A stretch of DNA of 63,885 nucleotides, counting the filler, from Fonticula-like sp. SCN 57-25 (taxonomy: Eukaryota), in the NCBI GenBank assembly GCA_001724245.1. It is 3 parts of 3 records of this genome, joined end to end, with 100 filler letters (N's around TTAATTAATTAA, not from the genome) between each part and the next. Parts side by side here need not be neighbours in the genome. Positions count along the whole stretch, not along the records: positions 25,523 to 50,203 come from MEDX01000061.1; 2 more parts are not named here. One strand, written 5' to 3'. The notes under the pieces were generated by a model that had not been told where the DNA came from, did not search any database, and was given only the letters and a program-made list of their open reading frames with translations. Position 1 is the stretch's first letter; every line of letters begins with the position of its first letter. Positions 1 to 63,885 of the stretch are shown here, piece by piece. Both the position numbers and the translations under genes were made by a program.

Positions 1-94
1 CAGCCTTGGCGGGGGCCTTGCCAGCGGGCTTCTTGTCGGCGACGACCTTCTTCTCCTCCTCCTCCTTCTTGTTGACAACGGGCTTGGGGGCCAT
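1..94 (-). CDS. 5' end of a Lys/Ala/Pro-rich protein, possibly histone H2B (runs off window)
   Basis: ATG at 94 reads MAPKPVVNKKEEEEKKVVADKKPAGKAPAKA, like an H2B N-terminal tail; TATAAAA about 55 nt upstream on the minus strand (149-155). The histone fold is not in the window. Confidence 0.5.
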   Translation of the reverse strand, partial: MAPKPVVNKKEEEEKKVVADKKPAGKAPAKA

Positions 95-489
95 TTCTGC
101 TGATGCTGATGAGCAAAAAGTGATCTGCGCGGAAAGTGTCCCCCGCCCTTTTATACTCGGGAAAAAGTCAGTTACGATCCGCCTTCAACATGGCGCAATA
201 TGGGGCGGTGTTCGATCCGCGGATCCAACACCGCTTTGTTGGCTTTGCGCAACACGGCTGTGGCAGGTTGTGGAGTGCCCCTCAAGAGATTGATTGAAGT
301 CGAGCTTAGCAAACTTGCAATGCACGTAATGACGGCCTTTATAGCTGCGCAAAAGAATAGTTCATATATATAGACATGAGTACAGTCTCTTTTTTACAAT
401 CAGTGCATGCACTTTTAGGTTTATTTTTACCAAATATGATACTGATATTGGACCATAGCATCGATGTATGGTCATGCTGTGATCACGGA

Positions 490-1675
490 TCAGATCGAGA
501 CATGCGTATATTTTATTTGATATAAGAGGCCAACAAAGCAAAAAATGAGCCTATCGCCTACAAGATACCCGCCCACATCTCCTTTGAAAAGAGGAAGCAA
601 ACGAAAAAGACCATTGCGACATCGATCAAGAGCGCCGTGACGATGCGCTTGAACCCAAACGCGCCCACAGTGAGCCCCTCGACCTTGCGTTTCTCTGCAA
701 AGTAGCCCGTCTTGTAAAAGGTGTCCAGCAGCGCGTCCTTTTCGCGGTACCTCTCCTGTGTCCACGTGATGAACGCCGCCTCTTCCTTCGGGATGCTCTC
801 AACAGCTGCAAGGAAAATTAGCATGGCATCGTCGATGACCGGGATGGGATCGCGTACGGAACTTGCGGATGTGCATGTGGATGAATGGCGGCGACTTTCC
901 GTCGAGGAAAACGGAGCGGAGCGTGTACACGATCGACGGGTACTGCTTGGCGGTGGTGCCCTGGTAGGCGATCGTGATGTCGACGACGTCGTTGAGGACC
1001 GTGTGCAGCTGATCAAAGCAGTGGTAGAGGCCCGTCGTGCGCGGCACGAGCATGTGCTCGTACGGCTTCAGGTCGATCTGCTTGGCGTACTTTTCGCTCT
1101 TTTCGCGGCTCTCGGGGCGGATGATGGTCCCTTCGGGGAACACGACGAGCCAAAAGGGCCACGATGAGCGATCGCGGTACGTCGCAAAGTAGGAAGACAT
1201 GGACTTTTTGTCCTTTTCCCAGCTGCGCGCGAGGAAAATAAACTCAAAGAACCAGTACATGCCCCAGCCAAAGAAGGGGATGATGCGCAGCGACTTTTTC
1301 AGGATGATGCGCAGGGCGCCGGAAAGGCGGCGATTGTACGCCACAATCCACATGTACCACCAGTCGAGGAACGTCTGATGATTCGCAATCACAATGTAGT
1401 TTTCGCCGCGGAGCCTACGAAATGTCAGTAAAGGCGCGCGTGGCGAGCGATGCGCACTCGTCATGGTCGCCGCTGAGCACAAGGCGCGTCGGCGCAAAGA
1501 GGCTGGTGATCAGGACGATCTGCGCCGCCCATGCCTCCATCGACTGGCGCACGAGCGCCCTAAACTTGAACTTGCTAAACGGGCGCACCAGCAGGAAGGT
1601 GTACTGCGACAGCTGGATCGTCACGGCGATGCCGAGGAACAGCACCGCAAAGACGAGATACCGCAGCGCATTCAT
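490..1675 (-). CDS. Lysophospholipid acyltransferase (LCLAT1/Cst26/AGPAT family), 2 introns
   Basis: PlsC motifs NHQTFLDW, FIFLARSW, VFPEGT, LVPRTTG; GTGCGC..TAG intron at about 1415-1457 and GTACGC..CAG intron at about 806-857. Confidence 0.9.
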
Positions 1676-1877
1676 GGCGTGCCTGGCTCGTCGGTCGGAT
1701 TGCAAACTAAAGATCAGTTTGCAGTGGCGGGAAAACATAAAAAGTGCATTTTGGGCAACTTCTAAGGCACAGTGCGGCTACAATGAATATAATTATAGAC
1801 CAATAAAGGCAATATATTGTGATAGAATGATAGAATGAATGTCTAAATACAAAAGAAATACAACTAAAAATGCCATG

Positions 1878-2573
1878 TCAGATTTGCTGCAGTTGCCAGT
1901 TTAGCCTCCTTGCCTCGTCCACCGAGCGGTGCACCTGCCCCGAGATCGAGTCGATGTGGTCATTCTGCCTGTCAAGTTCGCACGAAATACTCGTCGCCTG
2001 CTCGCGCAGCTCACGCAGCATTCTGTCCATTCCGTCCATGTTGTCGGCGAGCCGCTTTTCGCGCCCATCATCATCGTCCAAGAGGTACTCCATGCGGGAG
2101 GGCGGCGCGTCAAAGGCGCTCGCGCTCGCCGACGCGCCGGGCTCGGGCGACAGCGAGGCGGACGCGCGCGGGAGCGGGGCCGAGGCGGAGCGCTCGGGGA
2201 GCGCCTTGGGCTTGCCGCGGCGGTGGCGGCGAAGGAAAGGGAAAAGGCAGCCGAGTTTGTTGGCGTCGCGGCGGGCCTCGCGAAGGGTCGACTTTACCGT
2301 CTCTGTGCGCCGATCAATTCGGCCAAGTTGCTCTGAAAAGAATGAGAAAGAAGAGAAAAAAGAAGGAAAAGTCAGTCAAAAATGCTGTGAAAAAGATGGC
2401 GCACCGCCCTGCTCGTGTAGGTTTCGTGATGTCTCTGCGCCGATCTGCGCGGTCGCCGACAGGTCCGACATGATGCGGTCCGACAGCACGAGCGAGTCGT
2501 CCACCGTGCGGCTCGCCTCGGCGTGTATGGCCTGAATCTCGCGCTCAATCTCCTCGTTCGATGCGGACCCCAT
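1878..2573 (-). CDS. SNAP-25/SNAP-29-like Qbc SNARE
   Basis: Two SNARE heptad motifs (IGAETSRNLHEQG-EQLGRI; ISCELDRQNDHIDSI), no TM anchor, one intron. Confidence 0.8.
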
Positions 2574-2702
2574 TGCGGCGATGTTGACGCGTGATGTCGT
2601 CACTGACGGTCAATGTCATCATTCTGCTTTGACGGACGGCGAAATGCTGACTCATCAAAATTCCTGCCGTTTCGCCGCCGTTTCGTTTCCCCTGACGGCG
2701 CC

Positions 2703-3158
2703 ATGACCATGGATCGCCACCCGCTCGGCTGGCTCGCGCGCCTTTTGTACATTCTCGAAGCCCTCGGCAACTATGCTGTCGGCATTGCGACGCTCGTTGA
2801 GCCCGCGCAGGTCCTTCCCATTCTCTGCCCGCTCATCTCTTCCACTGATCCGATGCTCACGCGCCCCGAGATCACGTACCTCGCGCGCATGCTCGGCATC
2901 ATGCTGACGCTCGGCGCCACCACAATGTTCTGGGTGTCGCTCTGCCGCCACCGCGCGACGCTGCTCGCCCTCTGCTGCGGCCTGCTCTTTGTCGATGTCT
3001 CGTGTACGACGCTCGCCTACACATACCTCGGCAGCCGGCTGCCCGACCCGAGCATCGCCGTCGCGCTCGCCATGTTTGTCCTCTACCTCTTGCTGCGCGT
3101 GTACTCTATCTTTGCAGTGCTCTTTTCGTCGTCAAAGCAGCGCGAAAAGTCGCACTAG
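2703..3158 (+). CDS. Small multi-pass membrane protein, unknown function
   Basis: Intronless ORF with about 4 hydrophobic segments and GC3-rich codons. Confidence 0.65.
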   Translation: MTMDRHPLGWLARLLYILEALGNYAVGIATLVEPAQVLPILCPLISSTDPMLTRPEITYLARMLGIMLTLGATTMFWVSLCRHRATLLALCCGLLFVDVSCTTLAYTYLGSRLPDPSIAVALAMFVLYLLLRVYSIFAVLFSSSKQREKSH

Positions 3159-3312
3159 GCCATGAAAGTTGTACGGAAATAAAGGTTAAAATTGATTGGC
3201 GCGAAAGCTGTGATAGCCATAAAGTACATAAAAATGGACAAAAAAGCACCAAAAAAGCACCAAATAGCATAAAAAGGCATAAAAAGGCACCAAAAAAGAC
3301 TTATTTTGTGTC

Positions 3313-6058
3313 TTATTTGGCGTCTTCTTCAACTAAACTGTCCGCCTCACTTGCCCTTGCACTCTTCTTTTCCTCACTCGCCGTGCTCCCAATTGACGAG
3401 CTTGACGCCGTCCCGCCTCCTCTCCTGCGCGCAAAAAAGCTGCTTACACTTGACCGCACTGACCCAACGAGCCGCATTCCTTCTTCGCCCGCCATTGAGA
3501 GCGACTGCTGTACCATTGGCGCAATGTCGCGTCGGATCTGTTCTTGAACGCTCGATACTTTGTTGCTGATATTGTTGCCAATGACCGTCGCAGACCTGAA
3601 TGAATGTTAGAAAAGGAAAGATAAAATGACATAAAAGACATGAAAAGACAAAGAAAATGGCATTAAAAGACACGAAAGTATATATAAAAGTACATACACT
3701 GACATGTAAACGACACATAAATAGACATAAAACTCATAAAATGACACAAAAAGACACATAAATAGACATAAATATACATAAAATGACACAAAAAAACACC
3801 GTTATGCATTGTTCGTACTGAATGAGGCGTGTCTGCAAAGGGTCTTCGTGCCATGGATGACCCGGCACAGTCGACGGCAAAAGTCGCCCTGTACTCGCAA
3901 GTGCATTCCATCCAGCAAAGTTGCGTGTGCCTCGCCAGCCAATAATAAACTTGTTGCCATAATCGGAAAGTGACACAATTGGCTCATTTGCAGTAGTAGT
4001 AGTAGTAGTAGATGTAGTAGATGTAGTAGAAGTAATAGATGTAGATGAAGCAACTGTAGATGTAGATGGAATAGAAGATGTAACTGAAGATGGAATTGAA
4101 GATGTAGTGACAGTGATTGAGGGAAGTGAAGCATCTACAATGTTTGTAGAATCACTCACAGATACGATTCCGGAATCATTATTGTCAATTCCAGAATGAG
4201 TATTGTCAATATCAGCATGAGTATTGTCAATATCAGCATGAGTATTGTCAATATCAGCATCGATTCCAGAATCAATTTTCATTCCAGAATCACTTTCAGT
4301 TTCGCCCGCTCTTGCCGGCAGTGGCGGTGCAATTTCCTCTTCCCCAGGCTGAACAGTCACCGTCACACTCTGACCACGTGGCCTCGCAATGGCCACATTA
4401 CTTGATGACGCATCCATCACGTGATCACCATAAAACGTATGATGCGCCGTCGACAGAAACGACAAAAAGTACACTTCAAACTGCTGCCTCACCCAATCAT
4501 CGCTGCCTTCCCAGCCACTTTGAGCATCACGCTCACTTGCTGCAACTATGGCCACGTGTCAGGCAAACTAGTTTGCACATTAAAGTCAGTTTCAAACGGA
4601 CCTGCATCATAGGCGATGCTTGCGATGGTGTCGATGAAGCGCCGGTCGGAGATGGTGAGGCTCACGGCGGCGGCCAAGGCGGGGTCGGAAATTTCAAATG
4701 ACATTGTGTCAAGCTGTCAATGTGTCAGTAGGGCTATAAATGGGAATGTTGCTATTTATGGCGCACGTCGAGGACGACGTCGGCGGCGGCGAGCTTGCTT
4801 TCCTTGATGATTTGGTTGTTGCAGCCGACGAGGGCGGACGAGGCGGAGGCGAGATCGTCGAGCTGCATAAGTGAGCAGTACGGCTGAAGTGTGCCCTGAA
4901 GTAGGAAAGTGTAAGAAAAAGTAAGGAAGAAGACATAAAAGTGGGGGTAAAATGCAGTAAAAGTAGGCAAAAGTGGGTAAAATGACCACAAATGACCATG
5001 AATGACACAAAATATGGTCATGATTATGTTGGCAAAAAACACAAAATAACACAAAATAACCAAAATTGACCACAAAACAACACTAAAATCCACTAAAATG
5101 ACACTTATTCTCCCTTATAATCTCAATGTTTTCTATTTCGTACGTGAGAGTATATTGACAGTGGAAGGCCGTGCGCCGCCCACGCGTCCCGCTCCGCCCC
5201 CGCGTACGCCGAGAACGCGATCGTCCCCGAGCTCAGCGACTGCAGCAGGCCAGGAAAGAGCGACGCCAGCGTGTAAATAAACGTGCTCAGCGTCGAAGCG
5301 GCGCCGGCAGAGAAAATAATAATTTTCTTTTCGAGCATCATGCACTTTAGCAGCGACAGCAGCTTGACGCCATGCGTCAGGAGCATCGACCGCGGCGTCG
5401 TTCCTGCAAGCTAGTTAATTGACGCCGAAATGACACAAAAAGACATGAAAAGGAAGAAAAATGGCGGACCGACGTAAAAGAGGGACGAATCGCCGTGCGG
5501 CGTCGTGGCATTGCTCGTGCCGATGAGATGGCGCTCAAACTCGTGGAGGATCGCCGTCTGAGAAAAGTCGCGCTCGTTGAAGAGCGCCGCCGAGACAATG
5601 TCCAGCTTGGAGCAAATGACGCCAAAGAGCGGTTGGCGCAGGAGAACGACCACCGCTTTTTGCACAGAGCTGCGCGTGATGTCGGCCGTGCGCGTCGACA
5701 GCTCCTGTGAGGCAGCATGAGCACGGGATTCAGAAAAAAAAAAATATATGTGACGCACGCTGGCCCGAATCTGACGGTAAAAAGAGACGCCGTACAGCGG
5801 CGTATTGGCGACTATCGCGTCCTCTGGGACTGCCTCGAGCATGAAAAAGGAAAAGTCCGAATTGCGATGGTGGATGCCATCGGGCAGCGCGAGGAACGGG
5901 AGGAATCGCCACTCGTGCGGAAGCGAGTACGGCGACGCGCCAACTACATTCGACTGCTTTTTCGCGGCGGGAAGCGCGGGCAGCGAAAGGTCCACCTGCG
6001 GGCCAAGCGTGTGGTGAAAGCCCACAAGCATCACGTACGCGACCGGCGCATCATCCAT
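3313..6058 (-). CDS. AVL9: AVL9 (DENN-like) late secretory pathway protein, multi-exon
   Basis: VGFHHTLGPQV, WRFLPFLALPDG, LYGVSFYRQI, RSSVQKAVVV, LKCMMLEKKI, WEGSDDWVRQQFEVY. Confidence 0.88.
4188..4270. repeat. 21-bp coding minisatellite (ADIDNTH x3-4) in an AVL9 exon
   Basis: ATTGTCAATATCAGCATGAGT repeated in tandem. Confidence 0.85.
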
Positions 6059-6092
6059 GGCAGCCCGCTCTGTTGACCAAGTCCCTGACAAT

Positions 6093-6122
6093 CAGTTTGC
6101 AGTTTGCAGTTTGCAGTTTGCA
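6093..6122. promoter_or_regulatory. (CAGTTTG)x4 tandem motif upstream of AVL9
   Basis: Directly visible; the same motif recurs upstream of several other genes. Confidence 0.5.
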
Positions 6123-6314
6123 TATTTGTGCGAATCTGTGAAGCTGCTGTGAAGTGTGCAGTGATGCCATGCGACGCCATTGCCGAGAGAGAATTTATTC
6201 ATGTTTAACCAGAGGTCATAGGGGCAAAAAGCAACGAAAACTGTGCTAAACTAACAGATCGGCACGACTATTACGATGGAAAAAGAATTGAAAACCTATG
6301 AAAAAAAAAACTGT

Positions 6315-9300
6315 CTAGCTGAGCATCTCGACGTAGTTTGACGGGATGAGGCCCTTGCGGCCCGCGAGCGATCCCTCCCACCAGTCGCCCGACTCCTTCT
6401 TCGTGATAGTGATGACGTCACCCGTCACGAAGGTGAGCTCGTCGGCCTCGGTCGCCGTGTAGTCGTACAGCGCGCGGCACGTCGGAAGCTTGGGCTTGGG
6501 CGCCGGCGGCGGAATCGGACGCTTTCCAGACGCACCAACACTAGAGAAAGAAAAGAAATGTAAGTCAAAGGGAAATGAAAAGTACAGGCAAAAAGTAACA
6601 AAACATGGTCAAAAACATGCAAAACATAGGCAAAAATACTCAAAACCATACACAAAAACTACACTTCCATACACAAAAACAACATCCAAAAAACAGTCAA
6701 ACGCACCCTGGCACTGGACGTGCGCCTCCCGGCCGCGGCCCAATCGCCGCCGCCACATCCGCCCCACGCTGCACCGGCGCCGCCGCCGCCGCCGCCTGCG
6801 GCGCCGGCCTCGCCATCATCCCCATCATCGGCGGCCTCCCCATGCCCATCGGCGGCCTCGCCACGGGCGCTGCCTGCGGCGGCGCCTGCTGATACGCCGG
6901 CTGCGGCGGCGCCGGCTGCTGATATGCCGGCTGCGGCTGCTGATAAGCCGGCTGCTGCGGGCGCGCTTGAGGGGCACTGCGCGTCGGCCCACGCCCCGCC
7001 GGCTGCGCCAAGCTCCTCGACGGCGCAATATTGCGCGAGTCCTTTGGCAGCCCCGGCGGCACCTTTAGCACGCCATTCTTCATTGTCGGCGCCCTCACGA
7101 CGCTGTCCGGGACAAACTTGATCACTTGCTTTCCCTTTTTCAGCGCGTACTGAATCTGGTCCGAAAACACTAAAGGCGTCTCGCGGCGCAAATGTTCCAT
7201 CGACTTTTGCTGGATCGCCACGATAAGTTCCGTCTTGAAGACGCTCTCAAAGACATTGTCGTATTCGCCGGTCACGTGGATGACAAAAATGTCGTCGGCC
7301 AGCGTCGACACTGAGATGCCAGAGATGGCCTCGAGGCCCAGTTTGCGCTTGACGACGTTGACGTACTTGCCCTTGTTGGGGCCTTCCTTGGCTTTTTCGA
7401 GGGCGATGAGGTAGAGGGTGCGCTCGCCGAGGAGGAGCACGCGGGGTTGCGGCTTGTAGCGGCGCTCGTACTTGATGATGTTGTCGGCAAAGACAATGCG
7501 CTCTTTCTTGTCTGAAAGAGGAAAGAGGAAGGGGAATGAGTAAAAAATAAGGGCAAAAATTGAACAGAAATCAGACACGAAACAAGAAAATCAGACACAA
7601 AATTATGCAATTCAGACACAATTCAGACATAAAACAAGCACAAAATAATCAATTTAGCAACAATTCAGACACAATTTAAACACAATACAAGCGAATCAGA
7701 CGAATCAGATGAATCAGACGTACCGACAAGAGTGCGCAGGCTCGGATTGTCGAGGAATCCGATATAGTCGCCAATGTACTCGCGCTTGAGACTGATGCGC
7801 TTGCGCTCCTTGCGGCCGACCATAATATCTTGCGCTGATTACGTCATCAGTATCATCAACATGACGTAATATGAGGCCACGTACACTTTTCCTTGAGCTC
7901 GAGGAAGTACTTGCGCGCCTTCCATGAGCGGTACGCGCGCTGAATCTTGACGGCGTAGCTGTGGTACTTGCGGCCGCGCATCTCTTCAAGCAAAAAGAGC
8001 TGAAAAAATGAGTGTTAGCAAGGGGTAAAGTGAAGGTAAAGTAAGGTAAAGTGAGGTATAATGAGGTAAAGTAAGGTAAAGTGAGGTAAAGTGGCACAAA
8101 AGTGACACTAAAAATGACACAAAAACAACACAAAATGAAGTAAATTGACACAAATTGACACAAAAATCACATAAAAATGACCAAAAACACCCAATAAACC
8201 CAAAATATCACAAAATTTCGTACCGACTCTGGCGACTTGATAAACACCTTGGTCCTCCCCATCTGATACTGCGCCGGGTCCATATCCACCGACTTTAGCA
8301 CATGAATCACCCCCTGCTGCGCCTGCCCCGCCCACGTGGGGAACGTTTCCGGCGTCAAAATCGCAAACCTGCGCAGGAACTTTTCATACACCTGGCGGTA
8401 CGCATAGCCCGCGCGGCGAATGCGAATGTTCTCCTTGAGGTTCAGATAACGAACCTGATGCGTCACGTGACCATTGTCCCAGTCCTTTGCCTTTTTCGTC
8501 TCGTTGGGCTTGATGCAGCGGATGTAGTGGGGGGTGCACTTGACGAGCGTCTCGACGAGGACGTTGGCTTGGTTTTTGATCTTAAAGGCGGCGGTGGTGG
8601 GGCGCTTCTTGTCGTCAGAGTTCATCTCTTCAGGGAAGAGAGAGCGAATGAAGGGGCTAGGGAAAAGAGTCAGTAAAAGTGGTTGAAAAAGAGACAGTAA
8701 AGTATCATTAAAAGTGACATTAGACAATAAAAGTATCATTAAAAGTAAACAAAAGTATCATTAAAGTGACAATAAAACAACAACAAGTATCATAAAAGTG
8801 ACAATAAAGCAACAAATGAATCATTAAAAGTGACAATAAACCAACAAAGGTATCATTAAAAGTGACAATAGACAACAAAAAGTATCATTAAAAGTGACAA
8901 GAACTCAACAAAAGCATCATTAAAAGTGACAATAAACTACTAAAAACCAGAAAAACACCCATAAAACCCCAATATCCCCCTCTTCATCCCCACGTACTTT
9001 GAAGTGGTCTGCATGAGGACGATGAGATCCTTGTAGAGCGTATCCCTATTCGCCTCACAAAACCCAGTGCCATCATACGTCACCTTACCCGCATAATGCG
9101 TCACCACAAACGACGCATCCAGCCCCCTAAAATGCGCATGATCACTGATACTCATCTGCAGCTTATTCAGCAGCTTTGCATCCGCGCCCTCTGATTGGCC
9201 GTGCAGCTGCGCGCAAATGTCATCGAGCACGGCCATAATGCCGACAGGGCGCTTTGACTCGATCAGATCGCACACGATCTTGTTGTTGAAAAAGTCGATC

Positions 9301-10959
9301 GGCGTCCACTGAATGCCTTCGCTCGCGTACTCGTCCTGCTCGGCGCGCAAGGTGAGCTCGATGAAAATTTGCTGCAGTTTTTCGTTGACATAGTTGATGC
9401 AGAATTGCTCAAAGCCGTTCTTTTGGAAAATCTCAAAGCCGTAAATGTCGAGCACGCCGAGGCACATGGACTCGCTGTCTTTCTTGAGGCACTTGTTGAC
9501 GGCCTCGACAATCCAGTCGAACACGCGCGAGTAGAGGGCTTTGGCGAGGGCGTTGCGGGAATGCGTGGCTTGGTCGACGTTGAGGGTGAGGTCGACAACG
9601 TCGGTGCGGCCGCGCTCGACGGTGGCCATCTGGCGAGTGAGAAGCTTCTTGGAGAGCGTCGCTGTATCAATTCCCAAAAGGTACGACGGGAAATCAAGCG
9701 CTAAAAGGGTGGAAAAGTGGCAAAAAAGGGTGGAAAAAGACGCATTTCATGGTTAGAATGTCGTAAAAAATGACCAAATTTGGCCAAATTTGGTCGAAAA
9801 ACAACAAAAGTTGACGCACTGGCGTTGTTTTGGATTTGCGCGTTGTTGTTGTTCTCGGTAAAGGTAATGTTTCCGAGGTGCAGAATTCCCGCCGTGATGG
9901 ACAAGAGGTTGTGCTGGTCCTCGGGCGAGATGCCGCAGACAGTCATCGCGTGGCGCATCTCGCGGTAGTCCTTGGGGTCGTCCTGGCCGTCGGCGTCGTA
10001 CGTGCCGCTCATGCTCAGGTAGTTGAAGTAGTCGGGCGACGTCAGGCCATACGCATCTACAAGACAAAAGCAACAAAATGCGTGTCAGCATGGTCTAGAA
10101 TTAAACAAAAAGAGGCCAAAAATGAATATTTTGTACCCTTTTCTTCCTTGGTGGCGCCCTTGGTGAGCTGGTAAAACACGTGGAAATTGCGCTCGCCCTG
10201 CTGCTGGTAGGTGACGCGCGACTTTTCCAGCAAAAAGTTGGAGATCTTGCCGCCGTCGGGGACACCGCCGCGCGTAAACTCGATCTGAAAGTACTTTCCA
10301 AAGCGGCTCGAGTTGTTGTTGCGGAGCGTCTTGGCGTTGCCAAAGGCCTCGAGGAGCGGGTTGGACTCGAGGATGATCTCCTTGACGTTGTCAAGCTCGG
10401 GCGCCTTGGGGGCGACAGAGGCAATGTAGTTCATGATGTACTTGGCGGAGACAGTCTTGCCGGCGCCGGATTCACCACTGATAATGACGCACTGGCTCTC
10501 GCCTTCGAGCATCATCTCGCGGTACATGTGGTCGGTCAGCGCGTAAATGTGCGGCGGGACCTCATGCGGCGTCTGTACACGCATCGTGGTGAGGATTCAA
10601 AGATAGAAGAGAGTAAACGGGTAACGCACGCAGTTGGTGTAGACCTCAAGCTCCTTCTCCGAAAAGTACGGCAGCGACTTGAACGGATTAACTGCGATCA
10701 GGATAGGGCCAATGTACGTCTAAACGGACTAGTCAGCGGCGGTGAGCTACGTGCAATGCGCGTACGTAGATGAGATCGTCCATGAACCGCTTCTTGATGT
10801 TCTCCACGACGTTGTCGTCGGCAATCTTGTTGATAAGGACCATGTCCTCCAGGCCGCTGGAGGCCTTGCCCTTCACCTCCCAGTCGAATCGCTTAAACTG
10901 ATGGCCGCCACGCGAGCGTTACTACCTCGCCCGCAGCAATCGACCAAGACACGTACCAT
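6315..10959 (-). CDS. Long-tailed class I myosin (MYO1E/F-like: motor, IQ, TH1, GPA/Q-rich TH2, SH3)
   Basis: [47 protein letters not shown]1 region, C-terminal SH3 ([17 protein letters not shown]). The first exon is the ATG only. Confidence 0.95.
8695..8940. repeat. Intronic minisatellite, about 30-bp unit (AAAAGTATCATTAAAAGTGACAATAAA...)
   Basis: About 8-9 degenerate tandem copies in a myosin intron. Confidence 0.85.
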
Positions 10960-11469
10960 GGTTACCCGACGAGGTCAGACGCGCCGTGTGCGCCAATGTT
11001 TCCTATGGCAGCGCCCCTTTACTCTGTCAAACCCAGTCGCGCAGCTCGAGTGCTGACTGCAAGGACGCGGCCACGCAAACGGAACCGCAAGGTATGCGCC
11101 TCTATTCAAAACACGCAAGAGAAAAGTAAGCGTGAATCGAATCTGATTGGCTGGCCGGGGAATGCGCGTCATCCCATTGGTCGCTCGGAATCACATACAC
11201 CCCAGACTCTGGGGGTGCTGTCGACGACGAATCTGGGGCAGACTCGGGGGTGACTCTGATGGAACGCGGTCTCTGTTTACAGTCAAATGGAACGCGGGAA
11301 TTTGGCGGGAATTGGAACGCTGTTTACGTGTCAAATGTGTCATTCTGCCACAATAGGGACAAATTACATTGAAACCGTCAATTAAATATGTATTTCGTGC
11401 TTGTTATTGTCTCGAAAGTATATTAATAATTGCAATTTACAGTTCTAAAATGGTCTATAAAGCTTCTTC

Positions 11470-13203
11470 TCATACGAGCTTTTCGAGCGTGAGCACGCGC
11501 AGCGGCGGCACCTCGGTGTCACTCAGCTGCAGTCGCCTGCTCTGCTCAATACGCACAGTCACCCTATTAAAGCACCCGTCGCACACCCTTCTCGGCGGGG
11601 GCGGCTGCTTGAGACTTTCATTCGCGTCCACAAACGTGATCATCTTTGACGAGCACTCTTGGCACACGAGCACGCCACATACGCGGCAGTGGTGACGCCC
11701 ATTAAAGAACCACCAAAAGACGTCGCCGCACAGCCGACAACAAGGCGAAGCACTGTCGGGCTCCCACTCGGCCGGGCGCCTACACAGAACAAACGCACAG
11801 TCAGCAACAGAATTTTCATGTTTCAAGTGTGTGTTTGCCTGCGTACACGAGGCGGACGGACGCGTCTTCTTCTTCGCGCACGTCAAAGTCCTCTTGATTA
11901 ATAAACACGTCACGTGCCACGCGGAGAAGGCGGCGCTCATTTTCGGCGGGAAATGCCTGCAAAAGAAAGCTCGACTCGGCGTCGTAATCGTCGAGCTCGG
12001 CGCACGCGCCAAAGCGCAGCAGCTGCATGCACGTACGAAGAAGCGGACTGGGGTAAAAGAGGAGTCAGCAAAGATATAAATAGAGTAAAAAGGCGCACCG
12101 CTCTTCCTTGCCGGTGACGAGCAGCTTGAGAGGTGTGTCGCCGCACGCGTTCACAGCGTTGGGCCACGCGCCCTTGTGCAGCAAAAGCTGAATTCTATGG
12201 CAGAATTAGAGACAATAATGAAAGAATTCAGCGTACATTTCCGTGTTGCGCGACAAGCACGCCTCGTGGAGCGGCGAGCAGGCGTCGGACCGCGTGGCGG
12301 TGTTTGGGTTCACGTCAGCCTTGTAGAGAAGGTGTGCGACAATGCTCGTGTGGCCATGGCGCACCGCCAGCTGCAGCAGTCTGTTTCAACTCTTTAGCAA
12401 ACCAATTATAAAAACAACAACGTACGAGTCGCAGCTGGCCGTGAGCGCGGTCATGTCGGCCTTTTCCTCGGCCAGGAGCGCGACGGTCGACAGGTATCCG
12501 GCGATGCACGCGAGGTGGATCGGCGCAAAGCCGTCAGAGTCCCTGAGGTTGATGGACGACTCGACTGCGCTGTCCTGCTTCTTGTGAAAGTGGTGCTTGA
12601 TAAAGTCGTTGTCGCCGTGAAGCGCGGCAGAGTGCAGCGTGCCAATGATGCGCCGATGCTGCCACCCGATCTCGCCCGCGGGCGCCGGCGACTGCTGCAG
12701 GATAAGGATCTGCAGATCGCGCACCCACGACGCCATGACCTTGCTGGTCGGGGGCAGCGCGTCCAGCTTGGTGTAAACGTTGTCGGCGCCCCACACCTGG
12801 AAGCGGAACTGCCACGCGCTCGTGTCGGCCGCCAGATTGAGCGTGGCACCAGCGAGGCTAATGACATTGTCGACATGAAGGCGGCCGTCGGCATCCCGCA
12901 TCGTAAGCAGCACGTGCTTGCTCAGCAGCACGACATAAAGCACGGCCTTTTCCTGCGCGCTAAACAGCTCTCCCTCGCGAATAAGGCACTGGTCAGCCGC
13001 TGTCCACGTTGCACGTGAGTAAAATAACACGCATGCATCCGATGCGCACATTTCAAGAGGCCCTCGGGCACCTTTCCGTCGGCATCGACGACCGCGTCCC
13101 TTATCTCTGCCCACCGCTCGCGCGCCGCCTGGTTCACCGGGAGCAGCGCGCTCTCGGCGACCGTCCACGGCACCTGCAGCGACACTGGCGGCGGCGTTGC
13201 CAT
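11470..13203 (-). CDS. PH-like + ankyrin repeat + FYVE domain protein
   Basis: LIREGEL..WVRDL (PH-like); GFAPIHLAC, SPLHEAC, GDTPLKLL (ankyrin); WEPD..C..C..RHHCRVCG..VC..CS..RVCDGC (FYVE). Confidence 0.8.
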
Positions 13204-13238
13204 GTTGGGCACGTGTACAGAAGTGGTGTGTCAGCAAG

Positions 13239-14585
13239 ATGGACCCGACGCCGACGCCAGTGCTCCTCAAGGTGCTCGCCGTCGTCGGGCGCAAGGCGCA
13301 GGTGCACCTGCTTGTCGACGTCATTGAGGCAGGGCGGCCATCGCCCATTTCCGACGTCGCGCGGCTCCTCCCTGGCGGATGCACGCGATTCAAGCTTGCA
13401 CCACCGGCCGTTCTCGGCGGCATCGACCCAATCGACTATGCCCGCGCGGCGATCCTGGCCGACGACGGGGCGCCGTTCGCGCTCGCCGTCGCGCCGCAGA
13501 GCGTCGCTCTTCTCCCCTCTGTGGTCGCGCTTGACCCCTCGACGGTTGTGTGCGTCGACAATGACACTCTGACGCTCGCCGATCTGATCAGCCGCGCCGG
13601 TAGCCACGCGTGGCCGCTCGTGCGCATCTCGCACGCCGATCTCGCGCGCGCCCTCGCCGACGCCGACGCCCGCAAGCTCCTCGAAGCCGAGCGCCGCGAA
13701 AAAGCCGCCAAAGCGTCTGCCGCATACATGGAAACGTACGTCCCTGCCTACCTCAAGACCCCCCTTCTCCTCCAGCTCGAGCCCGACACCCCCGCCGCGC
13801 GCCCCGCCATGCCGCCCGCCGCCCCCGGCAGCGTCCTCGACCGCGCCCTCCTCCGCCTCTCCGACGAGTCCCCCCTCAACGCCGTCGCCGCCCCCGCACC
13901 GCGCGTCCCCTGCCCCACCTGCGCCCGCCCCGGCCGCTACTACTGCAACACCGACCTCACCCCCCTGCTGCCGCCGCCCGGCGTGCCCCACGTGTCGCTC
14001 CCCGCGCGCCTCATCGTCGTCAAGCACAAGAGCGAGTCGCTTGGCATGAGCACGGCGGCGCAAGCGCTGCTCGTCGCCCCCGACACCTCTGCCATGGTCG
14101 ACTTTCCCAGCGACGCCCTCAGCGAGCGACTCGCCGCGCTTCTTTCCGACGGCCCCGCGGCCATTCTCTACCCGAGCGCCGACGCAGAGGACCTCGGCAC
14201 AATGCCGCTCGACCACGTGGCCGCGCTACGCTCTGTCATTGTGCTTGACGGGACGTGGCACAATGTCAAGCCGATGCTGAGTCACCCCGCGCTCGCCGCC
14301 CTTCCGCGCATTGCGCTGCCAAAGACGGGCGCGCGGACCAGTTTTTGGCGGCGGAATCACAAGAACGATCCTCATTGGCTGTCGACGATCGAGGCCATTT
14401 ATGTAATGTACCGCACGCTGTTTGATAGGCTGAATGAGGGTGAAGAGTATGATGGGAGGTATGATGATTTGATGTGGATGTTTGTGCACCTGCAGCGTGT
14501 TGTGGGTGACGCAATGGTGGGGAGAAAGAGAATGCATGAGGTGGACGAGAACAAAGGAGAAGACCAAGCAGAAGCGAGTGCATAA
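13239..14585 (+). CDS. DTW-domain tRNA aminocarboxypropyltransferase (DTWD1-like) with N-terminal extension
   Basis: CPTC..YYC Zn-knuckle, KHKSE..STA, ILYPS, VLDGTW, SFWR, LSTIEAIY, YDDLMWMF. Confidence 0.88.
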   Translation: MDPTPTPVLLKVLAVVGRKAQVHLLVDVIEAGRPSPISDVARLLPGGCTRFKLAPPAVLGGIDPIDYARAAILADDGAPFALAVAPQSVALLPSVVALDPSTVVCVDNDTLTLADLISRAGSHAWPLVRISHADLARALADADARKLLEAERREKAAKASAAYMETYVPAYLKTPLLLQLEPDTPAARPAMPPAAPGSVLDRALLRLSDESPLNAVAAPAPRVPCPTCARPGRYYCNTDLTPLLPPPGVPHVSLPARLIVVKHKSESLGMSTAAQALLVAPDTSAMVDFPSDALSERLAALLSDGPAAILYPSADAEDLGTMPLDHVAALRSVIVLDGTWHNVKPMLSHPALAALPRIALPKTGARTSFWRRNHKNDPHWLSTIEAIYVMYRTLFDRLNEGEEYDGRYDDLMWMFVHLQRVVGDAMVGRKRMHEVDENKGEDQAEASA

Positions 14586-14864
14586 GAAGAGATGAAGATT
14601 TAATTGTAATTGTAATACTACTCATTGTACAATGCACCAAAAGGTGCCACAAATACACAAGCATGACCATACTTGATATACACTGTTGACATGTTCATAT
14701 TATACATGTACACTCAGTATCAAATGACCCTTTTGTTCAGTTTACAATGTGTTCGTATTATATCACTGCTACAGTACATTACATGGCAGCCTATCTATAT
14801 TCTGTTACTTTCATGTCATGTAATTCCTTTTCATTCATTTATTTCATCGTACAATAATAATACA

Positions 14865-17050
14865 CTAACATGACCCCTTTGGCCCCCGCCGCAATGCCCG
14901 CAAATGCACCGCCGAAACATGCCTCACCAAATGCCCCCTCTGCCCAAACCCCTCTTCCCTATCACACCCCACCCACGCACACCTATATTCAACCTCTTCT
15001 TCCCGCCGCCTTCCAGGCTGCGCCATCGGAATATGTTCCCTTATAATATGGACAAGAAGGTTGGGACAATCGGCGGCGGCGGCAGAGCACGTGGCCCAGG
15101 CACATGATATGGCATTGTCAATGACGGTGCGCGTCGACTGGTCATGGGGGGTCAATGGCATTTGGCCACGTGGTGGAGAGGGTGGGTGGTCACGTGGGGG
15201 TGATGTGTCACGTGAATGGCCATGTGGTTGCGTCATGTTGCTCATTGGGTCGTCCTCGAGCTCGCTCTCTGGCCTCATTTCTTCTTCTTCTAATTGTGGC
15301 TCGATCGGTGATTGGCCAGAAAAGGAAGCAATAGGGAGGCCAGCGAGGATTTGAAGGACAATGTCACTCGATGGCGGCGTCGCATTCACCTCTTCTTTAA
15401 CAAGTGCAGTACTTTCTTTGATGTTGAGATGTTCCTTGTTGAGATGTTCCTTGATAAGACTATGAGTCATATTCTTGGCCATATTCATCATGACATTGTC
15501 CTTGCTTGTGTCATTCTTGGTATCGTTAATGTCCATTTCGTACTTGATATTCGTCTCAATTGTCTCTTCCTTTACCCTCTTTATATCCTTATAATGCTCT
15601 TCTTTCCCTTCCTTTTCCTCTTTTTCCACTTCTTCTTCATCGTCAGGCAATTCGGCAAACTCGCCCGTTGACCGCTTCCTCATTGGAAAAAGTCGACCAC
15701 TTGACGACACAAATGCGCGCTGCCTACCCATATGAGACACTTCTTCAGTGTCTTTCGAGCGGCGGTGGCGAGCAGCGTCGCTCGCCATTGACAGTGCGAG
15801 TGCACGTGGCACGGCGGGGGCGGGAAGCGCGTCGCGGCACATGAGGTCGCCAAAGAGGGCGGACATGTCGGTGTAGCGGTCGCGCACAATGGGTGTGATG
15901 CGTTTGGGGAAGGTGTGCGCGACGAGGCGGCGGAGTTCGGGGAAGCTGGAGTGAAGCGAGTACGGAAAACACTGAAAAAAGTGGTCAGAAAAGAGGAAAT
16001 TTGGCTGAAAATTGGAGCAAAAAAGCACAAAAACGCGCGGGAAACGACTTGTTCCCCAGTAAAATGTAACAAAAAACGACAAAAAACGACAAAAACACAC
16101 TAAAATACACCAAAATTCAAGCCAAACACAACACAATATGCGTACTGAGACTGAGCGGTTTCCCACTGGCAGGATTGCCGTGAGCGATGTCGGCAAAATA
16201 TACAAGCGGCTCGGCGTGCCCGGCAGTGTCGACACTGGACATTCCATTGACACTTCCTGACGCGTCACGACAATAATATCCGCCTCGTCCAAGTCGTAAG
16301 TAAAGTACGACATGTCGACGTCGATGAGCTGCAGCGCGCGGTACCGCCGCTCGTCGACGCCCACGAGGAGACCCAGCCGCTCGGCCAGGAACAGCAGCAG
16401 CTCCTCCTTGCCCAGCGTGTCAATGCCAATGTAAACTGGGAGGTTTTCGAGCCCGTGGTCTTCAATGCACTGAAGAATGTCCTCGCGGACCTGCTCGCGC
16501 GGCGGAAAGACGTGCTTGGGCGAGGCGTACGTGTTGTCGAGGATCAGATGGTCGATGCGGCGAATCGCGGGGATCTCGAGCATTGATTCGGAGAAACGAA
16601 AGTCGCCAGTGTGTAGAACGCGGCCAAAGTAGCCGTCGAGGAGGACCATCACGGAGCCGGGGCAGTGATTCGCATCGTAGAGTGTGACTGACATGGTCAG
16701 GCTCGCGCGGTCATCAAGCTTGAATGTCGTGGGGACATTCAGCGGAAGCACCAGCTATGATTTACTTTGTCAGAAGCCAAAATAAGTAAATATAGACGTA
16801 CAATGTACTCTTCTTTGACAGAAAATTTGTCTATTAAAAGCCGCTTGGTAATGTCAGAGCAGACGATCGTCCCGAGGTTCCACGAAGGCGACAGGCCCGT
16901 CGTGTGATCTACAGACCTTAGCACATAAACCACCTGTTCAACAATCGTACCCGCGTGCAGATGCGTAAGGAAATAGTACCGCACGCCGGGGTAGTATCGA
17001 AACGAGTCGAACGCCACCGGCGCGCCGTCCAGGCGAATCCCCGACCCCAT
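14865..17050 (-). CDS. SNM1/Apollo-type metallo-beta-lactamase/beta-CASP nuclease with C-terminal C2H2 zinc fingers
   Basis: YFLTHLHA-DHTTGL, DANHCPGSVM, LHTGDFR, LDNTY, LGKEELL, PYSLHSSFPEL. Confidence 0.88.
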
Positions 17051-17162
17051 CGAGCGCGCCCTGCCCAACCGTTCGCAGTTTTCCCGCCACTTGATTTGAT
17101 TGGCTGATCAATTCCCGTTGACGAATCAAATCGCTTGCTTTGTGTTGGCGGTGGTGACGAAC

Positions 17163-18646
17163 ATGATGGGCATGGACGACATGGATGTCCTGCTGGACGA
17201 GTCGCGCGCGCCTCTGCAGCAAGAGTACACGGCCTCTGGTAGTGTAGGAGGCGGGCGCCATCTTTTTGTGTGCAGTCACGGTTTTATGGGAAATCCGGGC
17301 CACATTGGCTATCTCGTAGCCCAACTCAAGGCCCACCCGCACTCGCACCGCCTCCTTGTAGTACGGCCTCAATGCCGCGATGCCGGTCGTGCTGCTAACG
17401 TTGGTTTCTTTATAGATAAACCCAGATGTGAACAAGCACCACAACTCGCTGGACGGGATTGATGTGTGCGGCGATCGTCTCATTGACGAGATCGAGCGCG
17501 TCCTTCAGGTGAACAGCGACATTACGCACATCTCCTTTATCGGCTACTCTCAAGGCGGTCTCATTCTTCGCTACGTCATTGGACGCCTCTATTCAGAAGA
17601 GTATTTCTCGCGAATTATCCCTGTTGTACGCGCTTTATATGTCCATTTTCTGTACCAACTCTCTTTTTAGAACTTTGTCACGTTTGCCTCGCCGCATCTT
17701 GGCGTCCGCCGCCCCGCCCGCCGCCTCCACGATCGCGTTGCCAACTACCTCGTGGCGCGCATGGCGTCCCACTCTGGCCTTCAAATGCTGCTTGCCGACA
17801 ACCAGGGCCGCAGCGTGCCGCTCCTCGCGCGCATGGCGGCGCCCGGCAGCGTCTACTTTCGCGGCCTCGCCCTCTTTCAGCAGCGCGTCCTCTACGCCAG
17901 CGTGGCGAGCGACCGCACCGTGCCGTACTGCACCGCGTCAATTCAGCCGCACAATGTGTACAAGAGGGCGGGCGTGCGGTTCCGCGCAGTGGACGGGTAC
18001 AGAAACATCGTCACGCTCGTTGACGAGGGTGTTGCTGCTGCAAGTGAAGAGACGAAAGAGACGTCGGCGCTCATCGGGTCTCTTTCAGACAACATGCCAG
18101 TCAGTACGTACAATTGGTTTTAGCCTGTTTTCGTGTTGATTTTGGCGTTTTTGTGCCTATTATTTCATTTTTCTCTGCTTTTCTGACTCATTTTTGCACA
18201 GAAATGACGTATGGCCAATGGACGATGAGGGTTATTCGTGACTTTGCACTTGTCATGCTCATTCTGCTGCCGCTCTCGCCACTCATTCTGCTCTTCCTCG
18301 CGCTCTTTTACCTCGTGAGCATCTACTCGCGCGTCAAAGTAAGGGCGGCGCGCCGAAACTACAAACCTCCTCGTGAAGAGCCAGTCGACCTCGAGTACGC
18401 ATTTTATACTTTAAATCAACTTTGCTGACACATTTTCATAGTTTCACGGCGTCGCAGGACTCGTGGCGGGGATATATGATTGCTGGTCTGGCACAGCTCA
18501 CGTGGAAGCGCGTGGATGTTTACATTCCTGGTGCGACGCACACGCATGGTCTTATTGTTGTGCGCAGGCCAAAGTCAATGATCAGAAAGGACATTGATAC
18601 AAGCGATATTATCGACCATCTCAACAGCACGCTTATCATGCCGTAA
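17163..18646 (+). CDS. DUF676 putative lipase (Lpl1/Rog1-like), multi-exon
   Basis: HGFMGN, DGIDVCGDRL, SFIGYSQGGLILRY, FVTFASPHLG, DRTVPYCTA, hydrophobic hairpin, WKRVDV..HTHGLIVVRR. Confidence 0.85.
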
Positions 18647-18760
18647 ATTGAATATTTGTATATGTATTATAAGTGCTTTTACTATTTTTATGACTAGTTT
18701 CATTGCAATTTCAATATTAAAATGATACAAAATGATGATGTGTATTGTACAAATTTGTCA

Positions 18761-19781
18761 TCAGTCCGTTCGTGGACGCTTATTTTGACCGCCGCGCTAT
18801 ATCAGTCTGTTAGTAGCCGCTGTGCACAGCCATACACGTACCTCGCCGTCGTCGGCGTCGGGCCGCGACTCGCGCTCCGCCATCTCGAGCATCGACTGGA
18901 TCATCTCTTTGGGGTACTCGGCGCCGCGCAGCTGCACAGAGTAGCAAACTGAAACATAAATCAGTTTCAAAAAGCGCCGAAATACTACAACCAAAAATGA
19001 CTTTTTTCGTACCTTTTTCAATCTTTTGTAGAGACGCGGCGAGCGTGGCCGTCTTTTTGCCGAGGCTCGGCAGCGGCAGCTGGTTGAGCTCGTCGGCGAG
19101 CCCCCGGCAAAAGGCGAGCATGCCGGATACGTTGGCGCTGTTGCCCGTCGCGGCAGACGTCACGCACAGACGCATGAGCTCGCCGGTCATGTCGGCCACT
19201 CCAAGCGCATAGTCCTCGTCCGTCGGCTGCGCCCATGAAAGATCAGCGAGATGACCAAGAAAGAAGCTGTCGCACCGCGAGGCCGAAAGGGGCAAAGTCG
19301 GCATCGAGCCGATCCTTTGGTAAAATCGACGCGTCCTCAACGTACTGCAGAAAAGTGGCGGCCTCGATGTATTCCTGGAGGCCGTCGGTGATGTTGCGGT
19401 GGAAGCGGTGAAAGAGCGGGCCGGCGAGATCGTCCACGACGGGGCGAAGCAGCTCGCGAATCGCCGCCAGCTGCTTGGACGCCTCTTGAATTACAGGCGC
19501 GCGATCGTCGCTCTGTACTGCCCTGTGAAAAGGGCGTTAGAAGAGCGCTATGGTAAATGAAAACGCACCTCTGTAAAAGAAAGATCACCTTCTTGCTTTG
19601 CGCGGTCATGTCGCGCGACGCGCGGATGATGCGCTCCCGCCGATTCGCCTACAAACCCGATGCTTAGTCGGCATACCAGAGCAGCACAGGGACGCACATG
19701 GTCGTCCAGAGTCTGACGAAACAGGGCAAACTGCTCCCGAAGCGCGGGCTGTGCCGCCTGCACCACGATCTCCGACTCCAT
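18761..19781 (-). CDS. TSNAX: Translin-associated factor X (TRAX, C3PO subunit)
   Basis: RERIIRASRDMTAQSKKVIFLLQR, GLQEYIEA, DYALGVADMTGELMR. Confidence 0.9.
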
Positions 19782-20147
19782 TGCCCAAGAAACGCGCGGG
19801 AAAGGTCCAACCTGATGTGTCACCGTTTCATGTTTTGGATGATCTTGATGAACTGATCCGCAAGGACGACGTCCAAGTAATGCGAAAATGAGTGCCAATT
19901 GCACGCTATTCGTGCATTGGCCTCTCTAGTAATAAACGCAGCAAAACTCTTAGTGTACAACAGAAAAACCATGTACAACATCTGCCCATCGACGTTTCAT
20001 CGAGCGTTCCTTTGGCATGAACATACTTCAATAAAAATAGTGCAAAAGCATTCAGAATTCGTTAGTTTTATTCATAACTTACATTATCAGCAAAATAAAG
20101 CTCCGAGCGCAAACTTCTTTTCGCCCCAGCCACCATCATCATTCCTT

Positions 20148-20876
20148 TTATGTATCTTGCGTCGGCAAATCGAGCCCTTCCATGGCCGCGGTCAACGGCG
20201 CCTCCTCCTCCTTTGCCTTTTCCTCTCCACTCACGGGCGCCGCCGATGCAAGCGGCTCCTCTACCGGCGCCTCCTCCGTTGTCGTCGACCCTTCGGCCTC
20301 GGGCTGCACCTCAGCGGCATCCTGAACATCGTCCTTTACGATTTCCTGAACGGCATCCTGAGCGACATCTTCCGCCGCCGCGGTCTCCTCCTTGTCGCCA
20401 TTATTAAAGGTGCGCTGCATAGAAGTGCGCGCCTTCCCAACCAAGGCCTCCAGCGCGTCGCTCTGCGGCGGCGTGTTGCGCGTGATTCTGTACGCGATGT
20501 TCTCGAGTAGGCTGTTCCACCGCGACGCGATTGTTACCTCGCTGTCGAGCATACGCGCTTGCTGCACTCAATTGTAAGCAAAAAACAAAAAATAGTGTAT
20601 AAATACGCACGCGCGAAGCCAAAAGCTGCGTGGCCGTCGGCCGCTGGGAAGCATCGAGCCTAGCGATCTGCAGCTCGTCCCCGAGATCGGTCAGATGCCG
20701 CGAAACGGCCTCGGTCGTCCGCTGCCGCCAATCATTAGCAAACATAAACACGAAAACAAACAAGAAAGCAGACGCACCGTCATTTCCCACCGCATGGCGT
20801 AGTAGATTGACGTTCCGAGGAGGACGCCGCCCGCGACGGAGCGCGCCATGCCCGCCGCCCGCGACAGCATTGCCAT
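20148..20876 (-). CDS. MICOS Mic12/MIC13-like small mitochondrial membrane protein with acidic tail
   Basis: N-terminal Gly-rich TM (AGGVLLGTSIYY) and conserved-looking WN motif (SRWNS); 2 introns. Confidence 0.45.
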
Positions 20877-21076
20877 AAAATCACACCCGACTTTACCCCT
20901 GACAATCGACCGTCTTATCAGAAATGCATCCGACTCTGCCCCAAACAATCGTGTCAACGTGCCTGTAACAGGAGCGGGCTGCGCAGGGGATCTTGCGGCA
21001 AGGCTCCTTCTCCTTTACGGTACGACGTGCAGCATTCGCGCTTAGTGGACACTGTGCTCACTGTGTGCTTTATGAA

Positions 21077-23453
21077 ATGGCGCGAAACAGAGACGAGATC
21101 GCGCTTGGCACGATGAATCCTGCCAAGGATGCCGGCGGGGCGACTGGCATGATGGCCGTGCCGCCAGTGTCGCTTCTCTTTGAAGATGTCCGATTCACCG
21201 TCAAGGTGCCGGATGTGGAGGCCAAGCCTCGCACGTGTGGCGCGCGCATGGCTGGGCTCTGCAAGCGGACAAAGAAGGTTGAAAAGGAGCTGATCAAGGG
21301 CGTCTCTGGGTACGCCCTGCCCGGCGAGTGCGTTGCCGTCATGGGCGCATCGGGTGCCGGCAAGTCCACGCTGATCGACATTCTCGCTGGCCGCGCCAAG
21401 ACGGTACGCACTTCTGATTGGCCACTTTGTTTGGCTGCTGACTGCTGGCGCTGCTAGGGCATGGGATCGGGCACGGTCCAGCTCGGTTGCGACCCGAGCG
21501 TGTTTGACCCGCAAGCGCATGTCAGCTACGTTATGCAGGACGATGCGCTCATCTCCACGCTGACCGTCCGCGAGACGCTCACGTACGCCGCGCGCCTCAA
21601 GCTCGCGCCGCGTTTCTACGCAGAGCAAGGTGAGAACATTGTCGAGGTACGTGATGCGGCCTCAAATGCGAATGAAACTGAGAATCTTATGTACCATTCG
21701 TAGAATATTTTGCGCGTTCTTAATCTGCGCAAGGTTGCCAATTCGCGCATTGGCTCTGAAAAACGCCGCGGCGTGTCTGGCGGTGAGCGTCGCCGCGTGA
21801 GCATCGGAACGCAGCTCGTGACTCAGCCGAGCCTTCTCTTCCTTGACGAGCCGACATCTGGCCTTGACGCGACGAACGCTCTCCGCGTGGCGCGCGCCCT
21901 TCTTCGCCTCGCCCGCGAAGGCCGCACAATCATGTGCACAATTCACCAGCCGCGCTCAAACGTATTTTACTACTTTGACCGCCTGCTGCTGCTCTACGAA
22001 GGCCAGACTGTCTTTTTCGGCCCAACCGCCATGGCAACGCCCTACATGGCCACCCACGGCCTCGTGTGCCCGCCGCTCGTGAACCCGGCCGACTATCTGC
22101 TCGACATTCTCGACCCCGAATTTGACCCTGCTTCCGTCGGCCATGAAGACGACGACGACGAAGATGACGGCGACAGTGATGAAAGGAACGCGTCCGCGTC
22201 GTCCGCGCCGCTCAATAACCGTCGCGACATTGAAGCAGGCGAAAAGGAAAAGCAAGAGGAAGATGATGAGGATGATTATGATGACAAGACGATGTCGCCG
22301 CGCTCTACGATTGGCTCGCCGCCTATCATGTCGCCCGGCAACATCCAAGGCGACGACGCTGGCATTCACCCGCAGACGCTCGTGTCGCTGTACCCGCAGT
22401 CAGAGTATGCGGCCGCTTCGACGCAGCTCATGATTGACCTCCGTCGGAAGCACGGTGCGACGCGCGAGCTGTCGCGCAGCATTGGCACGACGACGGACCG
22501 GTACGCGACGAGCTTTTGGCTGCAGTTTAGCCTGCTGTGGCAGCGGACGCTCCTCGCCACCGTGCGCGACCCAGGTGTCATGTATGTGCGCACGGGCGCG
22601 GCGCTCTTTATTGGCCTGCTTGTCGGCCTCTTGTTCTTCCAGCTGCCCGACGAGCCGAGCTCGTCCGGCGACCGCACAAGCGTCATCCTCTTCCTCGTCT
22701 GCGTGTTTTCCCTCTTTTGCCTACCGGCCCTCAGCGGGTGCGTCACGTGAGATGAGGTCGTGCTTGCTAACATCAAGTAGATTTATTGAGGACCGTCAGT
22801 TGCTGCACCGAGAGCAGGGCGGCGGGTTCTATCGAACGTCGGCGTACTTTTTGGGCAGCTTTTTGGTCGAGCTTCCTATTCTCGTGATTGTCGTTGTCCT
22901 GTATAGCGTCGTGTGCTACTGGCTTGTCGGGTTTGAGCCAGACGCAGAGCACTTTTTCAGGTTCCTTGTACGCGTCTGATGACCGTATTTTCATTCTGCT
23001 TTGCTGACCGACGCGCCCACAGCTGATTGTGTGCCTCATCATCAACACCAACTTTGCCACGGCGCAGGCCATCGCTGCGTACGTGGAGACGATCACGATG
23101 GCGGCGGCGTGCTACATGATCGTGCTTGTGTACTGCCTGCTGCTCGGCGGGTTCATCGTCGCAAAGGCAAACCTTCCAGAGGTGCGCTGCATGGTTGCTG
23201 CGCTTTGATCTACACATACTAACCCAGCTGCTAGGGAGTCCAATGGGCGCTTTATACAAGCTACTACTTTTACGGCTACGAGTCGCTGTGCATCAACGAA
23301 TTCGAGAACAAGTCGTATGGCCCCGAGTTTTTAAAGGCGATGGGCTTTGAGGCGGACAATATGACCATTGATATCATCGCGTTGCTGCTCATCTTTATCG
23401 CACTTCGCGTCCTAGCGTACCTGCTGCTGCGGTTTGCAAATCGCGCACACTGA
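21077..23453 (+). CDS. ABCG (White family) half transporter
   Basis: Walker A GASGAGKST, signature VSGGERRR, Walker B LFLDEPTSGLD, TIHQP, C-terminal TMD. Confidence 0.95.
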
Positions 23454-23536
23454 TATGGGCACTGGCTGCCGTGTATGAATATCTCGTACTGTATAGAAAT
23501 AAATATATATATTGAAGTTTGCAAACAATTTGCACA

Positions 23537-23842
23537 TCAGATCAGCTCGACGCGAGCCGCCTTGGCCTCGAGCACCGTAATCAGATCCTGCTTGAGATCC
23601 TCCTTCATCCCCTTGCAAGTTTCGCTCAACCACTTCTCAAAACCTTCCGAGCCGCGCTCCAGGTACTCGATCAGGAGGCGGTAGGGGGTCGTCACGCCGG
23701 CCTCCACAAGGGCCTTCTCGGTGGCCTCGCCGATGGCTGGCAGGTCCTTGAGCTTCATATCCCTCATCCTCATGTCGAGAGCCTCCTGACCCTTCTTGGT
23801 CGTGGGCACGGGGGAAGACTTCACGGGAGACTTGTCACTCAT
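23537..23842 (-). CDS. Barrier-to-autointegration factor (BAF/BANF1)-like protein, copy 1
   Basis: 101 aa, colinear with BAF as recalled: TTKK~TSQK, DLPAIGE~SLAGIGE (HhH), LVEAGVTTPYRLL~LEERGFDKAYVVL, FEKWLSETC~FREWLKDTC. Confidence 0.75.
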   Translation of the reverse strand: MSDKSPVKSSPVPTTKKGQEALDMRMRDMKLKDLPAIGEATEKALVEAGVTTPYRLLIEYLERGSEGFEKWLSETCKGMKEDLKQDLITVLEAKAARVELI

Positions 23843-24425
23843 GATGTACGATTGAGAGGTGTTGCGGCGAGAGCGGCGAGAGAGCTTGCTTAAAAGTGAG
23901 CTAGGCGATCCTGCTGCAAAGTGTCGTCAACAACATTTCACCTGTTGCTATATACTCGGTGTCTGCCTCAATTTGGTAGCGGCAGACGGTCTGCCTTCGT
24001 CGTGATTGGCTGCTTTCTTTCCGCCATGGCCGTGATTGGTCGACTCATCGAGTGCTCCGATTGGATTCGCGCAGCGGTCCAGGGTGTCCACCACGGTCGT
24101 GTCATCAGGTAGACAGATGTATATCTCCCCGATAACGGTAGGCATTCCGCAGGAAAGTACTACCCGCAGTGCACTGAAGCGGCCTGTCTATGCAACTTGG
24201 TTTGTCAGCATGACCAGCCATGGAGCTCGGTCAATCTGATGCCCGCGGCTGACAATGAATAGCTGGCGCTCGCGACGCCCCTATCATCGATCATCGCGCT
24301 GCTGCTACTTTGCTGCTTTGCTTTGCAAACCGCGCTCACTGATATGGGCACCGGCTGCCGTGTATAAATATCGCGCATTGTATAGAAATAAATATATATA
24401 TTACAGTTTGCAAATAATTTACACA

Positions 24426-24725
24426 TCAGATCAGCTCGACGCGAGCCGCCTTGGCCTCGAGCACCACCATCAGATCCTGCTTGAGATGGCTCTTCATCCC
24501 CTTGCAGGTTGTGCCCAACCACTTCTCAAAACCTTCCGAGCCGCGCTCCAGGTACTCGGTCAGCAGGCGGTAGGGGGTCGTCACGCCGACCTTGACAAGT
24601 GCCTTCTCGGTTGCATCGCCGATGGCAGGCAGGCTGCTGAGCTTCATATCCATCAGCCTCGTGTTGATGGAGATCTGTCCCTTCTTGGTCGAGGGGGAAG
24701 ACGTCACGGGAGAGTTGGGACTCAT
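24426..24725 (-). CDS. BAF-like protein, copy 2
   Basis: 99-aa intact paralog of copy 1, 889 bp away. Confidence 0.75.
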   Translation of the reverse strand: MSPNSPVTSSPSTKKGQISINTRLMDMKLSSLPAIGDATEKALVKVGVTTPYRLLTEYLERGSEGFEKWLGTTCKGMKSHLKQDLMVVLEAKAARVELI

Positions 24726-25310
24726 GATGTACGGTTGAGAGGTGTTGCGGCGAGAGCGGCGAGAGAGCTTGCTTGAAAGTGAGCTAATGGTCCAGCTGCT
24801 CTTCACCTGTTCTATATACTCGGTGTCTGCCTCAATTTGATTGCGGCAGACCGTCTGCCTTCTTCGTGATTGGCTGCTTTCTTTCCGCCATGGCCGTGAT
24901 TGGTCACCTCATCGATGTGCTCCGATTGGATTCGCGCCGCCGTCCAGGGTGTCCACCACGGTCGTGTCATCAGGTAGACAGATGTATATCTCCCCGATAT
25001 GGTAGGCAGTCCACTGAAAAGTACTACCGCAGTGCACTGAAGCGGCCTGTCTGTGCAACTTGGTTTGTCAGCTTGACCAGCCATGGAGCTCGGTAAATCT
25101 GATGCCCGCGGCTGACAATGACCAGCTGGCGCTCGCGACGCCCTCATCGATAATTATCATGATTATCATCGCGCTGCTGGCTTCGCTGTGCAAACCGCGC
25201 TCACTGATATGGGCACTGGCTGCGTATAAATATCCCGTACATTATAAAAATAAATAAATATATTAAGGCTTACAAACATTTTTCAGGGATACACAAACGA
25301 TTCGGTCACA

Positions 25311-25422
25311 TCAGATTTGCTCCACGCGAGCGGCCTTGGCCTCGAGCACCACCATCAGATCCTGCTTGAGGTCATCCTTCACACCCTTGGCGATTCCGCT
25401 GAACCACTTGTCAAAACCCTCG
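25311..25422 (-). CDS. BAF-like protein, copy 3 (3' part only, cut by gap)
   Basis: EGFDKWFSGIAKGVKDDLKQDLMVVLEAKAARVEQI*. Confidence 0.7.
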
Positions 25423-25522
25423 NNNNNNNNNNNNNNNNNNNNNNNNNNNNNNNNNNNNNNNNNNNNTTAATTAATTAANNNNNNNNNNNNNNNNNNNNNN
25501 NNNNNNNNNNNNNNNNNNNNNN
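25423..25522. other. Assembly gap / artificial contig linker
   Basis: N44-TTAATTAATTAA-N44 (stops in all six frames). Confidence 0.97.
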
Positions 25523-27996
25523 CATTGCCCGCCACGCCTGCAGGGCACGTGATGCGCTGACATGGGTTGATGATCTCGCCGAATGTGCCGTCGGGGCCGC
25601 ACGTGCGGCTCGGACTGCCAAAATACTTTTCGTCACATGTGCCGGTAACCGTGGCAAACGCGTCGGCGGCCGGCCACGTGGAAAAGCCATCCGTCACGGC
25701 TGCGCAGCGGACAATCGTGCAAGGATTTGACACCGCGAGCCAATCGCCGTACGCGCTGCAGTCACGCGTGGGGCTGCCGCTGTAGCCGGAAATGCATTCG
25801 CCAGACACAGACTGGGAAAAGGCGGGCGCGTGCGGCCAATTGGCATTGTTTCCTTGGGTAGCGGAGCAGAAGAGCTGCACACATGGATTGGTCACCGTCG
25901 ATGCCCATTGGCCGTCAGCTTGGCAGGTGCGCGAAGGGGTGCCAGCATAGCCGGAAACGCAGATGCCGGTGGCTGTTGTCATTGAAGGCGTGCTTGCCGG
26001 CCATGACGCGTTACCAAACGTTCCGGCGACGCAATAGTGGCGATTGCAAATTGGCGAAACAGTTGACGACCACGTGCCGTCAAGTCGACACTGTCTCTGC
26101 GGCGACCCAAAGTACCCATCGATGCAAACGCCAGTACCATAAGAGCCTCCATTCGTCGATGGCCATGCGGCATTCTGGAACAAGGATTCATCGGGGCACG
26201 CAGGGGAAACGCACTCGCCTTTTACATCCGTTGACCATTCACCGGATGCGAGGCATTCGCGCTGTGGTGCACCTTGAAAGCCAGAGGAACACGTGCCAAC
26301 CGCAGTAGTGAGCGAGTCGCTCTTGGGCCAGATGACATTGTTCAAGGAATCGGCGAAACTGTCGCACGTAATACCTGCAAAAGAACAACTTTAGAGGTCA
26401 TTAAAAAACAACAGCGGCGCGTACGAACGCAAGGCGAGTTAACTTCGCCCCACGTCCCCGACGCAGAGCAGCTGCTTGAAGGAGATCCCGTATAGCCGGC
26501 AACGCATGTGCCATATCCGCTCGTCATGCTATCCGTATCTGTAAAGTTTGCATTGCCCATGGTGGCAGCAGCGCAGAATAGACGAGTGCACGACGTCAAG
26601 GCTGTAGGTGCCCACACGCCGTCGCTTTGGCACCGACGAGTAGCAGACCCCGCATAGCCCGAAATGCATGTTCCATTGGCTAACTCGCCGCCGTTTGTGA
26701 GCGGATAGGTTGCGCTGCCGACAAAACCTGAATTGTCAGCGGGGCATGATGAAACTATATTGCATGTCAGCAAACACATTGTCACGTGATGTGCGTACGA
26801 GTGCAAGGATTGGACACGGCACCCCAGGCAGTATTGCTGCAAAAGGCTGTTGGCGATCCAGTAAAACCACTTAAGCAGGTGCCGTGGGCGGTCTTGTCAG
26901 ACTCTGTCTGGGGAAAGTTCGCGTTGCCCATGGTCCTGGCAGCACACGCGGTATCTACAAAATATCATTAGTAACATATGATGTGCGGGATGCGCGTACA
27001 GGTGCACGACGTTCCGGAGCCGCTGTAATACTTGTTGCAGACGCACGCGCCACCAGTACATGTCGCATTAACGTGGCAAGTAAAGTAATCAAACGATAGA
27101 TACGGAACGTAGCTTCCATCGCGGGACACGTGCGTTTCCCAAGCCACAAGAGTCGCTTGCGAATAGAAATTCCGGATAGTTACCTGACAATCGTCGTGTT
27201 AAAATGTCGCCTCAATCGCACAGCGGAAACGCACCGCGCTGCTCGATTGGCGAACGGCAGCGTTGATAACGTCTGGCGACAAAGGCACATAGTACCAGTA
27301 CGTATCGTAACCGCTTGATGAACCAGGTTAGTTAGGCAAAGATACCTCGGCTGAATATGCGCACTAGGTGTATCCGGCGATGACACTTGCGGCGGATTCA
27401 TCGAGTGAAGGCTGAGTATTCCATGTCAACGTTGCAAAGTTGCTGCATCTCAAGTCAATAAAGCAATGGCACGAAATATTACAACGTACACGGCGTCCTT
27501 TGGTACGTCGACTATGACATTGCTCGTCAGGCTTGAAGGACTTGTCGACGCATAATTGAGGTATAGCCGTGGTGTGCCTGTTGCACAAAAACGCGCAGGA
27601 ACGGGCTAGAACATATTGCGTCAGCAATAATCGGGTGCTACAATTGGAAACGAACCGCATGACTGGCGAAATTGAATTTGTAGTAGGCGACGCTCGTCGG
27701 TTCTGAACCACTGCCTTGCGTAAATGTTTCGGTATTTTCCCACTCGCAAAAATTTCCAAGCGGAGGCCACCAACCACAATCTTCCTTGGGACTATAATTT
27801 GTGGTAGGGCTGGACAACCTTGTGTGGATGGCATCGTGCGCATCTACGACTACCGCGGTGGCTGTGCAGCGACCTCATCAGCATTCTCTGAAATCCCGCG
27901 CCCATTCGCACCTTGCACAAACAAACTAGCCAACAGGGCGGCGACGAGCAGAACGGCGAGTGATCTCCCCCCCGCGCGGCTCCTTCGCTCCTCCAT
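25523..27996 (-). CDS. Secreted/surface protein with an N-terminal DNRLRE/CBM96-like domain and many ~52-aa four-Cys repeats (3' end in gap)
   Basis: Signal peptide exon (LAVLLVAALLASLFVQ); repeats C-x6-8-W-P-x-T..G-x-C-xx-G-Y-x-G-S-P-x-R-x-C-xxx-G-x-W..P-C. Confidence 0.75.
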
Positions 27997-28329
27997 GCTC
28001 GCTCCGCACAAAACAGCAGATAAAGAGCGAGTTCTATTCCTACACTCCCTGCAATCGGCCCTCGGCAATCTCGAACCGCACTTTCAGCCCCGTCGTCGAT
28101 TCACTTCACGCCTTCACCGAATCACCCAGTGAGAGGGAATCAGGGATGTTACCCGCGATAGGGACAGCTAACTTTCGACTCCCTTTTCCAAAAAAGGAAA
28201 TTGCATTTGCAAAATTTTCCAAAACCGGAAATCTAGTAAAAAAGGAAATTCAGTTCTTGAAAAGGAAATATTACAATCGAGGTTGAAAAAACCCGGGCGA
28301 AATACCCTGCAAGCACAGTGGAGGACATC

Positions 28330-29265
28330 ATGGACGATGTCGATCGTGCGCTGCAAGCTGTGGAGAACAATGCTGCGGAGGAGTTGCTAGGAGGTTCGCT
28401 TTAGGTGTCCTCTTTTAAAAAAATGTTATACTAATCGATTACATCTGTTTTACCGTAGTCGTGCCGGGCCGCCCAGCCTGGATTCGAGATGCGGTTCTAC
28501 CGTTCTCGACCTTCCGGTCGGCGGTCGCAGACTCGCAGCCGACGTGGAGCCTGAGCCTCTGCCCAGATGGTGGCTAAGCAGACGGGCGCCACAGCAGGAG
28601 CTGCCCTGGTTCCAGCTGCCTGTCGCAATCACTTCATCGTTGTGATGGAAGAAGGCCACTTTGCAACGGTCAACTTGGCGATGGGGGCGATTTGGCGTTT
28701 GCTCGGCAGCAATAATCGCAGTATCAACCCAGCATGGGCTTTGGTGCTGTCAAAAGCTCTAGCAACTACCGCCGCGTCTACGTTGTGTGCCCCCGCGCTG
28801 GGACCTATCGCAACACTCGTGAGCTGATGGACTCCAACTGTGATCGTGAGAGGATGTCGCGCAAGTGCAAACTGTGCAATTGCCCGTTCACGCTGAGGCT
28901 CTCGGCCGGCAACGGCGGGTGGAACCTAATGACGGCGAACGGCCACCGCAACCACTAGCCTGTTGGGGAGGTACTTGGGCACCCAGGCACTCGGCTCAAC
29001 GAAGTGCAGCTGGATCATGCGCGCGAACTACTTTCGCTGCCTTTTTCGCGCACGTCGACAACGCCCTTTCCAGGCGTACGTCCAGGAGACCTGGATTTCT
29101 ACGAAGGAGCGTTCGTGGGCGCCTGGGTTGACAACGCGCGCCATTTCGGCGTCACGTCCACCAGCCGCGTCGAGGGGATGCCCGGATGCACTGAGTCGTC
29201 AAGTTGGTCTGTCCCTATTATTCCCCTGACTGGATTTATCAACCCGGAGCGAATAGTCACGTGAT
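28330..29265 (+). mobile_element. Degenerate Mutator-like (MULE) transposase relic
   Basis: FAR1/WRKY-like Zn domain (VVCPRAGTYR..CNCPFTL..W....HRNH then stop) and FVGAWVDNARHFGVTSTSRVEG; catalytic core missing, frames broken. Confidence 0.7.
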
Positions 29266-29611
29266 TATGTCCTGTCAGTTCACAATCCTGCCCTTCTGCT
29301 GGTGTTCTGAATTGCAATAAAACGGCATCATGTAAATATATAAGGCGTGTTTTCACTCGCGTTCAACACGTGTGGATACTGTGCGCTATATCCAAGAAAT
29401 CATGTTGGTGCATATCATGTATTGTCATCGATACAGGAGCATTCAATCAAGAGAATGCCACTACAAGTCTGGAAATTGAAAAACTATGCGACTTGGTCCT
29501 CAACGGGAATCGATAGACTCCATAATTCCATTCACGTTGCCTAATAATTGCCGTCAGATGATAAAAAGAATATCAACTAGCTTTTCTAATTCAATATTTT
29601 GAAAAGCATGT

Positions 29612-32600
29612 CTAGACAGCTTGGTTGTCGATCGTACTTGCACCACTCCACTTTGACACCCACGTGGCCTTATCACTATCTGTTTCGCTTCGCAAATGAC
29701 AAACTAGTTCGATAAATGTCACCGCGTCAACCGCCGTCAGTGCTCCTTTCGATGCTTCAATGACACGTGGCGGCGAAAGAGAACATAGAGCAGCACCATG
29801 CCAGCCAGAAGTGGCCAAACAAGAATATGAGTCACCAAGTGTTTTGATCCAGTTTGCAGTTTGCACCTGATCCCATGACGGAACACTGCCACTTGGCGGG
29901 GGAAATGCGCTGTCATCACTCAGTTTGTAGTGCGCAATATAGCCACGAAGTAAAAGGGTGGCGGCATCATTGAATGACACATCATACTCCATGACGTCAC
30001 TCACATTGAGCATTGTCAATGCGCGACCATCAACATCTTTCAATGCAGTTTGCAGTTTGCGCATGCCAATGTCACATAGCCATTCACAAAGGGCGTCACC
30101 GCAAAGGTCTTTTAATCCGGACATAGAAAGAGGGCCTGTCAAGCTGTCAAGTGTTTGCTTGCAGCCATTGATGGTGCTCATCAAATCAGTATGGCGCTCC
30201 ATCTTATAACTATAATGACGCAATTCGTCAGTTTGCAGTTTGCCCAACTCCTCCTTTTCGCCCGCCACTGCACACATGTTAGTTCTACAACCACATGATC
30301 TGATATGCGCACGTATGGTCTCGAGGTCGGCAATGGATCGCTTCAGTTCCTGTACACGTGTCAATTGCTGACGTAATATATCACCAGAGTCGCCGATCGA
30401 TTCCTCAATATTCTGAACTTGTGTCTGCGCCGCCGCCATCCTCTCGCGGACGCACGATTGGGCAGCTGCAATACGAGGGTCAGTTTGCCACATTTCGACT
30501 TGACCGTCAGCGAGGCAAACGGCAAGGTTGAAAGACGCAGCATGATAGGACAAAGAATTCACCTGCTACCAACAAGGGTGAGTACTATAAATAGACGATG
30601 AGTGACACACTTGTCCGCATTCGTAGGTTGCAGTTTGCACTCCATCAGATGTGCGCCAAACGCGAAGGGATTTATCATATGACCCAGTGATGACGTGTGA
30701 CTCGCTGAGAAAGGCGCCTCCTGTGATCTGATTTGTGTGCCCCTTGAGTGTCACGTGAGGAGTGTTCGACCATGTGGTATCAGATGGAACATTCCAAATG
30801 GAAGCAGTATTGTCATAGCTCGTGGCCAGTAGCATGCGGTCAGAGGGACTGAAGCAGAGTGAAGTGATCTAGGAAAATAAATAAGAAACAATAATTAACC
30901 AAAAAAGGGTATCGTACAGTACCAGAATGATGTTGAGTGTAGAGTAATTGCGGCCACGCGCCTCTGTGCGGTCCAAGAATGTACATGTGGCCATGGAAAC
31001 ATCCCGCTGCAAGAAATTTACCATTGGAGGAAAAGGCAAGACATGACACCTACACACTACAGTGTCAGCAACAGTATGCATATATTTATCAAGCGCACAT
31101 CCTTGGCAAACTTTGGTATTTTCCTCATAACCACGTAGCGTGCATAAGGACTAATGAGTCTAACTGCCTTGTCACCTCCGCTAATGGCAAGGTTCCCGTA
31201 AGGACTAAATGCACATGCGAACAACTTGACAATATTTGAGTAAAGAAAAAAGCGGCAGATATGATGCGTACGGGATCCTTGCCCCTAAAAACGGTACAGT
31301 GGGAATTGTTGTTTGTGACTTCGATGACATTGCCCCTATCTGTCGCGACGAAAAGTCGCGTCCCGTCGGTCGACCACGCGGCACTTGACGCCTTTACGTG
31401 GTGGTCAGAACAAGTATAAAAAAAAATAGTCGCGTACAAAGCCACCGCAATCCATAGTGTACACCATTTCCTTCGTGTCAATATTGGTGATGCAGATTGA
31501 ACAGTCAGCACCCCAAGATGCCAAAAAAGTGCCGTAGGGGGAAATCGCACACCCAAACGCCTGATGAAATAGAAGCAGCGTCAGACTAGCGTTACCTTTA
31601 GTGAAGGAAAGCGAAAACGTACCTTGACTCTGTGCGCTTGAATAGCCAATCCTCTGATCAGCTGTGGCGGCGTGACGTCAGCAATTATTTCCTCTTGTCT
31701 TTCAATAGCCGTTGCGGAGGCCTCTGCTGGCGGCACGGCGCCTCTTTGCGCTTCCCTTCTGGCGGCCTCTCTATCCATTATCTCTTGAGATTCTAGTACC
31801 ATCTTCTGACGTGCTTCCTTTATGAGCTTCCCTTCTGCCCGCCGCTCCAACATATCTTCGCGGGCCCGGGCTGCTTGGGCGGCCGTTACAATCTGAGGAG
31901 GAGTCAGCTTCAATTCGACTAGGCCGTTCTTGTAGCCAAGGACCAAGAAGCCAGACCCAGCATCGAATGTCAGCGAAAGCAACTGCAAATCAAAATGGGT
32001 GAGCAATGAGATAGGCAATTGGTGACACACCTCTTCGCCGCATTGGCGGGCTGTCGTTTTCATTCCATCTGATGTGCGCCAAATGCTTAGAAACTTGTCC
32101 CGTCCGCCAGTGATTACGTGGGACTCACTGGTAAGAAAAGCGCCGCCCACGACTCCATCCACGTGTTCATCAAACGCAACGCGAGGAGCAAGTGGCCACG
32201 TGGGTTCAGATGGAACATTCCAGATGGAGGCCGTCTTGTCGTCACTTGTAGCCAAGAGCATGCGGCCAGTGTAGCTGAAGCAGAGTGACGTGATCTGGTA
32301 AAGTTAGATATGGATATCTCAAGAAACAGGTGCCGTACATTGGAAGAATGATGCCTGATAAATGAAATTTGCGCCCACTCGTCATTGTTCACTCTAAAAA
32401 TGTGCATGGTGCCGTCGGCACATCCCGCGACAAGCAGATTCCCGTCGAGCGAAAAGGCGAGGCGGGTGCCCTGCATAGTTCACGGTCAACAACAGCAAGC
32501 AAACGAAAACTAAAAACGCACAGTATCGGCCAATCCGGCGAGTGTTTCAATAACTGAATAGTTGGTCAATGGATCCAAGAGTGTCACCTCACGATCACCG

Positions 32601-33129
32601 CCACAGACGGCAAGGATCCCGCCGGGGCTGAACGCGCAACCATGCAACTAGACAAGGGATAAGCAAAGAACGTGCGGCGCGCATGATGCATACAGCCTTG
32701 TCGATCTTGTACACGGTCGAGTGCGCGTTGTTGTTGGTGACTTGGACGACACTGCCACCACCAGTCACGGCGACAAGGCGCGTCTCGTCCGGCGACCACG
32801 CGATACCGTTCACCTGACATGATGGTCAGACCAAAAGAGAGCAAAAGCGCGCGTACAGAATCATCACACTTGACAGTGTACTGGTTTTCCCTCTTCATCA
32901 ACTTCATGATGCGGAGTGAGCCGTCTGAACTACCAGATGCGCCGAAGCGTCCTTCGGGGGAAATAGCAGTCGCCTGCGCCTAATGCACACGCGTCAGATT
33001 GGATCTTCGCGAGCAACGACGTACGCGCGTCGCGTGCGCCGAAAGATCCGCCCATGTACCAAATCGACGCAACCGAATGTCTAGTTCCACTTTCTCTTCC
33101 GCTTTCGTTGGAAACGCCCGCCGCGCCAT
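29612..33129 (-). CDS. Tandem WD40-propeller protein with coiled coil and two SAM-like domains
   Basis: Two homologous WD modules (LLATSDDKTASIW / LLATSYDNTASIW; VITGGRDKFLSIW / VITGSYDKSLRVW); LCEWLCDIGM..VDGRAL; WDQVQTANWI..WHGAAL. Confidence 0.75.
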
Positions 33130-33399
33130 GCCCGCCGCGAGCCGCCAAGCACAAGAGAGATCACGTGATATATGTTTGCGCGCGCAATCCAATCCAAAAA
33201 AACGCGGGAATATAAAAAATGGCGGGAAAGGCACGCCTCACATTCAAGTATGAAAAGAGCTACTTTTTGAGCCCTAAATATGACTTGAAACAATTCAATT
33301 ATTATTATCAATTATAGGAATGAATAGTATGTGCACACCTCCCGTATCAATACACTTTGCTACTGTACAATAGTCTCTTCTGCTGCTCCTCTTTTCTCC

Positions 33400-34855
33400 T
33401 CACAGGTCCCACCGCGACTTTTTCGCCGCCGAAATGTCGCTCGGCACATTGTCGTTCATGTCGCGAAGGTATTTTTCGAGCGCGGCGGCGGTCACCGGCA
33501 GCGGCGCGGCATTCACGTCGCGAGAGTACATGAAGAGGATCTCGCGCGCGGCATCCTCAAGATCTGCAACAAAGTTTAGTGATCACGTGAAAATATGGCA
33601 AGAAATACACATCCTCGTGGTCACATTCACCAACCCTTCCCAACATGATCACACTGATCTTGAGCAATACCCCAAGTAATATGCACCAAAAGTACTGATA
33701 CTAAGAAATAAGGTTTTCACGTGACACACCACAACCACATGGCCATAACAGCCCTCACAACCACATCCACGTGACCATTAACGTACCCTCCTGTGTGACG
33801 TCAAAGAGGAGCCACCACGGCGGCCGCGTCGGCATGACCAGCCCAACATCACGTGACGCCAGCATAATGCACGCACACGCGACCACGTGGGGCTGATACT
33901 TTACATAGAGCGTCGTCCGGAAGCTGTCCGAAAGATAATTCCACGCCCGCTGAGTCACGTGATTCTCCTCGATAAGGCCGAGGAGCTTGAGGTAGTTGAT
34001 GACGAGCTTGTGCGGGTGCTGCACTTGCACGTGAAAGGAAAGCTCGCGCAAAAGGTGTTTTTCGTTGCGGAACATTTCGGACTGAAGGTCATAGTCCGTC
34101 TGGAAAGGAAAAGGCAAGGGTAAGTGAAAGGTCGAAGAAGATGAAGATAGGTACAAGGGGAGAAAAAGGAAAAGAGAACATGACCAACCACGAAACAGAG
34201 CATCGCAGTTGCATCACATTCACCAGCCAACAGCCAAACAGTCACCAAAGCACACACGAAACCATAAGCTCATCAACAAGCCAGTCGATCAGCAAACACT
34301 ACCCAAACCCACTCCAGCGCCATCAGCAATCCGTACCGCAGAGTACATCTCGAGCGACTCGAACGGCACGCCAAACCGCTTGCACTTGAAGTAATGAAAC
34401 GAGTTGATGACGTCACGCGGCCGCCTCGGGTGCTCCTCCACCTTGCACGACAGGAACACGGCGGCAACGGCGATGCCCTAAACGACTCCCATCAGTGTCC
34501 AGGGACATGCACGATATTGGACGCACTTCGACACTAAACTGACGCATCGACTTGCGGTAAAAGAATCGCTGAAAGATCACCTGCGCCGTTCCGACGACCG
34601 TCTGCGGTCTATTGTTCATCAACGCGAGTCAGCGGGATCACTGAGCAATGGGATGGCGCACACTCGGAGGCAGAGGCCGAGATCCTGGATAAAGCCGCAT
34701 CCCCAGATGCGGAGGTCGCTCTCTAGTGACGCCGGGACACCGTCCAGTATGGAGGGCGTCTCGCTCAGCTCCGCGGCGGTGAGGACAACGTTCTCGAGCG
34801 CGAGCAGGGCGAGGGATCCCCCCGCCGCCGACGCCGGCCGCTCAACCTCCGACAT
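33400..34855 (-). CDS. Cyclin L-like, short, no RS tail
   Basis: TPSILDG..ESDLRIWGCGFIQ, TAQVIFQRFFY, LSCKVEE, LRELSFHVQVQHPHK, AWNYLSDSFRT, PPWWLLF. Confidence 0.88.
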
Positions 34856-35600
34856 GGCTGATGACGTCACAGTGACGTCACAGCGGTGTGTCACTACTTT
34901 ACTATGATTGGTGATTGAGCGCGGCGGCGAGCGGGCGCGCAGCAGCAGCATGATTTCGCCAAGTCAGTGCGAGGCAGTGGATGCCCCTTCCGCTCATTAG
35001 GCGCCTTCCTTGCGCCCCTTTGTTTTCCCCCCTTTCGTGAACTTTGTTGGTGTCTGGTGTCGGCAGGGGTGAGCGGCCGCCCAATCTGGCCCGCTCTGTC
35101 CAGGGGATGCTCGCCCGATGCCCGACTGCCCGGAAAAGGGGGGCGATCGCAGGGCAAGGGGTCGAACTTTGCCTTTTGCGCGCTTCTGCTTTGTATCCCC
35201 TTTCACTTTCACTTTCCTCTTTTCACTCTCGCGTGTCAAGATCTTGTCATCGTGTTCCCCTTTCCCGAAGGCTCCATCTCCTTTGCGACCCCTTCCCTCG
35301 GCGTCTTGCCTCGCACAATTCTGCTGTCATGTCCCTCCGCGCCGCCCTTCCCCCCTGAGTACTTAAGGACCCGGGCCCCTCGCCCTTGCTTTTCCTTCAT
35401 TCACTCTGCCTGTGGTCCCCACGCCCTCGCCGTTGCGGATCCCGATCTTCTTCGCCCCCACAGCAAGCCGAGAGCATCTCGACCGCGTCCCGCCCGAAGC
35501 AGTGCGCGATCCCCCCGCAAGCACAAGCAACCTTTCACTGAAGCGTAACCTGTGCGCTTCGTTTTCCTTCGCCGCTTGATCTTGCAAGAAAGAGAAAGAG

Positions 35601-36203
35601 ATGGCGCTCGTGTCCTTGTTCCTTTCGATCTGGAGTTTCCTCTTGGGCGGCCTCGCCGTCGCTGCAGGCATCGTCAAGGCGATCGACGCCGCCGACGACT
35701 CGCGCGGCTTCTCGCTCTTCATTGTCGGCGTGGTTGCCGGGTACGCACTTTTGTTTCACTCTGGCGGGGATCTCGGGCATCATCGCGATGTCCGCTGCCT
35801 TCCCCACCCCCTTTGTGCTAACCAGCGTGCTGCTCGCTAGCCTATTGGGTCTCTTCCTCATGATTCTCGAGTTGTGGCAGACCGAGGGCATGCAGCGCTG
35901 GTTCTACTTTGTCACCAACACGTGGGCCGGCAAGGGCCTCTACATCTTCATGTACGCCTCCATTGTGACGTCACTATTGTGTGTGTGACGTCGATCTTGT
36001 GTTCAATGACGTCGTTTCTGTTCAGTTTGCAGTTTGCACTTTTGCTTTTCTGTGCTGACGCGCCTTGTAGTCTTGGCGCCCTGCTCATTGACCAGCCGCA
36101 CTACACGTTCATCTTTGTGTCTGGCATCATCCTCGGCGTCTTTGGCATAATCTACATGTGCCTCGGCTGCTGCAAGATCACCAAGCCCGAGCCAATCATC
36201 TAG
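35601..36203 (+). CDS. TVP15/COPI-associated-like 4-TM Golgi membrane protein
   Basis: Four TM segments, FVTNTWAGKGLYIF-LG motif, 2 introns. Confidence 0.6.
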
Positions 36204-36739
36204 GTCGGCCGCCGCAGCTGAGCCACGACCGGATTTATGTGCTCCTCCTCGCGGATCTTTTTTTTTTCTCTATTCGCTCGCCGCGCGCGCGCTGATATGC
36301 AAACAAAAAAAGTGACAAAACAAACATTGCTGTGTAGTTTATAGTAGGTTTCTAAGCTTGGTCGAGCTCGTTGTTCGACGAGCCAAGCAAGGGTGGATCC
36401 CCATTTCATAGGGAAAGTGTAGGATTTGTACTCTGAAGCAGGGAAAATATATCATTATCTTTGCATGCAAATATGCTGATTACGTCATCAATGGGATGGA
36501 GAGGGGGATTATATGCTTCTATGCTTATAAAATCCAATAGTCGACTGAGCTGAATACTAGGCCATTGAGGCAGGCTACTGATATAATATATTATTTCCAT
36601 TCATTGTTCTTTATTCTGCTTCTTGACCTGCACAATGTACGATATAGTGACCGTTTCTCAGGTCGGTAAAAGTCGGGTTGTGACCGACCAAAACCTACGA
36701 TCCAACGTTCCCAGGCCTCTCTTCAACGCCTCCGCAAAA

Positions 36740-37747
36740 ATGGCTGCCATCAACGTACGAGCGTGTTACAGATCAGCACTGTAGTGTGATATTCACACCT
36801 CTCTATGTGTAGGACCAAGCCCTCTACCAGTACTTTATGGCTGCTGATGCGTATGTCGCTTGTCCGTTGCATCCCCTGGCTCACCCGTGATCCGCGTCCT
36901 TTAGCAACCGCAGCGGCCAGATCGACGCGCTCGAGCTCCAGCGCTGCCTCTCGAACGGCAGCTGGGCGCCCTTCAACATGGACACCATCCGGTGCGTGTC
37001 TCTCTTTTCTTGTGTGTTTTTCATGTGGCTGAACGCATGGCCAGCCTCATGATCTCGCTCTTTGATCGCGACCGCAGCGGCACGATCAACTTTGAGGAGT
37101 TCAAGGGCGTGTGGCGCTACATCAACGACTGGACCGGAGTGTTCCAGGCGTATGACCGCGGTACGCTTGGGATCCAGCGATGGCGAAAAGTGCTCGTGCA
37201 GTGTTGGGATCCCATCATGTACTCCAGAAATCATGCCTGCTTGTCCATTTGACGTGCCACTAGCTATCCTTTGGACCCTTTCTTTGCTCTATTATTTATC
37301 TATACCTTCCCCCCCCACATGGCCCCCTTCTCACCCACGTAGATCGCAGCAACTCGATCGACTACCAGGAGCTTGCCACCTGCCTGCAGCGCTTTGGCTA
37401 CAACCTGACCCCCAACTTCATCAGCCTCATCGTCTACAAGTTTGACCGCTCCGGCGCGCGCACGATCAGCTTTGACGACTTTGTGCAGATCTGCATTCTT
37501 CTCCAGAACCTGACCAACCAGTTCAAGAAGTACGACACCCAGCGGGTACGTCATCTGATCTATTGGGATCAAGGGCGGGAAAAAGGGCAAAACAATGGGA
37601 AAAGCAGGTGAAAACCGATGGTAGTTTGCAAACGCAAACTTTCCCTACTGATACACATATGGCCTTTGCTAATACTCTTTATAGAACGGGTGGGCGACGA
37701 TGGGCTACGAGCAGTTCCTCACCGCCTTCTTCGAGTGCCGCCCTTAA
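36740..37747 (+). CDS. Penta-EF-hand protein (ALG-2/PDCD6/peflin-like)
   Basis: NRSGQIDALELQRCLSNG, FDRDRSGTINFEEF, ISFDDFVQ, DTQR-NGWATMGYEQF; several small exons. Confidence 0.9.
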
Positions 37748-37875
37748 GCACCCTATGCAAACTATCTCCCAGTTTGCGTCCCTCTATTTGTTTCCCAATA
37801 ACAAATGGCATCAAATCATCTCGTTCATTCGCTCGTATATACAGTTGATATTCGTTTGCTATAGTGTACACCTTT

Positions 37876-38895
37876 TCACGCGCGGTCCGTCCACTTGGCC
37901 GTCCCCTTGTAGCTGGCCCTCGCCATGCCAGCCTCATAGTCCTATGCTCACGTGTCAGCGCTCTAATTGGCCCTTTTTTGCCAGTGCGTACCACGATGAG
38001 CCGCCGGCCCTCAAACACCTTGCCGTTAGCCTGCGCGACGGCAGAGTCCACCGCGGCGGCGTTTTCAAATTCGACGTAGGCGAACCCCTTGCAGCGTCCT
38101 GATTGGTTGTCGATGCCGAGACGGACGCCTGTGATTCGTCCGTACTTGCTAAAGATCTGCTCCAATTGGCCCTCCCGCGTCTCGTACGGGATGTTTTTGA
38201 CAAAGATGGTCTTGACCTCGCCCTCGGGCTTGCGCGGGCGGCCGCTCTGCTTGGCATCGCGCGAGCGCGCGGGGGCGACGTCAAGGTAGCGGCCCTTGAG
38301 GCTCTTGCCGTTCAGGCGGCAGGCGAGCTCAACGGCAGCTTCGGAAGAAAACTGGATGTGCGCGTAGCCGAGGCAGCGGCCAGTGTCGCGGTAGAGAGGC
38401 ATGCGGACATCGCTAGAAAGTCAAAATGAGTACAAAAGGCACACAAAGGGACAAAAGTATTGCAAAAAAAGACAAAAAAGAACAAAGGTGCGTACACGAT
38501 GGGGCCGCATTTCTCAAAGAAGGCGCGCAACTCATCCTCTGTCGTCTCGTACTGCAGGCCCGACACAAACACCGTGAGCGCCTCGCTACCATCTGCACAA
38601 GCGCTGTCAGCACACAAAGACACATGCAACAACAAAAGACGCAACCGGCAAGAGAGCCGTCCTCCAGTTTCGCCACGGGCTTGGCATCAGCCGCGTCCTC
38701 CATGTCAATCTCCTGCGCATCGTTGGCGGCCGCCGCGGATGCCTCCGCCGCGCGACGAAGCTTCTTCTTGCGCTTCTTGAGGGCGTTCAATGAGCGGCCC
38801 TCGGCGTTGTCATCAGCAACGGGCTGCTCGACAGAAGTCGTCTCGTTGTCCGATGCGGCAGCATCGTCCTCCTCGATCAGCGCGCGCTTCCCCAT
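37876..38895 (-). CDS. Two-RRM, probably nucleolar, RNA-binding protein
   Basis: VFVSGL/LGYAHIQF and IFVKNI/KGFAYVEF RNP motifs; acidic and basic N-terminus. Confidence 0.85.
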
Positions 38896-39125
38896 CGTGG
38901 CCTCGTGGAAAACAATGACAGACGAGAGGGGCTGAATCCACCCTAGACTACGCAGAATAGGGGTGAATCCACCCTGGATTTTTAGAGTGGAATCCACCCT
39001 GGACAGATTTGAGAACGAGAATCTGAATCACTCTATTAACGGTGAGATTGACAAAAATTAATACAGAAGGTATACAATATAGATCCATATGGATTGTGGC
39101 ACATAAAACTTAAGACTAATACGAG

Positions 39126-41156
39126 TTACACTGCGACGGCGGCGGTCTTGTCGGCAGCCACCCTTCCCTCGAGCGCGCCCTTTTCGATCCCACCGGTCAT
39201 CACCGACGGCATCTTGCGGCCCATGTTGCTCACGAGGACATTCGGCACATGCAAAAACACATACTAACCACCCATTAGTCACCATTAATATTATCACGGT
39301 GTGCGTACGTCGCAGATCGCGTCCTTGATGCGCATCGTGAGGAGGCACTTGTAGTCGACGGTCGGCTGCAAAAAGGTCGCCAGGATGGGCGAGTCCTCGG
39401 GCAGCAGCCTACATTTCTCGCGTGAGCACACAATCTATAAACCTTTACTGTCATTGCGGGTACGCACCTGTGGAGATGGTTGCGGACGATCTCCCAGGCA
39501 ACATCGTTGTGGTGCAGCCCGAGCGCGCGCGCCAGCCTGTGCAGCTGCAGCTGAATGCCCGTGTGGAAGAGAACCGGCGGCGAGTCGGCCGGCGTCTCGG
39601 ACACGATGGTCGACCCCGGCAGCAGCTCGAGGTCGACGCCCAGCGTCTCCTTGAGCGTCGCCACGTGAATGCGCAGCCCGCCAAAGTCGCGCACGGCGAA
39701 CCCGACGAGCTCGCCGGCGTCATTGAAGCGCGCGAGCACGTTCTGGCCGTGCGTCTCAAAGGCGAACGCGTGGTCGCGCAGCGGCGGGATGAAGCAGTCG
39801 AGGAACAGACGCGCGTAATTCTCGAAAAAGGCGACGCGCGAGGAAAACGAGTCGAGGCCGAGCACGCTCACGACGTTGGCCACGCCAGTGAGCGGGTCGC
39901 GCTCGACAAGGGCGCCTGTAATGATAAAGTGCTCAGAGGGGCGCAGGCGCGAGGGGTCGTCGCGGATGATGCACGCAAGGTGTTTGGCGACAGAGGGCGA
40001 GGCGTGAAGAGCGCCAATCGTGGCGGGTTCATCAAGAATCAAAAGCTCTAACCGAACAAACAGGACCAAAGGAAATACCAAAATTGTTAGTGACGTTTGC
40101 CAATGCTGCTGCTTCACGCACCTGGCGGGGCAATCATGCGGGCGACCTGGCCGACGCGCGGGCCGTTAAACACCGAGTAGGGCGAGATCGTGCGGAGCGC
40201 CGACGTGGCCTGCACGCCGAGCGACAGCTTGACGTGGTACGGCAGCGTCAGCGGGCTCATTGAACGCAGCTGCAAACCGAGGTCAGTTTGCATATCAATA
40301 GCCATGCATTCGTACCGAGGTCTGCGGGTAGGCGGACTGCGTGCCCTCGAGGAGGCGCGCCTGCGGGAAGCGCTCCTGGACGCGAGGCCACTGCCCGGGG
40401 TGGACCGGCACGACGACGAGGTCGGCCGACGGCGACGGCGGCGCCCAGCCCTTCATGATGCTGCAAAGATGAAAAAAGTCAGTGGCGTGGGGACAATGCA
40501 AGAGTGGCGCACCTTTCAAAGTCGCCGTGGATGGCCATGTCGGCGCGCGGCATCGTCACAAACTTGATGCCGACGGTCCGGCGCATCTCGGCGGCCCACT
40601 CGAGCGTCTCCTCCTTCGTGAGGCCAATGCGCGTGCGGTGCATCGGGTGCGTCGGATGACCCTCAACGACCGCGCGCTCCCAGTCGATCGCCGGCGACGA
40701 AATCGACAGCGGCTCGCGAGGCGAAAGGTACGCGAGCTCCTGATTCCGAACGGAGCTGTCCAGCTCGGCGGCGATCGAGGCCGCGACGTCGTCCGAGGGA
40801 GGCGGAGAAAGGTGAGGCGCCACGAGGAGGAAGAGCGCGCTTGGCATCGACATGTCGCCGGCACGAGCGGCGGGTGTCTTCACCGAGACGGACCACGACG
40901 CAATGTCCTCCTGGTCGATGAACTCGATCGTGCGCGAGCCGGCCAGCACCGCCTCCGGGACAACCGAAAAGGCAAAGCTGAACGCAGGGGAGGAGCCGTC
41001 AGCGCACGACGGAGGCGCCACAATCACAGATCCGCTTACGGCATCGAGCACCGTGCACGACACGAGCTTCTCATTGATGAGGGCGGCCACGAGGCGACGA
41101 AGCGTCGCGCGACGGGCAAGCGACTGGGCGTCGGCGACTGTCATTTGTTGTGTCAT
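39126..41156 (-). CDS. NRPS-independent siderophore synthetase (IucA/IucC family), about 5 introns
   Basis: EGHPTHPMHRTR, VPVHPGQ, PQTSLRS, HVKLSLGVQATSALRTISP, FETHGQNVL, VRDFGG. Confidence 0.9.
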
Positions 41157-41671
41157 ACAGGCCGAGCGGGCAAGATAAAAAGAGTCAACGGAGAAAACTA
41201 TGTAGGGGATCCTTGAACAGGTCCAGGACACGAGATGACTGCCGAGGAAGCGGGACAGCCAGTCAACAGCGCACGGGCCCAGGCGTCATCTCACGTCATC
41301 CTAAAGTCACGTGATTTGTTTAAAATCACGCCATGGCAGCAAATTGGCCGAGCAGTGGCCGAGTTTGCAGTCCATGTTTGTCATTATTTTACATTCATCG
41401 CTGTGATTCACCGCCAGTTCTCCGAATGCATGGCGGCAAATATGTATATCATACCAAGATGATACTGTAATGTTATGTAGCTATGCGCTTTGCATTCTGG
41501 TGAATACTTTTTTTATTTGCAAACTGTACAATCGCTGATGTTAGGCTTTTTACGTCTATTGTATCTCCATCCCACATATACACAAAGCAAAGCCTTACAG
41601 AATAAGATGAAAGGAGAGAAGACGTGGGGTATACAAGCAGTGGTGCGCGTCGTTGCAAATACGACTCAAAA

Positions 41672-42328
41672 TCAGGCGAGCTCCTGGTAGTTTTGGCGCT
41701 TGACGAAGAAGACGATCCCAGCAGCCGCAGCGCCCACCACAACAAGCACGCAGATCACGATGCCGACGATTGCACCAGCGGAAAGACCAGATTTCTCAAG
41801 CGTAACCGGATTATCGTAAAAATCTCCCAGCGTCAGGAGCGAGCAGTCGCTGGAGAACGAGTAGGGCGACGTGCCGGAAAGTGCGTCTCCGCAAATAAGG
41901 CATCCCAGATGGTTGATGGAGCAGTACAGGAAGTCATAGTCAATGGTGCCGGCCGAGGAGCCAGAGGCGGTGTAGATGCCCTTCCAGGTGACCGTATTGG
42001 AAGTCGGGCAGAATTCGTCGGGGGTCGCGGTCGCAGTCACGTGGTACTCAAAGTCAGTCGACGACACAAACACCAGCTCATAGTCATAGGTGAGGAAAAC
42101 GCCACTGCCAAAGCTCACAACTTCTTGGGCAACATAAGAGCCGGTCAGAGTGCAAAAGCCATTGGCGAGGGTCCGAGCAGCAAAGGCGGAAAGCGAGGAC
42201 TGCTCTGATTGAATCGCAGCTTCGCCAGCAGCAACATTGAGAGTAAACAGCTTGTCGTCAATAGGTTGCGCCAGTGATGCGCACACCACCGCGGCAAGGA
42301 TCAACAGAAAACCGTACTTTGCAGCCAT
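41672..42328 (-). CDS. Single-pass type I membrane protein, unknown function
   Basis: Signal peptide, Cys-containing ectodomain, GLSAGAIVGIVI TM, short tail with YQEL. Confidence 0.75.
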   Translation of the reverse strand: MAAKYGFLLILAAVVCASLAQPIDDKLFTLNVAAGEAAIQSEQSSLSAFAARTLANGFCTLTGSYVAQEVVSFGSGVFLTYDYELVFVSSTDFEYHVTATATPDEFCPTSNTVTWKGIYTASGSSAGTIDYDFLYCSINHLGCLICGDALSGTSPYSFSSDCSLLTLGDFYDNPVTLEKSGLSAGAIVGIVICVLVVVGAAAAGIVFFVKRQNYQELA

Positions 42329-42429
42329 CTTTCTAGCGGCAAGTGGACAAAAGGAAACGCAGGGGAAGGAGGGGGTATTCAGGGGAGGGGGAATCCCCAA
42401 CTGCTACCTAAAAAAGTGCTCCCATCTAT

Positions 42430-42508
42430 CCAATTATGGAACAGCAGAATGAAAGATTACCATAAAAGGACAAATGTTCAAAAGATGACAGTATATTACC
42501 TGATATGG
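42430..42508. promoter_or_regulatory. Cluster of CArG-like boxes
   Basis: CCAATTATGG, CCATAAAAGG and CCTGATATGG (1 mismatch). Confidence 0.4.
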
Positions 42509-42577
42509 ATGGGATAGGTGGGAATCGATCATTTTAGAGTCGAGCAATGTGGATGGATAGAGTGGGGAAGAGGTACA

Positions 42578-43063
42578 TTAGTTGAGCAAGGCCCTTTCTT
42601 CCGACGAGGCAGACCTGCCGCGGGAAATGACCACTGCGCCGACAATACCTCCGATTGCGACCACACCGGCAGATACTGAAATGCCAATGATCGCGCCTGT
42701 TGACAGACCTGAAGAGGGAACGTCGTCCATCGGCAAAGTGGGTGCCTGGGTGCTTGGTGCCGGCGTGGGAGCCATGCACGATTGAGACGAATAACAGGTG
42801 GCGCTGCACAAGTTGTTGTTGCACGAAACTTGCAAGTCGCAGTAGCTTGTATCGCTTGGGCAGCAAAACTGGTACCCGAGGACCTTCCTTGAGCAGTAGG
42901 TGTAGTACGAGCACACGTTTCCGCTACAAGCAGGATACGCATACTCCAAGTTTGTCGCAGTATTAGCAACGTCGAGCGCGTCAGCAGCAGCAGCGCCACT
43001 GAGGCCAACGGCAACGAATAGGGCGAGCGACAGTGCCAGCGCGCGACTCATCGTGCAAGACAT
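42578..43063 (-). CDS. Small Cys-rich single-pass membrane protein
   Basis: Signal peptide, Cys-rich ectodomain, Pro/Thr stalk, GLSTGAIIGISV TM, acidic dileucine-like tail EERALL. Confidence 0.72.
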   Translation of the reverse strand: MSCTMSRALALSLALFVAVGLSGAAAADALDVANTATNLEYAYPACSGNVCSYYTYCSRKVLGYQFCCPSDTSYCDLQVSCNNNLCSATCYSSQSCMAPTPAPSTQAPTLPMDDVPSSGLSTGAIIGISVSAGVVAIGGIVGAVVISRGRSASSEERALLN

Positions 43064-43265
43064 CGTGTGATGTCTTGCCAACCACTCGAGCTAGCCCTTG
43101 TTGCAAAGTTTTTTCACGCGAGCCCCGCATGTTGCACCTCTCTCTTTACCACAGTAAACAGGTCCAGTTGCAGCCCGCGCCGTGTGCAACTTCGCCAACA
43201 AGCAGACAATAATATTGCAAACTGGTTTGCATTGGCGCAAACTGCAAAGTTCCCGACACGCGGTG

Positions 43266-44129
43266 ATGATGCTTGCGCGCGTTGCTGGCCGGCGGTGGCT
43301 GTCGGCCGCCTCGGTAAAGGCGGATGTGAAGCTGCTCGGCCTTCTCCGCAAGGAGACGGACCTTAGCGTGTCAAAGTGCAAGGACGCGCTTGTCGCGTTT
43401 GGCAACGACTATGACAAGGCGCTCGACTTTCTTCGCGAGTCCGAGGCCTCGGCCGGCATGGCCAAGGCGGACAAGCTCAAGGATCGCACGACGGGGCAGG
43501 GCGCCGTCGGCACGCGCCTCAACGACGCGCGCGACAAGGGCGCCATTTGGGAGATGCACAGCGAGACCGACTTTGTGGCGCGCAACACGCTCTTCCTCGA
43601 CTTTGCCTATGCGTCTGCGGGCGCGGCGCTCACGGCGGCTGATCTCGCGGCATCCCTGGAGGAGGCGCGCTCCGGGATCCCGCCGCTCATCGGCAAGCTC
43701 GGTGAAAACATTTCGATTCGTCGCCTGGAGACGCTGAGCGGCGGCTTGCTCGGCGCCTACACGCACGCGCTGGGAGGCGATCGCCGCGGCGGGCAGCAGG
43801 CGGCCATCGTCAAGCTGGAGGGCCCCGGTCTGGCCAGCGCGCCCAACGCGACTGCGCAGCTCGGGCCGCTCTGCGACAAGCTTGCGCAGCACGTCATGGC
43901 CATGCTGATGCAGCAGAGGGGGAACCCGGAGATCATTGCCGAGATCGCCAAGCAGCCGTTCGTCTTTGATCCCGACGTGACGGTCCAGCAGCGTACGCAT
44001 TGGAAGGCGGACTGAAGGAGGGTGAACTAACGACGCATTCTAGTTATCGACGACGCGGCACCGGGTGCGGGGCTCCGCGTGGCCGACTTTATTCGCTATC
44101 GCGTTCACGAGGCGGACGAGCAGAGCTAA
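43266..44129 (+). CDS. TSFM: Mitochondrial elongation factor Ts
   Basis: Presequence, LRKETDLSVSKCKDAL (UBA), EMHSETDFVARN, KLGENISIRR; one intron. Confidence 0.92.
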
Positions 44130-44328
44130 GTAGCTTCTTTTGTAAGATACAATTTTGTCTATATAGACGGTCTCACGGACATGCCAGTCATACACGATAG
44201 GGATGTATATTTGAATAGTATGGCTCACATTAGAGGGTTGAATGACGCGGTGTCGGAGCCAGTATGGCGACGCTGGGCAAAGGAAATCGTTCACGGAAAG
44301 GCCCGCTTCCATAAAAAACAGTTGAAAT

Positions 44329-44766
44329 TTACACAGAATGGCTCGCAATAAGGATGCGTCGGCTGGCCGAGAACTTTGTCCCGAACCGGCTGGTTCCGTC
44401 CGCTCGCATGGCTGCGGCGTGATGGTCAAAGTAGTCTTGAAGATCGGCGCGCGATGCGACCTTGTACTGGACGCAGAGATGCTCTGCCACAATGTGCGAG
44501 TGAGCGAGCGACAGAAAAGCAGGGGAAAGAGAGACGTACTGCGGCCGTCCGTGGGATCGCCCTCGACGGAATACAGGCGGGCATCGAGGAAGCCCCTGAA
44601 CGTCAGGATCTCCTTCATGTGGGGCAGCAGCCAGTCTGGGTCGAGCACGCCAAATTAGTTTTGGAATAAGTGGTAAAAGCAAGTAAAAAGGACGCGTACC
44701 CACATAGGCGGCGTGCGTGTCCTCATCAACAGCAACATTCACCTCGTATACGACATGATCAGCCAT
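44329..44766 (-). CDS. DUF4286-like small protein, 2 introns
   Basis: VYEVNVAVD..WL.PHMKEIL..GF..A..CVQY..LQDYFDHHAAAMRADG..RFG.KF.ASRRIL. Confidence 0.7.
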   Translation of the reverse strand: MADHVVYEVNVAVDEDTHAAYVGTRPFYLLLPLIPKLIWRARPRLAAAPHEGDPDVQGLPRCPPVFRRGRSHGRPQYVSLSPAFLSLAHSHIVAEHLCVQYKVASRADLQDYFDHHAAAMRADGTSRFGTKFSASRRILIASHSV

Positions 44767-45205
44767 GTTTACTAGGTCAAATCTGGATCGCGGACAAACA
44801 GGACTGGGTACTTTATCGTATGCCGTAGTCCAAAGAGTACATACTAGGCATACATATATAGTGCCTTTTCACACACTATGTGGTAAATGCGAGTGCAATG
44901 TGCACTACTGACTATACTTGTGGCTTAATTCGCGCAGGACATGGCCTTTCAAGACTTTTAGAACCGTCAAAGTTGATAAGAGCCAGCCCGCTTAAGCGGT
45001 AAAATAACCAATAAAACAACAAATATCGTCAACTAACCTGCAAAGCTGTTCTTACACAGCATACGAGGTTTTTCTGCCCACTTTCCTTCAACTGCCCACC
45101 GAAAAAAGCCTCGAAAAAAAAAAGCGACCATTTATTACCATCGTTTCTTTACATCCCTCCATGAATTAATACTCGTCCATGTACAGCTCGTTCCCTCCCT
45201 CCTCT

Positions 45206-45637
45206 CTACGCCGACGTCGTGGCGGACCCCTCGGCGGCCGCGGTGGCGGCCTTTGCCGGGGCGCGCTTCAGCTCCGCTGTCGACGGCGGGGCGCTGAAAA
45301 ACTTCCACTCCTTCTTGAGCCCACCCGGGACGCGCGTCGGCGTCGCATCCGTCTGGCCGCGCCACGTCTTGACGCCCCACGCGGCGCCATGAGAAAGGTC
45401 CTTTGTCGGCTTCACCTGCGTTAATGTGTAGTACGACTCGAAGCCGTTCCAGATGGACCGCGTCACGCGCGTGCCGGCGCCGTACTGCGGAAGAACAGTC
45501 ACAAGCTCATAGAGATTGCGGCGGCCGCGCTTGGCGGCAGCGGTCATCTTTGTAGAGGACGCGGCGGTCGCTGTTGATACAGTGGACGCGAGCTTGGTCG
45601 CGGCATTCGCGGCCGCCTTGGCCGCCGTCGCGCTCAT
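45206..45637 (-). CDS. Mitochondrial ribosomal protein mS34-like
   Basis: NLYELVTVLPQYGAGTRVTRSIW..SYYTLTQVKP..HGAAWGVKTWRG. Confidence 0.8.
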   Translation of the reverse strand: MSATAAKAAANAATKLASTVSTATAASSTKMTAAAKRGRRNLYELVTVLPQYGAGTRVTRSIWNGFESYYTLTQVKPTKDLSHGAAWGVKTWRGQTDATPTRVPGGLKKEWKFFSAPPSTAELKRAPAKAATAAAEGSATTSA

Positions 45638-45753
45638 GCCCCCGATGCCTCGCGGTTCAAAAGTGTCCACAGGTCGTCTACACGCCTGTCACAACTCTTT
45701 GGCTCGATTATGGACGAGAATGCTTATGTAACGTTTCTGAAGATTTGAATTTC

Positions 45754-45827
45754 GCCTCGATAGCTCAGTTGGTAGTAGCGTAAGACTGAAGATCTTAAGG
45801 TCGCTGGTTCGATCCCGGCTCTGGGCA
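45754..45827 (+). tRNA. tRNA-Phe(GAA)
   Basis: A box TAGCTCAGTTGG, anticodon arm TAAGA-CTGAAGA-TCTTA, T arm GCTGG-TTCGATC-CCGGC, downstream T-tracts. Confidence 0.9.
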
Positions 45828-45951
45828 TTTCTAACTTTTTGACTTTTTTTTCGTCGCCGTTCGTCCAGTTTGCAGTTTGCCGCCACGTGTGGGATTATAA
45901 ACCCTTTGGAGCGTCGTCGTCGTTTACGTGTGTGCACGAGGCAGGGCTCTA

Positions 45952-47787
45952 ATGTTTGGTGGAATCTTTGGAGGCGGCAAGCCGGCTGCTGGCGCCGGTC
46001 CCGCTGCGAACGCGGACGGCTTTGGCGACCTTGTTGGCGCGACTGCTGCTGCCGGTAGCGGTGGCCGCAAGGACGCGCCCGCGAGCGGTAGCAGCGGCGC
46101 TTCCGCGCAGGCGGGCCAGGGTTTCTTTGATCCCAGCGGTCTCGAGCGCGCCGCCAAGGCCGCCCGTGATCTTGACGGCTCGCGCAATGCCAAGGAGGCG
46201 CTCGAGATCGTCCGCATGCAGGAGGTGACAAAGCAGCAGGAGCTCCAGCTTCGCCGGAAGGAGGCCGAGACGCAGTACAAGGCGCTTGATCTGCAGCGCA
46301 TTGAAAAGGAGGGCGAGGAGCGCCGCAAGACGATCGAGACGGAGACGTCTCACCTCAACTACCGCGCAAAGCAGCAGGACGAGCTTGCTCGCAAGCGTCA
46401 GCAGGAGCAGATTGCTGCGCAAAAGGCGCTTCAGGATGAGCAGCTCCGCAAGCAGGAGGAGTCTCTTGCCAAGCAGGAGGCGATGCGCCGCTCGACGATA
46501 GAATATGAGCAGCGTCTCAAGCGCGACACTGAGCTTGCCAAGGTGATGGCCGAGGCCGATGGCCGCATCAAGGAGCAGCGCGAGAACCGCGATGTCGCCC
46601 TTGAGCGCCTCCGCGCCGAGGCGAATGAGAAGCGCGAGACTGTGCTGCAGGCGATCCGCCAGGCCGGCACGACGCTCGGCGACGGCTTTTCCAACTTTAT
46701 CACGGACGGCGACAAGGTGTTTGCCACGATCACTGGCCTGTCGCTGCTCGCGCTCGGTGTGTACGGTGCGCGCTCTTCGACCGCCGTCATTGGCCGTTTT
46801 GTCGAGTCGCGTATCGGCAAGCCGACGCTCGTGCGCGAAACGTCGCGCCGCCCGCCGCTGTACTCTCTTCTTCACCCGATTGCTGCCGCTCGCGGCCTTA
46901 TTTCCCGCCTGAGCTCTGACAAGAAGCAGCGCATGCTCGACGGCATTGTTCTTTCGCCGCTCGAGGAGACGCGCCTTCGCGACATTGTGTGGTCGACGAT
47001 CAACGCCAAGAAGAACCGCGCGCCGCTGCGTAACCTTCTTCTTCACGGCCCGCCCGGCACGGGTAAGACGATGTTTGCCAAGCGCCTTGCGCTCAACAGC
47101 GGCCTCGACTATGCCATCATGACTGGTGGTGACGTGCTTCCTCTTGGCCGCGAGGCCGTGTCCGAGATCCACAAGACGTTTGATTGGGCGTCGACCAACA
47201 GCCGCGGTACGCTTCTCTTCATTGACGAAGCCGACGCCTTCCTTCGCCAGCGCGACCGCGCCGTCATCTCTGAGGACATGCGCACTGCGCTCAACGCCTT
47301 CCTGTACCGCACCGGCGAGACGTCCAAAAAGTTTATGGTCGTGCTCGCGTCCAACCAGCCCGAGCAGCTCGACTCGGCCATCCAGGACCGTCTTGACGAG
47401 CTTGTGCCTTTCAGCCTGCCCGGCAGCGACGAGCGCTTCCGCATGCTGACGCTCTACTTTAACATGTACGTGCGCGACCACCACAAGGTTACGGGCGCCA
47501 AGCCCATTGACTGCGTCGAGATCACCGAAAAGGACCTCGAGCAGGTCGCCATCAAGGCGCGTGGCTTCTCGGGCCGCGAGCTGTCCAAGCTCGCCATCGC
47601 GCTGCAGGCCAACGCGTACGCGACAGAGAGCAACACCGTCACGAGGGCAATGTTCAACAGCACCGTCGAGTCGTACCTCAAGCAGCACGCGCTCAAGGAC
47701 AAGTGGGCCGAGGGTGCCCCTCAAGGGGACGAGGAGGGCGGCAAGAAGAAGACGGCCGCGTACGGCAACGCCATGCCGTCGACGTGA
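45952..47787 (+). CDS. ATAD3: ATAD3 mitochondrial AAA+ ATPase, intronless
   Basis: FDPSGLERAAKAA, coiled coil, LALGVY, GKPTLVRETS, GPPGTGKT, FIDEADAF, GFSGRE. Confidence 0.95.
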   Translation: MFGGIFGGGKPAAGAGPAANADGFGDLVGATAAAGSGGRKDAPASGSSGASAQAGQGFFDPSGLERAAKAARDLDGSRNAKEALEIVRMQEVTKQQELQLRRKEAETQYKALDLQRIEKEGEERRKTIETETSHLNYRAKQQDELARKRQQEQIAAQKALQDEQLRKQEESLAKQEAMRRSTIEYEQRLKRDTELAKVMAEADGRIKEQRENRDVALERLRAEANEKRETVLQAIRQAGTTLGDGFSNFITDGDKVFATITGLSLLALGVYGARSSTAVIGRFVESRIGKPTLVRETSRRPPLYSLLHPIAAARGLISRLSSDKKQRMLDGIVLSPLEETRLRDIVWSTINAKKNRAPLRNLLLHGPPGTGKTMFAKRLALNSGLDYAIMTGGDVLPLGREAVSEIHKTFDWASTNSRGTLLFIDEADAFLRQRDRAVISEDMRTALNAFLYRTGETSKKFMVVLASNQPEQLDSAIQDRLDELVPFSLPGSDERFRMLTLYFNMYVRDHHKVTGAKPIDCVEITEKDLEQVAIKARGFSGRELSKLAIALQANAYATESNTVTRAMFNSTVESYLKQHALKDKWAEGAPQGDEEGGKKKTAAYGNAMPST

Positions 47788-48139
47788 GTGGAAAAAAGTG
47801 GAAAATGCTAGAGCGGCGGCGGCAGGAAAGGACAAGTTAAAATGACTCTTTGATGTATCTATAATCTCCCCACTTCATCCCTTTTCTTTTCTTTATCATT
47901 GTCATGGTCGCTCGTGCCTGGCGCGGCCGCGCGCTTCTTTTCTGTTCCTATTGTTTCGGTGATTTGCAGTTTCCTTCCTTCTTTCGTGATGTGATGTGTG
48001 CACATGATGATGATGATGATGACAAAATTAATATGCAATATATTACACAGCATACACAAATATCGATAATTATAAAGACTACAATGTCATTAGAATACAG
48101 CGAAAGTGCAATGAAAATGTGCAAAAATGACGACAATGC

Positions 48140-49210
48140 TCATACAAATTTCGGCTTGGCGGTCGTTTGCCGCCTCGTGCACGCAAAGACGACCGCCGTC
48201 ACCGCCCACACCACGACCGCGGCAATGACGACCACCTTGACAACCACGTGGTCCACAAATGGGCAGTCCCTGTACGCATACCGCCACTTGCCTCCCTCCC
48301 ACGTGGCCTCAAATAGCCCGACATTGCCGCCGTACTCTGCCATGACCGACCGCACGGTGACTTCGCTGACGCCGCCGGGGTGCTCCACGCGGCACCCCTC
48401 GTGGTCGTGCCCGTTAAAGATAAATGGCGGGAAAGCGAGCCGCTCGAGCAGCGCCGCGCTCGTCTCTGGCGTGAGCATGTTTTGCTTGTCGACGGCGCCG
48501 CCGTAGCCGAGGCGCGTCAGGGGCGGGTCGACGCACACGCCCGCATCCTTGTGCAGCGGAATGTGCAGAAAGACGAGTGGGACGAGCGACTCATTCGCGG
48601 CCATGTGGCGAGCCTCGTCGACGGTCGCCCATGTGGTCTCGTGTGCCTTTGGGTACCGCCCGCCGGCCTCGAGGCTCTGCGCGTTGAGCAGCACGAGCAG
48701 GTGGCCGCCGGCGCGGTGGACGGCGTCCAGCGGGCCGAACGCGCGCGCAAAGCGGTCCGCGCGAGAAGCGTCCAGCAGCGCGCCGTAGCCAATGTCGTGG
48801 TTGCCGGCGAGGTAGTGCACGGGCGGAAGCGGCTCGGGAAGGCCGGGCGGCAGCGCCAGCATCCACTTTAGGCGCTCGACGCGCAACGCAAACTCGCCAT
48901 CCGGGATGTGCTCGGACGACAAAAGATCGCCGAGAAGGACAATGTGGGTGGGGTGCAGCGCGCTGACGGACGTGCTGAAGCGGTGGTGAATGTACGCATC
49001 GTTGAAGGCGACGTCCTGGGCGGCGAGGCGTCCGCGGGAGGCGCTGGGGTAGCCGACGATCTGCGGATCAGCAACGAGAAGAATGCGAAGAGAAGAGGAG
49101 GGGAGCTGCCAGCCGCAAAAGAGATACGAATGAAAGTACAGGGATAGGACGGAGAGGAGGAGAAGAATGGATGCGGCGAGAGATGCCCGCCGCAGCAGCC
49201 GCGACATCAT
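48140..49210 (-). CDS. Calcineurin-like metallophosphoesterase (MPPE1/Cdc1/Ted1 family)
   Basis: VADPQ, LGDL, AGNHDIGY, LHIPLHK, NGHDHEGC; N- and C-terminal TMs. Confidence 0.88.
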   Translation of the reverse strand: MMSRLLRRASLAASILLLLSVLSLYFHSYLFCGWQLPSSSLRILLVADPQIVGYPSASRGRLAAQDVAFNDAYIHHRFSTSVSALHPTHIVLLGDLLSSEHIPDGEFALRVERLKWMLALPPGLPEPLPPVHYLAGNHDIGYGALLDASRADRFARAFGPLDAVHRAGGHLLVLLNAQSLEAGGRYPKAHETTWATVDEARHMAANESLVPLVFLHIPLHKDAGVCVDPPLTRLGYGGAVDKQNMLTPETSAALLERLAFPPFIFNGHDHEGCRVEHPGGVSEVTVRSVMAEYGGNVGLFEATWEGGKWRYAYRDCPFVDHVVVKVVVIAAVVVWAVTAVVFACTRRQTTAKPKFV

Positions 49211-49466
49211 CGGCGAATCGCGATGGCGGGTGGCGGGAAATATCAAAGTGAAGATGGACACGAAAGAGTTAAGAAAGAAAAACTGAAAAGCGTCCTTTAC
49301 AAACGATATTCCTCTATGAATAACAACAGAAAAGTGGACGTAAAGTGGCTGGACGCAGGTGCCTCTACAGCAGTCGCAAAAGGAGACTAGTGTATGTTTA
49401 TTACAATCTGTACATGAATCGTTTGAAAACGTGGAATCCGTGCCGACTCTAACGTTTTCTTTTTCC

Positions 49467-49900
49467 TTACTTCTTCTTCTTCGTCTGCGTGCGCTTGCCT
49501 TGGCCTACAAAGAAAAGGCGGGGTGAGCAAATGTCGCACAATGATCCTAGTAAAAGAGGCAAAACAGGAAAAAGACGCACCCTTCTTGGGCGGCCCGCGA
49601 CCGCGCTTCCGCATCTCGTCGGCCTTTTCGCGCCAGTAGACCTTTGAAAAGTCCTGGTACATGCCGTCAAACGCCCACATGTGCATCGGCGGCGGGTAGT
49701 AGTTCACGACGTTCTCGGGGACGGGTAGCCTCCGGAGGTACTTGAGACCCGTGCGCTCGCGCCTAGAGCACCATAAAGTCAGGAAACGCACAATAAAATT
49801 AAAAAAGTATTAAATAAACGTACGTGGGGTTCCATACGTGCCCGAAGACGCGAGCGGACAGCTGCGCGACGCGCATGTAGCTGTCCCGCAAGGCGCTCAT
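49467..49900 (-). CDS. Mitochondrial ribosomal protein mS33 (Rsm27)-like
   Basis: LSARVFG.VWNP-..RTG.KYLR..NYYP..RGRGPPKKGQGKR; 2 introns. Confidence 0.85.
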
Positions 49901-50203
49901 TTCCGCTGCCGGGATCTACTCACGCGGAACACGAGTCACGTGATAATACTAGAGAAAGGTCGTTGATTTTACCTGGAATGGACGGTCCATTCTGAGTGAA
50001 CTTTTTTGCATCACTCTGTAAGAAACGCCGCTGAATTCACTTTGAATGGACGGTTCATCTTTCAAGAGTTAATACCTGTCACTGCTCGTTGAAACAGTGC
50101 ACGCAAATGAGGCTCCATCCGGCCAAATACTCAGTGTTGGCACAAATCAAATATACCGTGGCCTGCCCATATTGTTCAATGCACACCGATCATAGTGATG
50201 AGA

Positions 50204-50303
50204 NNNNNNNNNNNNNNNNNNNNNNNNNNNNNNNNNNNNNNNNNNNNTTAATTAATTAANNNNNNNNNNNNNNNNNNNNNNNNNNNNNNNNNNNNNNNNN
50301 NNN
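50204..50303. other. Assembly gap / artificial contig linker
   Basis: N44-TTAATTAATTAA-N44. Confidence 0.97.
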
Positions 50304-50327
50304 CAAATTATGTTTTACAACGCTTCT

Positions 50328-52985
50328 TCAAGCCCTTTTCTCCGCATCGGGCGTGTCCACTTTTGGCTCTGAAACAGCCGCCGCCGAATCGGTTCCCGTC
50401 TCGACCGCCTTTTCGGCCTCTTTTGTACCCTCTTGCTCAACGGCCTTGACCTCTTGAGCCTTATCAACTGGAGCTTCTTGAGGCTTATCAGCCGATACTT
50501 CTTGAGGCTTATCAGCTGTGGCATCTTGAGCCTTTTCAACTGGCGCCTCTTGAGCCGTTTCAGTCTTTACTTGTTCCTTTTCCTCGACCTTGACCTCTTC
50601 CTGAGGCTTATCAGCCTTGATCTCTTCAGGCTTATCGGCCTTGATCTCCTCAGCCTTGACCTCTTCCTTTGCCTCAGCCTTGACCTCCTCAGCCTTGGCC
50701 ACGTGACCAACAGCTTCAGCCTTTGCTTCAGGCTGCTGCTTGGCCGCGTCCGACGCCGTCTTTTCCTGCGACTTTACATACTCATCCACAAGCACTATCA
50801 ACCCAGTTAGCCATCCAATCAAATAACCATATTTAATTTCCCTAATTTAGTCGTACCGTTCCATTTGTCAAACAGCTTGCTAAAGCGCTCGGCGAGGTTG
50901 TACTTTGTAGAGGCGATTTGAGCCTTGCTGAGCTGACGAACAGTCTTGCCAATGGCCGACTCTTGCATGAGCGGGATCGTGATAGGGAAGGACTCGAGGG
51001 TCGACAGCAGAGAGTCAACCAGACCAAACGACTGCAAGAGATTCGTAAGCAAAAGAACATTAAATCCAATATAAAACCAGCTTGCACATCAAATTCAGAG
51101 CCAACTGCACATTAAATCCAATATGAAACCAAATATACCCATGGAATCCAATATAAAACTGAGCAAATTTCCAACCAAATCCAACATAAAACTGTCCAAA
51201 TTCCAACCAAATTCAATAAAATTCACTCTAAAATCGTACCGGCTTGCCCGCCTTGAACTGGGCGATGAGCGTCTCGCGCACCGCCTTGAGCTTCCCCGCG
51301 CCCTCACCCGCCGCCGCCAGCAACGCACTCACCTGCGCCGCATAATCAACCGGCGCTGCCACAGCGGGCGCAGCCGCCTTTGCCGCCACAGCAGATTTGC
51401 CTTCATTCTTGGCGTCGCTCTTGACGTCTTTCTTGACGTCCTTCTTGTCGGAAGAAGACGCCTTTTTGGTGTCTTCCCGAGCGCGTTTCTTTTCCTTTCG
51501 CTTCTCTTCCTCATCATCTTCATAATCTTCTTCCTCATCATCATGCGCGCGCCGCTTCTTTTTCTTGTCACTTTCGCCTTCGCTGCTCTTGCGCTCCGCT
51601 CTCCGCCGCTCCTTTTCCGCGCGCTTCTTCTCCTTTTCCTCGCGGCGCTTCTTCTTCCGCTCCAGCTTTTCCTCCTTTTCGAGCCTGCGCTTGCGGCGGC
51701 GCTCCTCTTCGGCAACGGCGGCGGCCACTTCGGCGGCGCTCACAGAGGCCACGGGGATGACAACTTCGGCTTTCTCGGACGGCGTTTCGGAGGCGGCGCG
51801 GTTCTTGCGGGCGGCGCGTTCGGCGCGGATGCGGGCGCGCTCTTCTTTGCGCTTTAGTTTCTCTGCCTTGAGGCTGAAGGGGGGATTAGCCAATGGGAAG
51901 AGAGGGAAGGGGGAAATGAGCCAATGGCGTACCGGTCCTTTTCTTCCTTGGTCATCTTGGCGACCTTTTCGCGGAGATCGCCCTGGAAAAGGGTCAGGAA
52001 ATGTGCAAGTGAAAGAGCAGAGGAACACAACAACATATCAAAGCGAATCAGGCATACAATAACATACTAAACCTGTTTACAAGAACATACGTAACATGAC
52101 ATACAAGCTACGATTTACACAAACACGCTGGCCTGCACACACCCAGAGCAAACACAAAGCAACACACAACATATCATACACATAATACACACACACAACA
52201 CACAATACATAACTATATAAAACATACCTTTTCCGCCTTGCTGTCGTCACCGGACTCGGCGGCGGCACTCTCTTCATCGTCGTCGTCGCCGTCCTTTTCG
52301 TCGCGCGACGGTGAAGCAGTGTCCGCCTTGACGCGCTTACGCGGCGGCTTCTGAGGACGCCCGCGCTTCTTGGGCGTCGAGGCAGGCTTCTTGGCCTCAG
52401 CCGAGTCGTCATCCGAACCGGATCCCGAGTCATCGTCGCTCTCATCGGCCGATTCCGCAGGGGCACCAACAGCATTCGGAAGGCTGCAAAAGTAATGCCA
52501 ACAAAGAAACAGAGAAAACACACAAGAAGGAAAGAAAATGAAGCGTGAATAAAAGACAAAAGGAAACGCGGCGGCGCACATGGACAGGTCGACGTTGTCG
52601 TTGGCCTCCTTGAGGGCGGCAGACAGCGCCTTGTTGGGCTTGCCCGAGGGGCTTGTGCCATCAAAAGCAGTCACGTCCTTGGCCGGCATCCACGCACTGA
52701 GCCCGTTTGCTTAGCAAGAGGCGGGCAAGCAGGCAAGACAGGGAAAAAGAAGGCGTACATTTCGTGCGTGCCGTAAAAGATCACAGGGACAGTGCATCCC
52801 GTCTTCTTGGCAATGGGCAATCCCGACAGAACCTGCAAAGGCGAATGCAAAACAGCGCGCAAACGCAAGATTCGTTAGTAAAAAGGCACATACAATGTAC
52901 TATTCAAGCGCACCATTGCGGGCCACGGCGGGTACGACCGCATCTTGGCCCACACCTTGTCGCCCGCCTTTGGCTTGCTCGACAT
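50328..52985 (-). CDS. PWWP + AT-hook + TFIIS-N (IBD-like) chromatin protein
   Basis: GDKVWAKMRSYPPWPA..VIFYGTHE; KKRGRPQK; LSTLESFPITIPLMQESAIGKTVRQL..LFDKW. Confidence 0.8.
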
Positions 52986-53230
52986 GCCTACAGATCAACG
53001 GACAGTTCGCGTTTGATTTGCCGCCACCAATCAAGATTGCAGTTTGCTTGTTGTCATCATGTCAGATTGCAGTTTGCACATTGGCAGCGGCAATTTTGCA
53101 TCTTTTGTGTGCCATTTTTGACCCATTTCAAGCAGCAATTCATGTTCAAGGGCAGTTTGCGTGCCATTAAGAGTAAATGCCACACCGAGAAAGGCAACAA
53201 AACTGTACAAAAGTCATACAAACAGGGAAA

Positions 53231-56200
53231 TCAGCGCCTCCTTTCGTTCTTCAGCCCGCTGCCCTTGACCGCCGCCTTCTTGTCGAGCCTCTTTGGCGCC
53301 GCCTTGCGCTCCGCCGCCCGCTGCCTGGCCACCTTGAGCGCCTATTGAAGCAAAAAGTAAGCTTCCTATTCACCTTTTCTATTCTCATTTCCTATTTCGT
53401 ACCTGCGCAAGTGCCTCTTCGCGCTCCTGCAGCGCCTCGACCTTTGGCAGCAGCGCGTTGGCGACAAAGTGGCCGTGAAGGCCGCCGTGCCCCGCGTACT
53501 CTTCGCTGTCCTTCAGGTCGGCCTCGGCGCGCGCCTCGAGCGTGCGCATGAACGGCCGCGTGGCGACCGGCGCGAGCAAAAACATGGCGCGGCCGGGCTG
53601 CTTGGCCATGGCGCGCGTAAGAGGGTGCTCGGCGGGCGCGGGCGTCGGCGGCTGAGAAGCGCCGCCGCGCCAGTTGTAAAGCCGGAAAATATCGCTCGGT
53701 GTGCCCTGCATGCCAGGCTGGTTCTACAAACGCACATAAAGTGTCAGATGTGGGGCGATAAACGCAAAATACACCTAACACCACGCAAAAAAACCACGAA
53801 AACCACACAAAAAGACACCAAAAAATATGGTTTTCGTACGCGTGCGATGCGGACGGCGAGCTTGGCCAATGTCGGATGATAGTGCTTTTGCAGCGCAGCA
53901 AAGTCCCACAATGCCGACGCAAACGGCGCGGCGAGATCCGGGTCGTCAATATCATACCTGTAAACACCGTTGCCCGTCTGCTCTGTATCGAGCAGCCCCG
54001 CCACGCGCGGGTACGCCTGCATGATGCGGTGCGCCACCGAGAGCACCGCCAGAGCGGCATGCGGCTCGAGCTGCGTCGAAATGTGCACCATGCGCTTGAC
54101 AAACGCCGCGACGCGGTCCGTCGACATTGACTTTATCTGCTGCAGCGTCGTCGAAATGGCCGTCAGCGCGAGCTCGACGTCGGCGTTTGCACTCGTCGGC
54201 AGCGACGGCAGCATGCGGTACAGCACATAGTAAAACTCCTTCATGTCGAGCATGAGCGCCTCGCCCTGCCCGCGCGACAGTCTAAACGCCGTGATGACGC
54301 AGTGGAGCGCGCTGCGGAGCGACACGTGCGGGTCGCTCGCCACCTGCCGCAGCACCACAAGAAGGTCGGCCATGAACTCGACGTTGATCAGGTGCGCAAA
54401 GCGGGCGAGGCCGGCAAGCACGGTCGGGATGAGCGGCGACTGGCGAAGGTTCTTGAGGATTTTAAAGTAGGTCTGGAAGACAATCTTGAGCGTTTCGGTG
54501 TGAAGGCGCTTGCGCTCCTCGCGGTCGACTTCGGCGTCGGCCTCGCGAAGGTCGCGCTCGAGCTCTTTCTCTTCCTTGGTGAGCTTGCGCTTCTTGCGGC
54601 TCAGGTGCTGCTTTTGGGTTTTCTGCTTCTTGCCGCCGGGGGCGGAAGACTCGTCGGACTCGGGCTCAAGGTCGTCAATTAGGCGCAGACTCAGGAACAC
54701 CTCAAGGACCTGCGGAGATGTAAGCAACAAGAAAAAGGACAAGGGAAAGTACACAAAAGCAACAGAAAATACACCAAACAGCACCAGAACAACCACCAAA
54801 ACGACGACAACAACCATAAAATCCACTTTCCTCCAAATTTCCTCCAAGTTTCCCTCTTCGTACAGGGGCAGGAGCGTTAAAGCTGCGCGCCTTGATAAAC
54901 CTATAAATGATCTTTGTCGCCTCGAGCGACGCCTCGCCGTGCTCGTCATCCGTAAACAGTGTCCGAATTGCGGTCAACCCGCGCTCGGCCAACCCGGGCG
55001 GGTTCGCCGTCGCCAGCCGCGCAACGACCGACGTCAAAATGTTTGAGCTAAAGTTAAAGTTGATTTTCGTAATCAGCATCTCGCAAAGGCACTGCATAGC
55101 CGCGGTCGCGACGCCGTCCGTCGGCCCAGTGTACGCCGGCTTTCCATCGGCCTCTTCTTCGGCGGCCTTCTTCTTCCGTGCCGACTGGTGCTTGCGGTGC
55201 GACTGCAGGATGCGCTCGCAGTCCTGAAGGAAGACCTGGTAGTGGCGAAGCAGCGTCGACTCGAACTTGCGCAGCTTGGCAACGTCGCCAGACACCTTGA
55301 CGGCCTTTTCGGCCTCGGACAGCTCGCGTATCCGGTACCTTTTTTGTCACGTGGTAAGCATACACAGCGAAATAGAAATGTACAAGCGCACCCGGGGAGA
55401 ATGTCCTTGAAGATAGCGGCCGAGGTGAGGAGGGCGAGCTGGTTGACGGTCGGGTGCGGCGAGTTGCACAGCTGGCGGACCTGCCCGATCATCTCGAGGC
55501 GGCCTTCGGGGTTTTGCGTGATGGCCGCCGCGAGGGAGGCCAGGCGCTCCTTGCTCACAGAGAGGAAGGCGTTACGGCCCATTGCGGTTTTCATGTAGTC
55601 GGCGATCTCCTCGTCGGTGAGCTCGGCGACGGCGGGGCCCTTGGGGAGGCGATCCGCGACGGTCGGGAGCTCGCCTTCCATCTTGAGGGCGGCGGCCTTG
55701 GCCTGCTCGGCGGCAACCTTGGCGGCGGAGGCGGCGCGGCGCTCTTCGCGCTGCGCGATCTGGCGCTCAAGCTGCTTGTTCTTGCGAGCGGAAAGCTGAA
55801 CGGGGCTCAGCGTCTCGTCATCTACGGGGTCTGCGTCAGGAAAAAGAGGGAAAGAAATACCAACACGAACCAATAACAAGCTCGCGCTTGTTCGCCTGAA
55901 GGACACCGTCGCGGCCCTTTACGGGAAGGCGCGTTTCCTCATCGCGCACAGCGGTCGATGGGACGCGATGGCGATCCTCGAGACGCGACAGCGACTCGTG
56001 CCCGTCATCCTCGTCATCTTCGTCATCGTCCTCCTCGCTCCCTTCATCACCATCGGCCTCGTCGTCGTCGTCAGAGTCGCTGTTGATGTCGGGGAGGTCG
56101 GGGTCCGACACCTCGGGGCGGATCACCTTGCCCTTGTCGACCGGCCTAAAGATTACAAGTTAGCCCACGTGCCAGCCACACTCGATCATGCGCACTTTAA

Positions 56201-56488
56201 AAGCGTATCCGCGTCCATACTCTCCAGGAACTTTGCGTGCGCGCCGTACTCGCGGAGGAACTCAATGTCGTCCTCGTCGACGGGCATGTCGTCCTCGTCC
56301 TCGTCCGTGATGACCGGCAGCGGAGGCGCCTTGCGCTCATTGTTGCCATTCCGACCCTTCTGTCCGCCACGGCCGCCTCGCGAGCCACCGCGGCCGCCTC
56401 TACCTGCGCCACCGCGCGACGCTCCACCACGACCGGCTCCGCCGCGGCCGCCCTTGGACATGGCGCCGCCTCGTTGCCCCGCAGCCAT
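53231..56488 (-). CDS. NOC3: Nucleolar complex protein 3
   Basis: RLPVK..G, IFKDILPGYRIR, FNFSSNI, READAEVD, GLARFAHLINVEF, RVAAFVKR, LQKHYHP. Confidence 0.92.
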
Positions 56489-56815
56489 TGTCAAGTTCGC
56501 CACGAGGTTGATGAGTGTCAGTTTGCACGTCAGTTTGCATCCCCTATTCAAACCATCGATCAAACTATGCATGGCAGCTACTCGTGCATGTCATGCTCGA
56601 ACATACAAAATAAACCGTTTCTGCGCAAATACTGAAAGCAGAAAGTCATTAATATTTGCTTGTTGTCCATTTCCCGTATATTGAAACCTTTTCCTATTCA
56701 AACCAGACCATGCATGAGCAATGTTCCAATTTACGTTCTTTCTCTGTATCTGTGGCAGCAAGTAAAACTAAAACCTACTATTGTATGCTACAAGGAAAAC
56801 TAAAAGATGACGCAA

Positions 56816-59192
56816 TTACTGCTTGGACCTGCTGCTGCGCGTGGTGCGGACGGGCGTCGCCGGCTCCTCCATCTCCTCGCTATCCTCCTCATGAAGGCTC
56901 GCCAGCCTCGCCGACCGGCGCGCGGGAGTCTGCAACCTCATTACCGGCGAGATTTCCCTACAAATAAACACGTAAGCATTATTATATAGCCCCATTCATA
57001 TTGCGTACCGCTCCTGGACCATGTCGGCGGCAAAAGTGACCCTGGGCGTGCGCGCCACACGGCCCGCCTCGCCGGCCTTCTTCATGGCGCTCTGCGGCTC
57101 ACCTGCCTTGACGCTCTTGACGCGACCCGCCGCGGGCGACGGCGCCGCCGGCTCGACAAACGCCTTATTGGGCATGTACGCGTAGCCCGCCTCGCCGCGC
57201 AGCAGCTCATTGATGGGCGTCGCGAGCGGCGTCGAGTGCGCGCGCGCGCTGCGGATCGAACGCCGCACCGGCGTAAGGATGACGTCAGCACCGAGCGCCT
57301 CGCGCTGCCGCGGCGTCGCAACCACGGGCTCGAGCGCGCCAAACGACGACCCAAGCTGCTCTTGAGGGGCAGCCTTGGTCGACTTTGGCGTGTTCAGCGA
57401 CAGCGCCTGCATGAACTGGTGCACGAGGTCGTCCGTCTGGCGCGCGTCGCGCGACGGGATCGGCTGGCGAAGGGGGGTCGCGGGAGCGGGCGATGACGTC
57501 ACGCGCGTGGGGGTGCGGCGCGTGCGCTCGTCCACGTGGCGCGCGTGGGCGGGGACCTTGACGGGCGACGGACAGGGGCTCACATTGCCGTCCTGAAGGG
57601 CGCTCTCCTCGTCGAGGGCGGCCGACACGCCGGGGCTCGTCTGGGCAATCGTGCGCAACATGGAGGTGGCCACGTGGGCAGAGGCGGCGCGGCTCGGCGT
57701 CATCGGGGCGGGGGCGGATGAGGCGGGGGCGGCGAAAGAGGCGTTCGAGGTCAGGTCCAGACCGGCCGGGGCGATCTGCTTGTGAGAAGGGGACGCTGGA
57801 AAACATGTCAGTAGGGCAGAAAAAGCAGGCAAAGTGAACAAGAATAAAGTATTCACAATGTATCATGTTTCACAAGCAGTCCCCGCACAGTATCATATTC
57901 TTACCCTTACCTCTACCCACAAATATAAATCCATTCAATCGTACCAAGCTGACGGCGCTGCGCACGCATCAAGTACCAGCGAATGCCGGCGTGAACATCC
58001 TCAGACGGCTACGTACTCTATTTAGTATCACATTTCCTTATCATAAATTTCTCCTCGTACCTCTGCGCCGACCTCAATGGCCTTTTCGTAGAGCGGCAGG
58101 ACGCGGCTCGCCTCGCCGCAGTCCTCCTCAAACTTGGCGCGCGTGATCCAGTAAATGGCCGCGCGGCCATTCGTGCACTCGAGCATTTCAAATACGACGC
58201 GCGCCGCTTCGGTCTCACCGCGCTGTGTCCTTGTTTAGCACACAAAAGTACAATAAATGAAGCGTACCTTGGAGAGCGAGGCGGCGTTCTGAAGGCTAAA
58301 GAGAAGCGTGGACGCGTTCAAAAGTTCGGTCCAGACAGGCTTGCCGTTCTCGTCAACAAAGCGCAAAACAACATTCTTGTCAAGCTTGCCGCGACTGAAA
58401 CCGAAAAGTCAGCCATAAAAACAAAAAAAACCACCAAAACAAATAATTATGCGTACGGAATGGACGCCTTCTTTACCGGCGGGCTGTCGACCTTTGGTGC
58501 AGCAACCTTGGGCGCAGCGGCCCGAACCGGCGTCGCTGTCTTGCTCGGCCTGCGCACGGGCGACGGCGCGAGCATGGTCGGCTCGCTCCTGCGCACAACG
58601 GGCGACGCCGGCGCAAAGACGTCCTCGTCGGCGGCGTTGGAAAAGGCCGGGCCAAAGAGGTTGTTGTTGCCGGCCACCGGCGTCTGCACGGGCGAGGCGT
58701 GCCAGTCCGGCATCGTGTAAAGCGGCGGCAGGGGAGTGCGCATCAGCGACTCAATGGTAGGGCCAAGGTCGCGGTCGCGCGGGCTGAATGAAAAACAGTC
58801 AGAAAAAATGGTTTTGACGATCATCGTGGGCAAAGAAAGGCGTACGCGAGCGCATCGAGGCGACGCGAAAGGCCCACGGCGGGGCTCTGCATCTGCGAAA
58901 TGCGCTGCGCGAGATTGATCGTCGCGCGGCTGGGCGTCGGCGGCTCATTCATGGAAGAGGTGGCGCGAGCGTTGCTGCTGCTGCTCACCATCTTGATGCG
59001 GCTCGCCAGGCGGCTCGTCTTGCTCGTTTCTGCGCCACCGTCAGCATCAGCATCAGCCCAAGTGGTAGCACAAATAGTCGTACCTTCACGGGCGGCCGAC
59101 GGCTCCGAATTGAGCACGGACTTTGCCGCGGTTGAAACACAGTCATTCTCCTTGCTCTCATGAGCAGCGTCTCCATTCCGAGTCGACTCCAT
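56816..59192 (-). CDS. CKAP2/CKAP2L-like mitotic microtubule-associated protein
   Basis: YWITRAKFEE..VLPLYEKAIEVGAEP (TPR-like CKAP2_C), LTPVRRSIR, YMPNKA, N-terminal KEN box, many S/T-P sites. Confidence 0.6.
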
Positions 59193-59744
59193 TGCGCGAG
59201 CCGACAGCTGATCGAATCGCACCTGCGAGGAGTGTCACAAATTTGAATCAAAAATTTCAGAGGTAACGGTCGATGCAAACTAGTTTGCATTCGAATCAGA
59301 TCGGTGATTGGACCAGGATTGGACCAGAGACATGCCGCCGTGTGGCTGTGAACGGGCCAGCGGGCCGCAATAGAAAGCTAAACAAAAGTAGAACAAAGAG
59401 GCTGCAACACGGCAGCAAAATAAGAAATGATATTAGGTACTTGGTTTTCAATAGTGTTGTTTGTTCACCTTCTTCTCGGGAGTGAAAGTTGGTGCATTGT
59501 GAGTTTCATTCTTGAGTTCAAAAGTGAATATGACCATGAAACAAAGAAAAACAGCATAATTAAATAACTAAAACGGGACGGTTAAATAACGATAGTGCAC
59601 TGCTTTGTGTATGAAACTGGTTTCTGAAACGGTTGTGAAGAGATCCCGAGGATGGTGTATTGAGGCAAAAATAACACGATAATGTACACAAAAATGTCGC
59701 TGGGTGCGCGTGGAAAACACACGCGCACACAACAGCCACTCTGT

Positions 59745-60148
59745 TTATCCGTCGCGCCATTGGTGTCCGCAGCTGCAGCACTTGTAAAACGTCGACATTG
59801 GCTCGTCGGCCGACCGAATCTGAATCTGCATGAAGAACGCCCTGCGGTGATCGCACTTTGGACACACGGCTGCAAGAACGTAATTCAGTAAGCAAAAAAT
59901 GAAATGTAAAGTAAAGCTTGAAGAAAGCAAGTAAAAAGGCAATTATGCGCACCTTCAGTGGCGTCCACGTTCTCCCACGCGCTGGCTCCGCCGAGCACGT
60001 CGTCCACCTGTTTGCGCTGCAATTTTACGACCGACGACACCGTTTGAGTAATATCATACACATACGGGCATGTGTGGCAATAAAACTGCAGCGACTCGGC
60101 CCCGCGCGTCACCAGCAGGATGTTGGCGCACACCGGGCAGAACCGCAT
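59745..60148 (-). CDS. POLR3K: RNA polymerase III subunit RPC11
   Basis: FCPVCANIL..CHTCPY, VDDVLGG..AW, CPKC..FMQIQIRSADEPMSTFYKCC.C...W. Confidence 0.95.
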
Positions 60149-60170
60149 GGCGCGCGAGAGAGGAACGACT

Positions 60171-60257
60171 TGAGGGGCAGCGCGATTCCTTGAGGGGCAG
60201 ATTAATCTCTTGAGGGGCAGATTAATCTCTTGAGGGGCAGTCGATTGCCGAGGGGCG
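60171..60257. repeat. 20-bp tandem repeat (TGAGGGGCAGATTAATCTCT) in a divergent promoter
   Basis: TGAGGGGCAG at 60171, 60191, 60211 and 60231, plus a partial fifth copy. Confidence 0.9.
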
Positions 60258-60268
60258 GCGTTGGAACC

Positions 60269-62283
60269 ATGCCTCCGCCGATGCACCCGTTCTCCGTGGG
60301 AGGCGGCAACGCCTATGGCGGGCCGCAGTCCTTCGAGTCAGAGTTTAATGGAAAGAGACCGCGGGCGGCGGTTCAGCGCAAGGCGCTCGACTATAATAAT
60401 TTTGTCATGCGGCATCTACATCTCCGAACCTTTTACAACCGCGAGCGCGATCTCCCCGCCATGCAGAGCACGAGCGACTACTGGCTTGACATGGGCGCGC
60501 CATCTTCTCTCCGGTCGGCCGCCTCGAGCGTAACAACGTCATTTCTCCATACGTCAATCAACAAGGAGCGGTATCCCGTCAATTGTGTCCTGGTACGCCG
60601 ATGACCTTGATGCCTCACACACCGACGCTCACACTCGCCCAGTTTGCGCCGGACGGCCGCCGTGTGATCACGGGCCTTCACAGCGGAGAGTTTACATTGT
60701 GGAACGCGCTGACATTTAATTTTGAAATGATCATGTTGGCGCACGAAAAGCAGCCCGTGCGAGCGATGACGTACAGCCCGTACGACGACTGGCTTGTGTC
60801 GGGCGACGACAGCGGGTCGATCAAGTACTGGCTGCCAAACCTCGCTAACGTAAAAGACTTGCCGGCGCATCCAAACTATTCTATTCGTGGGCTATCGTAC
60901 GCTGCGCATTTGATACATTGCTTTATACTAACTTTTGTTTTCAGTTTCGCGCCGACATCGTCCAAGCTGGTCAGCTGCGCCGACGACAATCTCTTGAAAG
61001 TGTGGAACTTTGCGAGCGCCGCCGAGGAACTGACACTAAAAGGTGCGCATTTTTAACATATTGACCTCCTTTATTGACTGAGCGCGCGCAGGGCACGGTG
61101 CCGAGGTCCGCTCGGTCGACTGGCACCCCACTAAGGGCCTCATCGCGTCCGGCAGCCGCGACAACCTCGTCAAGCTGTGGGACCCGCGCTCTGGCCGCAA
61201 TCTCTCTACTCTGTACGCATATTTATTACGTTTTCCCCCCTTATCGCTGACATTCAACGCAGTCACTACCATAAGAATGCTGTCCTGGGCTGCTCGTGGA
61301 ACAAGAACGGCAACTGGCTGGCGACGTGCTCGCGCGACTCGCAGGTCATTGTCATGGACATTCGGCGCATGGAGCCGCTGCAGGTGTGCATGGGCCACAA
61401 GAACGAAGTCAGCTGTGCGTGCGCTGTGTTGGCTGTACAACGCTGACAATTCTTTCGCAGCGCTGGCGTGGCACCCGCAGCACGAGACGCTGCTCACGTC
61501 GGGCGGGTCGGACGGCTCGCTCATTCAGTGGATCGTCGGCGTCCAGAACGAGGTCGGGTCCGTCGAGACGGCGCACGAGTCGAATATCTGGGGGCTCGCG
61601 TGGCACCCGGTCGGCCACATGCTTGTGTACGCATGGGTATAGGGTTCTGAGCTTTTGGTGTCTTGTGTGTTACTGCCATTTCTAGTGGCTTTTCATCCAC
61701 TTTTGCGTCTCTTCTCATGTGTCATTCTCCCTCATTTCGTTTCTTTTTCTCGTTCTAAATTTGGGACAGGTCGGGGTCAAATGACCGCACGATAAAGTAC
61801 TGGGGCCGCAACCCGCCCGGCGACACAATGCAGGATCGCTACAGCCTCGGCTCGCGCTACGTGGGCGCAGCCGACGCGCCTCTTGTCTCCGACGAGCGTA
61901 CGACCCCCCTCTCTTTTGCTGCCGCGGCTCACTATGTACCGCAGCCGAGGAAAGGCCCACCGGACGCGGGCAGGTTATCCCGGGTATGGGATCGCACAGC
62001 TCGATCCCGCGCGACATGGCGCCCAGCTCACCAGGGCCCATTCGCGTACGTCTTTATCAAACAACTGCCACAAAACACTCACTTTTGCTCTTCTTTTACT
62101 TTCTCTTTCGATTACCAGCACGATGGCGGCGGCATGGCGGGTGCAGGGGCGCCGTACGCGCAACGTGGGAGGGGCGGCGGACGCGGTGGTATGCGTGGCG
62201 GGCGCGGCGGTGGGCGCGGCGGCTACCACGGCGGTAACCAGTCGTACCAGGCGGGCTTCCAGGGGCCACCGCAGCAGTACTAG
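60269..62283 (+). CDS. WDR33: WDR33/Pfs2 polyadenylation factor
   Basis: [60 protein letters not shown]. Confidence 0.92.
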
Positions 62284-62467
62284 GGCGATGGCGGCGGGGG
62301 CTTCCCGCGCCTGGGCCACCACCGATGACTTGTATAATCAGATGCTCAATCATGTAAATAAAGGAACGGGGTGTACACCCCCGAATCTCTTTTGATCTAG
62401 AGAGGATAAAAGGGGGGCTCCACCCTGAAACGTATCATCTGACAACACGACACGCACGCGCATCACC

Positions 62468-63857
62468 ATGGCAGGCGAAGATGATCATGAGGTCCCGGAG
62501 GGAACGCCGCAGTATTCGGAGAAAGAGGCGGCCGAGTCGGCCTCGCTCGTGAAGTCGCTCATTGGATCCAAGGATGTCGACTTGTTGTACGCACGCGATT
62601 CTGTGCAGTCAACGGCATCTAACCCACCACGCAGCAAGTTTCAGGTTCCCGTGGGCATGCATGAGGGCGACTCTGCGCTCGAGCGCGGCATGGCCATCAG
62701 CGAGCCCGAGTATTTTGTCAAGATCCCCGACGGTGCCACGGCTGAGGAGCGCATGGTTAACGTCGTCGCGTTCGCCATTTCGTCCTACGGAACATACCTC
62801 GTGCGCCCTTTTACAGCATGTCCCATGCGTCGCTAACATGCTCGATCGCAGCGCGCGCTCAAGAAGCCGTTCAACTCGCTCACCTTTGAGCAGTTCATTG
62901 GCCATTGGACGAGCGGCGAGCACCGCATTGACGTTGTTAACGAGCAGGTGAGCCACCACCCGCCGGGCAGCGCGTTCCACTACGAGTGCGAGTCGCGCAA
63001 GATCAAGATGTTTGGAACCATGATCGCCGGCAAGCCCAAGTTCACCGGCATCGCCGTCAGGGCGCCGCTCGAGGGCGACCGCCAGCTCGTGCTCGAGGAG
63101 TTTGGCGAAACGTACGTCGAACGCGTGGGATCACTGGATCGCATACGTCATCCTCTGTGGGATCCTTTGGGATATTTTGTGTGGGATATTTGGCATACTT
63201 GTGACATATTGGGCGTATTTGGTTGAACTTTAGTTCTAATAAGTGAGCCTTTTTAGATATACTTTCCACTCGCCCGCTGTTGTCATTCGCGGCATCCTCA
63301 TTGGCCGCCCCTTCATTGACTTTAACGGCACGATGACGATTGAGTGCGAGGCGACCAAGATGTCCGTCTCGGTCGAATTCAAGGAGAAGCCGTGGCTTCG
63401 CGGCGAGTACGGCCGCCTGAGCGGCACGATCAAGCAGGGCGGCAAGGACATTTTCAAGGTCTCTGGCAATCTCCGCCGCACGGTCGAGGTGACGGATCTG
63501 CGCCGCGAAAAGGACGCCGATGCGACGCGCACCATCTTTACGCGCGACATGACCAAGCACACGCCGCCGACGGTGGCGCCGATTGAGGAGCAGCACTCGC
63601 TCGAGTCGCAGCGCGTGTGGAGCGAGGTGCGCAAGGGCCTCAAGGAGCACAACAACAAGGCCGCCAGCGAGGCCAAGCACCAGATCGAGGAGAAGCAGCG
63701 CGTGTACTACAAGGAGGTGGAGTCGGGCAAGCGCATCTTTGAGCCCGTCTGCTTTGCGCACGACGAGACAAAGACAACGTTCAGGATCAGGCCCGACTGG
63801 AAGACGAGGGTCAAGGAGCCCATGTGGATCGACATCATCACGCTCCCCGCGCACTAG
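62468..63857 (+). CDS. Short oxysterol-binding protein (Osh4/Kes1-type ORD only)
   Basis: KKPFN, EQVSHHPP, ESQRVWSEV, AKHQIEEKQR. Confidence 0.92.
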
Positions 63858-63885
63858 ACGTTTACATTGAAAATTATACACTATA

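Follow-up and report, generated by a model that had tools for sequence, protein, structure and literature searches.

Animal BAF (BANF1) is an obligate homodimer, and the dimer is needed for DNA bridging. The protein is highly conserved and under strong purifying selection, and there are usually one or two genes per genome. It also coats or compacts poxvirus DNA. A diverged vertebrate paralogue, BANF2 (BAF-L), reportedly heterodimerises with BAF and modulates it.

BAF is termed a 'conserved metazoan protein' in two papers (PMC3198171, PMC8053085), and in the second, VRK1 is described as phosphorylating Ser4 and Thr3 of BAF, which strongly lowers DNA binding (PMC8053085). A further paper (PMC5630835) describes the LEM domain as specific to Holozoa and the tether between BAF and LEM as 'likely Metazoa restricted'. 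No report of BAF arrays in protists came up in the literature search; supplements (e.g. the tables of PMC5630835) may list non-animal BAF. Nothing was found that joins barrier-to-autointegration factor with an oomycete or non-metazoan. Described here is a tandem family of BAF-like genes in a window of 63,885 nt, this being the whole stretch of DNA that was analysed.

Layout of the array

A 115-nt direct repeat is present three times (23533-23647; 24422-24536, 90%; 25307-25421, 83%), with a spacing of 889 and 885 bp. Repeated DNA makes up most of each unit, intergenic DNA included (repeat families D1-D8), and each of the three units has an open reading frame on the minus strand: one of 101 aa, one of 99 aa and a third that is cut after 36 codons. 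The features are as follows.

23426-23453, plus strand: genuine 3' end of the gene for an ABCG-type transporter (...LLLRFANRAH, stop at 23451-23453), repeat family D8
23537-23842, minus strand: BAF-like copy 1 (P0002), 101 aa, single exon; open reading frame, SAM_BAF match and AlphaFold model
23843-24310, minus strand: region upstream of copy 1, with 92.8% identity to the corresponding region of unit 2 and a putative promoter function
23948-23954, gene strand minus: TATATAG of copy 1, sequence reading
23981-23995, gene strand minus: palindrome GGCAGACnGTCTGCC of copy 1, sequence reading
24003-24010, 24033-24040 and ~24057-24064, gene strand minus: CCAAT boxes of copy 1, sequence reading
24315-24358, plus strand: relic in unit 2 of the end of the transporter gene (final ~30 coding bases, stop codon and 3' flank); D8, alignment
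24426-24725, minus strand: BAF-like copy 2 (P0003), 99 aa; open reading frame, 75-77% identical to copy 1
24726-25175, minus strand: upstream region of copy 2; sequence reading and motif scan
24812-24818, gene strand minus: TATATAG of copy 2, sequence reading
24845-24859, gene strand minus: palindrome of copy 2, sequence reading
24867-24874, 24897-24904 and ~24922-24929, gene strand minus: CCAAT boxes of copy 2, sequence reading
25180-25223, plus strand: the same transporter 3'-end relic in unit 3; D8 (93%), alignment
25311-25421, minus strand: BAF-like copy 3, last 36 codons and stop, ended by the contig end; frame reading
25423-25522, no strand: contig joint, N44 + TTAATTAATTAA + N44

The original prediction was of a tandem, diverging array of at least three ~100-aa paralogues, the three observed being 889 and 885 bp apart. 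The repeat and open reading frame coordinates agree with this, and the array is real in both respects: the BAF-like copies differ by 10-17% in DNA, with indels between units, and the three proteins are 71-77% identical. The third copy was said to run into a gap. Its frame is indeed cut at 25421, but the 'gap' is a contig joint and no scaffold gap. An identical joint recurs at 50204-50303, so the window consists of three contigs placed end to end; DNA beyond 25522 is therefore unlinked to the array, and copy 3 stops at the contig end.

What does the rest of copy 3 look like, and is the array longer than three units, as had also been proposed? A protein of 102 aa from another assembly (P0004) is identical to all 36 residues of copy 3 that lie in the window, and it is therefore most likely the whole copy 3. 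With P0004 taken as copy 3, all three reading frames are intact, with no stops and no frameshifts, and to judge from their sequences the genes of the array look real. Two protein searches gave only three distinct proteins of this kind at more than 70% identity, each in a single-member cluster. A longer array thus found no backing, and three genes is the best estimate; it covers distinct copies, and extra identical copies could exist.

The locus was matched by 17 public runs, all DNA metagenomes with no RNA run among them. X1 may be the sample from which the window came, X2 and X3 have the same figures and are perhaps a single data set, and X4-X16 contain small shares of the locus. The metagenome source, the short and fragmented run contigs across the array and the position of the array at the end of its contig are what would be seen if strain variants of one gene had been stitched in tandem during assembly. 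Such an artefact is scarcely credible, however, in view of the 10-17% divergence with indels, the presence of a transporter 3'-end relic in each unit, and the run contigs that cross both the junction of the transporter with copy 1 (X1 record 2, 22914-23562) and that of unit 1 with unit 2 (X1 record 6, 24229-24451), each with 0 other letters. A third contig (X2 record 14, 23547-23881) covers copy 1, also with 0 other letters, and the three proteins are found on 6, 6 and 3 contigs.

Some run contigs depart from the window. A joint 24050 to 24198, which skips 147 bases, is present in contigs of X1, X2 and X3. One X1 contig has a joint 25422 to 24538 (back 885), which fits copy 3 continuing past the contig end. 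X1 record 5 is a variant promoter-like piece with 18 other letters; this piece and those with the 147-base skip could come from upstream of copy 3, outside the window, or from an additional unit.

Origin of the repeat unit and upstream elements

The transporter gene is convergent with copy 1, and the repeat unit has its proximal edge at the 3' end of that gene. The family arose by tandem duplication of a unit of ~885 bp that starts within the ABC-transporter gene's final ~30 coding bases, and this unit includes the BAF-like gene with its own putative CCAAT/TATA promoter. The array is flanked by eukaryotic nuclear genes with short introns, which are of housekeeping type.

Three CCAAT boxes, the palindrome and TATATAG are conserved in units 1 and 2, whose upstream regions are the only ones in the window. 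TATATAG is ~90-110 nt before the ATG. These CCAAT/TATA elements are putative promoters. RCCAATCR has two matches per unit; in the window it is found 19 times where 10.6 would be expected, a number attained by 2 of 100 shuffled sequences, so that the boxes are descriptive only. An AT-rich 3' region is kept in all three units. An Rfam search over 23300-25422 gave 0 matches at E<=0.1.

BAF identity

Are these proteins related to BAF, or do they merely have a helix-hairpin-helix (HhH)? The original BAF assignment is upheld by the Pfam model, a profile search of the PDB, two independent fold comparisons and language-model look-alikes. With the proposed Pfam test (SAM_BAF, PF02961, gathering cut-off 25 bits), copy 1 is above the cut-off at 33.1 bits (E 8e-8), its residues 14-92 lying on profile positions 3-82 of 88. 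Copy 2 is at the line (24.8 bits, just under 25) and the full copy 3, P0004, falls below it (19.2 bits). A 3-sequence profile reached human BAF at E 0.62-0.65 only; a 6-sequence profile searched against the PDB gave BAF for all of the top seven hits (E 9e-6 to 1e-4, the next being 0.011).

The AlphaFold model of copy 1 has a pLDDT of 87.5. The comparison with BANF1 that had been suggested was made for the monomer and gave a TM of ~0.8 and a Z of 13.2. In Foldseek, human BAF takes all of the first eight places, with TMt 0.76-0.81 and an rmsd of 2.1-2.5 across 84-86 columns; the first non-BAF fold has a TMt of 0.48. VIA-align against 48,161 chains placed BAF at Z 13.2 (rmsd 1.9, 86 of 88 residues) and the next fold at Z 7.1. 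Identity to human BAF in the structural alignment is 24-26%. SAM_BAF clusters account for 16 of the 30 language-model look-alikes from the ESM Atlas; the best scores 0.95 and shares 200 of 256 features.

A convergent small DNA-binding domain, generic HhH or SAM-like and with no relation to BAF, would account for the weak Pfam side hits (HHH_5, IMS_HHH, Cdd1 and TfoX_C, E 0.04-0.2) and for SAM domains at Z 5-7 in VIA-align. It is very unlikely: BAF stands far above any other fold in both structural comparisons, the match is full-length, copy 1 passes the Pfam cut-off, and BAF alone tops the PDB profile search. On the predicted model, the copy 1 domain shows the BAF fold rather than a generic HhH, and the profile comparisons demonstrate the link of the array proteins to the BAF family. 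Each protein consists of a BAF fold of ~88 residues after a Ser/Pro-rich N-terminal tail of 11-14 residues. A homodimer prediction with two chains of copy 1, run without an alignment, gave a score of 0.21 against a mark of 0.32, which counts neither for nor against a dimer.

Comparison with animal BAF and environmental relatives

Human BAF (PDB 1CI4, 6GHD, 7Z21, 9J8M) and the array proteins have folded domains of equal size and share the all-helical fold. Human hairpin Gly G27 and Leu34, Gly38, Tyr43, Phe59 and Trp62 are kept in the array proteins in the profile alignment. Human Thr3-Ser4 is aligned with TT, ST and ST in the three copies, and Gln5-Lys6 with K-K. The differences are several. 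The human hairpin L-A-G-I-G reads L-P-A-I-G in all three copies; across the family, all 6 members keep the second Gly of the hairpin, and five of the six have Ala in place of the first. Human Gly47 is replaced by Ile or Thr, there is a two-residue deletion at Leu52-Lys53, and the Ser/Pro-rich tail is extra relative to human BAF.

BANF2 offers a precedent for the specialisation of a BAF paralogue. It is animal-specific, unlinked to BANF1 and a single extra copy, whereas the array has three linked copies. A LEM partner is unlikely for the array proteins because the host is probably no animal, given the restriction stated in PMC5630835. LEM, lamin and VRK were not found in Pfam scans of 34 of the longer open reading frames, which are a sample of the window.

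The family is rare and remote, as far as sequence searches can tell: a set of 5.8 billion proteins contains six close ones, and an exhaustive HMMER search of 1.84 billion with the family profile gave 13 hits. SAM_BAF is matched at E<=0.01 by 10 of the 12 other proteins found with HMMER, and at >=25 bits by eight of them. The nearest relatives are the single-domain proteins P0005 (94 aa), P0008 (90 aa) and P0010 (80 aa), with 45, 35 and 34% identity. They share the invariant signature L-x-x-L-P-x-x-G, G49, F68 and D-L-x-x-V-L-x-x-K with the array proteins, are without most of the Ser/Pro tail, and were found in assemblies of other metagenomes or runs. The scan of metagenome contigs for relatives with context gave one locus, of 1058 nt, from 371 candidate stretches. 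P0005 is encoded by a single exon of contig L001 (1058 nt), which is too short to reveal tandem copies.

Six environmental eukaryote proteins of 236-314 aa (P0006, P0009, P0011, P0012, P0014 and P0016) carry two BAF domains per chain, where the array proteins carry one. Their E values with the family profile are 1e-8 to 5e-4; SAM_BAF is matched at E<=0.01 in all six, and five reach the Pfam cut-off, P0006 being at 23.1 bits. A hydrophobic stretch was read at the N-terminal end of P0006, P0011 and P0014 and at the C-terminal end of P0016. Some of these proteins are probably membrane-anchored, and with two domains in one chain, DNA could be bridged by a monomer.

Divergence and possible roles

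What might the array do? The reading preferred here, at a probability of roughly 0.55, is that of most likely three tandem single-exon genes of the BAF superfamily that encode specialised paralogues for phospho-regulated, LEM-independent DNA bridging in a probably non-animal microbial eukaryote. The conserved HhH core would bind double-stranded DNA without sequence preference, and DNA segments would be bridged, provided the proteins dimerise like BAF. Motif alignment suggests that phosphorylation of the (S/T)-T-K-K motif, and perhaps also of S-P sites in the tail, may act as a switch for binding. The job would be chromatin bridging or nuclear reassembly; it is proposed to be LEM-independent because the LEM domain is restricted to Holozoa according to one report (PMC5630835). 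Divergent surfaces at helix alpha-1 and residues 72-89, together with net charge, would specialise the paralogues for different partners, heterodimers or conditions.

The animal-type pattern of a conserved sequence, one or two genes and strong purifying selection is not what the array displays, although that pattern characterises the animal genes and does not define the structure. Animal BAF is a highly conserved gene, whereas here three tandem copies diverge with a dN/dS of ~1.2. For copy 1 vs copy 2 the value is 1.17 (31.7 non-synonymous and 8.3 synonymous differences), not significantly different from 1 (Fisher p 0.69), and it could reflect relaxed constraint. Have one working gene and two decaying copies been left to drift without function? 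This dN/dS, and the scores of copies 2 and 3 under the Pfam cut-off, are compatible with recent duplicates of that kind. Such drift is nevertheless quite improbable. The frames are without stops or frameshifts and the promoters are conserved. Variation among the three proteins is uneven, with 6 of 38 positions variable in the HhH core (residues 34-71) and 28 of 63 elsewhere (Fisher p 0.004), a pattern more in keeping with a constrained core than with decay at an even rate. In the last 36 codons, copy 3 has a dN/dS of 0.38-0.43 relative to copies 1 and 2 (dS ~0.4), which points to purifying selection over a longer time.

Specialised paralogues for bridging are to be compared with a family that restricts foreign DNA, coating or compacting incoming viral or other cytoplasmic DNA and diversifying in an arms race against kinases or antagonists of viruses. 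Amplification and diversification are typical of defence genes. The coding sequences of units 1 and 2 diverge faster than the upstream non-coding DNA (86.7% vs 92.8% identity, Fisher p 0.010), 32 of the ~40 coding differences between copies 1 and 2 alter the protein, and the changes are concentrated in helix alpha-1 and residues 72-89, with the HhH core preserved. In addition, two papers describe BAF as an antiviral DNA binder that is countered by viral proteins (PMC4063967, PMC13712952). Still, a restriction family appears unlikely. No link to viruses emerged, as 0 of 145 candidate stretches of viral contigs scanned with the family alignment encode a relative; the flanking genes are of housekeeping type; dN/dS, from one full coding pair, is not significantly above 1; and gene conversion of the promoters could equally explain why promoter identity exceeds coding identity.

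The copies differ in charge. Copy 1 is acidic (pI 5.57), and copies 2 and 3 are basic (9.37 and 8.92). There are 13 residues unique to copy 1, eight of them at positions 14-32; at N23 and T24 the outgroups share the state of copies 2 and 3. The same comparison showed a putative mosaic in copy 2. In a cyst, spore or gamete, basic copies might condense DNA as sperm or spore proteins do. SPVK, SPNSP and SPVSPAK occur in the Ser/Pro-rich tails, and S-P-x-K-like motifs resemble the tails of histone H1 and sperm histones. Stage-specific packaging seems distinctly improbable all the same, with copy 1 acidic and with three copies being few for a bulk packaging protein.

Host and wider significance

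The host is an uncultured microbial eukaryote known from metagenomes. ATAD3, on another contig of the window, has its best named relatives in oomycetes (52-56%), with animals almost tied (52-54%). In a look-alike search with myosin, the first cluster is commonest in Haptophyta, followed by Chordata. The original label 'protist' fits in so far as the array lies among eukaryotic nuclear genes with short introns; the host is likely a non-animal microbial eukaryote, which neither the ATAD3 nor the myosin search places in a known group.

As it stands the finding is modest, with an uncultured host and a function predicted from sequence and model. A broader and rather doubtful reading is that BAF-type bridging is not an animal invention, and that the array represents a non-holozoan, LEM-independent, tandem-expanded system of cytoplasmic binders of foreign DNA or of interchangeable heterodimer subunits for tuning chromatin bridging at mitotic exit. 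The diversifying surface, made up of helix alpha-1 and the beginning of the last helix, would then be the one that in human BAF is phospho-switched and touches DNA and lamin.

A clear predicted BAF fold, in three diverging copies and in a probably non-animal microbe, is to be set beside the literature's view of BAF as a metazoan protein that relies for its nuclear-envelope role on LEM-domain partners found in Holozoa alone (PMC5630835, PMC3198171, PMC8053085). Together with the environmental two-domain BAF proteins, the array suggests that the fold is of greater age and variety than animal BAF would lead one to think. The locus is also a natural experiment on which surfaces of BAF may change.

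Layout and origin of the array

The joints at 25423-25522 and 50204-50303 (N44 + TTAATTAATTAA + N44, where TTAATTAATTAA is a stop in six frames) mark the window as three separate contigs, and the neighbourhood across them is not genomic. The array is positioned at the right end of contig 1 (1-25422), where direct repeats, spaced 889 and 885 bp, together span nearly all of three units. Each unit carries an open reading frame.

Features of the array in contig 1
23537-23842, minus strand: copy 1 ORF (P0002), 101 aa
23981-23995 and 24845-24859: GGCAGACnGTCTGCC, a perfect 7+7 palindrome in both promoters (GGCAGAC-n-GTCTGCC), flanked by the CCAAT boxes on one side and the TATA box on the other
24315-24358: transporter relic in unit 2 (last ~30 coding bases, stop and 3' flank)
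24426-24725, minus strand: copy 2 ORF (P0003), 99 aa
25180-25223: transporter relic in unit 3 (last ~30 coding bases, stop and 3' flank)
25311-25421, minus strand: copy 3 partial ORF (last 36 codons and stop, then the contig end)

The original prediction of a tandem array of at least three diverging BAF-like genes is borne out for three. Copy 2 is 75-77% identical to copy 1, and P0004 is 71-73% identical to it. The latter, a 102-aa protein from another assembly, is identical to the 36 residues of copy 3 in the window and most likely represents the complete third copy. The third copy was also said to run into a gap; its ORF is indeed cut short, but the gap is a contig joint and the DNA beyond is unlinked. 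A longer array, as had been suggested, finds no support: the clusters of copies 1, 2 and 3 have one member sequence each, and three distinct genes is the best estimate, with identical extra copies possible.

How did the array originate? The left neighbour, a plus-strand gene for an ABCG-type transporter (Pfam ABC_tran and ABC2_membrane), ends ...LLLRFANRAH* (stop at 23451-23453) and is convergent with copy 1. The relics of its end in units 2 and 3 show that the duplicated unit began within the last exon of the transporter and ended upstream of the BAF-like promoter. The array is a plain tandem duplication. These relics speak against an assembly artefact, as do contigs from public sequencing runs that match the transporter/copy 1 junction (run X1, record 2) and the unit 1/unit 2 junction (X1, record 6) with 0 other letters; an artefact is thus highly improbable. 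Copy 1 is likewise matched by a contig of run X2 (record 14, 0 other letters). This support is only partly independent, since X1 could itself be the source sample and X2 is apparently the same data set as X3.

None of the 17 listed runs is of RNA: all are DNA metagenomes, from bioreactor, wastewater, soil, 'fungus', aquatic and invertebrate gut sources. Small shares of locus words (0.05-0.19) occur in X4, X6, X8-X10, X13 and X15, which are 2025 'fungus metagenome' runs from different studies, so other habitats may hold related strains or species. The X4 contigs that overlap the transporter gene and the copy 1 promoter in part are 90-99% alike.

In gene orientation, both unit 1 and unit 2 show three CCAAT boxes, the palindrome and TATATAG ~90-110 nt before the ATG; all three units share a conserved AT-rich stretch right after the stop. 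These elements resemble normal RNA polymerase II gene signals, and the palindrome is a possible dimeric transcription-factor site. Rfam gave no match to the units.

BAF identity

Five lines of evidence, drawn from sequence profiles, a predicted structure and an ESM Atlas search, place the copies as remote BAF members. Copy 1 matches Pfam SAM_BAF with 33.1 bits (E 8e-8, profile positions 3-82 of 88); copy 2 (24.8 bits) and P0004 (19.2) fall below the cut-off of 25. Searched exhaustively with HMMER and a three-copy profile, 1.84 billion representatives yielded only 13 proteins at E<=1e-3. Of the 12 non-query proteins, ten have their own SAM_BAF match at E<=0.01 and eight reach the cut-off; the two without such a match are P0010 and P0007, a SHIPPO-repeat protein that is probably a false hit. 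Human BAF is barely visible in the PDB to the three-copy profile (E 0.62-0.65), and with a six-sequence profile (the three copies and the environmental relatives P0005, P0008 and P0010) the top seven PDB hits are BAF (E 9e-6 to 1e-4).

The AlphaFold2 model from the six-sequence alignment has a pLDDT of 87.5 and a pTM of 0.78. Its top eight Foldseek hits are all human BAF (TMt 0.76-0.81; next 0.48), and in a scan independent of Foldseek (48,161 chains) BAF reaches a Z of 13.2 (rmsd 1.9 A, 86 of 88 residues), the runner-up being a SAM domain at 7.1. Among ESM Atlas look-alikes, SAM_BAF clusters come first and make up 16 of 30 hits (best score 0.95, 200 of 256 features). The original BAF call is thereby upheld, and a generic helix-hairpin-helix (HhH) domain in place of BAF is very unlikely.

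Residue correspondences follow the six-sequence profile alignment. Copy 1 T14-T15-K16-K17 (S-T-K-K in copies 2 and 3) falls on human T3-S4-Q5-K6, L34-P35-A36-I37-G38 on L23-A24-G25-I26-G27, and G49, Y54, F68 and W71 on G38, Y43, F59 and W62. Human G47 is I58 in copy 1 and T in copies 2 and 3, L52-K53 have no counterpart, and the copies carry an 11-14-residue Ser/Pro-rich tail before the fold (SPVK..SSPVP, SPNSPVTSSPS and SAKSPVSPAKSAPS) that human BAF lacks.

Divergence of the copies

Units 1 and 2 are 86.7% identical in coding sequence (40 differences in 300 aligned bases) vs 92.8% upstream (414 aligned bases; Fisher p 0.010). Copies 1 and 2 show 31.7 non-synonymous and 8.3 synonymous differences (Nei-Gojobori), a dN/dS of 1.17 that does not depart significantly from 1 (p 0.69). 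For the last 36 codons of copy 3, comparison with copies 1 and 2 gives a dS of ~0.4 and a dN/dS of 0.38-0.43, a sign of an older split and of net purifying selection. That the copies are simply drifting duplicates is improbable.

Variable positions across the three proteins number 6 of 38 in the HhH core (34-71) vs 28 of 63 elsewhere (p 0.004); change is concentrated in the tail, in residues 14-33 (helix alpha-1 plus the loop after it) and in residues 72-89. Net charge also differs (pI 5.57, 9.37 and 8.92 for copies 1, 2 and 3).

By sequence comparison, copy 2 is a mosaic: its N-terminal half is nearest copy 3 (32 of 37 identical vs 24 of 37 to copy 1) and its C-terminal half nearest copy 1 (44 of 51 vs 40 of 51 to copy 3). 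Eight of the 13 residues unique to copy 1 lie at positions 14-32, and at N23 and T24 the outgroups have the same state as copies 2 and 3. Did helix alpha-1 of copy 1 change quickly, or was there gene conversion among the copies? It is one or the other; the DNA of the N-terminal half of copy 3 lies outside the window.

Host organism and relatives

Myosin I, Avl9, FYVE, DTW, translin and ABCG genes on contig 1 are eukaryotic and have short GT..AG introns, and the host is likely a non-animal microbial eukaryote. The intron-free ATAD3 of contig 2 is at best 52-56% identical to oomycete proteins, 52-54% to those of fishes and 51% to Nannochloropsis, a comparison that presumes one organism for the three contigs, as binned in the source. 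A stramenopile affinity is no more than a lead; no placement came from a search for myosin look-alikes. Elsewhere on contig 2, an ORF for an FhuF-like ferric iron reductase domain (39278-40165, minus; 49.6 bits), of a mostly bacterial family, stands amid eukaryotic genes. At the contig start (25524-26779, minus) are Cys-rich repeats of ~55-60 aa with Pfam HRM (48.7 bits), Ephrin_CRD and Sushi matches, probably from an extracellular repeat protein cut at the contig end.

The subfamily is rare. Against a 5.8-billion-protein collection, the six-sequence alignment retrieved just those six at E<=1e-3 (4986 candidates of 44-179 aa), and a scan of viral contigs found no relatives. P0005 is encoded by a single-exon gene on a metagenome contig of 1058 nt (L001).

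Six environmental eukaryote-like proteins (P0006, P0009, P0011, P0012, P0014 and P0016; 236-314 aa) have two BAF-type domains per chain. A hydrophobic stretch can be read at the N-terminus of P0006, P0011 and P0014 and at the C-terminus of P0016; such a membrane-tethered 'built-in dimer' could join DNA to membrane without LEM proteins. P0017, a member of the P0011 cluster, is labelled by NCBI as from a Promethearchaeia (Asgard archaeon) MAG (contig of 1065 nt). Eukaryotic DNA contaminating the bin may explain this; an archaeal origin, if genuine, would be remarkable. In P0015 (553 aa), an endonuclease/exonuclease/phosphatase domain of the endonuclease-reverse-transcriptase type precedes two BAF domains (93.5 bits); the protein looks like a retroelement ORF with captured BAF domains.

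Possible functional roles

The genes are intact, with promoter-like elements, a predicted BAF fold and a conserved HhH core, and their divergence falls mainly on two surface stretches and on charge. According to PMC8053085, human BAF is phosphorylated by VRK1 at Ser4 and then Thr3, which lowers DNA binding strongly. The DNA and lamin interfaces both include the N-terminal region, and helix alpha-4 lies at the dimer interface. As the copies keep the Ser/Thr-Thr-Lys motif, a similar phospho-switch is plausible. The LEM domain is described as Holozoa-specific and the BAF-LEM tether as 'likely Metazoa restricted' (PMC5630835), which points to a LEM-independent role.

Foreign-DNA defence, as originally proposed, would share a common mechanism with LEM-independent DNA binding and is consistent with the divergence pattern, yet it is unlikely; stage-specific packaging, the other early proposal, is more doubtful still.

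BAF is described as a metazoan protein (PMC3198171 and PMC8053085), and our literature search found nothing on BAF in oomycetes or 'non-metazoan' organisms, though domain databases and supplements may list non-animal BAF. The copies form a remote BAF subfamily, marked by an N-terminal Ser/Pro tail, tandem amplification and fast divergence. The favoured reading, with a probability of roughly 0.55, is that these specialised paralogues serve LEM-independent, phospho-switched dsDNA binding or bridging. The copies would bind dsDNA non-specifically and, if dimeric, bridge it; phosphorylation at the (S/T)-T-K-K motif would act as the switch, and the paralogues may divide the labour or heterodimerise.

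Follow-up and report, generated by a model that had tools for sequence, protein, structure and literature searches.

Rhizoferrin contributes to the virulence of Mucorales. A single IucA/IucC-type (NIS) enzyme suffices for its production in Rhizopus and in Ralstonia, as described in PMC7857480. According to PMC10700112, the fungal rfs gene consists of 6 exons, and published trees place Rfs and its basidiomycete orthologues in Type A', the group of FslA, LbtA and SfaB/D. Both sources give ornithine rather than putrescine as the substrate of FslA. A study from 2021 (PMC8070225) reports that early-diverging fungi and Fonticula alba carry a single-gene NIS that was inherited vertically; the Fonticula protein is P0131 in the present set. 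The occurrence of this family in Holomycota, Fonticula among them, has been published before, and the gene described here is a new member; the novelty implied by the initial annotation does not extend to the family itself.

The gene comes from a bioreactor/wastewater metagenome, and the organism is uncultured. The window, which is the whole stretch of DNA analysed (63,885 nucleotides), also encodes ATAD3, two BAF genes, MRP-S34 and HRM/Sushi-domain proteins, and NOC3 is another neighbouring gene. The initial annotation had placed a spliced synthetase at 39126..41156, and this is the exact coding span, from ATG to TAA on the minus strand. Six exons alternate with five GT-AG introns of 45–74 nt (Table 1). 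The spliced exons total 1755 nt, corresponding to 584 codons plus the terminal stop, and the frame is open throughout. Another ATG is in frame at 41144, and no further in-frame ATG is found upstream of the first one, back to the stop at 41285. All introns have GT..AG ends, with three GTGCG and two GTACG starts, and each of the five contains a CTRAC-like branch motif. The nucleotide-binding motif is interrupted by intron 2 (S263|L264-R265), and retention of intron 5 leads to a stop after 4 codons and loss of the conserved VPN block. When the spliced protein was aligned with 10 homologues, the five junctions were free of gaps and insertions. This agreement is far beyond chance: the best phmmer match of the spliced model among the collected homologues has an E-value of 1.5e-116. 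We infer the splicing of this six-exon model from homology and sequence variation.

Table 1. Features of the NIS synthetase gene (positions along the whole window).
Feature	Positions	Strand	Extent	Content
Coding span	39126..41156	-		ATG at 41156; last base of TAA stop at 39126
Exon 1	40513..41156	-	codons 1-214 + 2 nt	N-terminal region, poorly conserved; WE..EGHPTHPMHRTR motif with H167, H170
Intron 1	40461..40512	-	52 nt, phase 2	GTGCG...CAG
Exon 2	40316..40460	-	to codon 263	PVHPGQ; last residue S263 of S-x-R motif
Intron 2	40270..40315	-	46 nt, phase 0	GTACG...CAG
Exon 3	40122..40269	-	codons 264-312 + 1 nt	R265, K277, TSALRT (T285, R289)
Intron 3	40048..40121	-	74 nt, phase 1	GTGCG...TAG
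Exon 4	39468..40047	-	to codon 505 + 2 nt	IucA_IucC domain end; FETHGQN (E410, H412, Q414, N415); RDFGG (R432, D433); most of FhuF-like domain
Intron 4	39409..39467	-	59 nt, phase 2	GTGCG...TAG
Exon 5	39309..39408	-	to codon 539	YKCLLTMR block
Intron 5	39264..39308	-	45 nt, phase 0	GTACG...TAG
Exon 6	39126..39263	-	codons 540-584 + TAA	conserved VPN (P546, N547)

Pfam analysis of single exons identified the expected domains piece by piece. Exon 1 alone matched positions 3–53 of the IucA_IucC profile (PF04183; E 6.9e-10, 39.3 bits), and exon 3 alone matched positions 135–179 (E 1e-9, 38.8 bits), both against a gathering score of 25. Exon 4 carries a sub-cut-off match to positions 193–238 of the same profile (E 0.006, 16.6 bits) and a match to positions 2–120 of 161 of the FhuF-like profile (PF06276; E 6e-12, 46.8 bits, cut-off 25.2). 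Exons 2, 5 and 6, scanned singly, gave no Pfam match. The IucA_IucC pieces run in profile order along the exons and are followed by the FhuF-like domain, and both NIS-superfamily domains are present. Full realignment with 22 eukaryotic homologues showed that the query retains every one of the 25 invariant columns and 31 of the 32 near-invariant ones, the sole loss being a G>A exchange at position 406. Through a profile alignment to 2w02, H170, S279, R281, K293, T301 and R305 of AcsD correspond to H167, S263, R265, K277, T285 and R289 of the query, and AcsD E442, H444, Q446, N447 and D464 correspond to E410, H412, Q414, N415 and D433. These are presumably the ATP/Mg/citrate-binding positions, and the residues are identical at all 11. 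The claim of a spliced synthetase with intact catalytic motifs was thereby upheld. Among solved structures, the family profile matched AsbB (3to3) best (E 2.6e-37), which we take to be a Type C enzyme, followed by AcsD (2w02; E 4.8e-18) and IucA (E 6.9e-16), with the weakest structures at 1e-11; a single exon of the query gave E-values of only 0.2–0.6 against solved structures.

The relationships of the protein were examined with IQ-TREE (42 rows). The query groups with the metagenomic sequence P0130 (99/73), then with Fonticula alba (97/94) and Lithocolla (91/90), inside a nucleariid and fungal clade that is supported as a whole at 96/91. The outgroups follow in the order of a further clade, FslA-like sequences (361–452 bits to NF041038) and Staphylococcaceae loci, which form the root. 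The trees were built without Type A, B and C reference sequences, and R. delemar Rfs was not identified among the rows. All 22 eukaryotic members score best with FslA among the NCBIfam models, as do exons 3 and 4 of the query. The scores are far under the cut-off (e.g., 31 bits vs 1000), so the query is no member of these equivalogs, and an assignment to Type A' is indirect. Organism names were recovered for 21 sequences: 17 fungi, 2 nucleariids, 1 plant nested among fungi and 1 endofungal bacterium, with no animal or other holozoan among them. A Holomycota-wide family is a better fit to this distribution than the opisthokont-ancestral gene that the initial annotation had considered. Eight rows of the tree form an environmental clade around Fonticula with shared introns.

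The surroundings of the gene agree with a stand-alone enzyme. A Pfam scan of the window ORFs (at least 90 aa near the gene and at least 120 aa elsewhere, cut-offs that small exons could escape) found no decarboxylase, siderophore-type acyltransferase, MFS/SIT transporter or second NIS gene. The only transport-type gene in the 64-kb window is an ABCG gene 17 kb away, which agrees with the earlier remark that tailoring enzymes are not adjacent. A single core gene without clustered tailoring genes is what characterizes the Holomycotan Rfs-like NIS family (Koczyk et al. 2021), and the same arrangement was found here. Since no partner decarboxylase, tailoring enzyme or exporter lies nearby, the locus fits the single-enzyme fungal route and not the two-enzyme Francisella route. 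It is probable that this is a resident, functional nuclear gene of nucleariid-like Holomycota, encoding a stand-alone NIS synthetase of the fungal/nucleariid Rfs-like family. Judging from family chemistry, the enzyme would bind ATP-Mg and citrate and form citryl-adenylate, which would then be attacked by an amine; putrescine, 1,3-diaminopropane or a similar diamine is the most likely candidate. One enzyme acting twice on the same diamine would yield a rhizoferrin-like dicitryl polycarboxylate able to chelate Fe(III). With somewhat more reserve, a citrate-amine polycarboxylate siderophore can be considered the likely product, and a rhizoferrin-like dicitryl-diamine is plausible by family membership.

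Several other explanations of the locus were weighed. Most NIS synthetases come from bacteria, the window stems from a metagenome contig, and the nearest outgroups look bacterial. These points would suit contaminating bacterial DNA, a chimeric assembly, or a gene acquired from bacteria so recently that it does not yet work as a eukaryotic gene. However, five spliceosomal-type introns break the frame, one of them inside the S-x-R motif. The GTRCG intron start that had been called host-style occurs in 5/5 introns here and in 6/7 introns of the neighbouring myosin I gene (the latter read by eye). Codon usage is host-like, with an RSCU correlation of r = 0.94 with four host genes and a GC3 of 0.85 vs 0.72–0.80 in the host genes. 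The flanking genes on the same contig are eukaryotic, as are the nearest relatives, and the 2.5 kb at 38900–41400 are spanned whole by a 12.7-kb contig in run X1 and recur in an identical 3.3-kb assembly (L015). The position and phase of intron 2 are common to the metagenomic relatives L014, L044 and L030, and those of intron 3 to L044 and L031; this sharing is documented only within the nucleariid-like clade, whose FastTree support is 89. Sharing of intron 2 with fungi was also considered and rejected: in three metagenomic loci of Agaricomycete-like type, the break between HSPs falls some codons downstream, and the intron of L022 reads 5 nt downstream in phase 2 and is therefore a different one. 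A bacterial origin of this kind is effectively refuted already and has almost no probability left. Hardly more credible is a decaying or silent pseudogene, for which it may be said that among the runs carrying the locus sequence there is no RNA run. Against this stand the open spliced frame, the 56 of 57 conserved positions kept, and a diverged strain (run X4). Its exon differences, taken from low-depth contigs (2.5–5.6x) with 40 of 46 differences listed, comprise 16 synonymous and 3 non-synonymous changes among the 19 listed, with a pN/pS of 0.066. The same strain has 11 differences across 276 intron bases, and none of its five indels falls in an exon: they are located in introns 1 and 3 or beyond the stop codon. 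In intron 1 one nucleotide is deleted and two are inserted, and intron 3 carries six substitutions plus a 1-nt insertion. The locus is a resident gene under purifying selection and not bacterial contamination; gene tree, strain variation and codon usage all confirm the earlier view of a resident nuclear gene. It is almost certainly a real, spliced and selected member of the NIS family.

The identity of the host and the chemistry of the enzyme leave more room for alternatives. Placement of the host rests on two genes, myosin I and the NIS gene itself. Myosin I is 70% identical to that of Fonticula alba vs 59–67% for the other 119 listed matches (one outlier at 42%). In a tree that sampled the top 120 matches, it groups with Fonticula (SH-aLRT 96), then with two further sequences (100) and then with Amoeboaphelidium (100). 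The NIS gene tree agrees with this host-gene tree, and because both genes group with Fonticula alba, the host is probably nucleariid-like. Alternatively, the host may belong to the true, early-diverging fungi or resemble aphelids or rozellids, and the gene would then be another fungal rfs-like gene. Such a host would be in line with a placement that depends on one host gene besides the NIS gene, with Amoeboaphelidium as the next myosin relative, and with the 91/90 at which Lithocolla joins the clade. ATAD3 likewise shows no nucleariid signal, its matches besides its own protein being 48–56% identical and led by oomycetes and fishes. For NOC3, an ESM Atlas look-up reached no taxon below Eukaryota. 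Yet the query stands beside Fonticula alba in both trees (96; 97/94), and the ATAD3, BAF, MRP-S34 and HRM/Sushi-domain genes of the window are, to our knowledge, absent or rare in fungi. This alternative is unlikely, and it is quite probable that the host is a nucleariid-like member of Holomycota and not a true fungus, consistent with the non-fungal appearance noted at the outset. About as unlikely, if slightly less so, is that the same gene and fold serve another chemistry, with another acid or amine (ornithine, spermidine, or a citryl intermediate as in Type C AsbB), or another role such as intracellular iron storage and buffering or the handling of another metal. The position of AsbB as top solved relative, with the citrate-activating enzymes AcsD and IucA far behind, would favour this, as would the 30–35% identity of the fungal members and the lack of exporter or importer genes found nearby. 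Nucleariids are phagotrophs, and their need for a secreted siderophore is therefore not obvious. FslA itself takes ornithine, as PMC10700112 and PMC7857480 state. In contrast, the rhizoferrin enzyme FslA is the top NCBIfam model throughout the family, and the positions matching the presumed AcsD citrate/ATP contacts are all kept. The clade also includes Mucorales, whose enzyme makes rhizoferrin according to PMC7857480 and PMC10700112.

A wider history can be proposed tentatively, at a little under even confidence. Carboxylate-siderophore biosynthesis would predate Fungi: a bacterial Type A'-like NIS gene may have entered the Holomycota stem and acquired introns. Two or more of these introns are now common to the environmental nucleariid-like clade, and strong purifying selection would still maintain the gene in wall-less, phagotrophic amoebae of wastewater, soil and fresh water. 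The same family would have passed from fungi into Burkholderia-related endosymbionts (Mycoavidus/Glomeribacter). If this is true, these protists are unrecognised makers of rhizoferrin-like iron chelators in microbial communities. Should the product be confirmed, phagotrophic protists that make siderophores would be a new element in the biology of microbial iron cycling, and the trait would date from before the origin of fungi. Apart from this history, the analysis adds an uncultured non-fungal lineage, with evidence of selection, to a family known mainly from Mucorales, and it brings to light the environmental clade with shared introns around Fonticula.

The closest known proteins are those of Fonticula alba (XP_009497925.1, P0131) and Lithocolla globosa (EP00732_P003325, P0139), which belong to the same clade, share the IucA_IucC+FhuF architecture, and, like the query, come from non-fungal Holomycota. 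They are approximately 39% identical to the query over 540–573 aligned positions, and the query represents a different species. The sister metagenomic orthologue (P0130/L013) has no introns, whereas the query gene has five. The literature searched contained no experimental study of nucleariid IucA_IucC+FhuF proteins, and in a paper that names both nucleariids and siderophores, the sole siderophore mention concerns plant-parasitic fungi.

Among characterized systems, Rfs of Rhizopus delemar and Mucor is matched in architecture, in being a stand-alone gene, and in the 6 exons given for rfs in PMC10700112, and the family includes a Mucorales branch (Fennellomyces, P0152). The fungal members differ in their lower identity to the query, and orthology is drawn from the clade, not from direct comparison with Rfs. 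The inspected fungal loci, which are Agaricomycete-like, also have the nearby intron 5 nt off and in another phase. The Type A' enzymes FslA/LbtA and SfaB/SfaD, which are the rhizoferrin, legiobactin and staphyloferrin A synthetases, join citrate to an amine; FslA is the best NCBIfam model, and the eukaryotic clade is followed outward by FslA-like and then by Staphylococcaceae sequences. In contrast to the query, they belong to bacterial operons with a decarboxylase or exporter. AsbB (3to3), AcsD (2w02), IucA/IucC and DesD are distant relatives (profile E 2.6e-37 to 1e-11) with varying substrates. The query nevertheless shares the blocks GHPxHP, S-x-R-T, K, TSxxRT, E-x-H-x-Q-N and RDF with these solved NIS synthetases, and the same adenylate-forming mechanism is therefore to be expected from its sequence.

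The coding span of the NRPS-independent siderophore (NIS) synthetase gene runs from its ATG to the last base of a TAA stop codon. A scripted splice joined six exons into an uninterrupted reading frame of 1755 nt (584 codons and the stop). The five introns are 52, 46, 74, 59, and 45 nt long, are all of the GT..AG type, and begin with GTGCG (3/5) or GTACG (2/5). Each exon was scanned separately against Pfam, and the matches in exons 1, 3, and 4 ascend through IucA_IucC before FhuF; therefore, the pieces follow profile order. Alignment of the spliced protein with ten homologues left the junctions free of gaps and insertions, and exon 6 brought back the conserved C-terminal end (...DY....VPN..). 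Intron 2 separates S263 from L264-R265, so this motif is present only in the spliced message.

Coordinates of the NIS gene and of other features in the window
Feature	Coordinates	Strand	Remarks
NIS coding span	41156-39126	-	ATG to TAA
Exon 1	41156-40513	-	Pfam IucA_IucC profile 3-53, E 6.9e-10
Exon 2	40460-40316	-	no Pfam match alone
Exon 3	40269-40122	-	Pfam IucA_IucC profile 135-179, E 1e-9
Exon 4	40047-39468	-	IucA_IucC profile 193-238 (weak, E 0.006), then FhuF 2-120 (E 6e-12)
Exon 5	39408-39309	-	no Pfam match alone
Exon 6	39263-39126	-	no Pfam match alone
Direct repeats	38934-39003		three copies of GAATCCACCCTRGA
Myosin I gene	10897-6321	-	found using the Fonticula protein
Longer myosin I introns	8655-9000, 8002-8221		tandem-like units
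BAF (two), MRP-S34, ATAD3, HRM/Sushi/Ephrin-CRD	23540-24908, 45209-45688, 45901-47784, 25470-26896
Open frame antisense to ATAD3	45952-47874	-	641 aa, no Pfam match

Realignment with 22 eukaryotic homologues showed that the model retains 25/25 invariant and 31/32 near-invariant columns, with A406 in place of G as the single exception. Among solved structures, the NIS-family profile matched AsbB best (E 2.6e-37), followed by DfoC (2.3e-19), IucC (2.2e-18), AcsD (4.8e-18), and IucA (6.9e-16), and more weakly AlcC, DesD, and NcdF. Residues were mapped through the profile alignment to AcsD and our own residue numbering. AcsD H170, S279, R281, K293, T301, and R305 correspond to H167, S263, R265, K277, T285, and R289, and E442, H444, Q446, N447, and D464 to E410, H412, Q414, N415, and D433; all 11 are identical, and we take the AcsD counterparts to bind ATP, Mg, and citrate. 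The spliced IucA/IucC gene and the intact catalytic motifs proposed in the initial annotation were both borne out.

Introns of the neighboring myosin I gene, read by eye from the stretches between HSPs, start with GTACG or GTGCG in 6/7 cases, the same style as the 5/5 of the NIS gene. Codon usage agrees with that of four host genes (RSCU r = 0.94), GC3 is 0.85 against 0.72-0.80 in host genes, and GC content is 66% in exons and 46% in introns. The rest of the window has an ordinary eukaryotic gene content: acyltransferase, Avl9, myosin I, FYVE, DTW, translin, ABCG, two BAF (barrier-to-autointegration factor), HRM/Sushi, WD40, cyclin-like, EF-hand, RRM protein, EF-Ts, MRP-S34, tRNA-Phe, ATAD3, phosphoesterase, MRP-S33, NOC3, RPB9-like, and OSBP. 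Genes for siderophore tailoring, a decarboxylase, an MFS/SIT transporter, or a second NIS enzyme are absent from this list. Judged from sequence, the NIS gene is a resident gene and not bacterial contamination; the host-style GTRCG introns and the lack of adjacent tailoring enzymes were likewise read correctly at the outset.

The BAF, MRP-S34, ATAD3, and cysteine-rich HRM/Sushi/Ephrin-CRD content looks non-fungal, as fungi are not known to have these proteins. The frame antisense to ATAD3 is most likely a high-GC3 by-product and not a gene. The 230-nt spacer that separates the NIS stop codon from the beginning of the downstream RRM-protein gene holds three direct copies of GAATCCACCCTRGA (0.02 expected), with no copy in the rest of the window; they could serve as a promoter or terminator element. 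Short tandem-like units, such as TTGTCACTTTTAATGATAC-like and CACTTTACCT-like repeats, fill the longer introns of the myosin I gene.

DNA runs from metagenomes of bioreactors, wastewater, and aquatic sites contained the NIS locus sequence; it was found in no RNA run. Contigs from one run, X4, mapped to the locus as a diverged strain. The X4 figures cover 40/46 differences at a low depth of 2.5-5.6x: 19 fall in exons (16 synonymous and 3 non-synonymous; pN/pS 0.066) and 11 in the 276 intron bases. All 16 synonymous changes are at third codon positions of the model frame, and none of the 5 indels is in an exon (introns 1 and 3 hold three, and two are past the stop). Despite the low depth, this pattern supports the exon model as well as functional constraint. 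A 3343-nt assembly (L015) is 100% identical to window positions 41923-38581 and may not be independent of it.

A search with exon 4 returned 391 proteins (E<=0.001) among 1.84 billion representatives, with top identities of 52-53%. The whole spliced model scored best against the metagenomic orthologue P0130 (1.5e-116), Lithocolla globosa (1.6e-116), and Fonticula alba (2.3e-110). In an IQ-TREE analysis (LG+G4, 42 rows, rooted on Staphylococcaceae loci), the query joined P0130 (99/73), then Fonticula (97/94) and Lithocolla (91/90), within a nucleariid and fungal clade (96/91). The head exon of the myosin I gene shares 70% identity with Fonticula alba; the remaining 119 of the best 120 matches listed reach 59-67%, with a single outlier at 42%. 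A rapid IQ-TREE analysis of the approximate full-length myosin and 25 of those 120 matches paired the query with Fonticula (SH-aLRT 96), followed by two sequences (100) and Amoeboaphelidium (100), with animals apart; the ATAD3 neighbor was uninformative. The agreement between the two trees is consistent with vertical inheritance within a nucleariid-like lineage, on the basis of these two genes only.

Names, available for part of the matches (8 proteins and 30 clusters), gave 21 organisms: 17 fungi (chytrid, blastoclad, zoopagomycete, kickxellomycete, glomeromycete, Mucorales, asco- and basidiomycete), 2 nucleariids, Selaginella, and one Glomeribacter. Neither animals nor other holozoans were among these 21, so the suggested opisthokont-ancestral gene gives way to a Holomycota-wide family. 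Its origin is probably bacterial. The initial annotation was thus right in its observation and largely right in its reading.

Sister to the nucleariid and fungal clade is a five-row clade (P0209/P0403 group), beyond which lie sequences scoring 361-452 bits to the NCBIfam FslA model and then the root. The locus of one member, L034 (4753-7293 plus flanks), is on a 139-kb contig of 65-71% GC with tightly packed, mostly single-strand, uninterrupted genes, including TPR, MscS, and alpha/beta hydrolase. The locus looks bacterial, and its clade is a candidate donor lineage or recipient. FslA (rhizoferrin) is the top NCBIfam model for 22/22 eukaryotic members and for exons 3 and 4, always far below its curated cut-off.

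NIS genes of Mycoavidus cysteinexigens MAGs and a Glomeribacter genome (L001-L004, match ~3001-4800 in each; P0215/P0406) lie inside the fungal clade as a group (100/100) adjoining Ramicandelaber (98/94). These bacteria are relatives of Burkholderia that live as endosymbionts in Mortierella and Glomeromycotina fungi. The placement looks like fungus-to-endosymbiont transfer or fungal host DNA that ended up in the MAGs, though one case, from the Glomeribacter genome, is on a 2.6-Mb bacterial contig. P0001 (Selaginella moellendorffii SELMODRAFT_407912), the sole plant match among named organisms, is nested in fungi with P0143 (100/98) and then Entomophthora (100/99), suggesting that the plant assembly contains fungal contamination or that a fungus-to-plant transfer took place.

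A metagenome scan found 55 related loci. The closest full-length relative, P0130 (~40% identity), is encoded by an intronless gene (L013:63-1811) of another eukaryote, with eukaryotic neighbors (RPC82, a frame-split epimerase, and GH36); therefore, intron content varies widely within the clade. Intron 2 is matched exactly in position and phase in L014, L044, and L030 (..S | L/I-R..), and intron 3 (phase 1, after A-P-P/K) is common to L044 and L031. A FastTree places these loci together with the query, Fonticula, and P0130, at a support of only 89. Agaricomycete-like loci break a few codons beyond the intron 2 site; in L022, the intron is displaced 5 nt downstream and is in phase 2. The idea that these fungi have intron 2 in common with the query was therefore rejected.

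By the established chemistry of the family, the enzyme would adenylate a citrate carboxyl using ATP-Mg and pass the activated citrate to an amine. According to excerpts of PMC7857480 and PMC10700112, one enzyme, Rhizopus Rfs, converts citrate and putrescine to rhizoferrin, preferring 1,3-diaminopropane in vitro; a single NIS enzyme of Ralstonia is a characterized relative, and FslA partners a decarboxylase in a route via citryl-ornithine. The lack of partner genes in the window favors a single-enzyme route with a predicted rhizoferrin-like product. Given the strong AsbB match, use of a different amine, or a role in condensing an intermediate, is a possible alternative.

The Fonticula alba protein (P0131) is already covered in PMC8070225, where the single-gene NIS of early-diverging fungi and Fonticula is described as vertically inherited; a literature search turned up nothing on siderophore production by nucleariids themselves. 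The query adds one member to a known family whose presence in nucleariids is published for Fonticula, and it would be of more than modest interest only if the product, and what it does in a phagotroph, were demonstrated. Unlike FslA, which works with a decarboxylase, the enzyme has no decarboxylase gene beside it in the window. Excerpts of PMC10700112 place Rfs and its basidiomycete orthologues in Type A' and give rfs six exons, the same number as in the query gene.
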